From: Eledone cirrhosa | Taxonomy: Eukaryota | NCBI GenBank assembly: GCA_964016885.1 | Contig: OZ024740.1 | Coordinates: forward strand, 166,780,001-166,844,000 | DNA: 64,000 nt | Direction of reading: 5' to 3' | In this document: positions 1-64,000 of the stretch, one piece after another | Layout: every line of letters starts with the position of its first letter | Position numbering within the stretch: position 1 is the first letter of the stretch | Made by a program: the position numbers and the translations under genes | Notes under the pieces: generated by a model | Database searches by the model: none | Told to the model about the DNA's origin: nothing | What the model saw: only the letters and a program-made list of their open reading frames with translations

Positions 1-6
1 GTCAGT

Positions 7-125
7 ACCCCGACGGCTGAGCTCTAATTGTCGAAACGGCCGGAGCTCAGCCGTCGGGGTCCTGATTCTTTTCGTAATACCCACTCTACTACCCTAAGTA
101 TCGAGTATTCTGGTGCGTTATGGAA
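7..125. repeat. Interspersed repeat with 18-bp perfect hairpin; inverted copy at about 1987-2090
   Basis: ACCCCGACGGCTGAGCTC...GAGCTCAGCCGTCGGGGT (7-60). 30-125 is the reverse complement of about 1987-2085. A fragment also occurs at about 29878-29895. Confidence 0.7.
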
Positions 126-160
126 CCCCTTGTTCCTTACCACACTTCATGAGAGAGAGA

Positions 161-229
<69 letters not shown>

Positions 230-1129
230 CATAGTTCCATTATTTATTTCATGAAATAATAAATATACCTAGCACAGAAGGTGTGCAATACCATATTGCA
301 ATGTGTTGCTGTAACAATATTTCTGAAAAGGGAATCTTATTTTATGATGGTGTCTTTCAGATAGAATCAACTGGAGCTGAATTTACAAAAATTCACATTA
401 TTGTTTAATTCCTAACATGGAAACATAAAAATCACTTTCGAAATATTTTTCAGATCATGCTGAATTATTTGCCGAGTATATAGTAAATTGACAAATCACT
501 GAACAGAATCAAATTATGAAACATTCTCGTATTTATGGATATATTATGGTAGAAGGTTATATTATAATGTATATTAACTGTAATAAAAATAAAAGATCGT
601 AAACATAGGATCAATTAATTTTTTTCAAACATACATTTTCAGCGGAGTTAGTTTATCCTATCAAACAAATAATTTTATATTTGGGGAAAATTAATCCATG
701 GAAGATTTTTGAAACGGGATACGCATCGAAGTATTATTGAAATACAACATGCATCGCACAATATGGCATTCGTTTGTTAGCATGTTCTTCCTTGAAATAC
801 TCCAAATATATATACAGTCCCCTCCTTCCTCTGACACCCGCCTATATTTGTTGGTAGAATTTGTAGAAAACCAATTTCATTGCACTGAGTTATGTTCTTT
901 AATTCCTGTGTTCAATTCTAGACGAGATAAACTTTACGAAGGTTGCTAAAGTCAGTACCACTCAAGTATTGGGTTAGATATAATCGGTCGATTTATCATT
1001 AAGCTATGTCAGAAAATGTCATTTTAATGAATTCATTGAAATGTTCCCGAATACAGTTTATTAAATATATTACAATAACTTCCAGCATGTAATAACCTAA
1101 TTGAGAATCACTGTAATATTAAGCATCAT

Positions 1130-1201
1130 TCCCATGTGGTCTAGTAGTTAGGATTCCTGGCTTTCACCAAGGCGGCCCGGGTTCGATTGCCGGCATGGGA
1201 A
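1130..1201 (+). tRNA. tRNA-Glu (anticodon TTC), possibly pseudogene
   Basis: TCCCATGTGGTCTAGTAGTTAGGATTCCTGGCTTTCACCAAGGCGGCCCGGGTTCGATTGCCGGCATGGGAA. 72 nt; acceptor stem TCCCATG/CATGGGA; anticodon loop CT-TTC-AC; T-loop TTCGATT; TTTT terminator a few nt downstream. Mismatches in the anticodon stem (CCTGG/CAAGG) and T stem (CCGGG/GCCGG); D-loop GG changed to AG. Confidence 0.85.
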
Positions 1202-1216
1202 CTTTATATTTTAATA

Positions 1217-1406
1217 GGGCGGTGGATTGGCAGTATCGGTAGAGGGTTGGACGTTATTTTTTCTAGCATAGTTACGTCCCTTTACGCTCTCAGTTCAAAT
1301 CCCTTCGAGGTTAACTTTGCCTTTCATCCTTACGGGTTCGATAATATAAAGTACCAGTAATGTACTGGGTAATTACTGGCCTTGTGCCAAAGGTAGAAAC
1401 AATTAT
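1217..1406 (+). mobile_element. tRNA-derived SINE, family A
   Basis: A-box-like TGGCAGTATCGG, B-box-like GTTCAAATCC, core CTTTGCCTTTCATCCTTACGGG.TCGATAA..TAAAGTACCAG, tail GTAGAAACAATTAT. About 11 copies in the window. Confidence 0.9.
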
Positions 1407-1914
1407 AATTTGTTTTAATGTAATGTATGTAATATACAAAGTCTTTTTTAAAGGAAATGCAAAATAAATATATTTGCTTCTTTCAGCCAATAACATTACA
1501 TTTATTATATACATTTTACATACAATCTCAATTTTAAAATCAATTTTAATTTTAAAATCATTAGAAAAATAAGACCTGGAACCTCGGTACGTCGTAAAAA
1601 TATTTCATTATAGCTCATGAGTAGTTCATTTGAAATGAATAATGAAAAGAAAGAAAATTCTTACAAATATGTATTTTAATATTTTGCCCGACAGAGAAAC
1701 CTAAGTAAGCATCAGTCCATATTGAAATATAGTAATTTAAATTATATTCTAAGTATACAGCAACTGTACAAATGTGACTTAAAAGAAATGATAAGTGAAA
1801 AAAAAATGAAACAAGACGTTGCGTTATAAAAAATAAAGAAATATATATATATTCATGTAATAACATGCTTCTTAATCCCTAAACACACATATATTTATAT
1901 ACATGCATACATGC

Positions 1915-1982
<68 letters not shown>

Positions 1983-2142
1983 CGAAGGACCATAGCGCAC
2001 CAGAGTACTCAATACTTAGGGTAGTAGAGTGGGTTATAGGAGAAAGTATGACCCCGACAGCAGAGCTCAAGCCGTTTCGACGGCTATTTCTGGACTTCTA
2101 TATATATATATATATATATCCGTCTATCTATCTACCTATCTA

Positions 2143-2204
<62 letters not shown>

Positions 2205-2529
2205 TAAAGTTAGGTCTTCATCAGTGATCTTCCAACCATCATTGGTATTTCATCGCTTTAAAGACCATATACCTCCGGTTAGTGCGAGCAACGGCTAAAG
2301 AAAGTCGTTGGGACACGTAAATAAGGGGAACGAGCGAGAATGTAAACAAACAAAGATGGTAAAGCAACGAAAAGTGAGGAAGAAAGAGTCAAGTCCCAGA
2401 TTTCCATGAATATAAGTTCGGTGAAATCGTGAACGGGAGAGAATAAAGACCATCAAACCTAGTCGAAATGTGAGCAAGGAAGGAATTATATATATATATA
2501 TAGTAATAATAATGTTATTTTAATAATTA

Positions 2530-2576
<47 letters not shown>

Positions 2577-2710
2577 TATATGTGTGTGTGTGTGTTTATC
2601 TACTTTTATATTTATTATTCTTTTTCTCCTTTCCCTCTTCTTCCTCCAGCCTCACTTTCATATATATATTTTTGTTTTCAAATCCACTGTCAATGAATAC
2701 ACCAGGATTT

Positions 2711-2770
2711 TTTCATTCTGATGACTGAAAGCAAATGTGTTTGCTTTCTAGAAACCAGTGGTAAATGAAA
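2711..2770 (+). ncRNA. Type I hammerhead ribozyme motif
   Basis: Stem I TTTCATT/AATGAAA, core CTGATGA, stem II GAAAGCAAA-tgtg-TTTGCTTTC (basal two pairs non-canonical), GAAA, stem III CC-agt-GG, GUA cleavage triplet. Confidence 0.75.
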
Positions 2771-2817
2771 TAATTAACTTATGTTGTTTATTAGATAACT
2801 ATATATATATAAATATT

Positions 2818-2892
<75 letters not shown>

Positions 2893-2957
2893 GTATAAAT
2901 ATAAATATATATATGTGTATGTATATATATATGTATAAATATAAATATATATATGTG

Positions 2958-3008
<51 letters not shown>

Positions 3009-4671
3009 GTATATATATATATATAAATACTTATATATAAATAGTCTAACCCATGCTAGCGTGGAAAATGGCCGTTAAACGAAGATGATGATGATGATGA
3101 AATACTTCTATATATATAAATACTTATACATTTACACAACATTTACGTACATACATAATTACATACATACTAGCAGACAAAATAAGTTTAATTCCCCAAC
3201 TGAGACGGCGTTTAACGTTACGTTATGAGTTTGTTAATAATAGACCAGTAAATAAAACAATGAAGACGGATGCTAACAACAGCATTCCAAGAAAACTTAT
3301 TAGTTGATAATTGCTAGAACACTCTTGGTTTGTTGTAATTTAAATGTGATGTAAACGTTCAAAGAGATCATGAATGAAACAGAATGCTGCAGTAATTTTC
3401 TTAAATATTTGTTTATTAATGACTGTTACGTTAATGCTTTCCTGTTCAGAATCTATAAGAATGTATAAGAAGGATCCCTCTAGGAAGTTGAGACGAATCT
3501 AATAACACAAGAACATTCTTCATTTTATGTGCCAAAAGTGTGTGTCGAATTATATTTTTCGTCACTGTTAATCGTAAAATTATCTTCAATTTTAATGGTT
3601 TGTTTATGGAGAAAACAATTTGAATTTCTAAACATGTTTTCATAAATATACATGTAAATATCGAGAACAAAAAAAAATGAATGCTTAATATTAAATAAAA
3701 AAATGGCCTTACATTCTTTTATAGGTGTGTCCTGTCTTACTCAACAAGCCATACTGCCGAGAAAACCTAAGGCTGGAACCGTTATGACAAAGCCTTTCCA
3801 TTTGATTAAGTTTCTATGTAGTTCTATTCATAGACAAATAAATGTTTGCATGCGACATATCTATTCTACATACACAAGTAGTCAATCGTAAATATTCAGA
3901 AATATGCAATGTACAATATACAAATATAAACATATATACACAAACTTCTCTACGTATTTCTTAAAGTGAGCTGAGGAGATGCATACGCAATGATGAAGAT
4001 GATGATGATAACGAACCGACAGTGATGATGATAGTTATAATGGTGGTTATGAATATGATGATGATACTAAGTGCAGAGGAGAGGAGTTGAGAGACGGAAA
4101 TAAAAAAAAGGATGCATTTCATAGTAACCGTGCATATAATGATGATGATAATGTTATTACTGTTATTGTCGTTTCTTATTGTAATGATATTTTTGAAGAT
4201 CATGATCGTGATCGTGATCATGACGATGACGATAGTGAAGACGCTGAAGAAAACATGTCTTCCGTTGTCTAAGTCATGACTAATGGCGACTGTGATGTGT
4301 TTCTTGCATGGAACGTTGACAACCAGATATATGAAGAAACATGAAAAACGAAAAAATCACAAAACAAAATGAAGACTAAATGAAAGCAAAAATACACAAC
4401 AAATTCATAATAATCACAAAACAATATATAAAATAGCCGTAAGTTTGAGCAAGAGAACACTAACCATGAATGACAAGTTCACCGGATTCCTTGCTCTTTT
4501 TAGGAGTATTTGTGTTAAGAAACTCTGACATGCCAAAATTCCTTGACCCGTCTTGCGAATTGGTAACTAAATGCTGACACGAAACGAATGCCAGAAAAGT
4601 TAAAAACAGAAATAATGGAAAACGTTATTCGCTTCACTAAATCTTTTATGATAATTTGTCACTCCTCTCAC

Positions 4672-4779
<108 letters not shown>

Positions 4780-6322
4780 AGACAGACACACACACATGCG
4801 CAAACAGACACACACGCACATATGTATACACGTGTAAATATATTTATTTTTACACATGTATATAATGTTTATACTTGTTAAATAATTTTCCATTGTGAAG
4901 AAGATCGGTGTTCGTATTTCAATGTGTTCCTGCTTTTGTGACATGTTCTTCATATACACACGTTATTGCACATCTGTCCAATTGAGATACTTTTTACATT
5001 TTGCTTTTAGACTATACAACAAAATATCAAATGTGATATCCATGAATATATGCAATTTCTATGAACCTTTCATAATTGTTATTATGACAATTTATAATAA
5101 TAATTACATTATTATGAAACTTATTTCATTATTTGCAAAATCATCTGACATTATGTGTAAAGGTCGAGTTGATATCGACTCTGTAAGTCACTTTTACATG
5201 GAACATAAAACAGTACCAATCAAATAATTTTAATTAGCTATACCAAACATTTATATCTCTGGCGTTGCACCTGTGTTAGATATTTGATTGTTTCATTAGA
5301 ACATCGAACAAAATACATTGTAATGTTTCCTTAAGGACCATTACGCACGGAATCCGAATACCTCTGAGATCAACCTTGTAATTCCTTCTAACTTGGTTGT
5401 TAAAATAATGTGGTCCCTCCCAGTTGTTCTCCTCCAATTTACAGGTGTATAAACAAGGCAGCCCATTCACCCGGACCATGATCGCTACTCGCACCCTGAT
5501 TTTCCTCTTCAATTGAAACCCGAATAAGTTAATCATAGCTTTACCGAAGAGGAAAGTGCTGGTCGCCAATCATTTCAAACTGGTCTATCATTCGACTTCC
5601 TTCACCATTGCCACAGGGAGACAGAAACTGCTTGTCCCCCCCCTCTAAAAAAAAGACAGCCGAATGAGCTTCACAAGGAATTCGGCGGAATGTCGGCTCC
5701 GTCAAACGTGTGACTGCAGGAGTTCGACATATAACATTAATCATTATATAAATGTGTAAAATATACACTAATATATAAGTTCCTAGACATAAAATTGCTA
5801 ATATTAAAACTAATTGAAATTATTGAAATCAGATATGGAATGTTACAATTATATACAATTCTATTCTACGTCAAATAGTGAATTGAAAAAATGAATTGTG
5901 TGGGGGTAGACAATTACATAATGAACAATAATATATACATATCAGAGCAAAGCTGCCAACTGATTGGTTAGTGAATTATATTTGAGAAGTTATACGTTAA
6001 TTAAAATTATTACCCCGAGAACTTTTCGTAGTGTAAATGTAAATATTCGAAGAGAAAAGATACGTTTAAATCAATTTTACACAAGTTTAGTCGTGGCTTC
6101 CTTTCTTTCATGAATTTAATTAAAATGATATAGAAATATCAAAATAAGTTAATAAACATTAACAAAATTATGAATAAGTTCAGGGTACATAAAACATACA
6201 AACACACACAGAATCTCTCTTTCTACTCTAGCTGTATTTTTTTTTCTTTCAGCCCCCACCTCTCTCTGTATATATATATATGGGGGGGGGGGGGGGGGCG
6301 TGTGTGTGTATGTCTGTGTGTC

Positions 6323-8123
6323 AGAGTTAAGAATAACGTAAATTAAATACAGAGGTAATTGAAATTAAATATATACATACACGCATCCAAATACGTACAT
6401 ACACAAGCATACGCGAAAACACTCGCCATGGGTATGCAAATACAAGCACGTACACAAAGTCACGCACCAACATACAGAATCCACGCAACGCCTGTACCCG
6501 CACACCCTTACACCAGATACACATGAACAAATATATGTATATAAAATACATATATATATGTGTGTGTGTGTGTGTATACATAATTAAATAAACGTAGATA
6601 AATATACACACGTAAATAGGTATATAACGCGCGCACACACATACCTACATGTAAATACACATAAGTTCGCAGACGTACGTCAACCAAAACACACAGTATA
6701 CATATACACCCACCCACATACGTACGAACCCGCATGCTCACACATACGCAAAACTCACGTATACACCTAACCAAATGCACATGTACCAGTATATATATTA
6801 TATAGGCCATAACATATACAAGCAAACATACTTACGAGAAAGTAGACGTACCTTCAAAAAACATACAGGTAAAATATACTTACCTCTACAAATAAGTAAT
6901 GGTATAAACATAAGCTCCAAAGAAACGTTTCTTACCAGGTTCTTGGTTATGGTGGCAGGATGGTTAGAATGCCTACTTATGTAATTAAGAGTATTATTCG
7001 CCTTTCTATACGGGTATGCAAGCCATTCGACAAATTGAGGGTAACGTCAAGGTAATTAACGACCGAGAAGTTGGCCTCAACCTGTATGGAGGGGTTGAAG
7101 CCTTTATAGCAGGCTGTGTGTTCTTTTCGAACATGTCTCAAGCACGTGGGCCGCACGTTGTCATGGTCAAATGACCGTCATCACGGTACAAACCTCCGCC
7201 CACTTTGTGGAATTCTTCCTTGATAGAGAAACAAAGGAAAAGTCCGATAAGATCAGTAACCTCTGCATAATCGCTGGCGCCCATACTCACGTCGAATGGG
7301 GTACTATTAGATGTTTTAATCCACACAGAGTCGTCGAAATTAATCACCGATTTGCGGGCATTGAGGACGACATCATCTTCGAAATCCTTAACCATTGTGT
7401 GTGTTTTATCGAAATGGATAGCTCTAAGAAGAAGTGGTAAAGTGATAGAGGAGTAGGAATTATTGATGTCGAATTGGATAAAACGGCAATGTTCCTTATT
7501 GCATATGCCGTTAAACCAATCAATCACCGCGAAAGAATTGTCCCACAGTGCAAGAGGGGCCAAACATCTAATTTCAGGTATAATTCTATCTAAAATCATT
7601 TTCCTAAGTCTACCTAAATCGGACTTCATAGGGTTAATAAGCCGAATAGAGGGGTTGTTCGGAAAATGGGATTTGTGATCCATCAGGGTAAAGTGGGGAG
7701 AAACAAGGTCCAGAGGTTCAGTTCCGTCCAGGATGTTGAGATCAGAGGTGGTTTTAAACCCAGCATCGTTGATCTCATTAATGGCGCTCCGATTAGTTTT
7801 ACGGTAATCCTTAGTTACAGCATTATGTAGCAGTTGATGGTAAGTACTGCACTCCACTTGATATAGATTGCCAGTTTTGACGGAGTTGACATGCACGGCA
7901 TTAGAATCCTTAATAGAACACATTCTATTCTTCAGGTCCTGCTAGAAGGAATTGCTCCTGTTCCGAAATGTGATACTCCGTATGAGTCCCAATACATCAT
8001 TTTCGAAGGGTAGCAATGCTGGGTTACTCGGAGGCTTAATATAGGTTTTAAACCCAAATTTATCCTGTTTGTTGTCTACTTTTCCCTGATTATCGAAATA
8101 AAAGGCACGCCAACGCAACCTTT
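6323..8123 (-). mobile_element. Inverted, 5'-truncated and internally deleted Penelope-like element copy
   Basis: 6919-8123 is the reverse complement of about 9180-10345 (ORF 7138-7923: QFDINNSYSSI, MGASDYAEVTDLIG, YRDD). 6684-6915 matches about 11225-11470. 6323-6683 matches 8123-8497. Confidence 0.9.
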
Positions 8124-8514
8124 GACGTACGTCTGCTAACTTATGTGTATTTACTTGTAGGTATGTGTGTGCGCGCGTTATATACGTATTTACGTGTGTA
8201 TATTTATATACGTTTATTTAATTATGCATAGGACACACACACACATATATATATATTTTTTAAATATATATATATATATATATTGTATGCGTATTTGGTG
8301 TATACGTTCGTATGTGTGCGGCTACAGGCGTTTCATGGGTTCTGTATGTGGGGGCGTCTTCTTTTGTGTACGTGCTTGTATTTGCATACCCATGGCGAGT
8401 GTTTTCGCGTATACTTGTGTATGTACGTATTTAGATGCGTGTATGTATATATTTAATTTCAATTACCTCTGTATTTAATTAATTTCTTCTTAACTCTAAA
8501 TCATTCGGTTTCCT

Positions 8515-8790
8515 GAATAGAATTTTAGTCTACGACTTCAGTTATACCATTTACGTAGTTTTGTCTTTGCGTGTAATTGTTCTCACGGCTCCCCATAATG
8601 ACGTATAATCTTCGTTTTTTCGTTCATTGCCAGAGAACGTCTCCATTCAACCATCTAATAGAATATTAGTCTACGACTTCATTTATACCATAAACGTAGT
8701 TTTGTCTTTGCGTGTAATTGTTTTCACCTCACCAAATAATGACATATTATGTTCGTTTTTTTTCGTTCTTTGCCAGGGAACGTTTCCACG
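8515..8790 (+). repeat. Two-copy ~140-bp tandem duplication inside the 5' pseudo-LTR
   Basis: AATAGAAT.TTAGTCTACGACTTCA.TTATACCAT..ACGTAGTTTTGTCTTTGCGTGTAATTG begins at about 8516 and about 8657. Confidence 0.85.
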
Positions 8791-9077
8791 AATCAAAGTA
8801 TCGTCTTCCTGTCTTCCTTCGGTTGCAATTTTTTTTGAAATATTTACTACTGCGTTCACAGATTGACTTTTTTAGTTTCAGAAGATCCCTTAAGGGTGAA
8901 AGCAGCGATTCTTTGCTTAAACTTTAAACTGTTATTTTAATAAATATTTGCTCTACGGTTCTGATATATCTGAAATATATTTGTCCTTATCGAGCCCACT
9001 TTGGATTTTAGTCTTCACATTTATTATTATTACTATTTGGCTCCCTTGGTTGAGCACTCTATTGATTTATATTCATC

Positions 9078-11150
9078 ATGCAGAAACAACATCTGAATAT
9101 TTCTACAAAGAACATACCCGTACCAAGCAGGAAAACATACCTAAAACTCCTTATACAGAAAACAGACGCGTTCATTAAAAGGTTACGTTGGCGTGCCTTT
9201 TATTTCGATAACCAGGGAAAAGCAGACAACAAAGAGGATACATTTGGGTTTAAAACCTATCATAACTCTACGAGTAACACAGCATTGCTACCCTTCGAAA
9301 ATGATGTCTTGGAACTCATACGGAATATCAATTTTCGGAATAGGAGTAATTCCTTCCAGCAGGACCTGAAAAATAGAATTTGTTCTATTAAGGACTCTAA
9401 TGCAGTTCACGTCCACTCGGACAAAACTAGTAATCTATATCAAGTGGAACGCAGTACTTACCATCAACTGTTACATAATGCTGTAACTAAGGATTACCGT
9501 AACACTAATCGGAGCGTCATTAATGAAATCAACGATGCTGGGTTTAAAATCGCCTCTGATCTCAACATCCTTTAATGGACTGAACATCTGGACCCTGCTT
9601 CTCCCCACTTTACACTCAAGGATCACATATCCAATTTTCCGACTTATTAACCCTACGAAGTCCGATTTAGGTAGACTTAATAAGAGGATTTTATATAGAA
9701 TTATACCTGAAATAGAAGTTTGTCACCTCGTGCAATTTTGAACAATTATTTCGCGGTGATTGATTGGTTCAACGGCATATGTAACAAGGAACATTGCCGT
9801 TTTATCCAATTCGACATCAATAATTACTACTCCTCTATCACTTTACCACTTCTTCTTAGAGATATCAATTTCGCTAAAACACTCACAGTGGTTATGGATT
9901 TCGAAATTGATGTCACCCTCAATGCCCGTAAGCCGATGATTAATTTCGACGACTCTATTTGGATTAAAAAATCTAATAGTACCCCATTCGAGGTGAGTAT
10001 AGCCGCCAGCGATTCTGCAGAGGTTACTGATCTTATCGGCCTTTTCCTTCGTTTCTCTATCAAGGAAGAATTCGCCAACGTGGGCGGTGGTTTGCTGCGT
10101 GATGACGGTCTTTTGACCATGACAACGTGCGGCCCACGTGCTTGCGACAGGTTCAGAAAAGAACTGACAGCCTCCTTTAAAGGCTTCAACCTGTCCATAC
10201 AGGTTGAGGCCAACCTCTCGTTCGTTAATTACATCGACGTTACCCTCAATTTGTCGAATGGCTTGCATACTCGTATAGAAGCCGAATGATATGCTTAATT
10301 ACATAAGTAATCATTCTAACCATTCTGCCAGCATAACCAAGAACCTGGTAAGAAACGTTTCTTTGAGGCTTTCCCGTCTATCTACAAATGAGCATATTTT
10401 CAACGACCATTCCACATATTACAATGAAGCTCTTACTCGGAGTGGATTTGTCGATAAGAGTACGAGAATAGACCTAGGAAAAATAGATCCCGACGCATTA
10501 TATGGTATAACCCACCATATAATATGGAGGTGGCCACACCATTAGCTAAGATCTTTCTCTCCCTTATTATGAAGCATTTCCCCCCAGCACATAAATATAG
10601 TAACATATTTAATAGAAATACCATTAAAATTCCTTACTCTACGACTCCTAACCTTGCAAATAACATCACAGCTTCAAATTTAGCTAAATTACGTAGCAGT
10701 AGTAACACGGCAACCATGTAGCTAGTACTAACTTTAATTGTAGGAATCATGTTGACTGCCCCCTACCCGAGAAATGCCTCTCTAGTAACATTGTCTACAA
10801 ATGTAAGGTTGAAACACCCACGTCCCGTAGGGCCTACATAGGGTTAACCGCCAATAGATTCAAGCAGCGTCTTTACATGCATACCCATTCTTTCCTTAAC
10901 CCGTTAAGAAGGAAAATGACATCACTTTCAGCTTATATCTGGAGTCTAAAAGACAACCACACCCAATATAAGTTACACTGGGAGATCCTAGCTTAGGCTA
11001 GATCGTATAACGGAAATAAAAGACCATGTGACCTCTGCGTGGCTGAGGCCCTGGAAATGCCCTATGCCAAAAACCATTCTTACAAAAAAAAAATCTGAGG
11101 CAATTTAGGCTTGTAAACATAAATTGCACAAAACTTTCCTGTATTACAGC
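9078..11150 (+). pseudogene. Disrupted PLE polyprotein: reverse transcriptase + Cys-rich linker + GIY-YIG endonuclease
   Basis: N-terminus KNIPVPSRKTYLKLLIQKTDAFIKRLRWRAFYF; RT motifs FDINNYYSSI and LRDDGL; thumb YISNHSNH...RLSRLS. Manually translated C-terminus NCRNHVDCPLPEKCLSSNIVYKC..AYIGLTANRFKQRLYMHTHSF..TSLSAYIWSLKD..CDLCVAE. Several stops and frameshifts. Confidence 0.9.
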
Positions 11151-11811
11151 CCCACATTATACCCTAACGGATAGTACGAACTATACGCGGATATTTTACG
11201 TTTTGATGTTGTAGCTAAGTATCTGTTATGTTTATACCATTAGATATCTGTATAGGTAAATATATTTTACCTGTAGGTTTTGTTAAGCTATGTATACTTT
11301 CTCGAACGTATTTTTGCTTGTATATGTTATGGCGTATATATTATATATACTGGTACATGTGCATTTGGTTAGATGTATACGTGAGTTTTGCGTCTGTGTG
11401 AGCATGCGGGTTCGAAAGTATGTGGGTGTGTGTATAAGTGTACCTTGTGTTTTGCTTGAAGAACTTATGTGTATTTACATGTAGGTATAATTACATGTGC
11501 GTTATAATTATCTTCGTTTCTTTCCGTTGTTTGCCAGGGAACGTTTCCACGAACCAAAGTATCATCTTCCTGTCTTTCTTATGTTTCAATGTTTTTTTAA
11601 ATATTTACTTTTGCCTGCACAGATTGACTTTTTTAGCCACAGAAGATCCCGTTAAGGGTGAAAGCATTGATTTTTTGCTTAAATTTTAATCTGTTATTTT
11701 AATAAATATTTGCTTTACCGTTCTTATATATCTGATATATATTTGTCCTTATCGAGCCCCCTTTGGATTTTAGTCTTCAAATTTATTATTATTACTATAC
11801 ATATTTTCTTC

Positions 11812-11886
<75 letters not shown>

Positions 11887-12094
11887 ATATATATATACAA
11901 ATTTTAGTACAGCATTAACGAAGCTTTAGCTTGCGTCCAAGCTAACGAATGCAAATTCGGTATGTAGCTTTAGCACTCGAATGGGAATTGTACCCCAGAG
12001 TAATAACAATACGTTTAGTCAGCTTAGCAAATCAAATATAGCGATCGCAAGTCCAGCCGCATTACCACAGCAACGAAAATACAGGACTCATATA

Positions 12095-12143
<49 letters not shown>

Positions 12144-12171
12144 CTGTGTATGTGTGTGTAAGAAAATGAGT

Positions 12172-12369
12172 TTTTTTTTAAATAAAAAAACAGGTGTCCT
12201 ACGTCCTACACGAGTGAAAAAATAAGGAAAAGAAAGCGAAATAATGCAACTTGAATCTTTTTAATAATATTTATTTCTTGCATTTACCGGACTGCGAAAC
12301 CGGGTAAATGAAACAAATAACAAATAAGTATTCTTCAGAAGACTCAATTTGCATTTTCGATTACTTTTT

Positions 12370-12372
<3 letters not shown>
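12172..12372. mobile_element. Fold-back element, same family as about 30700-30975 and 61510-61800
   Basis: Shared GTCCTACACGAGTGAAA, TTTACCGG / CTGCGAAACCGG-TAAA and TTGCATTTTCGATT motifs; arms are inverted. Confidence 0.7.
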
Positions 12373-12441
<69 letters not shown>

Positions 12442-13733
12442 TGTATGTGTAGTATATTTAACAATATACCGTATTTTTAAGTAAAAACATTTAGAAGACC
12501 ATACGCTATCGGTTTTAAAGTAGTGACTATGTCACTTACTTCTCTTCGGCAAAAGAAGGGAGAGAAGCTAACATTCCGTTTCACGCTGGTTGGCGAACAT
12601 CAGAGCCACGCATCCCCTGCTTCCGTTGAAAATTATAGAACCTGGATTCTTACAGAATTCCACGAATAATCAGAAGCCGATTATACAGAGCGATTGCTGG
12701 TCAAGCAAAAATTAGATATTAGGATTGGTGCTCTGAAATAGCGATGTATACGATGAATGTATGTATAGCCAATATACCGCATGTTTAATTAAACACATTG
12801 GGAAGACCATACGCTATCGGTTTTAAAAGAACATACGCCAAATATACTATACATATATTGATCACTGTCCGCGTGGAAGGACTATATGCATAACTGAATT
12901 TTACAGAATTTCTAGATATATTTCGGATATATACCCTTTCTTATCATTAAAGCCATTTTCTAGAAGAGGTATACATTAATAGAATGAGAGGTTTGATACA
13001 TTGCGGCTAATGATAGAGAGTAAGATCTTATATCCTACATGCATATTGATAGTAAAAACTTATATTAATGTATTTTAATTTGTTATTCATCTTATGGAAT
13101 AACTTGTAATAACGTGTAGATAAACGTCTGTTGGCATACGGAATGATTAACTCAGAAAGGTAAGTTTTTACATAAATCTTTAGACCTTGGTTATGAAGGA
13201 TATCTTCTAGTTCTTGTTGGAAATTAATTACAGTTTGCCCATCTCATTTTCGTGAAAGGTCCAAGCCTTCGTCGTGCTATACATCAAATGCATAGTTGTG
13301 AAATTTATTGTTTAATATATCAAGAATATATAATCCAACATGATCACAAAACTCAGTACTATCGTATGATTACATAGAAATAAGACAAATTGCTCTTCTG
13401 GTTCAGATTTCATTACTTACATAAACCCACTGTTAAAAAATAAAAAGTGTTGCGGGTGTGCATAATGGCATCAATTTTATGACCAATGGTATAACAAAAT
13501 ATATGGACATGCTACCAAATAGTGGCCTAGCAATCTGTGAGAATCCAGCTCTAGTTTTCTTTGCTATTTCTCGGAAACAATGATCTGTTGTTATATCTGT
13601 ATATGTTTGTTGTATATAGGGGTATATCTTAATAATGTGTTACTGGCTGCTCCGAATTATGCCCAAGGAAGATTCAGTAATCTACATGTGTATGCGGGTG
13701 AGTTACTCTAGTGTTCCTTCAGAGTGATGGATA

Positions 13734-13820
<87 letters not shown>

Positions 13821-14598
13821 TATATAAATGAAAGGTATAGAAAACAATGCAGCGAAAAGCGAAAAGCATTCAATAATATATAAGTGACTATAGCGTCAAA
13901 ATGGGAAAAATAATTAACGTAAGATGTGGGAAAAATAATTTATAATCATCTCAAAGAGAATCAGGATATAAATTCATCCACAGAATTTAGTGAAATCCAG
14001 GGAAAATCAATAGAGCCTTAACTCATGATAAAATAAAGTTCAAAATACTTATCCTTCAATTTGGAAAAACTTCGAATGCTCTGCATAGTCTTAAAGACTT
14101 TTTCATGAAAACTTTCAATGGAGATGGTCACGGTTGGAATTCATCATCAACAGAGCTCAACTAGATAACCAGGATTCTCACAGATTAATATGCCAAAAAG
14201 GGAATTCTAAAGCTGGCCAGTTCAACATCATGCGTGATTATGAAAACGCACATGAGGAAATACATGGCTATTGACGTCAGAATGAGACGAATGATTGTTT
14301 ACAAGAAACAGCAGTCAAAAACATTCCGAAAAAAACTCTACAGTAAGGAGTTCAGCAAAATGCAATATTATCGCAGTTTTTTATAAAAAAAAAACGGGAT
14401 TAGTCACAAATAATTTAAGCACTCGAGGAAAAAATCCGAGTATAAATATATAAATGAAAGGTATAGAAAACACTTATATATGAAAGGTATAGAAAACACT
14501 TATATATGTATGTAAAAGGTAAACAGAAATAACAACACAATCGGTACAGCATATGGAAGGTATATATTAGGTTAACACTTGATATAGCAGGAAGATGG

Positions 14599-14635
14599 TC
14601 TTAACGTTTAGGACGCTAGTCCTTCATCAGAAGGA
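14599..14635 (-). ncRNA. Degenerate minimal hammerhead motif
   Basis: Reverse complement reads CCTT-CTGATGA-A-GGAC-tagc-GTCC-TAAA-CG-TT-AAG; the G of GAAA is replaced by T. Confidence 0.5.
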
Positions 14636-16410
14636 AGAATGAGAAATAAAATAGATTAAGGGCACGGGCGGGATGGAATTGGAAAAAATATCTTTAGATA
14701 AAAATAATAGGTCCATTCATGTTGACATCTCTTGCAAAACTGTTGGTACTGGCATTTTGTATATGATTTGTTTTTTAGAAAAGTGGATGATGTCGCCCGT
14801 CTACCTGAAATGGAAAAAAAAAACCGTTTTGTAAAAAGAGCTATACTTGAGCACGTGTGTAAGCATGAGAGTGTGTCTGTAAGGGGGGGGGGATACATGA
14901 ATATGTAATCGCCAAGATATGACATTAGTAATATTGACATATGATTAAAGTTATATATGGGGATTTACAATCATGCAGATTTCTATTCTCAATGATAAAT
15001 ACAATTATGAAGGATTTATATGAACTAGAATATTATATAATAATTGATACAATAAATATTTCAGATCAGACCTAGCTGATGATTAATTAGTGCGACATAT
15101 AATATAAATTATAAATTAATTTAAATTATTACCTTGAGGATATCTCATGGCTAAGCTTCGAAGATGCTAGATGATAATTCGATTTATTTCTAGACATAAA
15201 CTCAGAGCAGAGATTCAACAGTCGATAGATTTCCTGTATTTTATCAAATATAATACAAACATTAACAAATAATAATAACATTAATTATCTTATGTAATAA
15301 CATTAATTATCTTATGAGCATTGTCTTATTATAAATATACGCACCTAAGTGCATATATGTATACACACATACACACAAATATGCTTACACCTACAAACAC
15401 ACACCCACCCATTTATATATATATATAAGATCGAGATTTTATCCTTAATAGGATATCTCAAAATGCGAACGTAACCCGAAGGTAGAGACATGATCATGGT
15501 AAGTGTGTACGCATTTCTTCTAACTTTAATTTTATACCTAATTGTGTATGGTTGACGGTATATTTAGTCGATTTCCACGTGCTGTTGAAATGTTGGGTAA
15601 ATATTCTATGGCGGTCAGCCGCGAAGAGATTGCTGTCGTTTATTTATTTACTATTTCTTCATAGGTGCCATTTAATCTTATAGCCTGGTCTAATTGATTT
15701 TTTATGTGCTTAATTATGCTAATTGGGAGAGGAAATGGTGTATATATATTATCAAATGATTCTATGGACATACTTTATAGTATATATATATATATAACTT
15801 AATAACGGTTAATACAACCCTAGAACAGATAATTTGTAGATAAAGATGCATAATATAGTATACCTACTCTAACAACATGGCCTGTAATTCGGTGGAATTT
15901 ACATTTAACAAACACACACCTATTAACTATAAACGACTCAAAATAATTCCATGGTTAATGGATGTGAGTTACAACCATCATATACACATACGAACTACAA
16001 CACAAAAACACTACTGCAAATTCTAACACGTGCTTTGCATTACACCTCACATAACATATACCTGCATTATCACCACATATCTCTCTAACATATAGCACGC
16101 TATCTTAAACATTTCTAACACTTACAACATGCTTTAACATCCCACACCAAATTTGTTTATTTCAACTGTATTATAATTCTTTCCTCATACATGCCTTATT
16201 GATTGTATTGACTCCTGCATTTTACACCCATAACATGAACTGTTTTCCAATCTTATATCTTATGTCTATCGTATCCCACACTTTTCCTTGCTTATAACTT
16301 AAAATAATTCAATATGTTTAAAAATTGAATCATAATCTAGTTTTACTGATACCAATTCTATAGGTTTCCTTCTTATCAAAGAAATACACTAAAAGTAGTA
16401 TTAGTCGTAT

Positions 16411-16468
<58 letters not shown>

Positions 16469-17099
16469 TGCAGCAGATGTTCTTGTTTTCTCTTGTTTGA
16501 TTAGCCTCAAGAAACTTTACGTCCAAAATCATTTGATTCGTAAATATCACGTGTTTCCCCCGGACATAATGTATCAAGAACTTCAATATCATATGTGTAT
16601 TCACTTTACTGAAGACGATACTTATTAGCGAATATTATTAGCCTATCGAGACACCTTATATATAACATCCTCCCTTCATTCCATAATAGTAAAGAGATAT
16701 TTTCATTAAAAGTAAAAAGAGCAAACAAATCAGAAAAAAGTCTAAAACAACAACTTACATTGATTTCTCATAAAAATGCAGGATGTTATCAAGTAAGCCA
16801 TTTTCTGTATGTAAATGTGGATCTTATATATTATTAAATGGAGTAATTGTAATTCGAATTAAGCATGCTGTAATTGGAAGAACACAGCACATTTTCAATT
16901 TAAACCAATTGCTGTTAAGCACGGTGTAATTATATATACGCGCTATTCCATTCATGTACGGCGATATAATAATTATATATTTTGTTTTATCAACATAAAT
17001 GTTCTTTAATATCTATGAGTGAATGAATCCGGAAAATGAGATCGTAAAAGAGTAAATAAAAGAGCAAGAGAGGTTATATGTCTTAATTCGTATGGTGAG

Positions 17100-19550
17100 C
17101 AAATGTGGTCCCACGTGCTGGCCTCCCCACAGCCCCGGCGGACAGAATAGAGAAGGCGTTTCCCAGAGGGATGGAAACGGAGATGCGGCTGGCCAGCTCA
17201 GTGCCTATGGTGGTGAATAGGGAGGTAGCCCTAGAGCCAAGGACACCAGAAGTCTCCACTGCCAAGGGCACGACCATGAACGTGTCGGAGAGTGACCGGG
17301 ACTTGGCGAGTTTGGCCTCGTCAACCCGCCGTGCAGCAGTACCTGGGTTAGTCGCAGACAGCATCAGGTTGTGGCCTGAGAAAGTGTCGCTGCAAGTGGC
17401 ATCCCAGACGAGTGGTTTGTCACAGCGGAACAGGAAGATGGTCATACCGTCTGGCCTTTTGCCGTCCTCTCTGTCCAACCACAACGGTTCGAGCTTGGAG
17501 AGGAAGCCTGGAATGTCCAAACCATTATTTATGACATCTTTGAGGGCAGCATGGCGTTGAAAACGGCCGGCACTGTCGCAACAGGAAAGCAGGCGGAAGC
17601 CGAAAGAGTCCACGGTTGATCCGTAGCGACTGGAGGCCGAAAGCGTCCACTGTGGATCCACAGCGACATTTATGTGGCTCGCAGATCCAGAGTCCAAGCC
17701 TGAAGGAAACGCCGATGCGCAGGCTATCGTTATCCAGCTGCGTGCCAGTGGAGAAGGAGGGCAAGGCATGGAGCAAGCTCCACTGTGGGGTTTGGAGGCA
17801 GTGCTGGTCGAGATGGCACATGACCAGTCTGAGGCCAGGCTGCACTGGAGTGCATCCCAAATGTTTTTTTTTGGGGGGTTGGGGTCTTGACGTCAGTAGA
17901 AGAAGGAGAAGGAGAAGGGACATTTACTGGGCTAAGTCACAGCCGGTCCCACGTCCGTAGGCAGCCTCACGTTTCCTGATCACAGAGGATTCTATTTGGC
18001 TTTGGAGAACCCTACTGACGAGGACACTGCATGAGGTTACCGATGAAAGAACAGCTGGCAAAGCCATTGAGATCGGGGATCCGTGATCAAGGCCGCCATA
18101 TCTGACAGGTATCGAGGTCAGCGAGGAGAGATGCGTGGCTGTAGCAGGGAGCGCTGTGAAGGGTGTAGAAGAGCTTCGGCATGGTGTAGCAGTTCCCCAA
18201 CAGAAACAGAGCTGGGTGATATTGATCAAGCCCAAACGGCTCGTAAAAGCCTTCAGTTGCTGGAATCTGGACCTGAAGGTGGAGCGGATGGCTGGTAGGT
18301 GGATCGGTGACCCGAGAATGAGGACATCCTCTTTGGGGGTCACCTGTACCTGGTGGATAATAGACCGCATGACCGCATGTCCGAGACAGTGGCTGCAAAG
18401 CTCACAGCATCATGGCTGACATTCACCACCACTGACTTGGACGAGTTGACCTGTAGGCCGATTCCCGCCAGGGCAGGAACCACGAAATCATCCAGATACG
18501 AAACGTTGAGAGAGGTCGTCATACTCCGAGCAAAGTTTTCTATACTAAGGGAAAGCAGGAGGACGCCTAAACGGTCGCCCTGTTGGACCCCAGTGGCTGA
18601 AGTTATGACTTTATCAGCAGCGTGGAGAATGCTCGGGTCTCCATATGACAGGTAGGCCAGCGGGTATTGGAGGGGGTTCGGCTGAGGCAGGCAGCAGAGA
18701 GTAGATGGTCTCAGCGTATGTAGTTAAATGCATTCCTCATGTCAAGTTTGACAATAAGGTGCCTGGAGTCATTGGATGCCGGTTCTGGTGGACAGCTGTT
18801 GAAGAACTGCTTGCTTGCATGTGAAGACCCCCCCCCCCACAGACACCGGACACGCTGACACCCAGTTGCACCGAACTGAACTCCTCACCCAGTTTAGTTG
18901 TTATGGACCTGCAGACCACCTTAGCAGCGAGCCTCCGGAAGACATTGCTCACAGCGAAGGGGCATATGCTACCCTCTTTCTTTCTAAGAGCGGTCAGGCT
19001 AGCCGAAAAAAATAGACCATGGGCGTGAGGGTCCAGGGCCTAATGGATAAGCCTATTGGTGAGTGCCACAATTGCACTAAGAAGGCCGCGCCCGGTCTCA
19101 GTTAATGCCAGAGCTGGGGAGGCCGAGGGTTAATGGGGAGAAATAGAAGAGGCGCTCCCAGTCGCTGGCTCGATTGGAGTCCAGGGAACTCTCAATCGAG
19201 GAAGAGACGGCATCGGCTAACGGCACCCGGACCGTTCTTTGGGTCTTGAGCGGAATCATCCGGAGGCGCCTGAGCCGAGCGATGATGACCAGCGAGGCTT
19301 GGACATCAGGCATGCTCTAGTGGTGTGCCAGACGGCCGTGGCTGGGCAGACGAGGGGAAGAGAGAATTTCTCCAGCTCCACGCTGCAAGGGCACTGGAAG
19401 CTGGACGCGTCAAGCCAACTTAGGTGAGGTGGTGGAAGCAGCCGCACCCCGAACAATTCCGGCTCCTCTTCCGTCTGGTCCTGGTGCTGCAAGTGCTGCA
19501 GTTGTCGACTTGTGGGAAGGAAGGTGGGGCGTTGTCACTGTCTGCCAACG
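17100..19550 (-). mobile_element. CRE-clade-like non-LTR retrotransposon relic (RT + Cys/His knuckle + restriction-like endonuclease)
   Basis: Fragments NVFRRLAAKV, QLGVSVSG, KLDMRNAFN, SATGVQQGD, YLDD, CRCG..VDAFG..LLSC..AGRFQRH, EDGKRPDGMT..LVWDATCSDT, PLAVETSG. GC-rich; frameshifted. Confidence 0.85.
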
Positions 19551-19661
19551 AACATTTACAATTAATATTGGCCCCATTCTCTCTTCTTGTTACTGTTTCC
19601 ATTATACATTATTATATTTTTTAATATTTGAGATAATAAAGTTACCAACCACGATGGTAAT

Positions 19662-19842
19662 ATAATTGTTTCTACTTTAGGCACAAGGCCAGCAATTACC
19701 CAGTGCATTACTGGTACTTTATTTTATCGACCCCGTAAGGATGATAGGCAAAGTCAACCTCGGCGGGATTTGAACTCAGATCGTAAAGTGACGTAACTAT
19801 GCTGGAAAGCATGGCGTCCGACTCTCTACCGATACTGCCAAT
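19662..19842 (-). mobile_element. SINE family A
   Basis: Reverse complement of the 1217-1406 consensus. Confidence 0.9.
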
Positions 19843-19849
19843 TACATAT

Positions 19850-19945
19850 ACGTACAAACACACACATACACGTACAAACACACACATACACGTACAAACA
19901 CACACATACACGTACAAACACACACATACACGTACAAACACATTC
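19850..19945. repeat. 20-bp minisatellite (CGTACAAACACACACATACA)n
   Basis: About 4.5 tandem copies directly visible. Confidence 0.9.
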
Positions 19946-20471
19946 AACGACAAACACATACACACACACGCATAGATACATTGAAATTAAAAGTAATCAA
20001 GTAGGTATATATATATATATATGTATGCAAATAATCGAAAAAACTGACTTGGTATATATTGAGTTCATGAATGGGAATCTTATATGAATTTAAAAGGAAA
20101 TAAACTGATTTTCGGATTGTATCAAAGACGTTATTCATTGAGGAATTCCTCCATCGATCACGACTCCATTTTCCGCATGATAGGAGGATGTATTTGAACG
20201 CAGAATGCAAATATGTGGAATAGATCCGTAACAGATACCATGCTTAGCAATACATTAGTAAACATTTATTAATTAATCTTTCCAAATAACAAAGGTAGAC
20301 ATCAGGATAGAAAATTGAGTGAAGTCTTTTGTATGTAGACTGTGTGAGTGTAATTTCTATGCAAGTCATGAAAATCATATTTAATACACGAGACAATTCA
20401 ATTCGGTATTCAAGCCAAGCCTTATCTACGGTCATGAATTATGTGTAATGACCTAAAGGATAATATGTCGA

Positions 20472-20839
20472 TTACAAGTTGCCGAAATGCAGTTCTTCTG
20501 AAGTGTTTTGGCGTAACGTTACTCGATAGAGTTCGTAGCGAGAATATCAGGGAGTCACTCCAAGTTTGAGGCTCTACTTTTCCGAATTCAGAGATCAGAC
20601 AGTAAGAATATCCAAGGAAAGGTCACTGGACAGATTTACAGAGGAAACCGACCACCAGGAAATTCTGAGGTCGACCGCGAGCGAGGTGTTTGGATAACAT
20701 CTACAAGCTCGGCTGGTCAGGTTTGAGAATCTAGCTGGTTCAACTGGAGACAATTGCTTCTGATAGGACCCACTGGAAAGCTCTGCTCACGCAACCCTCC
20801 CGGGAAGAAGAAGAAGAAGAAGAAGAAGAAGAAGAAGAA

Positions 20840-20893
<54 letters not shown>
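20472..20893 (+). mobile_element. 3' end of an RTE-like LINE with (GAA)n tail
   Basis: Broken frame LQVAEMQF..GVTLLDRVRSENIRESLQV..LLFRIQRS..GRPRARCLDNI, typical of RTE-group C-termini, followed by (GAA)n at about 20803-20893. Confidence 0.7.
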
Positions 20894-20895
<2 letters not shown>

Positions 20896-21099
20896 TTTTA
20901 AAAAGCTAAATCTAATTTTTCACTTTATTTTGAAATAGGTATGAGAGGTAAATCATGACATGCTTTTGCATTTCTACTGCTCTACTGATTAATTTTCAAA
21001 GTATTATTTTGTAGTAGAAAAACAAAATTATTAAAAGAAAGATTTTGATAAAACATGTTCGTGTTATTTGATCTACGGAACATCCTGCTCATAAAATTA

Positions 21100-21325
21100 A
21101 CGTTTATTTGGCAGAGAAATCCACTGAGTCAGGCACCACTAAATTAATTTTATGTGAGACTAATTGACAGATATGTGACGAAACTGACCCTTTGAAAGGT
21201 ACAGGGCATCCGATGAACTTTAAACAGTTTCTATCTATTTAGTTTCACTCATAACGTACTGGTTGAACCAAATCCATGGTAAATGACACTTTCCTAGATG
21301 TTACACAAGGGGATGGAACCGTGAT
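21100..21325 (-). mobile_element. Degenerate SINE family B fragment
   Basis: GACAGATATGTGACGAAACTGACCCTTTGAAAGGTACAGG resembles 33813-33855 and 25495-25540. Confidence 0.4.
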
Positions 21326-21435
21326 TTAATATTTTTGAATCAAATTGCTTCAAATGTGTCCCTACTGCATTTACTGCGAGATAGGCTTATGGCTTGAGTG
21401 ACAAAAGTGGATTAGGCTGTTTAATTTATCGAGTA

Positions 21436-22327
21436 CTAGCAGTGGTACCCGGCGTTTCACGGGATAAGGTATTTTGGAACGCGGGCTGCCATTCGTGGAA
21501 AAACTGCATGCGTGGAAAATATGTAAAGAAAATAAACCGAATACTCTGATGGTTGGATAATCTTTGAGATTTTCCTCGATGAAGCAGGAAAATGCAGGTT
21601 TTCACTTAATGAAGGCCCTAGGGGATCAAGAAAACGAATTTTTTTTTATGTGCATAATATGCCTTGAAATTTCGGGTAAATCGGCTAGACGTAACGCCTC
21701 AAAAAAGCCCTAAAAAGCTGAATAAAATGAAGTTTTTCACCTAATGCGGGCCCTAGACCATACAAAGTTGGATTTTCTTTGCTCACGGTATGAAGAAGAG
21801 ACTGACTAATACATAGTTACAATTTCAAGGAAACAAGTCTGACGTAACGACTCAAAAAACCTCTAAAAGCCTGAAACAACGCAGTTTTTCAACTAATGCG
21901 TGCCCTAGGGGATGAACAAGTTGAATTTTGTTATGTGCACTCCCTAAATCATAAGTAATACACATGTAAAGTTTGAAAAAAGTCGGTTGGGTACTTCGAG
22001 TTTTAGGTTTTCAAACTCACAGACACACACACACACACACAGACACGCTCAGGGAAGTGACGTAATGCAGACAGTCAGACATAGAGACAGATATTATAAG
22101 GGCGCGACGTTATATGTATGTATCTATCTAAAAAGAGAAAGACTAAGAATTATAGAGAGAGATCGCTAAATCGAACACTAATTAGAACACTCGCTAATTA
22201 GAACACTCCCTGAAACATAAGTATTATATGTGTAATATTTGAAAACAGTCGATTGGGTGGTTCTTGAGTTTTAGGGATTCAAACTCACACACACACATAC
22301 AGACATCCTCAGTTTTATATAAATAGA
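21436..22327 (-). mobile_element. Non-autonomous Helitron-like element with internal ~150-bp tandem repeats
   Basis: Minus strand starts TCTATTTATATAAAA and ends with hairpin CCCG-tgaaacgc-CGGG then CTAG|T. Three internal units contain TTTTCA..TAATG..GGCCCTAG. Confidence 0.7.
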
Positions 22328-23087
22328 CTAGCAGAAAACCACCCGGTGGGCGGTTTTCTGCTAGCAAATCTAGTGTATATACTGAAATTTTAATCATACC
22401 ATTAGGTGTGAATAAGGAAATATTTTTTTATTGTCAAAACAAATGTTCAAAAGTTAAACTTCAATTTTTGGAATTATTTCCAATTTTTTCATGAAATTGA
22501 ACACTGGCCATTGGCTGCTGAAAATGGAAATTAAATCATATTTAATTGTATTTAAATTTCTAACCTTATTTTATTATTTATATTTTTTCAATAAGAAATA
22601 AAAAAAACAACAACAAAAATTGAAGAAAAAAATGGCACAAATCAAACGTAGGTTATGGAACTGCACAATCTGATTAATAAATTACCTCATCAGCAGCAAC
22701 ATTCTTCAAATGGTCCTTATTATCAGCAGCAACAACCACAAATTCAATGGCAACCTTCTTCGCATGGTGTCAAGTCAGAACCGCCTCGAACTGGTTACTT
22801 CTGGCTTGTACAAGGTGTCTCTATAGCAACCAGAGATTCCCTCGGCCTCAGTGACCAAAGTCAGTGGAGAGGGGAAGGTAATGTTTCTATAACACGTGTT
22901 TTAGCGTCTATTCACTCTCTCTCTCTCCCTCTCTTCCCCTCTCGTAGTCTGTCTCTTTCTTTCAATCTCACTCTCTCTCTACGCACGTGTTTCCACTGTC
23001 GGACAGACAGACAGAGAAATTGCTGGTTATATATATATAAGTAGATTAAACAGCCACATAGCAAATAAATATGCAGTAAAATGAAAG

Positions 23088-23241
23088 TAATAATTTTTTC
23101 TACTTTAGGCACAAGGCCAGCAATTTACCAGTGTATTACTGGTACTTTATTTTATCGACCCCCTAAGGATGAAAGACAAAGTCAACCTCGGCGGGATTTG
23201 AACTCTGATCGTAAAGGGACGTAACTATGCTGGAAAGCATG
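23088..23241 (-). mobile_element. SINE family A (5'-truncated)
   Basis: Core match; flanking direct repeat ATGAAA(G/C)TAATAAT. Confidence 0.9.
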
Positions 23242-23428
23242 AAACTAATAATATTAATAATAATAAACATGAGATGAAACTAATAATATTAACTAATTAA
23301 ATTGTTCTATATGAAATATTTCCTGAAACTAATATATACGTTTAATTATTTAATATTTAATTCCATGGATGCAATGTCTTTACCATATATATATATATGC
23401 CTATATTTTATACTTAACTCGCCGAATT

Positions 23429-23626
23429 AAGGCCAGCAGTTTTGGGGGAGGGCAAAGTCGATTAAATTGACCCCAGTGCGTGACTGGTACTTTATTTTAT
23501 CGACCCCGTAAGGATGAAAGGCAAAGTTATCCTCGGCGGGATTTGAACTCAGATCATAAAGGCTCGTAACCATATGCTGCAAAGCATGAAGTCTGAATCC
23601 CTACCGATACTTCCAATCCACCGCTC
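23429..23626 (-). mobile_element. SINE family A, longer subfamily
   Basis: Core match plus extra segment TTTTGGGGGAGGGCAAAGTCGATTAAATTGACCCCAG. Target-site duplication ACTC(G/C)CCGAATTAA on both sides. Confidence 0.9.
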
Positions 23627-24323
23627 TTACTCCCCGAATTAATAATAAGTCTGGGAAAGGCTGTTCATCGATTGAATTGGGAAGTTTTCTATACTACCTT
23701 CAAGAACTCATATTTACGGGGTATGAGAAACAAAATGATTAGCATTTTGAAAAGTATTGACTACATCAGTAAAATGAAATGCTTTTCAGACTATATACAA
23801 CTTCTATATATATATACAGACGGTTTGTCTGAATATTTCTTCTTTATGATGCCCACCAACAAGTTGTTAAAAAAATCCATCAATAGAAGATACATCAACT
23901 TGATTGACAATTGTACCATTATGAATATAAACATTTTCATGAATGTGAATGACTGACAGCTGAAACGTTAACTGTATTGGAAACCAAAACATTCTCAACA
24001 TGAATAGACTCAAATTGATTAAACTCGTCAAACCTTGTCAGCTGTCATATTTTCTATATACGAGATACAATATCATTTTGTTTGGCATTGGCAAAAAGCC
24101 CTGTGTTATCTAGGGAACTGGCGTAGAATACTACTAGGTTTATGTATTCTAAGGGTTTTATTGCTGTGTGTAATTTAAAATGACTTAAACTGTACATATA
24201 AACCCCATACAATATTGTTTTACTGAAAGTTTACTGTATTCGCTACATTTGGATTTATCACATTTAAAACACGCACACCACAATTATTATTTTCGTTAAT
24301 AATCTATATATCACTAAAAAAAA

Positions 24324-24472
24324 ATAATTGTTTCTACTTTTGGCACAAGACCAGCAATCACCCAGTAGATTACTGGTACTTTTTTATCGACCCCGTAAGG
24401 ATGAAAGGCAAAGTTAACCTCGACGGGATTTGAACTCAGACCATAAAGGGACGTAACTATGCTGGAAAGCAT
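24324..24472 (-). mobile_element. SINE family A
   Basis: Core match. Confidence 0.9.
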
Positions 24473-24852
24473 AAATAGTAATAATAAATAAGCATTATAC
24501 ATGGGAGGTAAAATATCATCAGAGGAAAAATATATGCGTATTTATTGTATAAACAGAATTAAAGTTGTTTTATTATAATTCTACTAATTATAAAATAATT
24601 TGTAAGGTACAATGTAACTGGCATCATGTGATTAATAATTAACTACAATTTTTATCGATTGATTTGCTTTCGGGTCGAATTCCTGTGTTATACAATTTTA
24701 CTTTGCATTCCTATCCTTGAATCCATCCTAAACTTTAATTAATACTAACTTAATAATACATTCATTGTAGATACCATTTTACGAAGTTCAGAATTTCCTG
24801 ATATTATAATCGATAATCAATTCCTTGACATGTTACTAGTTATTATTTCTGT

Positions 24853-25010
24853 GAATTGGCAGTATCGGTAAAGGGTTGGACGCTATGCTACGGTGAGTTC
24901 AAATCCTGCCAAGGTTTACTTTGCCTTTCATCCTTACGGCGTCGATAAAATAAAGTACCAGTAGTGTACTGTGTAATTGCTGGCCTTGTGCCTAAAGTAG
25001 AAACAATTAT
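24853..25010 (+). mobile_element. SINE family A (internal deletion)
   Basis: Core match. Confidence 0.9.
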
Positions 25011-25399
25011 TTCTAAATGATGGATTTTGTCTTTTTGATATGTTATTTGTATGTGATACTATAGGGGATACTGATAGGCATTTCAATATGTTTGCAAAAT
25101 ATACGATGGTCTGTTCTGGTGTTAGCAGACTGACAGATACAAAAATTTACCTTAAATACTTCGTAATCCCAACTACAGTTTTGTCATAAAGACTAACGAG
25201 ATATTTTAATTTGCTGGCCTTGTTCCTACACCAGAAACCATTATTATTATTATAATTTTGTTGCTGTCACATAATACTTCATGTTCCGATGTATCAGGAA
25301 ACACAATACCTTCTTGCTCCACACACACACACACACACACACATATAAATATATATTTATCGCTGTAGAGGTGGCACGCAGTCGGTTGAGACGACGAGT

Positions 25400-25620
25400 A
25401 TTCCTGTTGTTACAATCAACGGAAAAGCCTGTTTGTGGAGGTAAGTATTCCACAAACACATGAACCCTTCAGGTAGTTCTCAGGGAGATAAAGCGTGGCA
25501 CAAAATGTAACAAGGCTGGCACATCGGATTACAGCTACAATTCATTTTTGCCAGGCGAGTGAACTGGAGAAATAAAGTGTCTTCCTGAATGTCAGAACGC
25601 ACAGTCGGGAATCGAACTCC
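25400..25620 (-). mobile_element. tRNA-derived SINE, family B
   Basis: B-box GAGTTCGATTCC on the minus strand at about 25608-25619; body homologous to 33700-33998. Confidence 0.7.
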
Positions 25621-25723
25621 TGTAATTTTTATTGTTCTGGGATTGTTACTAGCCACGGCAACTAAAATAAAGTTATATATATAATAAATAATAAGAGAGA
25701 TGGTTTTATTCGTACATCTTTAT

Positions 25724-25824
<101 letters not shown>

Positions 25825-26382
25825 CATAGATAGATAAGAATTGGGGAGTCTTCTAGCAATCTAAATTATGATAAATGTTATATATTATGCATATAATGTT
25901 AAGTTATTCATCTTCAAAACTAATGTATACGCTTTTTCTTCAACTGCCCTTCTTGACTATCAATCAGAAGAGTTAAAAAGTATATGACACAACTGTGCAG
26001 GTAAATCCTCAAGAAATACCAGGTCACATAGTATCATATATACTGTCAAGCAGCAGAGAACCATATTCGAATATGATTTCCATAATTAACATTTGAGTCA
26101 AAGAGTTCAATATGTTGAATAGAATATGTCTGTGATTTTTGAAGTTTTGAGAAAACATACATTAAATCAATGAAACAACGTTGATCTATATATTTGATTA
26201 TCTTATTCCTTCTTACTTTCAATGACAATCAATTTTGATCACCCCCACCCCCCACCCCTTTCGTTTATTCATTGAATATTTTTTATTGAAAAACGTTATT
26301 CTTGCTTACATATCTTTCAATCTATAGCTTTCCTGCAATCTTGCATACAATAACATAACGATACGCGTTTACACAAACACAG

Positions 26383-26436
<54 letters not shown>

Positions 26437-26441
26437 ATACT

Positions 26442-26535
<94 letters not shown>

Positions 26536-26933
26536 TATATTTATACATATATCATAACGAGTCGCGACCCTGCACCTCTCCTCATCCCGTTTTAACAGCT
26601 AGTTCGGGTTAAGATGCTACCTAATCTGAATAATAAAATCCATCACAACAGATAAATATATTCCTACTTTCTTACAATATCCATTAGGTTATTTCTTTTC
26701 TCTACATCTAAATTTATGCGTGAATTTACATTTCATTCCTTTAAATTATTTTTTCATTCGTTTCGGAATCGCTAGGTTTTGATTTAACTTTACCGAATCA
26801 TAGAAAGTTTAAGAAATCAAGAATATATTGGAAACGCCACGTACATTTGGCACCATTTCAGTTTTAATTATTCAAATTATTCTAGGCCTGTGATGTATAA
26901 TTGTCAGAAGACAACCAATAGGAGTCAAGACGG

Positions 26934-26999
26934 TATAGTACAGTATAAATGAGTACTGAATATATATATATATTCAGTACTCATTTATACTGTACTATA
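26934..26999. repeat. Perfect palindrome centred on (TA)n
   Basis: TATAGTACAGTATAAATGAGTACTGAA-(TA)n-TTCAGTACTCATTTATACTGTACTATA. Confidence 0.9.
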
Positions 27000-27011
27000 A
27001 TAGACAATTAT

Positions 27012-27046
<35 letters not shown>

Positions 27047-27052
27047 CATACA

Positions 27053-27141
27053 ATAATTGTTTCTACATTTGGCACAAGGCCAGCAATTACCCAGTACGTT
27101 ACTGGTACTTTATTTTATCGATCCCGTAAGGATGAAAGGCA
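27053..27141 (-). mobile_element. SINE family A 3' fragment
   Basis: Core match. Confidence 0.85.
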
Positions 27142-27480
27142 ATAATGAGAAGTTCAGATATATGTGCATACATACATATGTATGTATGCACATACATGTA
27201 TATATAAACATATATTTTTTTCACAAGTATGTGAGATTGTGTGTTGTCGACCTTAACTAGTGTTGCTTTATGATTATGAGAGACAAGATAATCGAAATAA
27301 TTAAATTGACACAATATCAAAGCTATGTAAAATATTATAAAGTAAGAAGAAATAATAGACACAAATATATACTTATTTTTTCTTCAATGTCCCGACTTCA
27401 CATACTTGTGAAAAAAAAATATATATATGTTTATATATACATGTATATGTATGTATGCACATATATCTGTGTACCTCAAT

Positions 27481-28309
27481 TGTAGCAATGTGGCTAGTCA
27501 GTGTGGTAACTACTTCTGATCAGATCCGAGAATAGCCCTTAAAAGGACTGTTATCGCATACGGTCTGATTGGATCTGAGGGTAGCCCTTAAAAGGACTGT
27601 TGCCACATGCGGTAAGGATGAACAGACGAAAGCACAAGTTGAAAGGACGAGCAAAGCGAGAGATTAGTTTCGGTCAGCTATTTATTTCCATACATGAAGC
27701 GACGATACAGAGGTACAAGGCGTGTGTGAGTGACAAGCGTGGCAGAGAAGAGGAACAACGATACGCGAGTTGACTCTGCCAAAGGTCGACTGGTGAAAGT
27801 GTTTGGAATCACTCTATTTATACAAAAATAATCGTTTGATATTTAGCCGCTGCGTAGGCGTTTTATTTTGGTGGCTTTAAGAGTTGTTTGTTTCACGGTG
27901 AGGTAGCAAGCTAAGCAGATAGATGGAGCTGTTTATTTCACAGATGTTATTTCCGGTGGCTGTACATTAGCCCACTACCAGATCTTTTGTACAACAAAAC
28001 AGCGAAATATCGTATAGTAATGAATCAGCGGTGCATTTGTCATGATAATAGCCCAAGGAGTGTCTAGCACGTTGTGAAGTTTGGTGATCATCGAGTATAG
28101 GACAGAGTCGATGTAGAGATATGGCAAGATGTGTGTCAGGAAAATACAATAAAAAAAAAATAACTCCCTCACGGTAGAGTAACCACGGAAGTATAGTGAC
28201 TGCCTTCAAACAAACACTATATACACTTCCAGTCAACCTTAACACCCTTTGTAGCCTCTGTATCATATTAATATCCCCCTCCGCCTTGTGAGATATTTTA
28301 CCTGCTACA
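27481..28309 (-). mobile_element. Solo-LTR-like segment
   Basis: Termini TGTAGCA...TGCTACA (7-bp inverted, TG..CA). On the minus strand TATAAATAG (27814-27822) is followed by AATAAA (27681-27686). No clear target-site duplication. Confidence 0.55.
27583..27598 (-). promoter_or_regulatory. Histone-mRNA-type 3' stem-loop (second copy at 27534-27549)
   Basis: Minus strand CAAC-AGTCCT-TTTA-AGGGCT-ACCC: 6-bp stem, 4-nt UUUA loop, ACCC 3' flank. Duplicated with 49-bp period. Confidence 0.55.
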
Positions 28310-28600
28310 AGGGATTTAGTCCCCTTTCTTGACCGTGGTATCTTAAGTGATAGAGATTCCCTCGGCCTTTTTGAGATTTTCTCGCAAACTACGGACGTGT
28401 CTAGTTAGCGCCCTTCCCTGAGGTGCTCCCTTGAAAAGGTGGCTTACCTCACAACAATGTTACATCTCTATGATATAAGATTTTTGCATAGTGACCAGCG
28501 AAACTGTACAGTCGGGACATTAAAAAATAGGTATATATTTGTGTCTATTATTTCTTCTTACTTTATAATATTTTATATATATTATATATATATATATAAT

Positions 28601-28884
28601 TATTTAATGTATAATAAATAATACAATATAATTACCTCATTACCAGAGATTTCCCGAATAAGACTGATACAAGAAATGTCGGCATTCGTTCGTCAGACAA
28701 GGCAATTTAAAACATAGTGAAATATTTTAAAAATCTCCTTAAGAAAGGAGGTTTTTCAAATATTTCACTATGTTTTAAATTGCCTTGTCTGACGAAAGAA
28801 TGCGGACATTTCTTGTACCCGTCTTATTCGGGAAACCTCTGGTAATGAGGTAATTATATTGTATTGTTTATTATACATTAAATA
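28601..28884. repeat. ~284-bp near-perfect palindrome with a hammerhead in each arm
   Basis: Arms pair from the centre CTCCTT-aaga-AAGGAG outwards to TATTTAATGTATAATAAA / TTTATTATACATTAAATA. Confidence 0.95.
28780..28853 (+). ncRNA. Type I hammerhead ribozyme motif (mirror copy 28632-28705, minus)
   Basis: Stem I TTGCCTTGT/ATGAGGTAA, CTGACGA, long stem II, GAAA, stem III CC-tct-GG, GUA triplet. Confidence 0.8.
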
Positions 28885-28948
28885 TATAGCTCAGTACCTT
28901 ACATAGAGGACTCTTCATTCCTCTGACTTTTGCAACGGAAACTTCAAC

Positions 28949-28990
<42 letters not shown>

Positions 28991-28993
<3 letters not shown>

Positions 28994-29064
28994 GATATTA
29001 ACAAATGGAATCTATATTTATAAATATAGTTTTATAAATATAGTTTCCATTTGTTAATATCGTA
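28991..29064. repeat. Palindrome from the family at about 43172-43430 and 60490-60620
   Basis: TACGATATTAACAAATGGAA.CTATATTTATAAA / TTTATAAATATAGTTTCCATTTGTTAATATCGTA. Confidence 0.85.
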
Positions 29065-29347
29065 TGTTTACTCCAAATACTTGTTGAGTGCTATATATCA
29101 ATTATAAAAATATTTGCTTTTTGTATCCCAACAATTTAAATAGAACTTTTGCATATATATATATATATATATATATTTCGTTTCTGAATTGGTTTAGCAA
29201 TATTCTTTATCTAAAAACGTGTGTTGAAACCGATATTGTTATACTTTAAGAGGGTCATGTTGCCAATAAGAAACATACCCACCAATTGCTTTCACATCAA
29301 TTTATTATACATTTCCGGTTGGTTGGTTTTTTTCCACAAGCGAATGG

Positions 29348-29868
29348 TTGTTCATATATTGTCAAAGTTCTTTTGTCACACAGTATGTGACCTCTTCAGT
29401 GACTGGGGGTTGCTTTCTTTGCTTTGCGCCTCTCCTTTGTTCTGTCCTACGCCATCTTGTTTGTGTGTGTGTTGTGTGATTAATTTGCGCATGTGTTACA
29501 TCCGGGTGTCTGTAGGTCTTTTTATTTGTTTAATTATTTGTTTATTTACATGTTACTAGTTAGTTGTTTGTTCTATGTGTGTGTTTTCATGTTGTCCTTA
29601 ATTGTAAGTTGTGATATTGCTATTCCATTCATGTTTTCTATTTAATTTTGGTTGGAGTTCATTTATGTAAATAAACAAATATATAAACCAATAAAAACAC
29701 ACACAGACACTCGGATGTAACACATGCGCAAACTAAGCACACAACACAGACAAAAACAAAATGGCGTAGGACAGAACAAAAGAGAGGCACAAAACAAAGA
29801 AAAGCATCCCCAGTCACTGAAGAGGTCACAGAATGTGTGACGAAAGAACTTTGACAATATATGAACAA
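29348..29868. repeat. Fold-back element with ~200-bp arms, hammerhead in each arm
   Basis: 29348-29551 is the reverse complement of 29664-29868. A third copy lies at about 31060-31260. Confidence 0.9.
29813..29855 (+). ncRNA. Minimal type I hammerhead motif (minus copies 29361-29403 and 31104-31146)
   Basis: GTCA-CTGAAGA-G-GTCACA-gaatg-TGTGAC-GAAA-GA(A/G)C-TT-TGAC. Confidence 0.75.
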
Positions 29869-29950
29869 TATATATATCGGAGCTCAGCCGTCGGTATTCT
29901 AAATATTTTCATATATATATACATATATATATATATAAAAGTATGTATAT

Positions 29951-30620
29951 GTGCATACATATATGTATACATACGTACAGTAGTATGTATATATATACAT
30001 ACATGCACACATATATATATGTACGTATGGATTTACTGAACATTTATTATAATGCTCGGTGTGTTTGTAAACCATCGTTGCCCTTTTGTTCCACACTAAC
30101 AAAGCTACGATGAACTAGTTTCAAGCTTATTAGCTATTGTCAGCACCGTATACCTTACTGCCAGATGATTGAACGTCTGAAAGTATATACTTTCCTTATG
30201 CATATTAACGACTGAGAAGTTTCATTTTGTTCATTTTTTCCGTCTATCGTTTTCGGTGCGCCCGGCCGATGATTAACTCACTCGATATGCAAATTGGGCT
30301 GCTCAGCCGTTAATATGCATAAGGAAAGTATATACTTTCAGACTTTCAATCATATGGCAGGAAGGTATACGGTGCTGACGATAGCTAATAAGCTTGAAAT
30401 TAGTACATCGTTCCTTTGTCAGTGTTGAACAAAAGGGCAACGATGGTTACTAAAAACTGTACGGCTTAATTCGGGATGTTTGTTTACAAACACACCGAGC
30501 ATTATAATAAATATTTGGTGAATCCATACGTACATATATATATATATATGTGTGCATGTATGTATATATACACACACTACTGTACGTCTGTATACATATA
30601 TGTATGTACGTATGCATACT
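29951..30620. repeat. Fold-back element with ~270-bp arms, hammerhead in each arm
   Basis: About 29951-30216 is the reverse complement of about 30302-30620; the right arm has a short insertion near 30449-30480. Confidence 0.9.
30370..30410 (+). ncRNA. Minimal type I hammerhead motif (minus copy 30108-30148)
   Basis: CGGTG-CTGACGA-T-AGC-taataa-GCT-T-GAAA-(C/T)TAG-TA-CATCG. Stem III is the palindrome CTAG in the minus copy. Confidence 0.8.
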
Positions 30621-30699
30621 TATATTTAAGTAACAGCCGTACCAAGAGTGAGAAATGACATTTCATTTCATTTTTTCCGTTTATATATATATATCAGAA

Positions 30700-30975
30700 A
30701 TCGATTTTTTTTAGAAATGAAAAAAAAACGAGGTGTCCTACACGAGTGAAAGTATAAGGAGAAAAGATGTAATAAAAAGTGCAGCTGCAGTCTTTTTTTT
30801 ATATATTTATTTGGTTCCTTTACCGGTTTTGCAGTTCGTGTGCTTTTCAAAAGTACAAGAACTGCAAAACCGGTAATTTTGAAAAGCACAAGAACTGCAA
30901 AGCCGGTAAAGGAAGCAAATAAATATATTTAAAAAAAAAAGACTGCAGTCCCATTTTCGATTTCATCTCTTTTCC
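30700..30975. repeat. Fold-back element carrying degenerate U3-A8-type hammerhead motifs
   Basis: Inverted arms about 30755-30853 and 30878-30975; homologous to 61510-61800. Confidence 0.8.
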
Positions 30976-31308
30976 TTTTTTTATTGGGGGGGGGGGGGGG
31001 GTCTCATGTTGTCAATAAAATAACAAGCACCTGATGGTTTCACTTCATATTATTATAAGTTCCTGGTTTGTTCGTTCGATAACCGGAAGGTTGTTTATAT
31101 ATTGACAAAGCTCTTTCGTCACACATACTGTGACCTCCTCAGTGACTTGGTTATTTTGCGTGTCTCTACTTTGCTTGATTCTATACCATTTTGATTTTGT
31201 GCGTTGCATGCGCAAAATAAGCTCGCAACACACAACACACAAAAACAAATATATCTGTAAATATATATGTATATATATGTACATATATATAATAATATAT
31301 ATATAACA

Positions 31309-31438
<130 letters not shown>

Positions 31439-31453
31439 TATATATATGTTTAT

Positions 31454-31500
<47 letters not shown>

Positions 31501-31509
31501 TATATATAT

Positions 31510-31568
<59 letters not shown>

Positions 31569-32298
31569 TATCTATATATAGACATATTTATAGGACACAA
31601 TTTGTGGGCGTTTAAATGAAGGCAACAGAACAAAATGATCACAGCTGGGAAATGAAAATCTCAGAGCCAGATAACAAAGGAAATCAATGGTCATGCATTC
31701 AGCCAATATATAGACATTTTGAGAGGGTGAGAGACAGACAGAGAGAATGAAAGAGAGAGAGGTGTGAGTAATGGAGAGAGCGTGAGTGCGAGAGAATGAG
31801 AGGCAGAACGAAGGAGAGAGTGGGATATGCATGTAAATATACTTTCTTCTCCCACTGGTCTAAAGAATACGAAACATTAATTTATTTATAAAATAATTGT
31901 ATCAAATATTTTTCACAATATAAATTCCATTTTTTTTTTCAATTCTTAAATGCAATATATTTATCCGTCATTATTTTGTACTGAACGAACCAAAAGAGTA
32001 TTTAAACAATCTGCCAATGATTATTAGCGGCGTATTATTTATAGATATTAAATAATAAAATTTAAATAAATATTAAGATGAACTATGGCATGTAGTAATA
32101 AACCGAAAAAAGAATACATTTCCCCAAAGAACCCATCTCGTATTAAATGAAAGTGAACTTATAATACGTAGAGACGCATATATATATGTGCGCGTATGCA
32201 TATATGTCTATCACGACACAAAATAACACCACACACACTCACATACACGCACACACTCACATACACGCACACACGCGCGCACGCAAACACACACATGG

Positions 32299-32373
<75 letters not shown>

Positions 32374-32917
32374 CAATTATAGTTACACACAAAATATTCG
32401 CCAGAACCAACCAACTATCAGAAGAGATATTTGTGAAGTGTTGAAAAACTATAGGATATGATTAAATCCAAATGTAGTCAATTGTCTATTGTTTACCGAT
32501 ATATATAGCTCACCAAAGCCTTCCTTAAAAGAGATTATATTTCTTCACTCAATATATTTCATATGATCAAAATCAATCCAATATAGAACGTGCTGAACAT
32601 ATTGTTTTGCATATACATATCGATTTTTGTTTGGAATATTACTCATTATATATTACTCCATTTCTACATTCATTAATTTGTGATATGTTTTCATTTAATA
32701 CATTTTATAGATTATGCGTTAATTAAAGGTTGTGTAGAACGATTGCTACTCTAACATATATTTTACAGACTGACAACCCTCCCTGTCCGACGAGTAGATC
32801 TACCACCCACTTTGGGATAGGTGAGAGATGTCTTCTCTTGTGAACATAAGTATAGCTTCCATTATGTAGAATCTCCCCATTTTGTCTCATTTCTTCTCGT
32901 TTTGCGGCATTATTAAA

Positions 32918-33087
32918 TGGTGGATTGGCAGTATCGGTAGAGGGTCGGACGCCATGCTTTCCAGCATAGTTACGTCCCTTTACGATCTGAGTTCAAATCC
33001 CGCCGTGGTTGACTTTGCCTTTCATCCTTACGACGTCGATAAAATAAAATACCAGTAATGCACTGGTTAATTGCTGAAACAATTATT
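32918..33087 (+). mobile_element. SINE family A
   Basis: Core match; TSD ATTATTAAATG at 32909-32919 and 33082-33092. Confidence 0.9.
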
Positions 33088-33376
33088 AAATGATATTCCG
33101 CGTTTGGGATTTTAGAGGTTGCCAGGTCTAATTTTATTCGTGCAATTGTTCCTAAATATTCTTATATATATAAAGATTCCCTTGCGAATGGGGCTCCGTC
33201 AAAGTTCGGGACCTTGTCCTCTTGAAATCTAGATGGGATGGCATGCAATGTTATTTAGAAAAATTAATTATTTCTCACAAAAATGCACATACACACACGC
33301 ATGCACACACACAGACAGACACACACACCCACATACAGATACACACACACACATATATATGTATCTCTCTCTCTCT

Positions 33377-33477
<101 letters not shown>

Positions 33478-33654
33478 TGTGTAAATGTGTACTGGTATAG
33501 TACCCGTCAAAATGAATTTATAGTAAAATTAATGTTACATTTCATAGTTTCTGGATTATAACATTCTACATAAATATGCTTGCATACTCAGAAATAGTCC
33601 TTTTTTTTTTACTGTGAAAAATATATCTTACTAACTACCCTTCCATCTTTAGTT

Positions 33655-33998
33655 AGTTTAAACGCTATAACTAAACTGGCACTGGCACTCTGTCATTTTT
33701 GACGACGAGCGTTTCAGTTGATACGATCAATGAAACAGCCTGCTCGTGAAACTACCGGGCAAATGGCTGAGCATTCTACAGTCACGCTTACCATTTCTCA
33801 GGGTGATGTAGCGTGACACAGAATGCGGCAAGGCCGACCCTTCGAATTACAGGCACAACTTATTTTTATCAAGTGAGTCACGTGAACAATGTAAAATATA
33901 GTGTCATGTTCACGGACACAACGCACTACCGTGGATCAAACACACGACCTTACGATTGTGTGCCGAAAATTCTAACAACTAAGCCACTTGACCCTTCA
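33655..33998 (-). mobile_element. tRNA-derived SINE, family B
   Basis: Minus strand begins GTGAAGGGTCAAGTGGCTTAGTTGTTAG (A-box-like); body homologous to 25400-25620. Confidence 0.75.
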
Positions 33999-34035
33999 CG
34001 TTTAAACGTTATATATATAATACATACACTACACA

Positions 34036-34102
<67 letters not shown>

Positions 34103-34129
34103 ATAATATATATATATATATATATAATA

Positions 34130-34769
34130 CTAGCTAAAGTACCCGTCATTTGGACGGTTCAAGTAGCTTTCGATGTAGCTCATTAAACTAAACAAAGTAA
34201 ATTTGAATACATAGAAGAAAAACGTACTCTATGTAAACATGAACACCTTAGGCACTATTCCAGCGAAATAATTAATATGTGAGCTCGGTGTCATCCGTTA
34301 TCCCATGTAATAACAGAAATCCAGTCTAGGTATGAATTTTTTTGACAACAGTAAAACCTTTAGTTTCAAGTACAAAGAGTAAACTAAAATCCGAATGAGC
34401 CAAATTGTAATAATCAAAATCCGAAAATAAAATGTTTGACAACATCAAAAATGTGTTCCTATTGTATTGATGAAACATTCCTCGTGTCTTACTTAATCAC
34501 GAAATATTGACGAAAGATAACTCTTGTCTTACTTAATCACGAAAGTTGACACAAATAATGGAAACTTTTTTAATGTCTCCAAAGGCCCCAATATCGATTG
34601 TTGAAAGCCTTTTTAGATAATGTACAGGTTTTGTGCAAGGAGAAGTTCTGTAGAAACTGTCAAAGAAATCGCATGAATGGTTTAGAATATATGAGTCTTC
34701 ATTAAACATTGTCCACACACACATACACACACATACAGAAATCGACATCTTTATATATATATATACAGA
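34130..34769 (-). mobile_element. Non-autonomous Helitron-like element
   Basis: Minus strand A|TCTGTATATATA... start; 3' hairpin CCGTC-caaat-GACGG then CTAG|T. Confidence 0.65.
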
Positions 34770-35408
34770 TATACAAATGGAAGTACAGCATACTCGAATT
34801 TCGAGCCGTAGCTAAGCCGTCGAATGCAATCAGAAGTACAGCCAAGCACTCTATAAGTTATAAAACCTTATAGTAATAACATACCGTTTAAAGGGCTTTT
34901 CAAATTGAAGATATAGACCGGTAATTCAGCCGCGAGGACCCTAGCAACGGTAGAACTGACTCGCGAGAAAAAATACATATATATATAACAAACCTGGACC
35001 AGAACTTCGATATTTTGCAATATCTAAGTTAGGTTTCTGTAAATCCGAAATCTACAAAACCGCTTGCGGTGTATGCAAGTTATTGGTTCTGGAAGATCGA
35101 ACAGAGGATTTACTTTTGTCAACAGGCTTCCGTTCAGACGCCAGGCCGGTTGTGAGTGAGCACATGCTTCTCCAAAGGGAGCTAACACCCGGTTGTTGAC
35201 GGTCACATTCAAATTATGAGCAATGGAATAAGTTCCGTACACAAACTGAATTAAGCACTCAACCAGATTGTTATTAAACAAACATAAATAATTAACCAAT
35301 CAATAGAATTGTCTAATTAAATTAATCAATTAATCAATTGGTCTAGGAGATAGTAATACAAATGGAAGTACAGCATATTCGAAGCTCTAACCGCAGCTAA
35401 GCCGACGA

Positions 35409-35450
<42 letters not shown>

Positions 35451-35527
35451 CGGCGATGAATTAGTTTTGCGAGGTTTTTTATATGAAATTCTGGCAATAT
35501 TACGCAAATATGACCCTCCCCAAATAT

Positions 35528-35592
<65 letters not shown>

Positions 35593-35744
35593 TAAACAAA
35601 TAATGAATAAACAATGAAACAGTTCCTTATATTAAACAAAAAAAGTTCATTATTTAACGATCGTTTCTAGGATATATATGTGTTAGAATTGGCATGCATA
35701 TTCAACAGATCTATTTATCTACATATATATATATATATATATAA

Positions 35745-36150
35745 TATATAAGATCAAAAGATGTTTAAAAGAGTTCCATGTATTTTATTATAAGCATTTC
35801 AAAAACAAATATCATCATGTAATAACATTTGTGTTTTCATCAGATAAAATAGGAAGATATGAAGGTTAAAAAACACTTGTGGATAGTGCAGTTTTAAATC
35901 AACATATCAACTGCACTATCCACAAGTGTTTTTTAACCTTCATATCATATCTTCCTATTTTATCTGATGAAAACACAAATGTTATTACATAATGATATTT
36001 GTTTTTGAAATGCGCATAATAAAATACATGGAACTCTTTTAACCATCTTTTGATCTTATATATTATGTATACTCCAGTCCTACAAACTGTAGAGTGCTTC
36101 TTATCCGATATCTGCATTGCTTTATTGTACTACAATAAAACTTACCTCCT
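35745..36150. repeat. Fold-back element with ~150-bp arms, hammerhead in each arm
   Basis: About 35745-35893 is the reverse complement of about 35910-36061. A solo plus copy lies at about 62400-62660. Confidence 0.95.
35956..36026 (+). ncRNA. Type I hammerhead ribozyme motif (minus copy about 35781-35851)
   Basis: Stem I TATTTTAT/ATAAAATA, CTGATGA, stem II AAACACAAATGTTATT..AATGATATTTGTTTTT, GAAA, palindromic TGCGCA, AUA triplet. Confidence 0.85.
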
Positions 36151-36229
<79 letters not shown>

Positions 36230-37269
36230 CTTCTGGTCAAGCTTGCGAATTATATTATACGCCAATATCTAATTATATAAAACCTAATAAAATGTAACGT
36301 GCATGCACACGCACATATAACATGCGTATTTATGATAACTATATTTCCCCATTTTCATAAAAATACACTGAAACATAATTAGTATATATTTATATTTATC
36401 TTCATATATGTGATTTTCCTTTAGTGGATGTCTGTCTATGAGCAAAACGCATCATACGTAAGGAGCTGCACGTAAATACAGACGTTTATTATATCAGTGT
36501 GTGTGCACATGTCTACATATGCAACATACTGGCAACATGAATTACTAGGGAGTAGTTTATATCTCCTATACGAAAGTTTGGCAATAACATACTTCAAATA
36601 CAATTCTAATACGTAGAAAAATGAAGCCCAAATATAAAGGCTATAACCAAGAATTCTGACAAGTTTCCATTCTATTTCACCAATCAATTTATAATATTAT
36701 ATTCGTTTATTTATTAATACTTTTATCAACCTCACCATCGTCATCATTCTCCGCGTCGTCACCATCCATTTCCTTATTATAATCATCGGCACCTCCCCTA
36801 CCACACTGAACACCACCAACACAACCACCCATAATAACAAAAACAACAATAAAAACTTCAACACTAATTCCAGCACCATATCGTTATCATCTTCATCATT
36901 ATCTAAATTAAATTTAGCTTTTTAAAAACTCTTCTTCTTCTTCTTCTTCTTCTTCTTCTTCTTCTTCTTCTTCTTCTTCTTCTTCTTTATCATTATCAAC
37001 GAAAGTGGCATGAACATCATCATCGTTACCACCTCCACCAATGGCGCCATCGACAACCCTAATAATACATGACCACCAATTCTATAGTCATGCCACAACA
37101 GATTATGAATGTGCTATTGATGAGAACCAACGATCTAGTAATTTCTTGATAATTTTGATCGTGCCAGGGAGGAAAACATTTTGCGATAGCTCTACCGAAC
37201 ACTCTATCCATATCTATTATTCATGTCCCGCTCAATATGTTTGTATACTGTCTCCAAGGCCCCAACTAT

Positions 37270-38160
37270 AATCGACACTATCATTACCTTTATTTATTCA
37301 TATTTGAGATGATTGAACATGTCGATGTTTTCACCTTCCTTCTTAAATATCCGTGAGTAAAATAGGCATGTACCGGCGATTACCACTCACACATGTTTTA
37401 ATTTTCCACCAACACGAAGTCGAGTTTGTTGTGTCCAAGCAACTGACCCGTTTTAAGTGAGAAATCCCACAGGATTTTTATGTCTCCATTACATTCATTC
37501 CCTATTGTTTGTGGTCGTACAATGTATTACCTCTATCTAACCCACACTTTTAACAGTTTTCATTGCAGAACGTTTGCCATCTCTTTATGTTTGCACAATT
37601 TATACTGGTTTTGGACAACTCGGGTACATTCCGTTACAGCTTTCTCATCTTCCTGTGTCCACTTCAGAATTCCCGCTCCATAGTGAACCACTGCAAATGC
37701 ACACGAATTTACCGCCGAAATTCGTTTTCGGTATTCAGCTTTGAATCCAATATCTCTCTCAACTGTCGCAGATACTTTTTCTTTGCCTTTTCCTTCATAT
37801 CATCAAGATTAATTCGGCCTGGCTGAAAGATTACCAGGTACTTATATTCCGATTCAGTTTCAATTACCTTCATCATTCAACACTTGAATATATTTAAAAT
37901 ATTCTTCTTTTGAACCCTGCCACAGAACATTTTCAATGTATAAACACCATCTAAATATCATTTGAGAAAATCCGCAGAAAATGGTCTGTGCTGTCTAATT
38001 CTGCCTCATCGTTTGTGTACAGCTTCAAATCATCTATGAATAGCAGGTGATTGAGCTTTCTTTTACAATCCCCAGTATTGATACGCCAAATTTATCTTCC
38101 TCAATATTTCACTCAATGGAATCAGTTTTAACACAAATATAAATGAGGATACACTGTTCT
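37270..38160 (-). mobile_element. R4/Dong-like non-LTR retrotransposon RT relic
   Basis: Minus strand LNHLLFIDDLKLYTNDEAELDS and YKYL..F...INLDDMKEKAKKKYLRQLREILDSKLN; many stops and frameshifts. Confidence 0.7.
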
Positions 38161-38429
38161 TCTAATTTTCACTTTTCCTAACACATGATTCCTTTCTGTC
38201 AATTAAATACATAGCATACTGTTCGATATAAGTCTTCTTTTGTTTCATCCTATACAATACATTTCCATAGTTTTTCTTATCTATGTGTGCGTTATCAGAT
38301 CATATGCTTTAGGATAGAAGCAAACAACAAAAAATAACAGGAACACTGACAACAACAACCTCATAAACAACAGTAACCGCAATAACACATCAATAACAAC
38401 AAGATCAACAACAACAAGAACACATGAAC

Positions 38430-39231
38430 AATAAATATACATCAACATTTCGCAGAAACAGTTGTTAAATCCACCAAAATGTTCAGTTTGGATATTTTGA
38501 ACAAAATCACCTATTTGTCACAAGCGGCCAAACTTTTCAAAGTTAGGGCCGCCATAGCTATCCCGCCGAAGGTTTTGACAGGAACTTCCAATAAGACTCA
38601 TACCTATAAATGTATTTTGGTAAAGTCTCGACGACCAGAGTAAAATCTAGACGTCGTAAGGTAGAAGGAGCACAGAACACCATATTGCCGGATTTCCAGC
38701 ACATATCTAAAGCGAGGCAGTTTGGTACTATTTCGGGGTTCTTCAAGAGCGAAGACCTGGTCGTCAGGAAATCTGTTATCTGTTGCCGGATATACAGTCA
38801 TACACTACGCGGCGTACACATGAAAAAGGACAGCAAACTTCAGAATTGCAAGAATCACGCCAGAGCTTGATATTTGTTGTATCGTCACCTTTGTGTTCCT
38901 CGAGAGTAGCGGCACCCTCCTCTAAGAGAAGCGGACTTTAAGGGAAAACTGGTCTGGGATCAGTGTAGAGTTACATGAAAAAAGAAAACAAATGGAGAAG
39001 GTCCAAGACATCATTCGCTTAACAGATGGAGTAGAACTTCACATTAGTTTTGAAGGGAAGAGTTCTCGTTGCCCTCTTTGTGGGCAGACGATCCACTTGA
39101 GAGCTTTCTGCCAGATTACAATATTAGGGCCTCAACAGCCATCACCACCACAACAACGAACAACAACAGCAACTATGACCCCGAAAACACCAACCACAGC
39201 AGTTATAATGACAAAAAGAAACCCAGACTAA
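38430..39231 (+). mobile_element. Gag-like ORF1 relic of a LINE (Tx1/L1-like) with CCHC knuckle
   Basis: ORF 38992-39231 contains CPLCGQTIHLRAFC (CX2CX4HX4C) followed by a Thr/Pro-rich tail. Confidence 0.55.
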
Positions 39232-40922
39232 TTACATCACCATCAGCAACATCAGACTCAAACTAATCCACTCAGGGGTCCGTAAAGAAAGTTCTATATT
39301 TCACTCTCCTTCTCTCTCTCTCTCTTTCCACCCGCACTAAACACACAGACACAGTTGCTTTGCCACAAAAATATTAAATGGCAACCATTGTTAGACACAT
39401 GCAACTCCTCTTCTTCAAGTGAAGGTCAATAGGAAACGCACAGACAAAAAGAAAAAAAACGAGAGCCACACGCAAAACGACAGTCGTGACTCTCTGAAAG
39501 TCACCAACACTCACTCAGGAAAACACAAAACACACACCCACACCAAGCACAAATACATCTGAAGCAGCACCACTTTCTCCATCCCCAACTGGCAACACAA
39601 CCACCATCGACACCACGATCTACACTCCCACAACCACACAAAAAAAACATACGAACACACTAAATCAAAAGCAAATAACACCACATACAGACAACTTCGT
39701 GCTAGTAAGCAGGTTCAACGAAGGACTGATGGCCCATATAGCACGAAGTAAAGAGACTGAGAAAGAAAGCGAAGATCTAAATGGAAACGAAACAGCAATT
39801 TTGACAAAACACCAGTTCCTCTTTATAGGGTGTATAAATATTTGGGTAGTGATGCTCCATTTAATTATCCATTGGAAACTAAAAGTCTCTTAATCCGTTT
39901 ACAAAGCTGTTTTAGGTGCACGTTTGGATTTAGGATTATTTCTACATGTATGCATGTTCAATGCACGTTTGTCATGTCTTCTGTATTTATAATAGTAAAG
40001 TACGCTCCCAGAACACATGTGCTAAGACATATTCTACATGCCACCGAGGTTGCTTTTCATAGATTCGACTTTTCATATATCTCATTATGCCTGGCCGATC
40101 AAATGAAGCAAATATAAACTCCCTTCCCCTTTCTTTAGCTTCTGGGATGATTTTTCATCATGATGTCTTTCAGTATTTTGGAAAACCATACCTTGTAAAC
40201 TTTTCGACCCAAATTCGTACTTTCTAGTTTGCCAAAGGGCACTTTTTTCCCTTCCTTCACTCAATATCTCTTCTCCTCGTACTACAGTCAATCACCAAAC
40301 ATGTTATCAATATTTAATGACGGGCAAGAAAATAAGGCTGCCGAGTGTGGCACCTGTGTCGATTTATCCATTTTTTCTTTCATTCTGTTTGCTATAATAA
40401 AACCTCTAATACTTAAGTAGATTATTGTACTCACACACTTTAACCACTCTACATATCCACGTCAGATCAATTCTCCTCTTTCGCATATTCTTTTATCCGT
40501 AAAAAGTCCTTCCCTATCCCCACCAACAAAAAAATATTAATGCATTGAATGAGTTGGTGAACAACAACAGCTAATATTTCTATAATGTACTTTTAGTTGC
40601 AGCGGCTGCTAGAGCCTCTCTTTATTTCGCCCGTTCAGCATTGATGGTTATATTCTATTCAATATACTACTCAACGTAACAGAGCATAAGGCTCTAGCTA
40701 AATCGAATTGAATTGAGGAAGGCATTGTTGGCCGTTTTGTAAAGTAATGACATCAATAGATTATTGGATATCTTTATTTGACTACAAAATGAACACGTAT
40801 ACGCATCCACTAATACACAAACTCATACATATACGCACATCCTCTCCACACATATTCATACATACATGCATACGTACATACACACATACATATATGCATG
40901 CATACGAATATGCATACTTGCA

Positions 40923-40986
<64 letters not shown>

Positions 40987-41323
40987 CAAATATATATATA
41001 TATACACACACACGCAAATATATATGTGTATATATGTACATATACATAGTAGAGGAATGGATTCAATCTCTATTTTACATTGCCGTGGCAGCTGTATAAA
41101 TTGTTGCAAAGAAGATTTGCTTGAACAGGTTGAGTCAGATATAGTAAACAATGCAACAAAAGCCTTGCAAATATGCAACATGTAAATGCCGTAGCTGACA
41201 ATTAGTCATACAGTTTGATATATAGGGTAGGAAATTATATATACCAGGCGGTCCAAATTTTACGCGAAACTACATAGATAAATATGTAAATGCACGTATA
41301 TAACCCCACACACACACCACACA

Positions 41324-41401
<78 letters not shown>

Positions 41402-42015
41402 ACTCCGAATGTCTCCATACGTCACTCAAGAGAGTCTAGTCTTAATTTTTTTACCCATCCCAATAGCTCATATCTTTCGTAGGTGTAACATTCTTGGTGG
41501 GGCTCAGTTTTATTGCTTCAAGTACCTTAATTAATTAATTAGCATTTGCCAGGTGACCATAGCTGATAGCGAAAGTCAATACGCAGGTATTTGTTCTATA
41601 TTCCGTAAAATACCACAGTATGGAAACAATTGTACGACAGTCAAATGCACATTCGTTAAGAAATCTATACATATACGTTTATAAAAACACATACATACAT
41701 ATATTCATATTTTACTAAGCAAGCTCTCTTGCAATAGATTGAGCATTCATTATATCGGTTTTTACCTACGGATATCCTGCATATACATACACATACATGC
41801 ATGTGTGTGTTTGTGTGTGTGAGTGTACACTTTTGTTTTGCTTTGTTTTGTTTGTGTATTAAGACTCCAATGACACTGAATATTTTGGCAGACAATGCTA
41901 CCCTGGGGGGAGCAGCAGTACCCTCGGTAGGGGTCAATCTGTGTACGTCCATTTCGACGGCCTATAATCGTGGAATTATTTATTGTTCCCAATATATATA
42001 ACTGCACGTTACAAT

Positions 42016-42080
<65 letters not shown>

Positions 42081-42130
42081 ACAAACAAAGTATGGGTTCC
42101 TTGCTCTTTTCCTATACATATATATATATT

Positions 42131-42161
<31 letters not shown>

Positions 42162-43048
42162 TAATATACATACTCACATACATATTCAGTTCATTTTATC
42201 TAAATTCTAAAAAATCACGTTTATCTAATGTAGAACTAATGTTGTTTTACACGCGTATATTTTGTCACTATCTTCTGTATAATGCAAGCAGAATTTTCTT
42301 ACGTTTAAATATTGTTTACAATTTTTCTTAAATAGTTTTTTTTTTTAAATCCCATCCTAATAATCATTTCACAAGCTCACCATTATTTTCTTGTATAAAA
42401 TATTTTATATAGTCGTATTTTTTTCTGCGCAGTTCTATAAGCTATTTTAGCTTCTCTATCTAGCAGCAGCTCATCTTTAACAACGTATCGATGTCATATT
42501 TTTTTGATATTCAATATATTTAATTATATGCGAGTATTAAAAATTGTTGGTATCAATACAAATATATTATACATTAATATATTATCTAGGTAGAACAAAT
42601 AATCTCAATAAATGCGAGAATTTAAAATGAAGATGGATTATGAAGCGCTATGATATTAACGATAAAGCATAAACACCTGCTGTAGTAATGCACTTCACAT
42701 CAGTATAATGCAGCTGGTTAACTCAATACAAATATAGTGAAATTGTTTTTAAAGATATCTATTCATATGTCTTAATGAGGATTATACAAGATTTAGTCTC
42801 GAAGCATAAAAACACGTACATGTCTCTAAAGGAATCTACATAATGGTAGCATCATGTACTCTAGATATGTTAAAATATATCATATTTTTATTCACTGTCA
42901 GAAAAATCATCAGTTTCTCTGTGTATCAGTCACTCATGAGAGGCAAATATATGAGTCAAGTGTTTTCGCTCAAAACAGCTCAAAGACGATATGGGATAAA
43001 TCTGTTGACAGCGTTATAATATTGGCCAATATCTATATCTGGTTGTTT

Positions 43049-43176
<128 letters not shown>

Positions 43177-43214
43177 ATATTAACAAATGGAAACTATATT
43201 TATAAAACCATATT

Positions 43215-43280
43215 TATTTCATTATACACATTTCAAGGGCCACCAAGGTAAACTATGGTGCGCTTTCATCAGATAAAATA
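43215..43280 (-). ncRNA. Type I hammerhead ribozyme motif
   Basis: Reverse complement TATTTTAT-CTGATGA-AAGCGCACCA..TGGTGGCCCTT-GAAA-TGTGTA-TA-ATGAAATA. Confidence 0.75.
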
Positions 43281-43434
43281 TAAAATAGGTTAGTTTTATA
43301 AATAAATATTGACATACCCTTAAAAAATGCAACCATTCTTGTTAATATATTGTATATTTGTTGAGTGCTTTATATCAGTTATAAAAATATTTTGCTTGAT
43401 GTATCCCAACAAATTAAATATAACCTCTACATAT

Positions 43435-43501
<67 letters not shown>

Positions 43502-43613
43502 CATATATATACATATATATATATATAATAAAGAATTCATATCTAGTAACATATATATACATACAGATGCATATCAATGCTAGCAAATATATAGGTTTTG
43601 TCTTAGAATAGAC

Positions 43614-43692
43614 TTTCCTGACGACGGAATGCTTTCTATATTATTCTTCGGAAAATATATTTACTCCATTCCAGAAACTAATTAGTTGGAAA
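43614..43692 (+). ncRNA. Type I hammerhead ribozyme motif with long stem II
   Basis: TTTC-CTGACGA-C-GGAATG..CATTCC-A-GAAA-CTAATTAG-TT-GGAAA; palindromic stem III. Confidence 0.65.
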
Positions 43693-43745
43693 TGATATTT
43701 TAGTAAGTAAGTTAATTTTATAATTTTCTTATTTTACGTCTCTTA

Positions 43746-43830
<85 letters not shown>

Positions 43831-43844
43831 TATGTATACATATG

Positions 43845-43903
<59 letters not shown>

Positions 43904-43908
<5 letters not shown>

Positions 43909-44365
43909 GAAAGGATGAATATAAAATGAAAGTGCTTTTGTTAAAAAAGGAATTTATTAGGTATTGACATATGTTTCTGTAACAGACCGAATACCTATGT
44001 ATCGCTGCTTGCGTAATCATATAATGTTAGCAAGTATTCGATAGCAAATGTATAATCAGTTGTCACTTCTTCAGAGATTTTGGATAAACTGGATAAAATC
44101 AGAAAAATTGAAGTATTTATATTAGTAAAAGAGGAAGGAACAGAGGGGATAGAATATGACAGATGGTAAAATAATTTACTGCTAAACAAGTATATAATGG
44201 GTTTTTAATGAGAATACCATGAGTAAATCTAAATAAGAATTTTGGGAGTGCCGATTTTAATCTCTACTTGACCAACTGGACAGTGGACAGGGCTGGTCAT
44301 TTGGTGCAGTAGTATTAATTTTTTTTAACAAAAGCACTTTCATTTTATATTCATCCTTTCTACAT
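43904..44365. repeat. Element bounded by 45-bp perfect inverted repeats, containing a minus-strand hammerhead-like core
   Basis: 43904-43948 is the reverse complement of 44321-44365. Minus strand about 44078-43963 reads CTGAAGA-A-GTGACA..(~75 nt)..TGTTAC-A-GAAA-CATATG-TC; stem I is poor. Confidence 0.75.
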
Positions 44366-44480
44366 TTCTCCGGAATATAATTTATACTCGTTGAGCAAAC
44401 CTGCACGTACGCTGTTCATCTCTAACGTAACGATATATTATCACTACATTATTGATAACCTGAAATTTTATATATATATG

Positions 44481-44596
<116 letters not shown>

Positions 44597-47500
44597 CTGG
44601 TTTCAGTAATTGGAATATGGAATTTATTTGAAAATTCTTTGATGTTTTTAATTAATTATATCGACTGCACAATTTTGTATTACATCTTTCTTGTAAAATT
44701 TGAAATGCAAAAGAGGATATTTGTGATGGAATGCAAGTAAGACGATTTTGAATCTTGCAGGATATTTCTGTTTGGTTGTACCGACTCTCTCAGAATGCAA
44801 GTTTTATCCTAAGTATATACATATATGCCTTGACACTCAAGAAGATTCCCCCCCCCCCCCCTACAAATGTTCAGGTACAGTGCATTGACCAATACGACGT
44901 TATGGTAGAAAGCATTTGTATAAACGGGTGTGATGCGAGACAGAACGTACGTACTGAACAAACCAACATCTTAGCCACACATCAATTGTGAAATTATAAA
45001 AGCATAAATTAATGAAGAGACACTGTATTCATTGTTACCTAGCTGCAGGAATTCATTTTCAATAAAGCGCTATACATTTAAGACGTTAACATCCACACAT
45101 ACCCATGAATATAGATGTCATATAATTGTAACTCTATATATCTATGTAACAAACTAGCCTATCCGCCAATTCATGTCCCCGTGAAATTACTACAGAAACC
45201 ATATCATCAACTGTTTAATTGCCACTTGAAATTCAATACATTGAAAATTACAAGTGCAACAGTTTCGTTCAAGATAGTGTTATCATAGCACATATCATTT
45301 ACAGTATGTCATTCTGGTAACTAGATGCAATATTTCAGTCTATAATGTTTAGTAATTGTGTTTCTGAACCGAAAAAATATGTTTGTTTCTCTATATAACT
45401 GCATCAGAATAATTACATTTTTTCATTTATTCATAATTTTACAAGATGTTTAATCGAAAGGATTAAAAATAATATCAATTTATTTGATCCCAGCATTTTA
45501 ATGTTATTTCATGTATAAACTCAGCATGAGTCAAAAGAAAAAATAAAGAGAGGAGAGAAGCAGATTACATACCAATTTCTCTCTAGTAGTGGAGAACTCG
45601 TCATGGAATTGAAATGCTACAATGTTTTTAATTATCCTTATTTATAACTTAAATCATACAAACTTCGGAGAAGGGTTGAAGTTTTATGAATTCCATTTGC
45701 GAATGAATAGATTATTCACGATATTATGGATATTTTTTCAATGGCATTAAGAAAGAGGTAAAACATTATTTGATATTCTTTCAAGTGTAGTGTGAATTAA
45801 ATATCATACGTTAGATGTCTTTATAAATTACATAGGTACCCTCCCAAAATAAACTCCAACATCATGCGTGATACTAAACCAACCGAATGTTAACACATTA
45901 ACACTTCAATGTTTCAAATTTTAACAAATTAAAGTTACTTTGCTTTTGATGCAGTAGACTGTTTACCTTAGAAATATAAAACATATGATATGATTTATTG
46001 AATCAGTTAGGCATAGAATGATGAGTTGCATTTCAATGCATTTCAGCGATATTTTCTCACAAAAGAGAGTACCCTTTAGTATAATCAGTCGATCTCTTTC
46101 GATTCTAAAGATGAGTGTTCCAGTTATTATATCAACGGTATACTCTTTAAATTTACATGTACGTGGCTGCATATTTTACATTAAATGGTACAATTAAATT
46201 AATTTGCAAAGATATTTTGCGTGTTACATGTTTGTGAAGGCTCTCTCTCTCTCTCCCGTCCCCCACCTCTCTGTCTCACACTTTATCACTCACTCTCACT
46301 CACTCTCTCCGGCTGTATTCCATCACACATACTTCCAAAGAGCTTCCATCATTATAATTTCATTCACAATACATTGGTCGCACTTGGAATAGAGCAAAAA
46401 TGAAATGTTCCAATCACAGAACCTCAAATTTGTGGTGAAAATGCCTTACCCATTTGCATATGCTGCGTCCCAGTTTACACAAGGTTCTCTTCTTATTAAA
46501 CTGTTCAAATACTAACCACAAGAACACCGAATGGTGTCTCAACAATGTCACACCTATGTGGTGAATGGAACAGCTATCTCCTAGATATAGGAACCAATTT
46601 CTCATCAAACAAAGTGCAATATTTCTCATAGGGTGACAACTCGTATTGTGTAGTCTTGGCTACATTTGGGAGAATATATTGATGTGGTTGAAACGCTTTG
46701 ATTCTAATCTGCTTGAATATAACAGACCGGGATCTAAACTAACAAACCACAACAACTGTGACGACTACTACAAAATGCACAAACCACTCACGTCAGGAAG
46801 CTATCTCGCCACTCAAGTAACTAACCTGTATATCAACAATCAGACTAGTCATCGCACCTTTCAACTCATAAAACAAAGCAAACAGCGCTTGCCTGATTAG
46901 AGAATCATTGAAAAGGAAGTCCGGCTATGATTCCACAATAAAATTATGCCTCATTCTATGTATTGATTGGAAAGATTATTATTTATTCTGTAGTACCACT
47001 TTCATATCGGAAACTGGTTTGAAAGTTCATCCTGACTTGCTGTAACATATTGTAAATTTCCATGGGTTGATGTCAGATTAATACCACACAGCTCTATCAT
47101 ACATCAGCATCGTTCTCTATCGCATTCTGACGTCATCACTGGCTATTACGAGGCCTCATTACTTGTCTTTATTTTGTTTTTACCCCACCTGTTATTTTCA
47201 TGCAAATTTCTGTTGAAGTCTATATTTTAAATTGCATGACTAACGTGACTAAGAAAATGAATGAATATCACAATAACTGATGTACAAAATTGTGTGCAAG
47301 TCATGGAGAAAATAAAATAAAAGGTGACTCGCAGATTTAGATATAATAATAAAAGAATAAATTGTGTTATTGGTTACAATGTAAATAGTTGATGGTGTAT
47401 CATTGTTGGTAAATCGATAGTGTTTAATTATTTATATTCCATGAGTAATAACATAGCATAATGGTATTAAAGCAATGTGTGATAATCTAATTCTCGTGTC

Positions 47501-47660
47501 CTTTAATGATTTTATGGTATTTAGTCTGATTAGATTGCAATTAGCGTTTAACTAGTTTCTCTGATTAGTGTAATATACTCCGTAATTATCTCTCAAGTAA
47601 TACCATGCATATTGTCATATATTCCACAATTTCCTAGATATTAAGAATTTACATTATTAA

Positions 47661-47855
47661 AGGGCTATCGATTGGCAGTATCGGTAGAGGGTCGGACGCC
47701 ATGCTTTGACGCATAGAGTTACGGCCCTTTCTATTCTAAGTTCAAATACCGCCGAGGTTAACTTGTTTCTTTATCCTTACGGGGTCGATAAAATAAAGTA
47801 CCAGTAATGCACTGGGTAATTGCTGGTATTGTGCCAAAAAGTAGAATCAATTATT
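47661..47855 (+). mobile_element. SINE family A
   Basis: Core match; TSD ATTATTAAAG at 47653-47662 and 47850-47859. Confidence 0.9.
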
Positions 47856-50800
47856 AAAGATACGTAGTAAATTTAGATCCTGACCTGAATATCTTCGAAA
47901 TACACTCATTTTGTTTTTTTAACCCGAAGAACAGATTCATCTAGCATTTAAGACCTAATGCCTTTTCTTTGGGAGATTTCTTGCATTATACAAAATGCAA
48001 TTTGTCTCGAATATTCGGATGCTGTAACGATCTGTAATAAGTTGTCTGCCACCTGAGCCATATTTATCTTTAACAAATATTTACTAATACAAGATGATGT
48101 GTGTACTGTGTCTGCAAGAGTTGAGATAAAATCTCATTTCCTAACACAAAATTTACATCAAAAGAAATTTCTATACTGAGAAATGCGAAAGAAAAAAAAA
48201 ACGAAAAATAAACTTAGTTTATTCTTTTCCGATGTGTGATGTTGAAAACTTCAATCACAATTTCAATATTTTTTTTTTAATATTCTGGTTTTGACACATA
48301 ATTATTTTTAAATGTTTTTAGAAGAAAAAAAAATAGGATTATTTCTAGGCATTTTCACATGTTTGGAAACAGTATTGAAGTTATAGGTTCAATTCTCATT
48401 AAAAAAATACTTCGTAGTTAGTTAGATCAAAGAGGAATATTGTTTATTTATTCATTGATTTCTGTCTACCTGTATGATTGGTAAATAGAAAGTGTTTTTC
48501 GCAAGAAAATTGCAAATTGGTGAATTGAATACTGCAGTGTGAAGATTTGCGGGAATGAATTCATATCTAAATAATTCAAGCTTAAACATATATATAGTTA
48601 ATATGAAAATTGAAATTAAAATATTAAATATAATTCACCAAAATACCGATTTATCCCAATAATATTTGGAATGTAATTATAAGCAGTAATATTTTCAGTC
48701 GTATTCAAAATGGACTATAATCAAATGTGTTGAAGTCAATAACACCTTATCTAATATTTTTTCTTTACAAAGAGTGGTTTTGTTTGTAGATGAGGAGGTG
48801 AGATTCGAAACTTATTTTTCTCCTATTTCTCGCTTGACATTTACACTAGATTATGTTAGAGTATCCCTTGGGATACGGTTTGGCCTCAACCTTTTGTCGC
48901 TCATCAGATGGCATAGAATATTCCTCGTTAGCTCTTCTAATTTTCTCCTGTCATAGTACCAATTCCTCCGTAACTCATATTAAACTGATTAATCTTGCAA
49001 CAATGTTGAGAATGTTCTCTTCCTCCTGACTGAAACTATAAAACTATATAATTCTTCAAAGTAAGCTAAATCCTTGTAATGTGTGGGTAAATTTACTTCT
49101 ACTTCAGCAGGGCGGTGATCACGGAAAGTCATATTGTTGTACAGGTCCGAATGTTGTCAACTATAATTAGCTGAAATTAATAACAATTAAGTAATCTTCT
49201 TCATATAAATAGAAGAAATTAAATTACGCAATAAAGCCAAAGTTCATTGTGAAAAATTCTGCGGAAATTGGTTGCATTTTAATGACAATCTATCATAATG
49301 TTCATCTATTAAAGAGATTATTTCAATAACTATATAGAAATATAGTATTTAAAAATAGAAATCAACTGGTTTTAATATCTCATTAATATAATTATACACT
49401 TGTGTAAAATTAATTATATCTATAGTATACGAAAACGAATGTCTTGTGATTGTTTTTCATTCTATGCTTTATTAAAAGCAAACATCATTTTGAATTCTCC
49501 GTCTTCTTGTTGTTTTTGTTGATGGTATTTCTGGTGGAAGCAGTGTAACTGCAATTCATTTTTCTCCTTTCTCGTGATGCTTATTGATATTCCTTATGTG
49601 TGAAAGTTAGTATAGATTTTATACTTGTTATCGACTTTACTTTTTATAATAGAGACGATGATGATGTTGAATTAATCAGGTGAACACCATCATAGACATC
49701 TTAGAGTTGAGAAATTCCCATCAGTATTTCTGTCACATAAATGCCAGTTGACCTGTGACTATGAATGATAACCACTCATATTTACAGAATCTTGGTAATA
49801 TAAAAGACACATAAACTAATAAATGTAGTTTGTTTTTATTGAATTATCAAATATGTGACAATATTGAAATTTCTGAGATTAAATTTAATTTATGTGGCTG
49901 TAGATTTTTTTCATTTCAATTTAATTTTTGTTGAATCTAAGCTGTCTCTGCTCATGATTTGTATCTTCAGGTTCGATCAATCACATATGTATATCTCACA
50001 AAAAAGAAACGTTTGAATTAGCTATATAAATACAGCTAATCATATACAGTTATCAGCTTATTTCCACTACTGGCATGCCTTCTTTTCTCTCTGCCATATC
50101 AATAGGTTTGATCTATCTTTTGCGTTTTATTAGACTTTGTACTGGAAAATCCCACCAGTTCACTTTCAAATTAGGAATGCATATACCCACCACATCACTC
50201 TAAACATATATAATTTTATTCTCAGGATTATCTTTCTTGCGGTTTTTGTAGTATTGTATATTGACTACTACATCATGCATCATCGGTAGATACTAGTGTC
50301 AAGACATCTTTGGATAGCTACTTATAAGATGTGTGCTATCTAGGTGTTTTGTCTCTATACATATCTCTTTTATTCACCAGCTTTTTCGTTGTTATTTTGG
50401 ATACATGGATTACAAAAGCTTTATTTTTTTTTTAATGCGAGAGTTAATATACCTCTTGTTGGTTCCAAATAGACTAATTTTCTTTATCGATAAGGCTTTC
50501 ACTTTCAAGGTTTCTTGCAACATAGTCAAGCATTATTTTTGTTGCTGATAAGCATGCAGCTTTTCATCCATGAATTTGTTTCCCTATGTGTGAGATTTTG
50601 GTTATCATGCATGGCGTGTTTCTCAAGGAGTGTCTTACCAACCAACTCTCATGACCTTATCTGCCACATGTCGACAGATTTATATAAGTATGTATGTATG
50701 TATGCATGTATGTACGTATGCATGTATGTATGACTATATGCTTTTGTTTGTAGACACATATACATATAGATATATGCAAAGAAAGGTATATACATGACGA

Positions 50801-51325
50801 TAACATGCGTTTGAGTTATCAACCAAATTACTCTAGTAATTGTGATTGGTGACAAACTACAGTTTAGTTCCTTTCCTTTGCATACGTTTTTATTTAACAG
50901 AACACCATTGATTTTATCTATTGCAATTTCAAATTAGCTGAATGTGGAGGTGAAATAAATGAAAGAGCTGAGGGTAACATCAATATAAAAAAAATCAATC
51001 GTTAAAATGCATATTACACCAGTCATCAGACACGAGAAAGATTCAGGGTACAAAAAAAAAACAAGACATGGGAATATACTAATATACGAACGGGTTATAA
51101 TCTTCGAGAAACTCGAAAATCAGACAAGCGATCAATGATCCAGGTGTTATTGAAATAGAAATCTGACAAATAATAAAATGAAAGTGACTAAAAGGCGAGA
51201 GGCATTCATGTGAAACTTATGAATAAAGAGAAGGGAGAAACTATATACAATGTGGACATGCAAAACAACTATATTTACACAATTTAAAATGCAACAACCG
51301 TGTATATTAACGTTTATTATGAATA

Positions 51326-51508
51326 GTGGATTGGCAGTATAGGTAGAGAGTCGGACGCCATGCTCTCCAGCATAGTTACGTCCCTTTACGATCTGAGTTC
51401 AAATCACGCCGAGGTTGACTTTGCCTTTCATAATTACGGGGTCGATAAAATAAAGTACCAGTAATGCACTGGGTATTTGCTGGCCTTGTGTCTAAAGTAG
51501 AAACAATT
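51326..51508 (+). mobile_element. SINE family A
   Basis: Core match. Confidence 0.9.
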
Positions 51509-52725
51509 TTGAATAACTACCCGCCCTGATAATTCATATATTCATCTATGTAAATCACCTAATTAGCACCTAGTATAGTATTACGTAGTTGATTGCTGGT
51601 GTTCCATGATACATTTTATTGTGTTAGTCTCACATTATATTATAAATATTTTAAGGAAATATAGGCTGTTTTAGATTGAGTGAAAAGGCCGCGTCGCTGG
51701 TTAGATGAAGAATTACAGAATATATTGTAAACCGTCCACTAACACACAGTTAATTATATTATCATATGTAACGCACTGTAAACATCTATTCTCTACTTTG
51801 GTTGCAAACTAAAGTGATATTATTTTACTTTGAAAGGGAGCTCAAGTGATATATAATTGCTTTGAAAAAGTATTACTAAAAACTCATGTAAAATCCAATC
51901 AAATTTCAGTATTATGCAAAAATGCAGCGAATACAGAGTCAAAATATGCAGAATATAGAGTCAAAACTTGCAGACTCAGGCTGTTCTACGCTTCCGTATG
52001 TACGCAAACATTTGCTTGCTGAAAGAATATATACAGTTAATAAAACCTATATCATTTTCTTCTTTCAATAAATATGGGAGAGAATACTTGTCATATTTCG
52101 GAGTTATTAAACATCCTTAGCCTAACATTTGATTTCTATCAATTATTACTAAATTGGTCGTTAGATTTTACGCTGGACGGCTAGTTACTCTTACAATATG
52201 TATATAATAACTTGTTAGATTCATTCTGACACAGTTGACTAGATGACACTACTAAATATAAATGTTGATTACATAGTGATAGCTTGATTAATGAATCCTA
52301 ATAAAAAAATTCATCATTGTTTTCATTGTTGTTTACTCAGTGCTCTGCTATTATGAATCAGACTTATGGTCAATTAGGCTTTACCCATGACCACCCAATT
52401 TGTTTCTGAGCACTGTATATTTCAAATACTTTAAACGAAAGTGTACTTCTAGTTTAAATGATAGTAGAGTGTAATTTGCTAGGGGTTTGTTATTTCGAGC
52501 TGGACGAGCTTCCCAGTAACAGTTAAGACACTAACTTGTAATCCTGATGGGATATAGATACTTTGGTAAGTAGATATGCCTCAATTGGATTCATATAAGA
52601 TGTAAAACTTGATTAGATAAATATGACTTGTTATATTCGAAGAAACTGCTGCCTAACGTATGATAAATAGATAGCGACGTAGACAGGATGTTTTAAATAA
52701 AATAATTGACATGGCAGCTCCTTAT

Positions 52726-52777
<52 letters not shown>

Positions 52778-53789
52778 ATGTGTCGGGGAAATTGTTAGGT
52801 TGTATTCAGGTCTACATTTCAGAATATGTAACATAAGAGTCTAACATGGAATTCCAGCGATTATATTATTTAGATGCTAAGGTTTTACCAGTAGTCAGCT
52901 TGTATGAAAAACGCACAAATACGTTGTTATTGATAATTGGGAAGTAGTATCTACTTTCACTGTTCTCTTTGAAATCGTCATAGTCACTTTCACTTCTAAT
53001 TTTTTTCTTCTCCAAAATTCATGTACACAACAAAATTAAAGAAAATGAAGCAAAAATACAGTTCTCTAAATTATTTCTAGCTGTAAAATTAGGTTTATTT
53101 TATATTACGTTACTCAAGATAAACAAGTTAGAAGTCACCACATTCCTTGTAGATGAATAGAATGTTTTTAAAATTTCAGCAGACATATTTTATATAGCTT
53201 TTCTTCTTAGAGATTTCTTCTTTGAATATAGTAAACATTGTTGGAATTTTTTTCTTGCTAACTACCAAACGTATGCTAACCATAACAAATGTGTACACTG
53301 TCTCTCCTTTTTAAGCTAAGAGATTTTTGTATTGTAGCAATTACTCAAACAATGTGAACAAAATAAACTAATTTCCGCTATTCACTACTTATATCTATGT
53401 AGACTGTCAGTCTTCATTTTAATGTTACAAAGATACATTTACTTTATTGACATTGCTTACCTATAGTAGCACCTTGCTAACGACATGCTGTGTATGAGGA
53501 AATGATTTCTTGAAAGAAATATATAAACACATTATAAATGCTAATGTTGTGAGTTCATATCATGGCATAGTAACTTCCTGTTGATAAATAATTAAAACTA
53601 AATGAGATAAAATTGGAGTGTTTTTGCCTCTTTGCATTTGGGTAATTGACGTGGTAGATAGGTGGGTGACAAATCGGTGGCATGTACAGAATAGCAGCAG
53701 ATCCTGTTCGTCTGTTTCTATATCGGAAGGCGGGTTAAATGTACGCTAATATTCATTTGATTATCCGTATTTTATTTTGCGTGAATGTT

Positions 53790-54200
53790 GTCATTCGGGT
53801 TAGACCAACGTTTCGCTTCTTTCGGATCTGTTGTTGATTGGAGATTCCAGTCGTTTGATCAAAAGTGCTTCCTTGATCCTTAGAGTTCGAATGGTATCAC
53901 AGTGACAATAAGATGTCTGTCCTTGTTTCCATATTTGGTTACATATTTCCGAAATGACAAGACTCTAGTGCTAACGTGCTCCTTGATTCGTATTTGCAGC
54001 GGTCGGATGGTGTTGTCAATGTAATAATCTTTGCACTTGTTACACTCGGTCTTATAAACCACATAAGTGCGCAAGCACTTATGTGGTTTATAAGACCGAG
54101 AGTAACAAGTATCCTTCCTGTTTGGTGTATCAGGCAATGGCTGATGTGGCCAGTATTATCTCGGTGGGACCAATTGGATATTGAGACCTCCCCTTTGTTC
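53790..54200 (-). mobile_element. GIY-YIG endonuclease relic of a second Penelope-like family
   Basis: CLRTYVVYKTECNKCKDYYIDNTIRPLQIRIKEH then, after a stop, IKEALLIK..PIN. The VVY-x-CxxC-YI(G) layout differs from the 10730-11100 endonuclease. Confidence 0.75.
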
Positions 54201-55119
54201 ACACTTTGCCGCCTCACTACGTAATTCTGTTTAACCCCATTTAGTCTTTAGTGGGACAGTGGTTGTCATGATGCTGTAGTAACCTACATTGCATGAAGCA
54301 CCTCGAGGTATTGTGATTTCCTCAACTTATAAAAACATTTAATCTGTGTGTATGTACGTGTCGGCGCCTGTTCGTATATATAGATTTTCGAATGTAGAAC
54401 ATTTTAAAACAAACAGTTACTGAAGGTAGTTTACATATAGCTGGCGAAGTAATAAATAATATCACGTTGGTTAGCAATGATCAATAGGATTTCACGTGAT
54501 CCTTCACTTTAACAGCAAAACATCTTCGGGAACAGATTTTTTTCTCGTTTCTTAACATCGTCATCACCATCCTTGCGAAAAGGAAAATCTCGGAAAACGT
54601 AAAATGCTAAAGATAAAATATTGGTACGATAAGAAGAAAACATTATATAATGAAAATAGCATATATTTCTATTGCTTTTGTTTATATAATATGTTGACTT
54701 TTAAATCATATCAATGTTCACCACACGAATGCCTTAATACCAATTTTACACACGGGTAAAATAAACTGAAAGGTACATCCTCATATAATCGGATATTTTG
54801 TACATTATTTAAAATAACACAAACGTGGCGTATATAGGTTTAATGGAAATTTCAGTCGAACTTTCAATTTTAAACACATGCTTGTCTTGTTATTTCATTA
54901 ACATCTCAAGTTTAGTGTTTTCGCCTTTTAACCAACTTAGTTAGTAATTAATCAAGGGAAAAGTTGATTTTTTTCAGTCCAGTCTTTGACACATTTTATT
55001 CCAAAACAAATATATGTATATTAACGCAGTAATTTTATTTTAAAATTGTGTATCACTCATACACACAGACACACACGAACATGTACAAAGACACAATAGT
55101 AATATTAATTATAATGACT

Positions 55120-55319
55120 ATTACTTTAGGCACACGACCAGCAATTCTTTTTTTTTTGTGGGGGGGGCATTTAAATCGATCACAGTAGATTACTGGTGCT
55201 GTATTTTATCGAACTCGTAAGGATGAAATGCAAAGATGTCCTCGGCGGGATGTGAACTAATAACGTAAAGCGACGTAATTATGTGCCGTGAATCATATTG
55301 TCCGATGCTCTACCGACAC
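55120..55319 (-). mobile_element. SINE family A, longer subfamily, diverged
   Basis: Core TTTTATCGAACTCGTAAGGATGAAATGCAAAG..CCTCGGCGGGAT.TGAACT. Confidence 0.8.
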
Positions 55320-55339
55320 TCGACATGACTTTGAAAAGA

Positions 55340-56300
55340 AGTAGATTTCAAAGGAAGTTTCAAATACCTCGGATATCGATGTATTTGGGACCTTCTTATA
55401 GGAATATGAAAGCTTCATGCGAGCAAATAACATCCCGGACAAATCAGTGGGTTTGCAGCTCGATACCTAGAAAGGCAAATCAATGCCGCCCAGCAGCATT
55501 GTCAGACAGACGTAACGGTCAAGCTGCTAAATGTCTGATTCTGTCCAGAACATCAAGTAGATAGGAACGGGAACATGGTAACGAGTAGTTTAGTCAATCT
55601 TACACAGAAATACACCGTCAGAAAACTCTCCCTAAAAGGTCTGACGGAGGTGGTCAACATCGCGTCCGCCATCTATTACCAACTCGCCATGGTGCCTTAC
55701 ACAATCCGACGCCTCACTAGATAGTTGTGCCTGCTTTTTCACTTGCTGTATAAAAGACAGTTTTCACTCGTCAGATGGTCCATCAGCTGTCCACATCCTT
55801 TTCCCGGGTGGTTTGGCATGATACACAAACATATGCTTTGATGATACACAAACATATGCTTTGGTTAAGTCATCTGCAGATATTCGTAAACTGTGAATAT
55901 GTGTATTCGCCATTTAAGAGGCAAGTCTTTCTACAGCTCGTTATATTGGCTCAGCCGCAACGCTGGGTCAAGTGAAGACGTGACTGTGTGCTAGGCATCT
56001 AGAATGTTGTCATGCGTTCAGATATATCTAATAAACGGGAAATGCCGTCAGTTAATGTTTTATCGGTGACAAGCGTTGGACAATACCACAACCTCCTCGG
56101 CGAGAATCTATGGGTCGACGAGGATGAACTAATCAGTCTATTCCGTAGAATTTTTGAGTCGGTGCCTATAGAGAGTTTCCAGATATCTCTGTCATGGTAG
56201 TCCTACAGAGGACACTGCTAGTTCAAGATAAACTCTATTGACACGGTGTTCTGCACACACTCAACCAGTCTCCGCGAATTACTGACAAGAGTGATGAGAA
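55340..56300 (+). mobile_element. Tx1/L1-like ORF2 C-terminal relic
   Basis: RKLSLKGLTEVVNIASAIYYQL at about 55620-55690 resembles the post-RT LSLxGR region of L1/Tx1 elements; heavily degraded. Confidence 0.5.
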
Positions 56301-56600
56301 TACAAAGTCATAAACTATTGTAAATAAACGTATTGGCAATTTGTTCTCATCCCTCTTCTATTTAGGAAACCGTATGATTTTCGGCTTCGGCTTTAAGAAT
56401 AATGTAAATAAATTAGTAGAACGGAAAAAAAAACTTTACATATTATTATCAACATAGGACGTTGAGCGGTTTAAGCTTAACCGTTGGATTATCAATTGCA
56501 TTATAATATGTAAACACTGCTTGCTTAAGAACGGACTAGTAAGTTTAATGATGGCCTTACACGCTTTAACTGGAAACATCACATTTATACCCCCCCCCTC

Positions 56601-56637
<37 letters not shown>

Positions 56638-57379
56638 TACTTACATATATCTGTCGTGGAAGAAGGGATGGGTGATTTCATATATATATGTATATATATA
56701 TGTGTGTGTGTGTGTGTTTTTGCATTTGGCCGTATGGAATATGCATACAAATATGTAAATGTATGTGCATATAAAATTTTATATGTCTGTAGTAATGATT
56801 ACTTAAACCTGAAGACTCGCGGCATCTAGTAATAAAAAGGGATGTATACAATTTAACGTATACGTGGAGGATATTCCTTTTCTGATGTGTCTAGAGACAG
56901 GAGATGTAGAACAATGTAAAGAAATACGTTATTGCAAATTGTAATTGTCGAGTCGAGCTTCCTACTTCAATGAAAATACCACCCTTGTGAATTTAATTAT
57001 ATTTTAGAACTTTGTAATTTGACCATTCTGTAATACTTGTATGGCATTTGAACTATGATGTTACTTTTGTATTTTAAACAATATTGTGTACCTTGAGATT
57101 AAACATCTTAAAATCTTTAATCTGTGTATGAATAATTATTCCATAATTGCACGGCAACTGTAGATTCCTACATCAAGTTGATACAAATTATGACCAGTTC
57201 TTATGTAACTGAGGTTACATTTATAAAGATATATTCATGCATATGCAGATAAGTATAACTTACAAATGATAGATATATTAACGAAATATTTCAAAATCCT
57301 ATACTACCATTTGAAAGGATGATGTACTTCTCTTTCTATCTCTCTCATACATACACAAACACGCACACACTCGCGCGTG

Positions 57380-57477
<98 letters not shown>

Positions 57478-57978
57478 TATGTATGCATATATATGAATAG
57501 ATACTGATTGTGTTTTTGCGTATATGTATATATGCGCATCAGGCACACACGCGCAGACTGTAAAACCTCGCGCTGGGCCTGGATCCTGTCCAGAGAAGTG
57601 TGGGATGGACGCACAAATATTCTGCATCCCGAGACTCCAATGACCAATTCAACATTATCTTGACAAGACTCCGTTGATGAAATGGGCAATATATATGTTT
57701 CTTCTAGCAACTTATCTGTTATGCAAGATTAAAATATTCATCTGACTCCTCAATTACTTAGATACCAATTTAGATTGTTTTACTGACCAGTATTGCCACA
57801 GAAATTATAAGGACGATGATGTTGGGGGGTAGCAATGCAGCTACGCTAATACGGTTAGAGATAAACTACAAACATTGTAATGTTTGGCTAGATAAGTGAC
57901 CACATGAACGTACACACAATCACACACACACACACACACACATATATATACACACACACATACACACCCACATACCTC

Positions 57979-58076
<98 letters not shown>

Positions 58077-60126
58077 CTGTACTCTTTTCCACATTACTCT
58101 ATAAGTGGGTCGATATAGATAAATATCTACAGAAATCTAGCGCCAGACTCAATCTATTGATTTCGAAACAGCGTGAATGCGAAAACATCAAGCGTTTTTC
58201 AAAACTTAGCTTTGATGCTAATTGCGGATATTGAACACCATAGAACTTTCATTGATTATTATTTTTTTTTTTTTGTTTATAAATACTAATCCTTATGAAG
58301 GAAGAACGTTTGTTTCCTTCCGAAAGTGATTTTAGGTAAAAGCCGCATTTTTTGATTTTAAATAAATAATATTACATGCATATTTAATGCACTCATATAC
58401 AATGTAAAGCATATGTATGCGTACGAACACATACACAAATATATACTAATTAATATTTTGAAATGCTTTCTGCAAATAAAAACTAGAAGATCCACTATGA
58501 TATGGCTGCTCGGTTGATGTTTCGTATTCCACCTTCATTTGTAAGTTCTTAAAATAAGAATGGAGTAAATGATTTTTAATATTTTGATATAATCTAATTT
58601 CTCTTTCATTCATATTTTAAGAAAGTCTGAGATAGGAGGTGGACAAGATAATAGTGGACAAGATAATATTGCCTAGTGCATAATTAATAGTTCTGAATGT
58701 ACATTTGAATTTACAACGATACTTGCATAAGTATTCTGACTCTGAGTTGCCGTTAGCCGGAGAGTGTTTACTCGCATATGTGCGTACCCGTGTTTCTGTA
58801 TATATACATATACAAATATATATACATATAACGTGTATCGAATAATCGGTTGAAAATCATAAGGTATATTGTAAAAGTTTTTTTTATTGTTCAGAAATTC
58901 AAAGCTCGACAATTTTAGAGATTTTTTTCTTTTTCTTCCCGGTTCAATAACGTAAATTCAAGTAACATACCTTCTGGCAAATTAATGTGTAAACGTTCCT
59001 GATCTCTATGTGGTATGATGCCACTCCTCGAAGCAGGAATTCTAAAAGAAGCAAAACTCATCGCTATAAATTACATTTTTTTTACATCGTATTAATGAAT
59101 GTAGAAGCATGAATATCACAACATCTCCATATTCGTTTCTTTTAAATTTGTATATGGCTTGTTACTTCTGAACAAGAGAACATTTTGTATTGATAAATAG
59201 ATTGTATTATATATAATATACAAATGCCCTAAAATCAATTAGACTGACATAAAACCTATTTATATTTTGTAAGGGACAGATATATTGAATAACATGTATT
59301 TTCCAAAATTCGGAGACTTTTTTTAATGGCATCGTCTGAGAATTCAAACACTTTTCCCCTTTTGCTGCACCACGCAGTCTTTTACACAGGAAGTAAGGAA
59401 TAAATGATTTGTGGCTTATCCGAAAATATGATATCGTGTGCTAATCAAATTTCCAAAATGAAACTGGGGTGGCTCCAAATATACAGAAGTAGACACATGT
59501 CCACGATGCACAAACGTATTATAAAACATGAAAATATGAGATTGCGAAGCGAACTGTTTGACCAGATAGACAAGCCTGACCAGGGTAATTAAGAGAAATC
59601 CTGACAGCGAAAACCAGCGAGATATAAAATCCAATTTGTCCGTCTTTCGTTTATTTTATGAAATGGAAGTTCTGATTGGGATAGGATAATGAACACATGT
59701 TTAGTATCAGTATAATACAGATCTGAGGAAGTTACTTTTAACATAATATTAACTGTGGTAGTAATCGATTTCGATAACCAAACCAAGGGTGAACAAATAC
59801 ATACCTTTCCAATATATAAAAATATATTATGGAGGAAGTAAAATACATTTCCATATAGAGTACTTGTTATATATATTTCATTTAAATTCGTATTTATATA
59901 TATTATTGACACATAAATAACTACAGACTCACATACACGCAAAATAAGTCACTTTTCTAACAATATATTAAACTCTACGTAAATGCATATGTTCTTTCTA
60001 TATATATATAGTATTCGAATATCCTTATGTAAAATTATACAGAACATACACAAACACAAACACACACACATTTTATATATATGTATGCGTGTGTGTGTGT
60101 TTGTATGTATGTGTGTGTGCGGATAT

Positions 60127-60180
<54 letters not shown>

Positions 60181-60377
60181 TTATATATATATATATATAA
60201 GTTACATATGCGTTTAATGAGAGTATAATATATATTGTGTTATCTTGCTAGTATACGAGAATGGAAATAGTTTACTAAATTCACTTTCCATTGTAGCAAT
60301 GATAATTCTTGCTAAACCATTTACAGACACACAACGCACTAACATGCACACATACACATATGTATATAAATATATAC

Positions 60378-60490
<113 letters not shown>

Positions 60491-60530
60491 CAATATTAAA
60501 TAAATGGAAAACTATATTTATAAAACCATA

Positions 60531-60600
60531 TGTATTTCATTATATATATTTCGGGGATATCATATTAACAATATGCTATGCCTTCATCAGACAAAATACA
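60531..60600 (-). ncRNA. Type I hammerhead ribozyme motif
   Basis: Reverse complement TGTATTTTGT-CTGATGA-AGGCATAGCATATT-gtt-AATATGATATCCCC-GAAA-TATATA-TA-ATGAAATACA (10-bp stem I). Confidence 0.8.
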
Positions 60601-61076
60601 ATATAAACAGTTTTATAGATAAATAGATTCGACATACCGTAATAACACCGACTTCATTTGAAGAGGTTTACGCTGGCAGTGAAAAAATGTTATACAGAGA
60701 GAAAGAAAGAGAGAAAAAAGAAAGAAAGACAAAACGAAGAAAAGGAAGAAAAAGAAGAAAAAGAAAAAGAAGAAATGCATGGAACAAAATAGAGAGATGG
60801 AAAGATAGATAAAGCGAAGAACTTCATGTAAAGAAACAGAAAGAGACATATATATATATAGAGAGAGGAAATAGAGATAGATACATATATATATAGAAAA
60901 TTAGGTAGTGGGAGGTCATTTTGAGTAAATGTATCAATGATACATTTATTTATTTATTTATTTATTTAGCTCAGGTATTAATGTAAGGGAGATATATAAA
61001 TGATATATAAAAAAAAAATAAGACTCCAGTTGCATTTTCGATTTCATCTCTTTTTCTTTATATTTATATATATATA

Positions 61077-61220
<144 letters not shown>

Positions 61221-61364
61221 TATATATATAAATATATATATAGCTCAGGTATTAATGTAAGGGAGATATATAAATGATATATAAAAAAAAAAATAAGACT
61301 CCAGTTGCATTTTCGATTTCATCTCTTTTTCTTTATATTTATATATATATATATTTATATATAT

Positions 61365-61399
<35 letters not shown>

Positions 61400-61509
61400 A
61401 ATATATATATAAATATATAAATATATATATAAATATATAAATATATATATAAATATATATATAAATATATATATATATAAATATATATATAAATATATAT
61501 ATATATAAA

Positions 61510-61800
61510 TATAAAGAAAAAGAGATGAAATCGAAAATGCAACTGGAGTCTTATTTTTTTTTTAAATATATATATTTATTTGGTTCCTTTACCGGTTTCG
61601 CATCTGAGATGTAAGAAAAACCACAGACCCTCCATCTAAACTCACCTTTTGAAAAGCAGAAGAACTGCGAAACCGGTAAAGGCACCAAATAAATATATAT
61701 ATTTTAAAAAAAAATAAGACTCCAGTTGCATTTTCGATTTCATCTCTTTTTCTTTATACTTTCACTCGTGTAGGACACCTCGGTTATTTTTCATTTTGTA
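61510..61800. repeat. Fold-back element in (TA)n with hammerhead in the right arm
   Basis: About 61510-61601 is the reverse complement of about 61666-61758. Confidence 0.9.
61645..61682 (+). ncRNA. Minimal type I hammerhead with U3-A8 covariant core
   Basis: CCTT-TTGAAAA-GCAG-aagaa-CTGC-GAAA-CCGG-TA-AAGG: stems I and II perfect, palindromic stem III, GUA triplet. Confidence 0.8.
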
Positions 61801-61819
61801 AAAAAAACCCTCACTTTCT

Positions 61820-61970
61820 AATATATAAATATATATATATATAAATATATATATATACATATATATATATATACATATATATATATAAATATATATATAT
61901 ATAAATATATATAAATATATATATATACATATATATATATATAAATATATATAAATATATATATATACAT

Positions 61971-62003
<33 letters not shown>

Positions 62004-62116
62004 AATATATATATATACATATATATATATATAAATATATATATATACATATATATATATAAATATATATATATACATATATATATATATAAATATATAT
62101 ATATACATATATATAA

Positions 62117-62191
<75 letters not shown>

Positions 62192-62208
62192 AATATATAT
62201 ATATACAT

Positions 62209-62239
<31 letters not shown>

Positions 62240-62268
62240 AATATATATACATATATATATATATATAC

Positions 62269-62315
<47 letters not shown>

Positions 62316-62316
62316 A

Positions 62317-62347
<31 letters not shown>

Positions 62348-62348
62348 A

Positions 62349-62399
<51 letters not shown>

Positions 62400-62662
62400 T
62401 GATATGTTGATTTAAAACTGCACTATCCACAAGTGTTTTTTAGCCTTCATATCATGTTCTCCTGTTTTATCTGATGAAAACACAAATAGTATTGCATGAT
62501 GATGTTTGTTTTTGAAATGCGCATAATAAAATAATGGAACTCCTTTAACCATCTTTTGATCAGATATATTTTGTATACTCCATTCCTACGAACTGTAGAG
62601 TGCTTCTTATCCGATATCTGCATTGCTTTATTGTACTACAATAAAACTCACCTCCTACATTA

Positions 62663-62725
<63 letters not shown>

Positions 62726-62917
62726 GAATTATGTATATGAATTATATATATACATATATATATATATATGTATATGAATTATATATATACATATATATAT
62801 ATATGTATATGAATTATGTATATACATATATATATATGTATATGATTTATATATATACATATATATATATGTATATGATTTATATATATACATATATATA
62901 TATATATGTATATGAAT

Positions 62918-62952
<35 letters not shown>

Positions 62953-63070
62953 GTATATGAATTATATATATACATATATATATATATGTATATGGATTAT
63001 ATATATACATATATATATATGTGTGTGTGTGTGCGTGTGTGTGTATGTATGTGTGTGTGTGTGTGTGTAA
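61820..63070. repeat. Long interrupted (TA)n arrays and TATGAATT-(TA)n minisatellite
   Basis: Directly visible; source of the YIYI ORFs. Similar (TA)n/(CA)n/(GA)n/(TAG)n/(GATA)n/(CTT)n tracts occur throughout the window. Confidence 0.95.
62463..62533 (+). ncRNA. Type I hammerhead ribozyme motif (35956 family)
   Basis: TGTTTTAT-CTGATGA-AAACACAAAT..GTTTGTTTTT-GAAA-TGCGCA-TA-ATAAAATA. Confidence 0.8.
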
Positions 63071-64000
63071 ATTAAATGTGTATATGTGTGTGAGTGCGTT
63101 GAGTGTCTGCAATGTCTTCATTGTTTTGTAAAAAAAAAGAAGCTAGAATTGTCATTGATCAATGCAAAATGAGTTCAGTAAAATATGTTTCTGTGTAAAT
63201 AATATAACAAAAAAAACAAAAACAAAAACTGTTATTTGTGTTTATTTTATTCCAATAATCAAGACAAAAGAAATAATTTCACTTGGAATTATTATCCATT
63301 TATAAAATTTCCCAATGCTTTTTCACTGTCAGTGTGTGATTGTTCCCATGTAGTTTGCCATATACTATTGGAGATATGTGGTTTTCTCTCCTCTCTCTAT
63401 CTAAGTTTAATTATACACACATACACACAGAGCCCGGGAGCGGATGAAATATATACCCGCATAAACATATGCATTTATAGCATGTAAGCAAACAGCTATT
63501 CATGTATGATCGCGTCCGTTCAAGTTTGACTGTATTTTTCTATGTATGCATGTTTGTATATATTTTACATGTATGTATTTATATATGTATGTATTTATAT
63601 ATATGTATGTATTTATATATGTGTGTGTGTGTATATGTATGTATGCATGTATGTATGTGTGTCTGTATGTATCTAAGTAGTTTGGAAGATAGGGTAGATA
63701 GGTAGGTGAGAAGGTGTGCAGGTCGTGATGAAGGCATGTTATTTCAGACGATATAGAATCTAGGGAGTCTCTCACAATAATGTGATCAACCCTTTAAATA
63801 TTCATTATTAAACTATCATCATAATTGAATGTGCCCCATCGAGCACAAAAAATTGAGATTAACGTATCAATCCATGTAGTGTTACGAAAGATATGGCCGA
63901 CGACGAAATTCCAGTGACAATAGTCCTAGTAAACTAATCGTGACAAAAAGATTTATGACATCGTTTGGATACTGACTAAAAACGTCTCTATGCAGATTTG

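Follow-up and report, generated by a model that had tools for sequence, protein, structure and literature searches.

The SLBP stem-loop is regarded, to our knowledge, as a private signal of replication-dependent histone mRNAs. Mobile elements are known to capture host RNA signals, and a histone hairpin in an LTR family and in Helitrons would add a further variant, which may well amount to a regulatory route not seen before. Cassandra (5S), Helenus (tRNA) and Ajax LTRs each hold a piece of a host RNA gene that is thought to be used by the element, the pieces being Pol III promoters of non-autonomous elements (PMC10886601, where the word histone is absent), whereas the case described here concerns a hairpin of a protein-binding mRNA type in an autonomous family. 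HERV1/LTR12 elements carry HDE-like motifs, likewise a multicopy piece of the histone 3'-end code near the LTR transcript start, but there the piece is a U7-pairing element acting in transcriptional repression independently of SLBP, according to the available text (PMC11417402), and here it is the stem-loop. A Culex Helentron is a rolling-circle element with histone-gene sequence, which in the portion of the report at hand is broken coding sequence in one family (PMC4067079), in contrast to the 3' hairpin module that alone lies behind RepHel in several diverged canonical Helitron lineages here. Elements of the CsRN1 clade, as far as their description was accessible (PMC2582038), have a tRNA-Trp-type primer site, a CX2HX9CX3C motif, a 4-bp duplication and the order PR-RT-RH-IN; the motif, the duplication and the domain order recur in the family studied here, which has a conserved primer site presumably of that type and differs in having 2-4 histone-type hairpins in its U5, and no such report was found for the clade. 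More widely, no report joining the histone hairpin with LTR elements, Helitrons or transposons was found in a search of literature that included few subscription papers. General background is given in the accessible parts of PMC5368982, PMC13525598 and bioRxiv 10.64898/2026.08.17.745202.

In the window (the whole stretch of DNA analysed, 64,000 nucleotides), a truncated element is represented by its 3' LTR and some 200 nt of its internal part. An LTR-like segment had been described here in the initial annotation, and it is an LTR, as seen from the shared TG...CA boundaries, the paired copies and the retroelement domains. The features are as follows.

27481..27966, minus strand: 3' LTR of 486 nt, TG...CA, CsRN1-type Ty3/Gypsy by its match, element truncated here; boundaries common to 30 copies
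27967..28165, minus strand: internal 3' remnant with polypurine tract (27967-27979) adjoining the LTR; 91-93% match to the internal ends of L031-L036
27815..27822, minus strand: TATA box; TATAAAT in 59/64 full LTRs
27681..27686, minus strand: AATAAA poly(A) signal; AATAAA in 51/64 full LTRs, with 4 single-base variants and 9 unclassified
27622..27660, minus strand: U/GU-rich stretch past AATAAA, likely the downstream poly(A) element and start of U5, from its sequence and a layout as in PMC3601003
27562..27610, minus strand: repeat unit 1, 49 nt, identical to unit 2 at 38/49
27513..27561, minus strand: repeat unit 2, 49 nt, as compared with unit 1
27583..27598, minus strand: histone-type stem-loop 1, with A1-U16, G2-C15, the wobble pair U3-G14, loop UUUA and flanks CAAC / ACCC
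27534..27549, minus strand: histone-type stem-loop 2, 16-mer identical to stem-loop 1
27515..27524, no strand: perfect 10-nt palindrome TCTGATCAGA in unit 2, a candidate dimerisation sequence
27509..27515, minus strand: weakly like the downstream element of host histone genes, at 18-21 nt past stem-loop 2 (host position 12-18)

Searching the 3.0-Gb genome at the DNA level brought up 658 candidates, and 40 were scored. Six LTR-paired copies are elements of 5.3-5.9 kb with LTRs about 5.3 kb apart, and full elements hold Gag-like, protease, RT, RNase H and integrase domains. The Gag CX2HX9CX3C motif was detected in 31/46 loci, a conserved primer site, presumably of tRNA-Trp type, follows the 5' LTR in 33/46 loci, and a 4-bp target-site duplication was found in 13 of the 15 scorable elements, several of them within TA repeats. 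By its Gag motif, primer site, duplication and domain features, the hairpin-bearing family appears to match CsRN1-type Ty3/Gypsy elements, and it is young (5'/3' LTR identity 90.7-100%, 23 pairs). Insertions in TA microsatellites are frequent (L033, L035, L284, L287, L290, L298, L299, L313). At window 27477-27480, next after the LTR, stands ATTG, which is how the sequence past 5' LTRs begins, though internal sequence precedes the LTR as in a 3' LTR; this is perhaps the remnant of a tandem junction and perhaps chance.

On the minus strand of the window, AGTCCT-TTTA-AGGGCT occurs twice, at 27583-27598 and 27534-27549, with a spacing of 49 nt, and no further match to this 16-mer with at most two mismatches was found in the window (0.02 expected from shuffles). 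The positions and the shuffle expectation bear out the two tandem histone-type hairpins of the initial annotation. The rest of the duplicated unit had been called diverged; differences do exist, but 22 of the 33 positions outside the hairpin are identical. The chance that all differences between the units spare the hairpin is 0.007 for the window copy and 0.03 for a typical LTR copy with 8 differences, a number counted by eye. Both window hairpins are predicted to fold in the R-U5 context with pair probabilities of 0.77-0.99, while copy L311 has three hairpins, of which only one forms in its predicted leader fold.

The first hairpin lies 83 nt past AATAAA, close to the 80 nt estimated before, and the hairpins span 83-147 nt past this signal. 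They lie in the U5-like part of the LTR. In animal Metaviridae LTRs, AATAAA followed by a U/GU-rich stretch is the usual layout, as stated in the available part of PMC3601003. With a transcription start inferred near 27790, a full-length transcript would have the hairpins in its 5' leader, whereas at its 3' end they would fall past the poly(A) site. Because the conserved AATAAA is upstream of the hairpins, any role of theirs would be in the 5' leader or the nascent RNA rather than at the mRNA 3' end. The earlier idea that the LTR mimics the histone hairpin is partly supported, the hairpins being histone-type beyond chance, flanks included.

Compared with the RF00032 histone stem-loop, the window hairpins share the 6-bp stem, the G2-C15 and U6-A11 pairs, U1 and U3 in a loop of 4 nt and A/C-rich flanks, but they are closed by A1-U16, stand in tandem past a poly(A) signal, have an unconvincing U7 element, and are neither linked to a histone ORF nor placed 20-45 nt past a stop codon. 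The stop-to-hairpin distance in host histone genes is 19-43 nt, while the window hairpins sit inside an LTR, in line with the lack of a nearby histone ORF noted at first. Hairpin 1 with its flanks equals a host H2B locus (L058) at 22/24 bases; the remaining two belong to the basal pair, where the change is compensated (G1-C16 to A1-U16). In a host-histone flank matrix, the 12 flank bases alone place hairpin 1 in the top 0.1-0.3% and hairpin 2 in the top 1.4-1.6% of positions. Where an LTR has three copies, its additional upstream unit has a low score in this matrix. The A1-U16 closure was found in none of the sampled host histone genes, all of which close with G-C. H1 genes were rejected as its source, the four hairpin-bearing H1 loci all having G-C. 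Mussel H1 genes may have an A-U form of the hairpin, although a literature search did not confirm it. The host genome encodes an SLBP domain, in a gene at 30.10 Mb of C13.

Scoring with the Rfam Histone3 model (RF00032), a check proposed with the initial annotation, gave the first window copy 22.9 bits (E 0.0024) and the second 15.4 bits (E 1.5), so that both fall short of the gathering score, which is 34. For three true 3' ends of host histone genes the range was 27.1-34.6 bits, with two of them likewise short of it; one LTR copy (L032) scored 27.8 bits and four Helitron copies scored 27.3-31.6 bits.

To follow conservation within the family, 40 loci among the best matches of an RT search were combined with six LTR-picked elements. 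U5 was present in 66 LTRs, belonging to 43 elements, and these LTRs were picked without use of the hairpin. All 66 LTRs carry hairpins (two in 33, three in 31 and four in 2), so the hairpin is kept in every family copy sampled, a check that had been proposed earlier. Intact hairpins make up 134/167, and at least one is intact in 64/66 LTRs. The common substitutions among the 43 elements are C4U (34), U8C (30) and G14A (14), each of which retains six pairs, G2-C15 and loop U1/U3. According to the accessible text of PMC4604434, SLBP binds the loop U2C form (equal to U8C here) like wild type, while loop U1C and U3C are reduced or impaired, and G2-C with loop U3 are given as the diagnostic positions across animals in the available part of bioRxiv 10.64898/2026.10.14.759114. 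Nine of the 48 possible single changes are SLBP-compatible, and so are all three common ones (p = 0.06 among transitions), which makes the compatibility of the common variants a weak test. A shared-vs-private Fisher test (p 0.001) was set aside as inherited variants are not independent. Recurrent pair-breaking changes were also found (G13A in 5, C15U in 5 and G12A in 4 elements). Common-variant columns number 1/16 and 2/16 in the hairpins and 5/68 and 3/53 in flanking U5; the comparison of hairpin and flanks proposed earlier thus shows that the hairpins are no better kept than the U5 flanks.

Eighteen loci at 74-83% RT identity were taken as a sister sample, one of which is a member of the hairpin family. 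Conservation in related LTRs, by which the initial annotation had wished its proposal to be judged, was not observed: the LTR hairpin is absent from the 17 loci of sister Gypsy families (74-79% RT identity; 3-4 loci without a detected LTR pair) and from 23 Gypsy loci of other samples, which have 28-64% RT identity and include four whose LTR pairs are clear. In a contig of another sample (L324), the minus strand has a histone-like hairpin of six pairs, flanked by ACCAC, at about position 8734 of the locus as reversed, and no histone ORF was found upstream of it.

Beyond the LTRs, and unexpectedly, the motif is also carried by Helitrons, which the initial annotation did not mention. A canonical-hairpin pattern had 202 matches across the genome, versus 3 for its control. 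The first 30 of the 202 matches, all on one contig (C1), fall into five groups, all Helitron-type; judged by representatives, three groups have helicase ORFs and two are single copies with Helitron-type termini. The Rep domain PF14214 was detected in 3/3 and PIF1 PF05970 in 2/2 of the ORFs scanned. Eight long Helitron loci, chosen as hairpin carriers, all have the hairpin in sense, past the helicase and, where the terminal palindrome was found, before it. This 3' palindrome followed by CTAG, which defines Helitrons in the available text of PMC4067079, is distinct from the histone-type hairpin. A less biased count came from a helicase search seeded from a carrier family (top 30 plus every third further row, 70/150), in which the strict hairpin pattern was found in 26 of the 70 Helitrons in sense and in 0 in antisense; at <=2 mismatches the numbers are 41 and 1, confined to four clusters, and 0/22 copies in seven other helicase clusters have it. 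It was likewise absent from the dominant distant Helitron family (58 of 63 loci in a PF21530 sample, from which 27 near-identical loci of a segmental array were excluded and every second remaining row taken) and from one subfamily of lineage C.

The Helitron hairpin belongs to a module of about 50 nt, consisting of an upstream GTGAAC word, the histone hairpin, ACC and a downstream TTGTT word. It lies in sense orientation, some hundreds of bases past the stop of RepHel, in four lineages of Helitrons and in two unassigned Helitron-like copies (module-bearing loci L358, L389, L404, L411, L417, L167, L173, L428-L435). The module is commonly in tandem, with periods of 34, 76 or 95 nt. Carrier lineages have 61-78% helicase identity. 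Between lineages B, C and D (61-68%) the sole alignable parts are the module and the terminal hairpin, and between A and B (78%) the alignment is more extensive. Because the module is a conserved island, its function is better supported than that of the LTR copies, and it may be a histone-type processing signal. Carrier and non-carrier Helitrons are interleaved on a poorly resolved tree, and the patchy distribution is possibly due to loss or exchange. Some tandem units have the exact form of the LTR (20/20 perfect match), and no longer LTR-Helitron alignment beyond the hairpin was found; among other units, one has a compensated fifth pair and some have loop C1 or C3, which should make the latter poor SLBP sites. 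Module-bearing and module-free Helitrons are not told apart by poly(A) hexamers, and downstream-element scores of the modules are weak (-3.0 to 6.1).

Several further arrangements were observed in Helitron-type elements. A non-coding family (L130:6480-7300, L131-L155; 604 candidates) includes copies with arrays of up to seven hairpins, in which the A-U form of the LTR and the canonical G-C form are mixed, and other copies without arrays. Within one Helitron family, a 306-nt hairpin-bearing 3' segment is present or absent (L171 vs L274, L277, L278, L279).

The reading that we tentatively prefer is that the LTR hairpins are histone-derived, predicted SLBP landing sites on the RNA leader of the element and functional there, a proposal put forward with less than firm confidence. 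Their origin is likely the host histone 3'-end system, the route into the LTR possibly passed via a Helitron, and the hairpins likely let element RNAs borrow the host histone-RNA binding protein. The full-length RNA would begin in the 5' LTR, with the hairpins about 190-260 nt from the cap and 50-120 nt before the primer site; without a strong U7 element no cleavage would take place at the LTR hairpins, and bound SLBP would probably promote histone-like export or translation of the unspliced RNA in cycling or germline cells. In the Helitrons, the position behind the RepHel stop and the conserved downstream word would make a histone-type 3' end more likely. The SLBP reading is favoured because of the H2B likeness, the histone-like flanks, the presence in every sampled LTR, the compatible common variants, the host SLBP domain and the sense-oriented Helitron hairpins. 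It is weakened because of the p-value of the variant test, the recurrent breaking changes, hairpin columns as variable as U5, sister families that spread hairpin-free, the lack of A1-U16 in sampled host genes, the L311 fold, Helitron units with loop C1 or C3 and Helitrons without the module; no precedent for SLBP at a cap-proximal site was found. A wider version, in which Helitron lineages would end their RepHel mRNA by SLBP/U7, with transposition tied to S phase, and the Gypsy LTR would multiply the hairpin for SLBP escort of unspliced RNA, is conceivable but doubtful. If true, mobile elements would sense S phase directly or enter the oocyte histone-RNA pathway, the ending and timing of Helitron transcripts would become testable with short RNAs, and thousands of such hairpins might compete for SLBP.

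The hairpin might also be a neutral passenger, that is, a histone- or Helitron-derived fragment captured in an ancestral U5 and multiplied by reverse-transcription slippage without function. This is a serious rival, though on the whole we doubt it. The hairpin-free sister families, conservation not above the U5 flanks, the high identity of LTR pairs in a young family, the variable hairpin number (2-4) and the Helitron array unit with a 20-nt perfect match in the same genome all fit such an origin. It is less easily reconciled with the compatibility of all three common changes when few of the possible ones are compatible, and with the finding that none of the sampled LTRs has fewer than two hairpins; in Helitrons at least, conservation of the module as an island over 61-78% helicase identity argues for function.

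Among the signals in the leaders of retroviruses and Ty1 are palindromes and tandem hairpins. Whatever their origin, the hairpins and the palindrome TCTGATCAGA could help the RNA to dimerise, to be packaged or to place its primer, by way of the Gag of the element and free of SLBP; this too is a serious rival, though we consider it unlikely. The hairpins do stand directly ahead of the primer-binding site, and every long repeat unit couples a hairpin with the 10-nt palindrome, which has a degenerate copy in unit 1 (27564-27573); in the fold prediction the two palindromes pair as a long stem with hairpin 2 on top. However, the palindrome is present in two copies in 38 and in one copy in 16 of the 66 LTRs, leaving 12 without it, and a structural role would explain neither the retention of loop U1/U3 and the histone-like flanks nor the identical form in Helitrons, which are not packaged.

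Under another explanation, SLBP and U7 would cut the nascent RNA just after hairpin 2 in S phase, so that the 3' LTR would yield an end without poly(A) or the 5' LTR a short abortive RNA. Human LTR12 is repressed via U7-complementary motifs, as described in the accessible part of PMC11417402. The host downstream element (L037-L066, L097-L108) is a short W-W-G-T word, 12-18 nt past the hairpin in 38/41 contexts, unlike the long purine-rich vertebrate form. The initial annotation had seen no clear purine-rich U7-binding element, and we agree: there is none after hairpin 1, and the weak likeness after hairpin 2 scores 3.8 (75th-90th percentile of random), compared with a host median of 6.9. A search for host U7 snRNA with Rfam gave four sub-threshold matches, none convincing, and an Sm-site pattern gave 9 matches versus 16 in controls, none with a U7-like hairpin. 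Although the likeness past hairpin 2 would suit such a cut, it is weak and 3-6 nt too distant, and AATAAA and the U/GU-rich element are conserved upstream, which makes a second 3' end or attenuator very unlikely.

A site acting at the DNA level, where the near-palindrome binds a host DNA-binding protein or forms a single-stranded DNA hairpin common to both element types, seems highly improbable. It would account for the sharing between a retroelement and a rolling-circle DNA element, for tandem arrays, which are typical of enhancers, and for Helitron units that are poor SLBP sites, but it conflicts with the strict sense orientation in helicase-picked Helitrons and with the histone-like flanks. 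Folding energy of the LTR hairpin is -6.4 kcal/mol for sense RNA, -2.7 for antisense and -1.9 for DNA; because the G-U pairs are lost in antisense and DNA, the wobble pairs are effective as sense-strand RNA only, and the G-T forms scarcely fold as DNA. Chance resemblance to the histone hairpin, to which the Rfam scores under the gathering threshold and a phage gene family matching a 20-nt version of the pattern (6 of 2.9 million viral contigs, itself read as chance) might point, is largely refuted by the H2B match with its compensated pair, the independently scoring flanks and the canonical forms in Helitrons, and is scarcely credible.

Other repeats were detected in the window. Two inverted arms of 1.2 kb (6912-8123 and 9178-10371; 88% identity) contain broken ORFs, which we take to resemble Penelope-type reverse transcriptase, and a GC-rich segment on the minus strand (17086-18723) has broken ORFs resembling non-LTR reverse transcriptase. 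Just upstream of the truncated Gypsy copy lie long, near-perfect palindromic or inverted-repeat elements (28601-28884 and 29348-29868). Elsewhere in the genome, near-identical Helitron and Gypsy copies recur every ~100-130 kb on four contigs (C19, C20, C27, C16), pointing to a very large segmental tandem array.

Follow-up and report, generated by a model that had tools for sequence, protein, structure and literature searches.

Head-to-head Penelope-like fold-backs with a one-sided tail in Eledone cirrhosa are consistent with priming from both ends of a break

The window analysed here, a 64,000-nucleotide stretch of the Eledone cirrhosa contig OZ024740.1 and part of a 3.0-Gb assembly, contains five adjoining inverted repeats (E1 to E5) embedded in (TA)n. 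An initial annotation had described five adjacent palindromic elements, each with the minus-strand copy as its left arm and the plus-strand copy as its right arm. Indeed, self-comparison of the window returned the inverted repeats at about the positions first given, mapping on genome copies agreed with it, and the polarity was confirmed in all five. The boundaries had been drawn in about the right place, but each element was too short by an unpaired tail on one arm; mapping on other genome copies shows this extension to be 55–100 nt long and to run to (TA)n. The corrected bounds are 28602-28950 (E1), 28992-29146 (E2), 29177-29868 (E3), 29939-30684 (E4) and 30696-30978 (E5), and the arms, with one separate neighbour, are as follows.

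28602..28748, minus strand: E1 left arm; 3' end without a tail, hammerhead core at 28696-28641; matches genome copy L055 at 94%
28746..28950, plus strand: E1 right arm, with its core at 28789-28844 and a tail over roughly 28885-28950; family corresponding to the 3' UTR end of a GIY-YIG Penelope-like element (PLE)
28992..29024, minus strand: E2 left arm; tailless, truncation downstream of the ribozyme; family shared with 43173-43430
29020..29146, plus strand: E2 right arm; tail about 29066-29146, 89% to L258
29177..29668, minus strand: E3 left arm; last ORF codons 29668-29600, 3' UTR, mutated core 29399, tail about 29235-29178
29665..29868, plus strand: E3 right arm; intact core 29817-29851, early end at an AACAA|TA site, tailless
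29939..30227, minus strand: E4 left arm; ~428-nt retrozyme monomer, tailless, core mutated
30210..30684, plus strand: E4 right arm; core 30375-30405, tail about 30622-30684, a repeat of the monomer start
30696..30855, minus strand: E5 left arm; degenerate core, with the tail at roughly 30760-30696; family corresponding to the 3' UTR end of a PLE that has a CX4CxxC linker
30874..30978, plus strand: E5 right arm; tailless
31004..31204, minus strand: single E3 relative, separate and diverged (77%); intact core from 31142

Four of the elements had been credited with a hammerhead motif in each arm, which holds for E1 but not for the others. By descriptor scan, each arm of E1 has an intact CUGANGA/GAAA core (28696 minus, 28789 plus), with an A-G mismatch at the base of helix II. 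In E3 and E4 the core is intact in the right arm only (29817 and 30375) and mutated in the left, E5 has the 3' half only and a degenerate core (CAGAAGA in the family, CACAAGA or TACAAGA in the window copy), and E2 has no core because its truncation lies downstream of its family's ribozyme. Motifs fitting a type I hammerhead, with a CUGANGA/GAAA/UH core and helices I-III, occur in E1 (left and right arms), on the right side of E3 and E4 and in the arms of a further family, E6, but not in E2 or E5; cores decay freely in single arms. When isolated, the motifs folded weakly (z -2.3 to +0.1). No hammerhead family appeared among the best 150 of 244 Rfam matches, which consisted solely of miRNA-like low-complexity matches and one tRNA-like match. 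In 450 kb of sampled sequence the descriptor returned 44 cores, compared with 1.7 after shuffling. The density in the sample L202-L246 is about one core per 10 kb, spread over many families, and extrapolates to roughly 280,000 genome-wide. We also observed CAGAAGA replacing the CUGAAGA core in several copies of two unrelated families (window 8879-8901 and 11640-11663; E5), and such cores are either dead or a variant hammerhead.

The same design had been reported elsewhere in the window, and this was partly borne out. Cores are present in both arms at 35745-36061, but at 43172-43430 there is only one, in the left arm. The sites 12172-12372 and 61510-61800 are fold-backs of the E5 family, but their cores are degenerate, and 43904-44365 has the inverted ends but only a single incomplete core. 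In the PLE at 6323-11796 the reading frames do diverge; its left arm, however, lacks any ribozyme-like motif, and the two pLTRs have CAGAAGA..GAAA only. The remapped features are these, with no strand assigned to an element as a whole.

35743..36165: E6-family fold-back with a core in each arm (35843 minus, 35964 plus); right-hand tail
43173..43430: fold-back of the E7 (= E2) family; the left arm is long, lacks a tail and has core 43272, and the right arm is short and tailed
61507..61825: E5-family fold-back; right-hand tail
12150..12372: E5-family fold-back, diverged; left-hand tail
6323..11798: decayed PLE; a partial copy inverted on minus (6323-8123) and a plus-strand pLTR-ORF-pLTR unit with the direct repeat 8746-9036 / 11507-11798

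Several other features of the window were recorded alongside. The stretch 43905-44364 combines 44-nt perfect inverted ends with a non-palindromic interior and one incomplete core, and small near-perfect palindromes without a hammerhead core, at 26934-26999 and 54035-54110, are possibly of the same kind. An abundant SINE-like repeat of ~180 nt lies at 1203-1420, with about nine further copies (19661, 23090, 23472, 24312, 24894, 27053, 32919, 47671, 51330, 55183) and a tRNA-like Rfam match (46 bits) at 1130-1201, just upstream of the first copy. Decayed GC-rich RT-like frames on the minus strand at 17083-18723 are probably a non-LTR element; the one frame tested had no Pfam match.

For each of six families, the 30 best loci were compared. 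The initial annotation had proposed an origin from PLEs, as opposed to MITEs, and had suggested a search for ORF-bearing PLEs with the same ends. Such elements are present: RT/GIY-YIG frames lie upstream and in the same orientation in E1, E3, E5, E6 and one E7 locus. The end of the ORF was found in 13 of 30 E3 loci, 52-68% identical to the uninterrupted 1,137-aa RT/GIY-YIG frame of locus L172 (RVT_1 at E 3e-5; atlas RT/GIY-YIG clusters at 0.97), and the E3 left arm in the window still encodes the last ORF residues. For E5, GIY-YIG scored above the cut-off in 4/4 extended loci. E1 (L035, L040, L168) and E6 (L125, L134, L138) each run upstream into GIY-YIG frames in three loci, and in E1, E5 and E6 a UTR of 1.0-1.3 kb separates the 3' end from the GIY-YIG frame. 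The E2/E7 family is linked to an RT/GIY-YIG frame in one locus only, L282. Pfam found neither an RT nor a GIY-YIG domain in seven whole frames, but isolated domains did match. A CX2-5CxxC linker is visible by eye in relatives of E3 and E5, and any Neptune or Penelope/Poseidon clade label is a lead only. The proposed PLE origin is thus supported, with E4 as a retrozyme (see below), whereas the description of the class as short non-coding elements is not, since E1, E3, E5 and E6 reach RT/GIY-YIG frames in other copies.

The upstream extent shared among copies varies continuously from 0 to 1,497 nt, while the outer 3' ends cluster at two positions per family and are then followed by (TA)n, a sequence in which any target-site duplication would be hidden. 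Fixed outer ends, variable inner junctions and insertion in (TA)n had all been anticipated. The variable upstream extents and the two 3' end positions mark these copies as 5'-truncated retrocopies and not MITEs, and, judged by their sequence, E1, E2, E3 and E5 are 5'-truncated 3' ends of RT/GIY-YIG PLEs, with the E2 link provided by one locus. The E4 family differs: its units are spaced 422-432 nt apart (a ~428-nt monomer), carry a type I hammerhead and occur in tandem in 7/30 loci; a search of 1.5 kb upstream in 30 loci found no PLE frame linked on the same strand. E4 fits, and looks like, a non-autonomous non-LTR retrozyme. In run X4, which has another species label, pieces of E1 and E3 were present and none of E2.

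We then turned to polarity across the genome, where a count of divergent against convergent pairs had been proposed as a check. Within 300 nt, an exact 14-mer core common to E6, E7 and their kin formed 6,711 pairs in divergent and 120 in convergent orientation, a bias far beyond chance; only about 100-140 of these nucleotides were usable in the convergent search, which may have raised the ratio as much as threefold or so, but not fifty-fold. Reversed-pattern controls of this pair search gave 0. E1 core pairs were divergent in 41 cases and convergent in 1, and the neighbours within 10 kb of the first 100 of 792 E1 cores, a count free of window bias, were divergent in 13 cases against 1. Sampling at round coordinates (45 pieces of 10 kb each, 450 kb) yielded 153 inverted-repeat rows, of which 12 bear a core (about 10 elements); 12/12 of these were divergent. 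At least 15 of the 50 convergent pairs listed join two different families, as assessed by eye, and are thus chance neighbours. Both the polarity and the head-to-head design are known PLE anatomy and not new.

A stricter regularity emerged at the outer ends. The tail is present on exactly one of them in 111/114 pairs from six families (E1 49/51, E3 6/7, E4 14/14, E5 13/13, E6 15/15, E7 14/14), the loci being best-scoring copies and pattern matches, not a random draw. For the first five families (97/100, after removal of 5 duplicates and one edge pair, with outermost ends scored) the binomial p is 2.6e-25 against 0.5, the ceiling for independent arms; three duplicates were removed for E7. Three pairs break the rule (L041, L169, L013), and all five array elements obey it. 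Among single copies, an inverted tail lies upstream of 22/53 tailless but only 2/40 tailed ones; the remainder (31/53 and 38/40) have none in the available flank, and many single copies run past it. Folding of the tails gave small hairpins and no shared structure.

Either arm can be the longer one. Of 100 pairs, 92 span <1.3 kb, and 74 of those are single-tailed with a junction that could be placed to within 40 nt; the longer arm is the tailed one in 22 of these and the tailless one in 30, and in 22 the arms are equal. Arm lengths are modestly coupled, with 45/74 pairs within 20 nt as compared to 29 after shuffling, and 19/45 as compared to 14 (p 0.036) for loci found by one arm; later central deletions could change arm lengths. 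In 9/21 mapped cases the tailed arm stops inside the tail, so that the arms do not overlap; a tenth candidate, L252, was left out because a deletion had caused it to be mis-scored and its arm reaches about +20. Most junctions show 0-6 nt of overlap or small fillers, many fall on short self-complementary words, and E1 core-to-core spans vary from 33 to 196 nt (41 pairs). At E6 junctions there is a truncation hot spot at CATATG, and the many perfect palindromes centred there are the most MITE-like copies.

The two arms of an E1 pair belong to the same subfamily: subfamily variants agree between arms at 30/33 locus-sites and differ at 3/33. Variants confined to a single locus are in one arm in 79/83 cases and in both in 4/83, pointing to little later conversion. 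In E5 and E6 the variants present in both arms (5 vs 5.6 expected, and 3 vs 2.4) show no excess among few pairs, and arm concordance is clear in E1 only. Arms diverge by about 4-9%, each with private variants. Separately, we noted a very young head-to-head PLE pair at L172:1060-8920 (G000:C1:337.76 Mb), with arms of 3,826 nt that are 99.7% identical, each containing an uninterrupted frame of >1,100 aa with an Asn-rich insert like those described in the available text of PMC3846280. This pair sits inside an E1 pair, and the one-tail rule holds for both.

Priming from both ends of a break, as the initial annotation had suggested, is likely, and is now backed by the one-tail rule. We lean towards a more specific form of it, in which each fold-back is one PLE insertion and the two cut ends prime at different RT start sites flanking the tail. 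The GIY-YIG endonuclease would cut both strands in (TA)n; one 3' end would prime from the tail's distal boundary and the other from the start site preceding the tail; and both cDNAs would end early, their free ends being joined via 0-6 nt of microhomology. One start site per cut end would yield divergent polarity, a single tail, a longer arm on either side and tail-only arms. Less certain are the steps in which both cDNAs are made from one RNA, with distal reverse transcription either stopping short, to leave a tail-only arm as in L1 twin priming, or displacing the other cDNA, to give overlapping arms and hence a palindrome. That the process is such a single-RNA form of twin priming seems to us somewhat probable: one RNA with strand displacement best explains the one-tail rule together with the coupled lengths and the shared variants, although the evidence comes from fixed insertions, with which one RNA and two RNAs of the same locus are both compatible. 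It is possible, and we put it forward tentatively, that PLEs integrate by default through twin priming from two fixed sites of a single RNA.

An alternative is that two RNAs are involved, the ends priming either on separate molecules that an asymmetric protein dimer holds or on two repeat units within a tandem transcript, each of them engaged at one start site. A dimer is predicted in the available text of PMC11167929, overlaps of up to 3.8 kb (L172) would demand long displacement on one RNA, and 3/33 diagnostic sites do differ between arms. Two RNAs would, however, need an extra asymmetry to yield 111/114 one-tail pairs and would not by themselves predict coupled arm lengths or tail-only arms, and we consider this reading unlikely. 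We are similarly doubtful of self-priming, or snap-back, in which one strand folds back and is copied as the second arm, the endonuclease then trimming one tail. It would account for the short palindromic words at junctions, for near-equal arm lengths above chance and for arms of the same subfamily, but it requires the copied arm to lie inside the first, whereas the tailless arm is longer in 30/74 and the tailed arm in 22/74 pairs; with the tailed arm lacking any overlap in 9/21 cases, later deletion would have to account for all the misfits.

The remaining explanations fare much worse. Short length, a non-coding appearance, TA flanks and the 44-nt perfect inverted ends at 43904-44365 all recall MITEs or foldback DNA transposons that bear ribozyme motifs by chance, and Tc1/mariner elements have TA flanks. 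Here, however, the ends are unequal, with a 55-100 nt tail on one in place of identical TIRs, length, interior and junctions vary where uniformity would be expected, about half of the best copies are single-armed, and the families continue into RT/GIY-YIG frames. Such an origin has next to no probability in our view, and for E1-E7 the MITE reading was ruled out by the asymmetric ends and variable junctions. It is also very unlikely that the pattern reflects an assembly artefact, palindromes formed later from solo copies or the selective removal of convergent pairs. No contig or RAD-seq read spans 28300-29900, where genome-wide copies pile up, and many of the opposite-strand joints among reads and contigs placed there stem from the palindromic reference itself; yet 4-9% arm divergence, private variants and asymmetric ends would not come from an artefact, and at least 15 of the 50 convergent pairs listed, being of mixed family, are chance neighbours.

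If both ends of one break prime as proposed, the polarity would be a by-product of integration and not a function, and the ribozyme a passenger marking the 3' end. Folding predicts that a read-through transcript of E1 forms a single hairpin in which the ribozyme is paired throughout (-207 kcal/mol, z -34). As the arms diverge, transcription entering from either side would meet the antisense arm first, and this arm is predicted to mask the ribozyme by construction in read-through transcripts from both. With at least 6,711 hairpins for one 14-mer, these elements may be a large source of dsRNA. Short PLE fold-backs in (TA)n would also tend to be misfiled as MITEs. Should the default-route proposal be correct, one mechanism would lie behind both the tail and the inverted copy and would cover autonomous PLEs as well as retrozymes, and thousands of MITE-looking hairpins would be retro-derived.

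Published work already describes inverted PLE copies arranged head to head with one pLTR tailed (PMC3846280, PMC8557442), and the structure is thus known; what is new is a counted rule that makes its mechanism testable. In the available text of PMC3846280, head-to-head is the most frequently observed arrangement and is explained by self-priming on an antisense template, while that of PMC8557442 repeats the structure, reports targeting of (TA)n and attributes the tail to resolution by the EN, with the mechanism described as undefined; both treat the origin of the inverted copy and its one-sided tail as an open question. We found no one-tail count or two-site model in the literature searched, older key papers and supplements lying outside that search. 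As far as those two texts go, EN+ PLEs share with our elements the head-to-head copies, 5' truncation, a single tailed pLTR, (TA)n, a terminal-repeat ribozyme and an RT with C-terminal GIY-YIG. They differ in that most copies here are <300 nt and MITE-like, the tails are 55-100 nt and not 30-40, and pairs number in the thousands, so that the rule and the arm geometry can be counted. The PLE protein Poseidon_Ac cuts and extends both strands of AT-rich DNA in vitro and has two RT start sites bounding the tail, with a predicted dimer (PMC11167929, available text); that text mentions no strand difference in start site and no inverted-copy model, whereas here the two ends of one insertion appear to use different sites. 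The near-exceptionless rule in six families would tie these two in vitro start sites to the two ends of one insertion.

E4 resembles the animal non-LTR retrozymes of bioRxiv 10.64898/2026.07.22.740005 in its tandem ~428-nt monomers, type I hammerhead and lack of a linked ORF among the loci compared, but differs from those described in the available text in its head-to-head pairs, which obey the one-tail rule in 14/14 cases; in that text 'inverted' occurs only in one reference title, and 'tail' and 'orientation' do not occur. The one-tail head-to-head pairs of E4 point to PLE-type integration. In L1 twin priming, reportedly described by Ostertag and Kazazian in 2001, both target ends are said to prime, with 3' ends outward and microhomology at the junction, at an internal site that is variable and in segments that do not overlap. 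Our elements are alike in the priming of both ends, the outward 3' ends and the microhomology, but unlike in having a fixed second site and, usually, overlapping arms; non-overlap of the L1 type holds for the 9/21 tail-only cases, while most pairs overlap. The proposed PLE route works like L1 twin priming, but it is not L1 twin priming.
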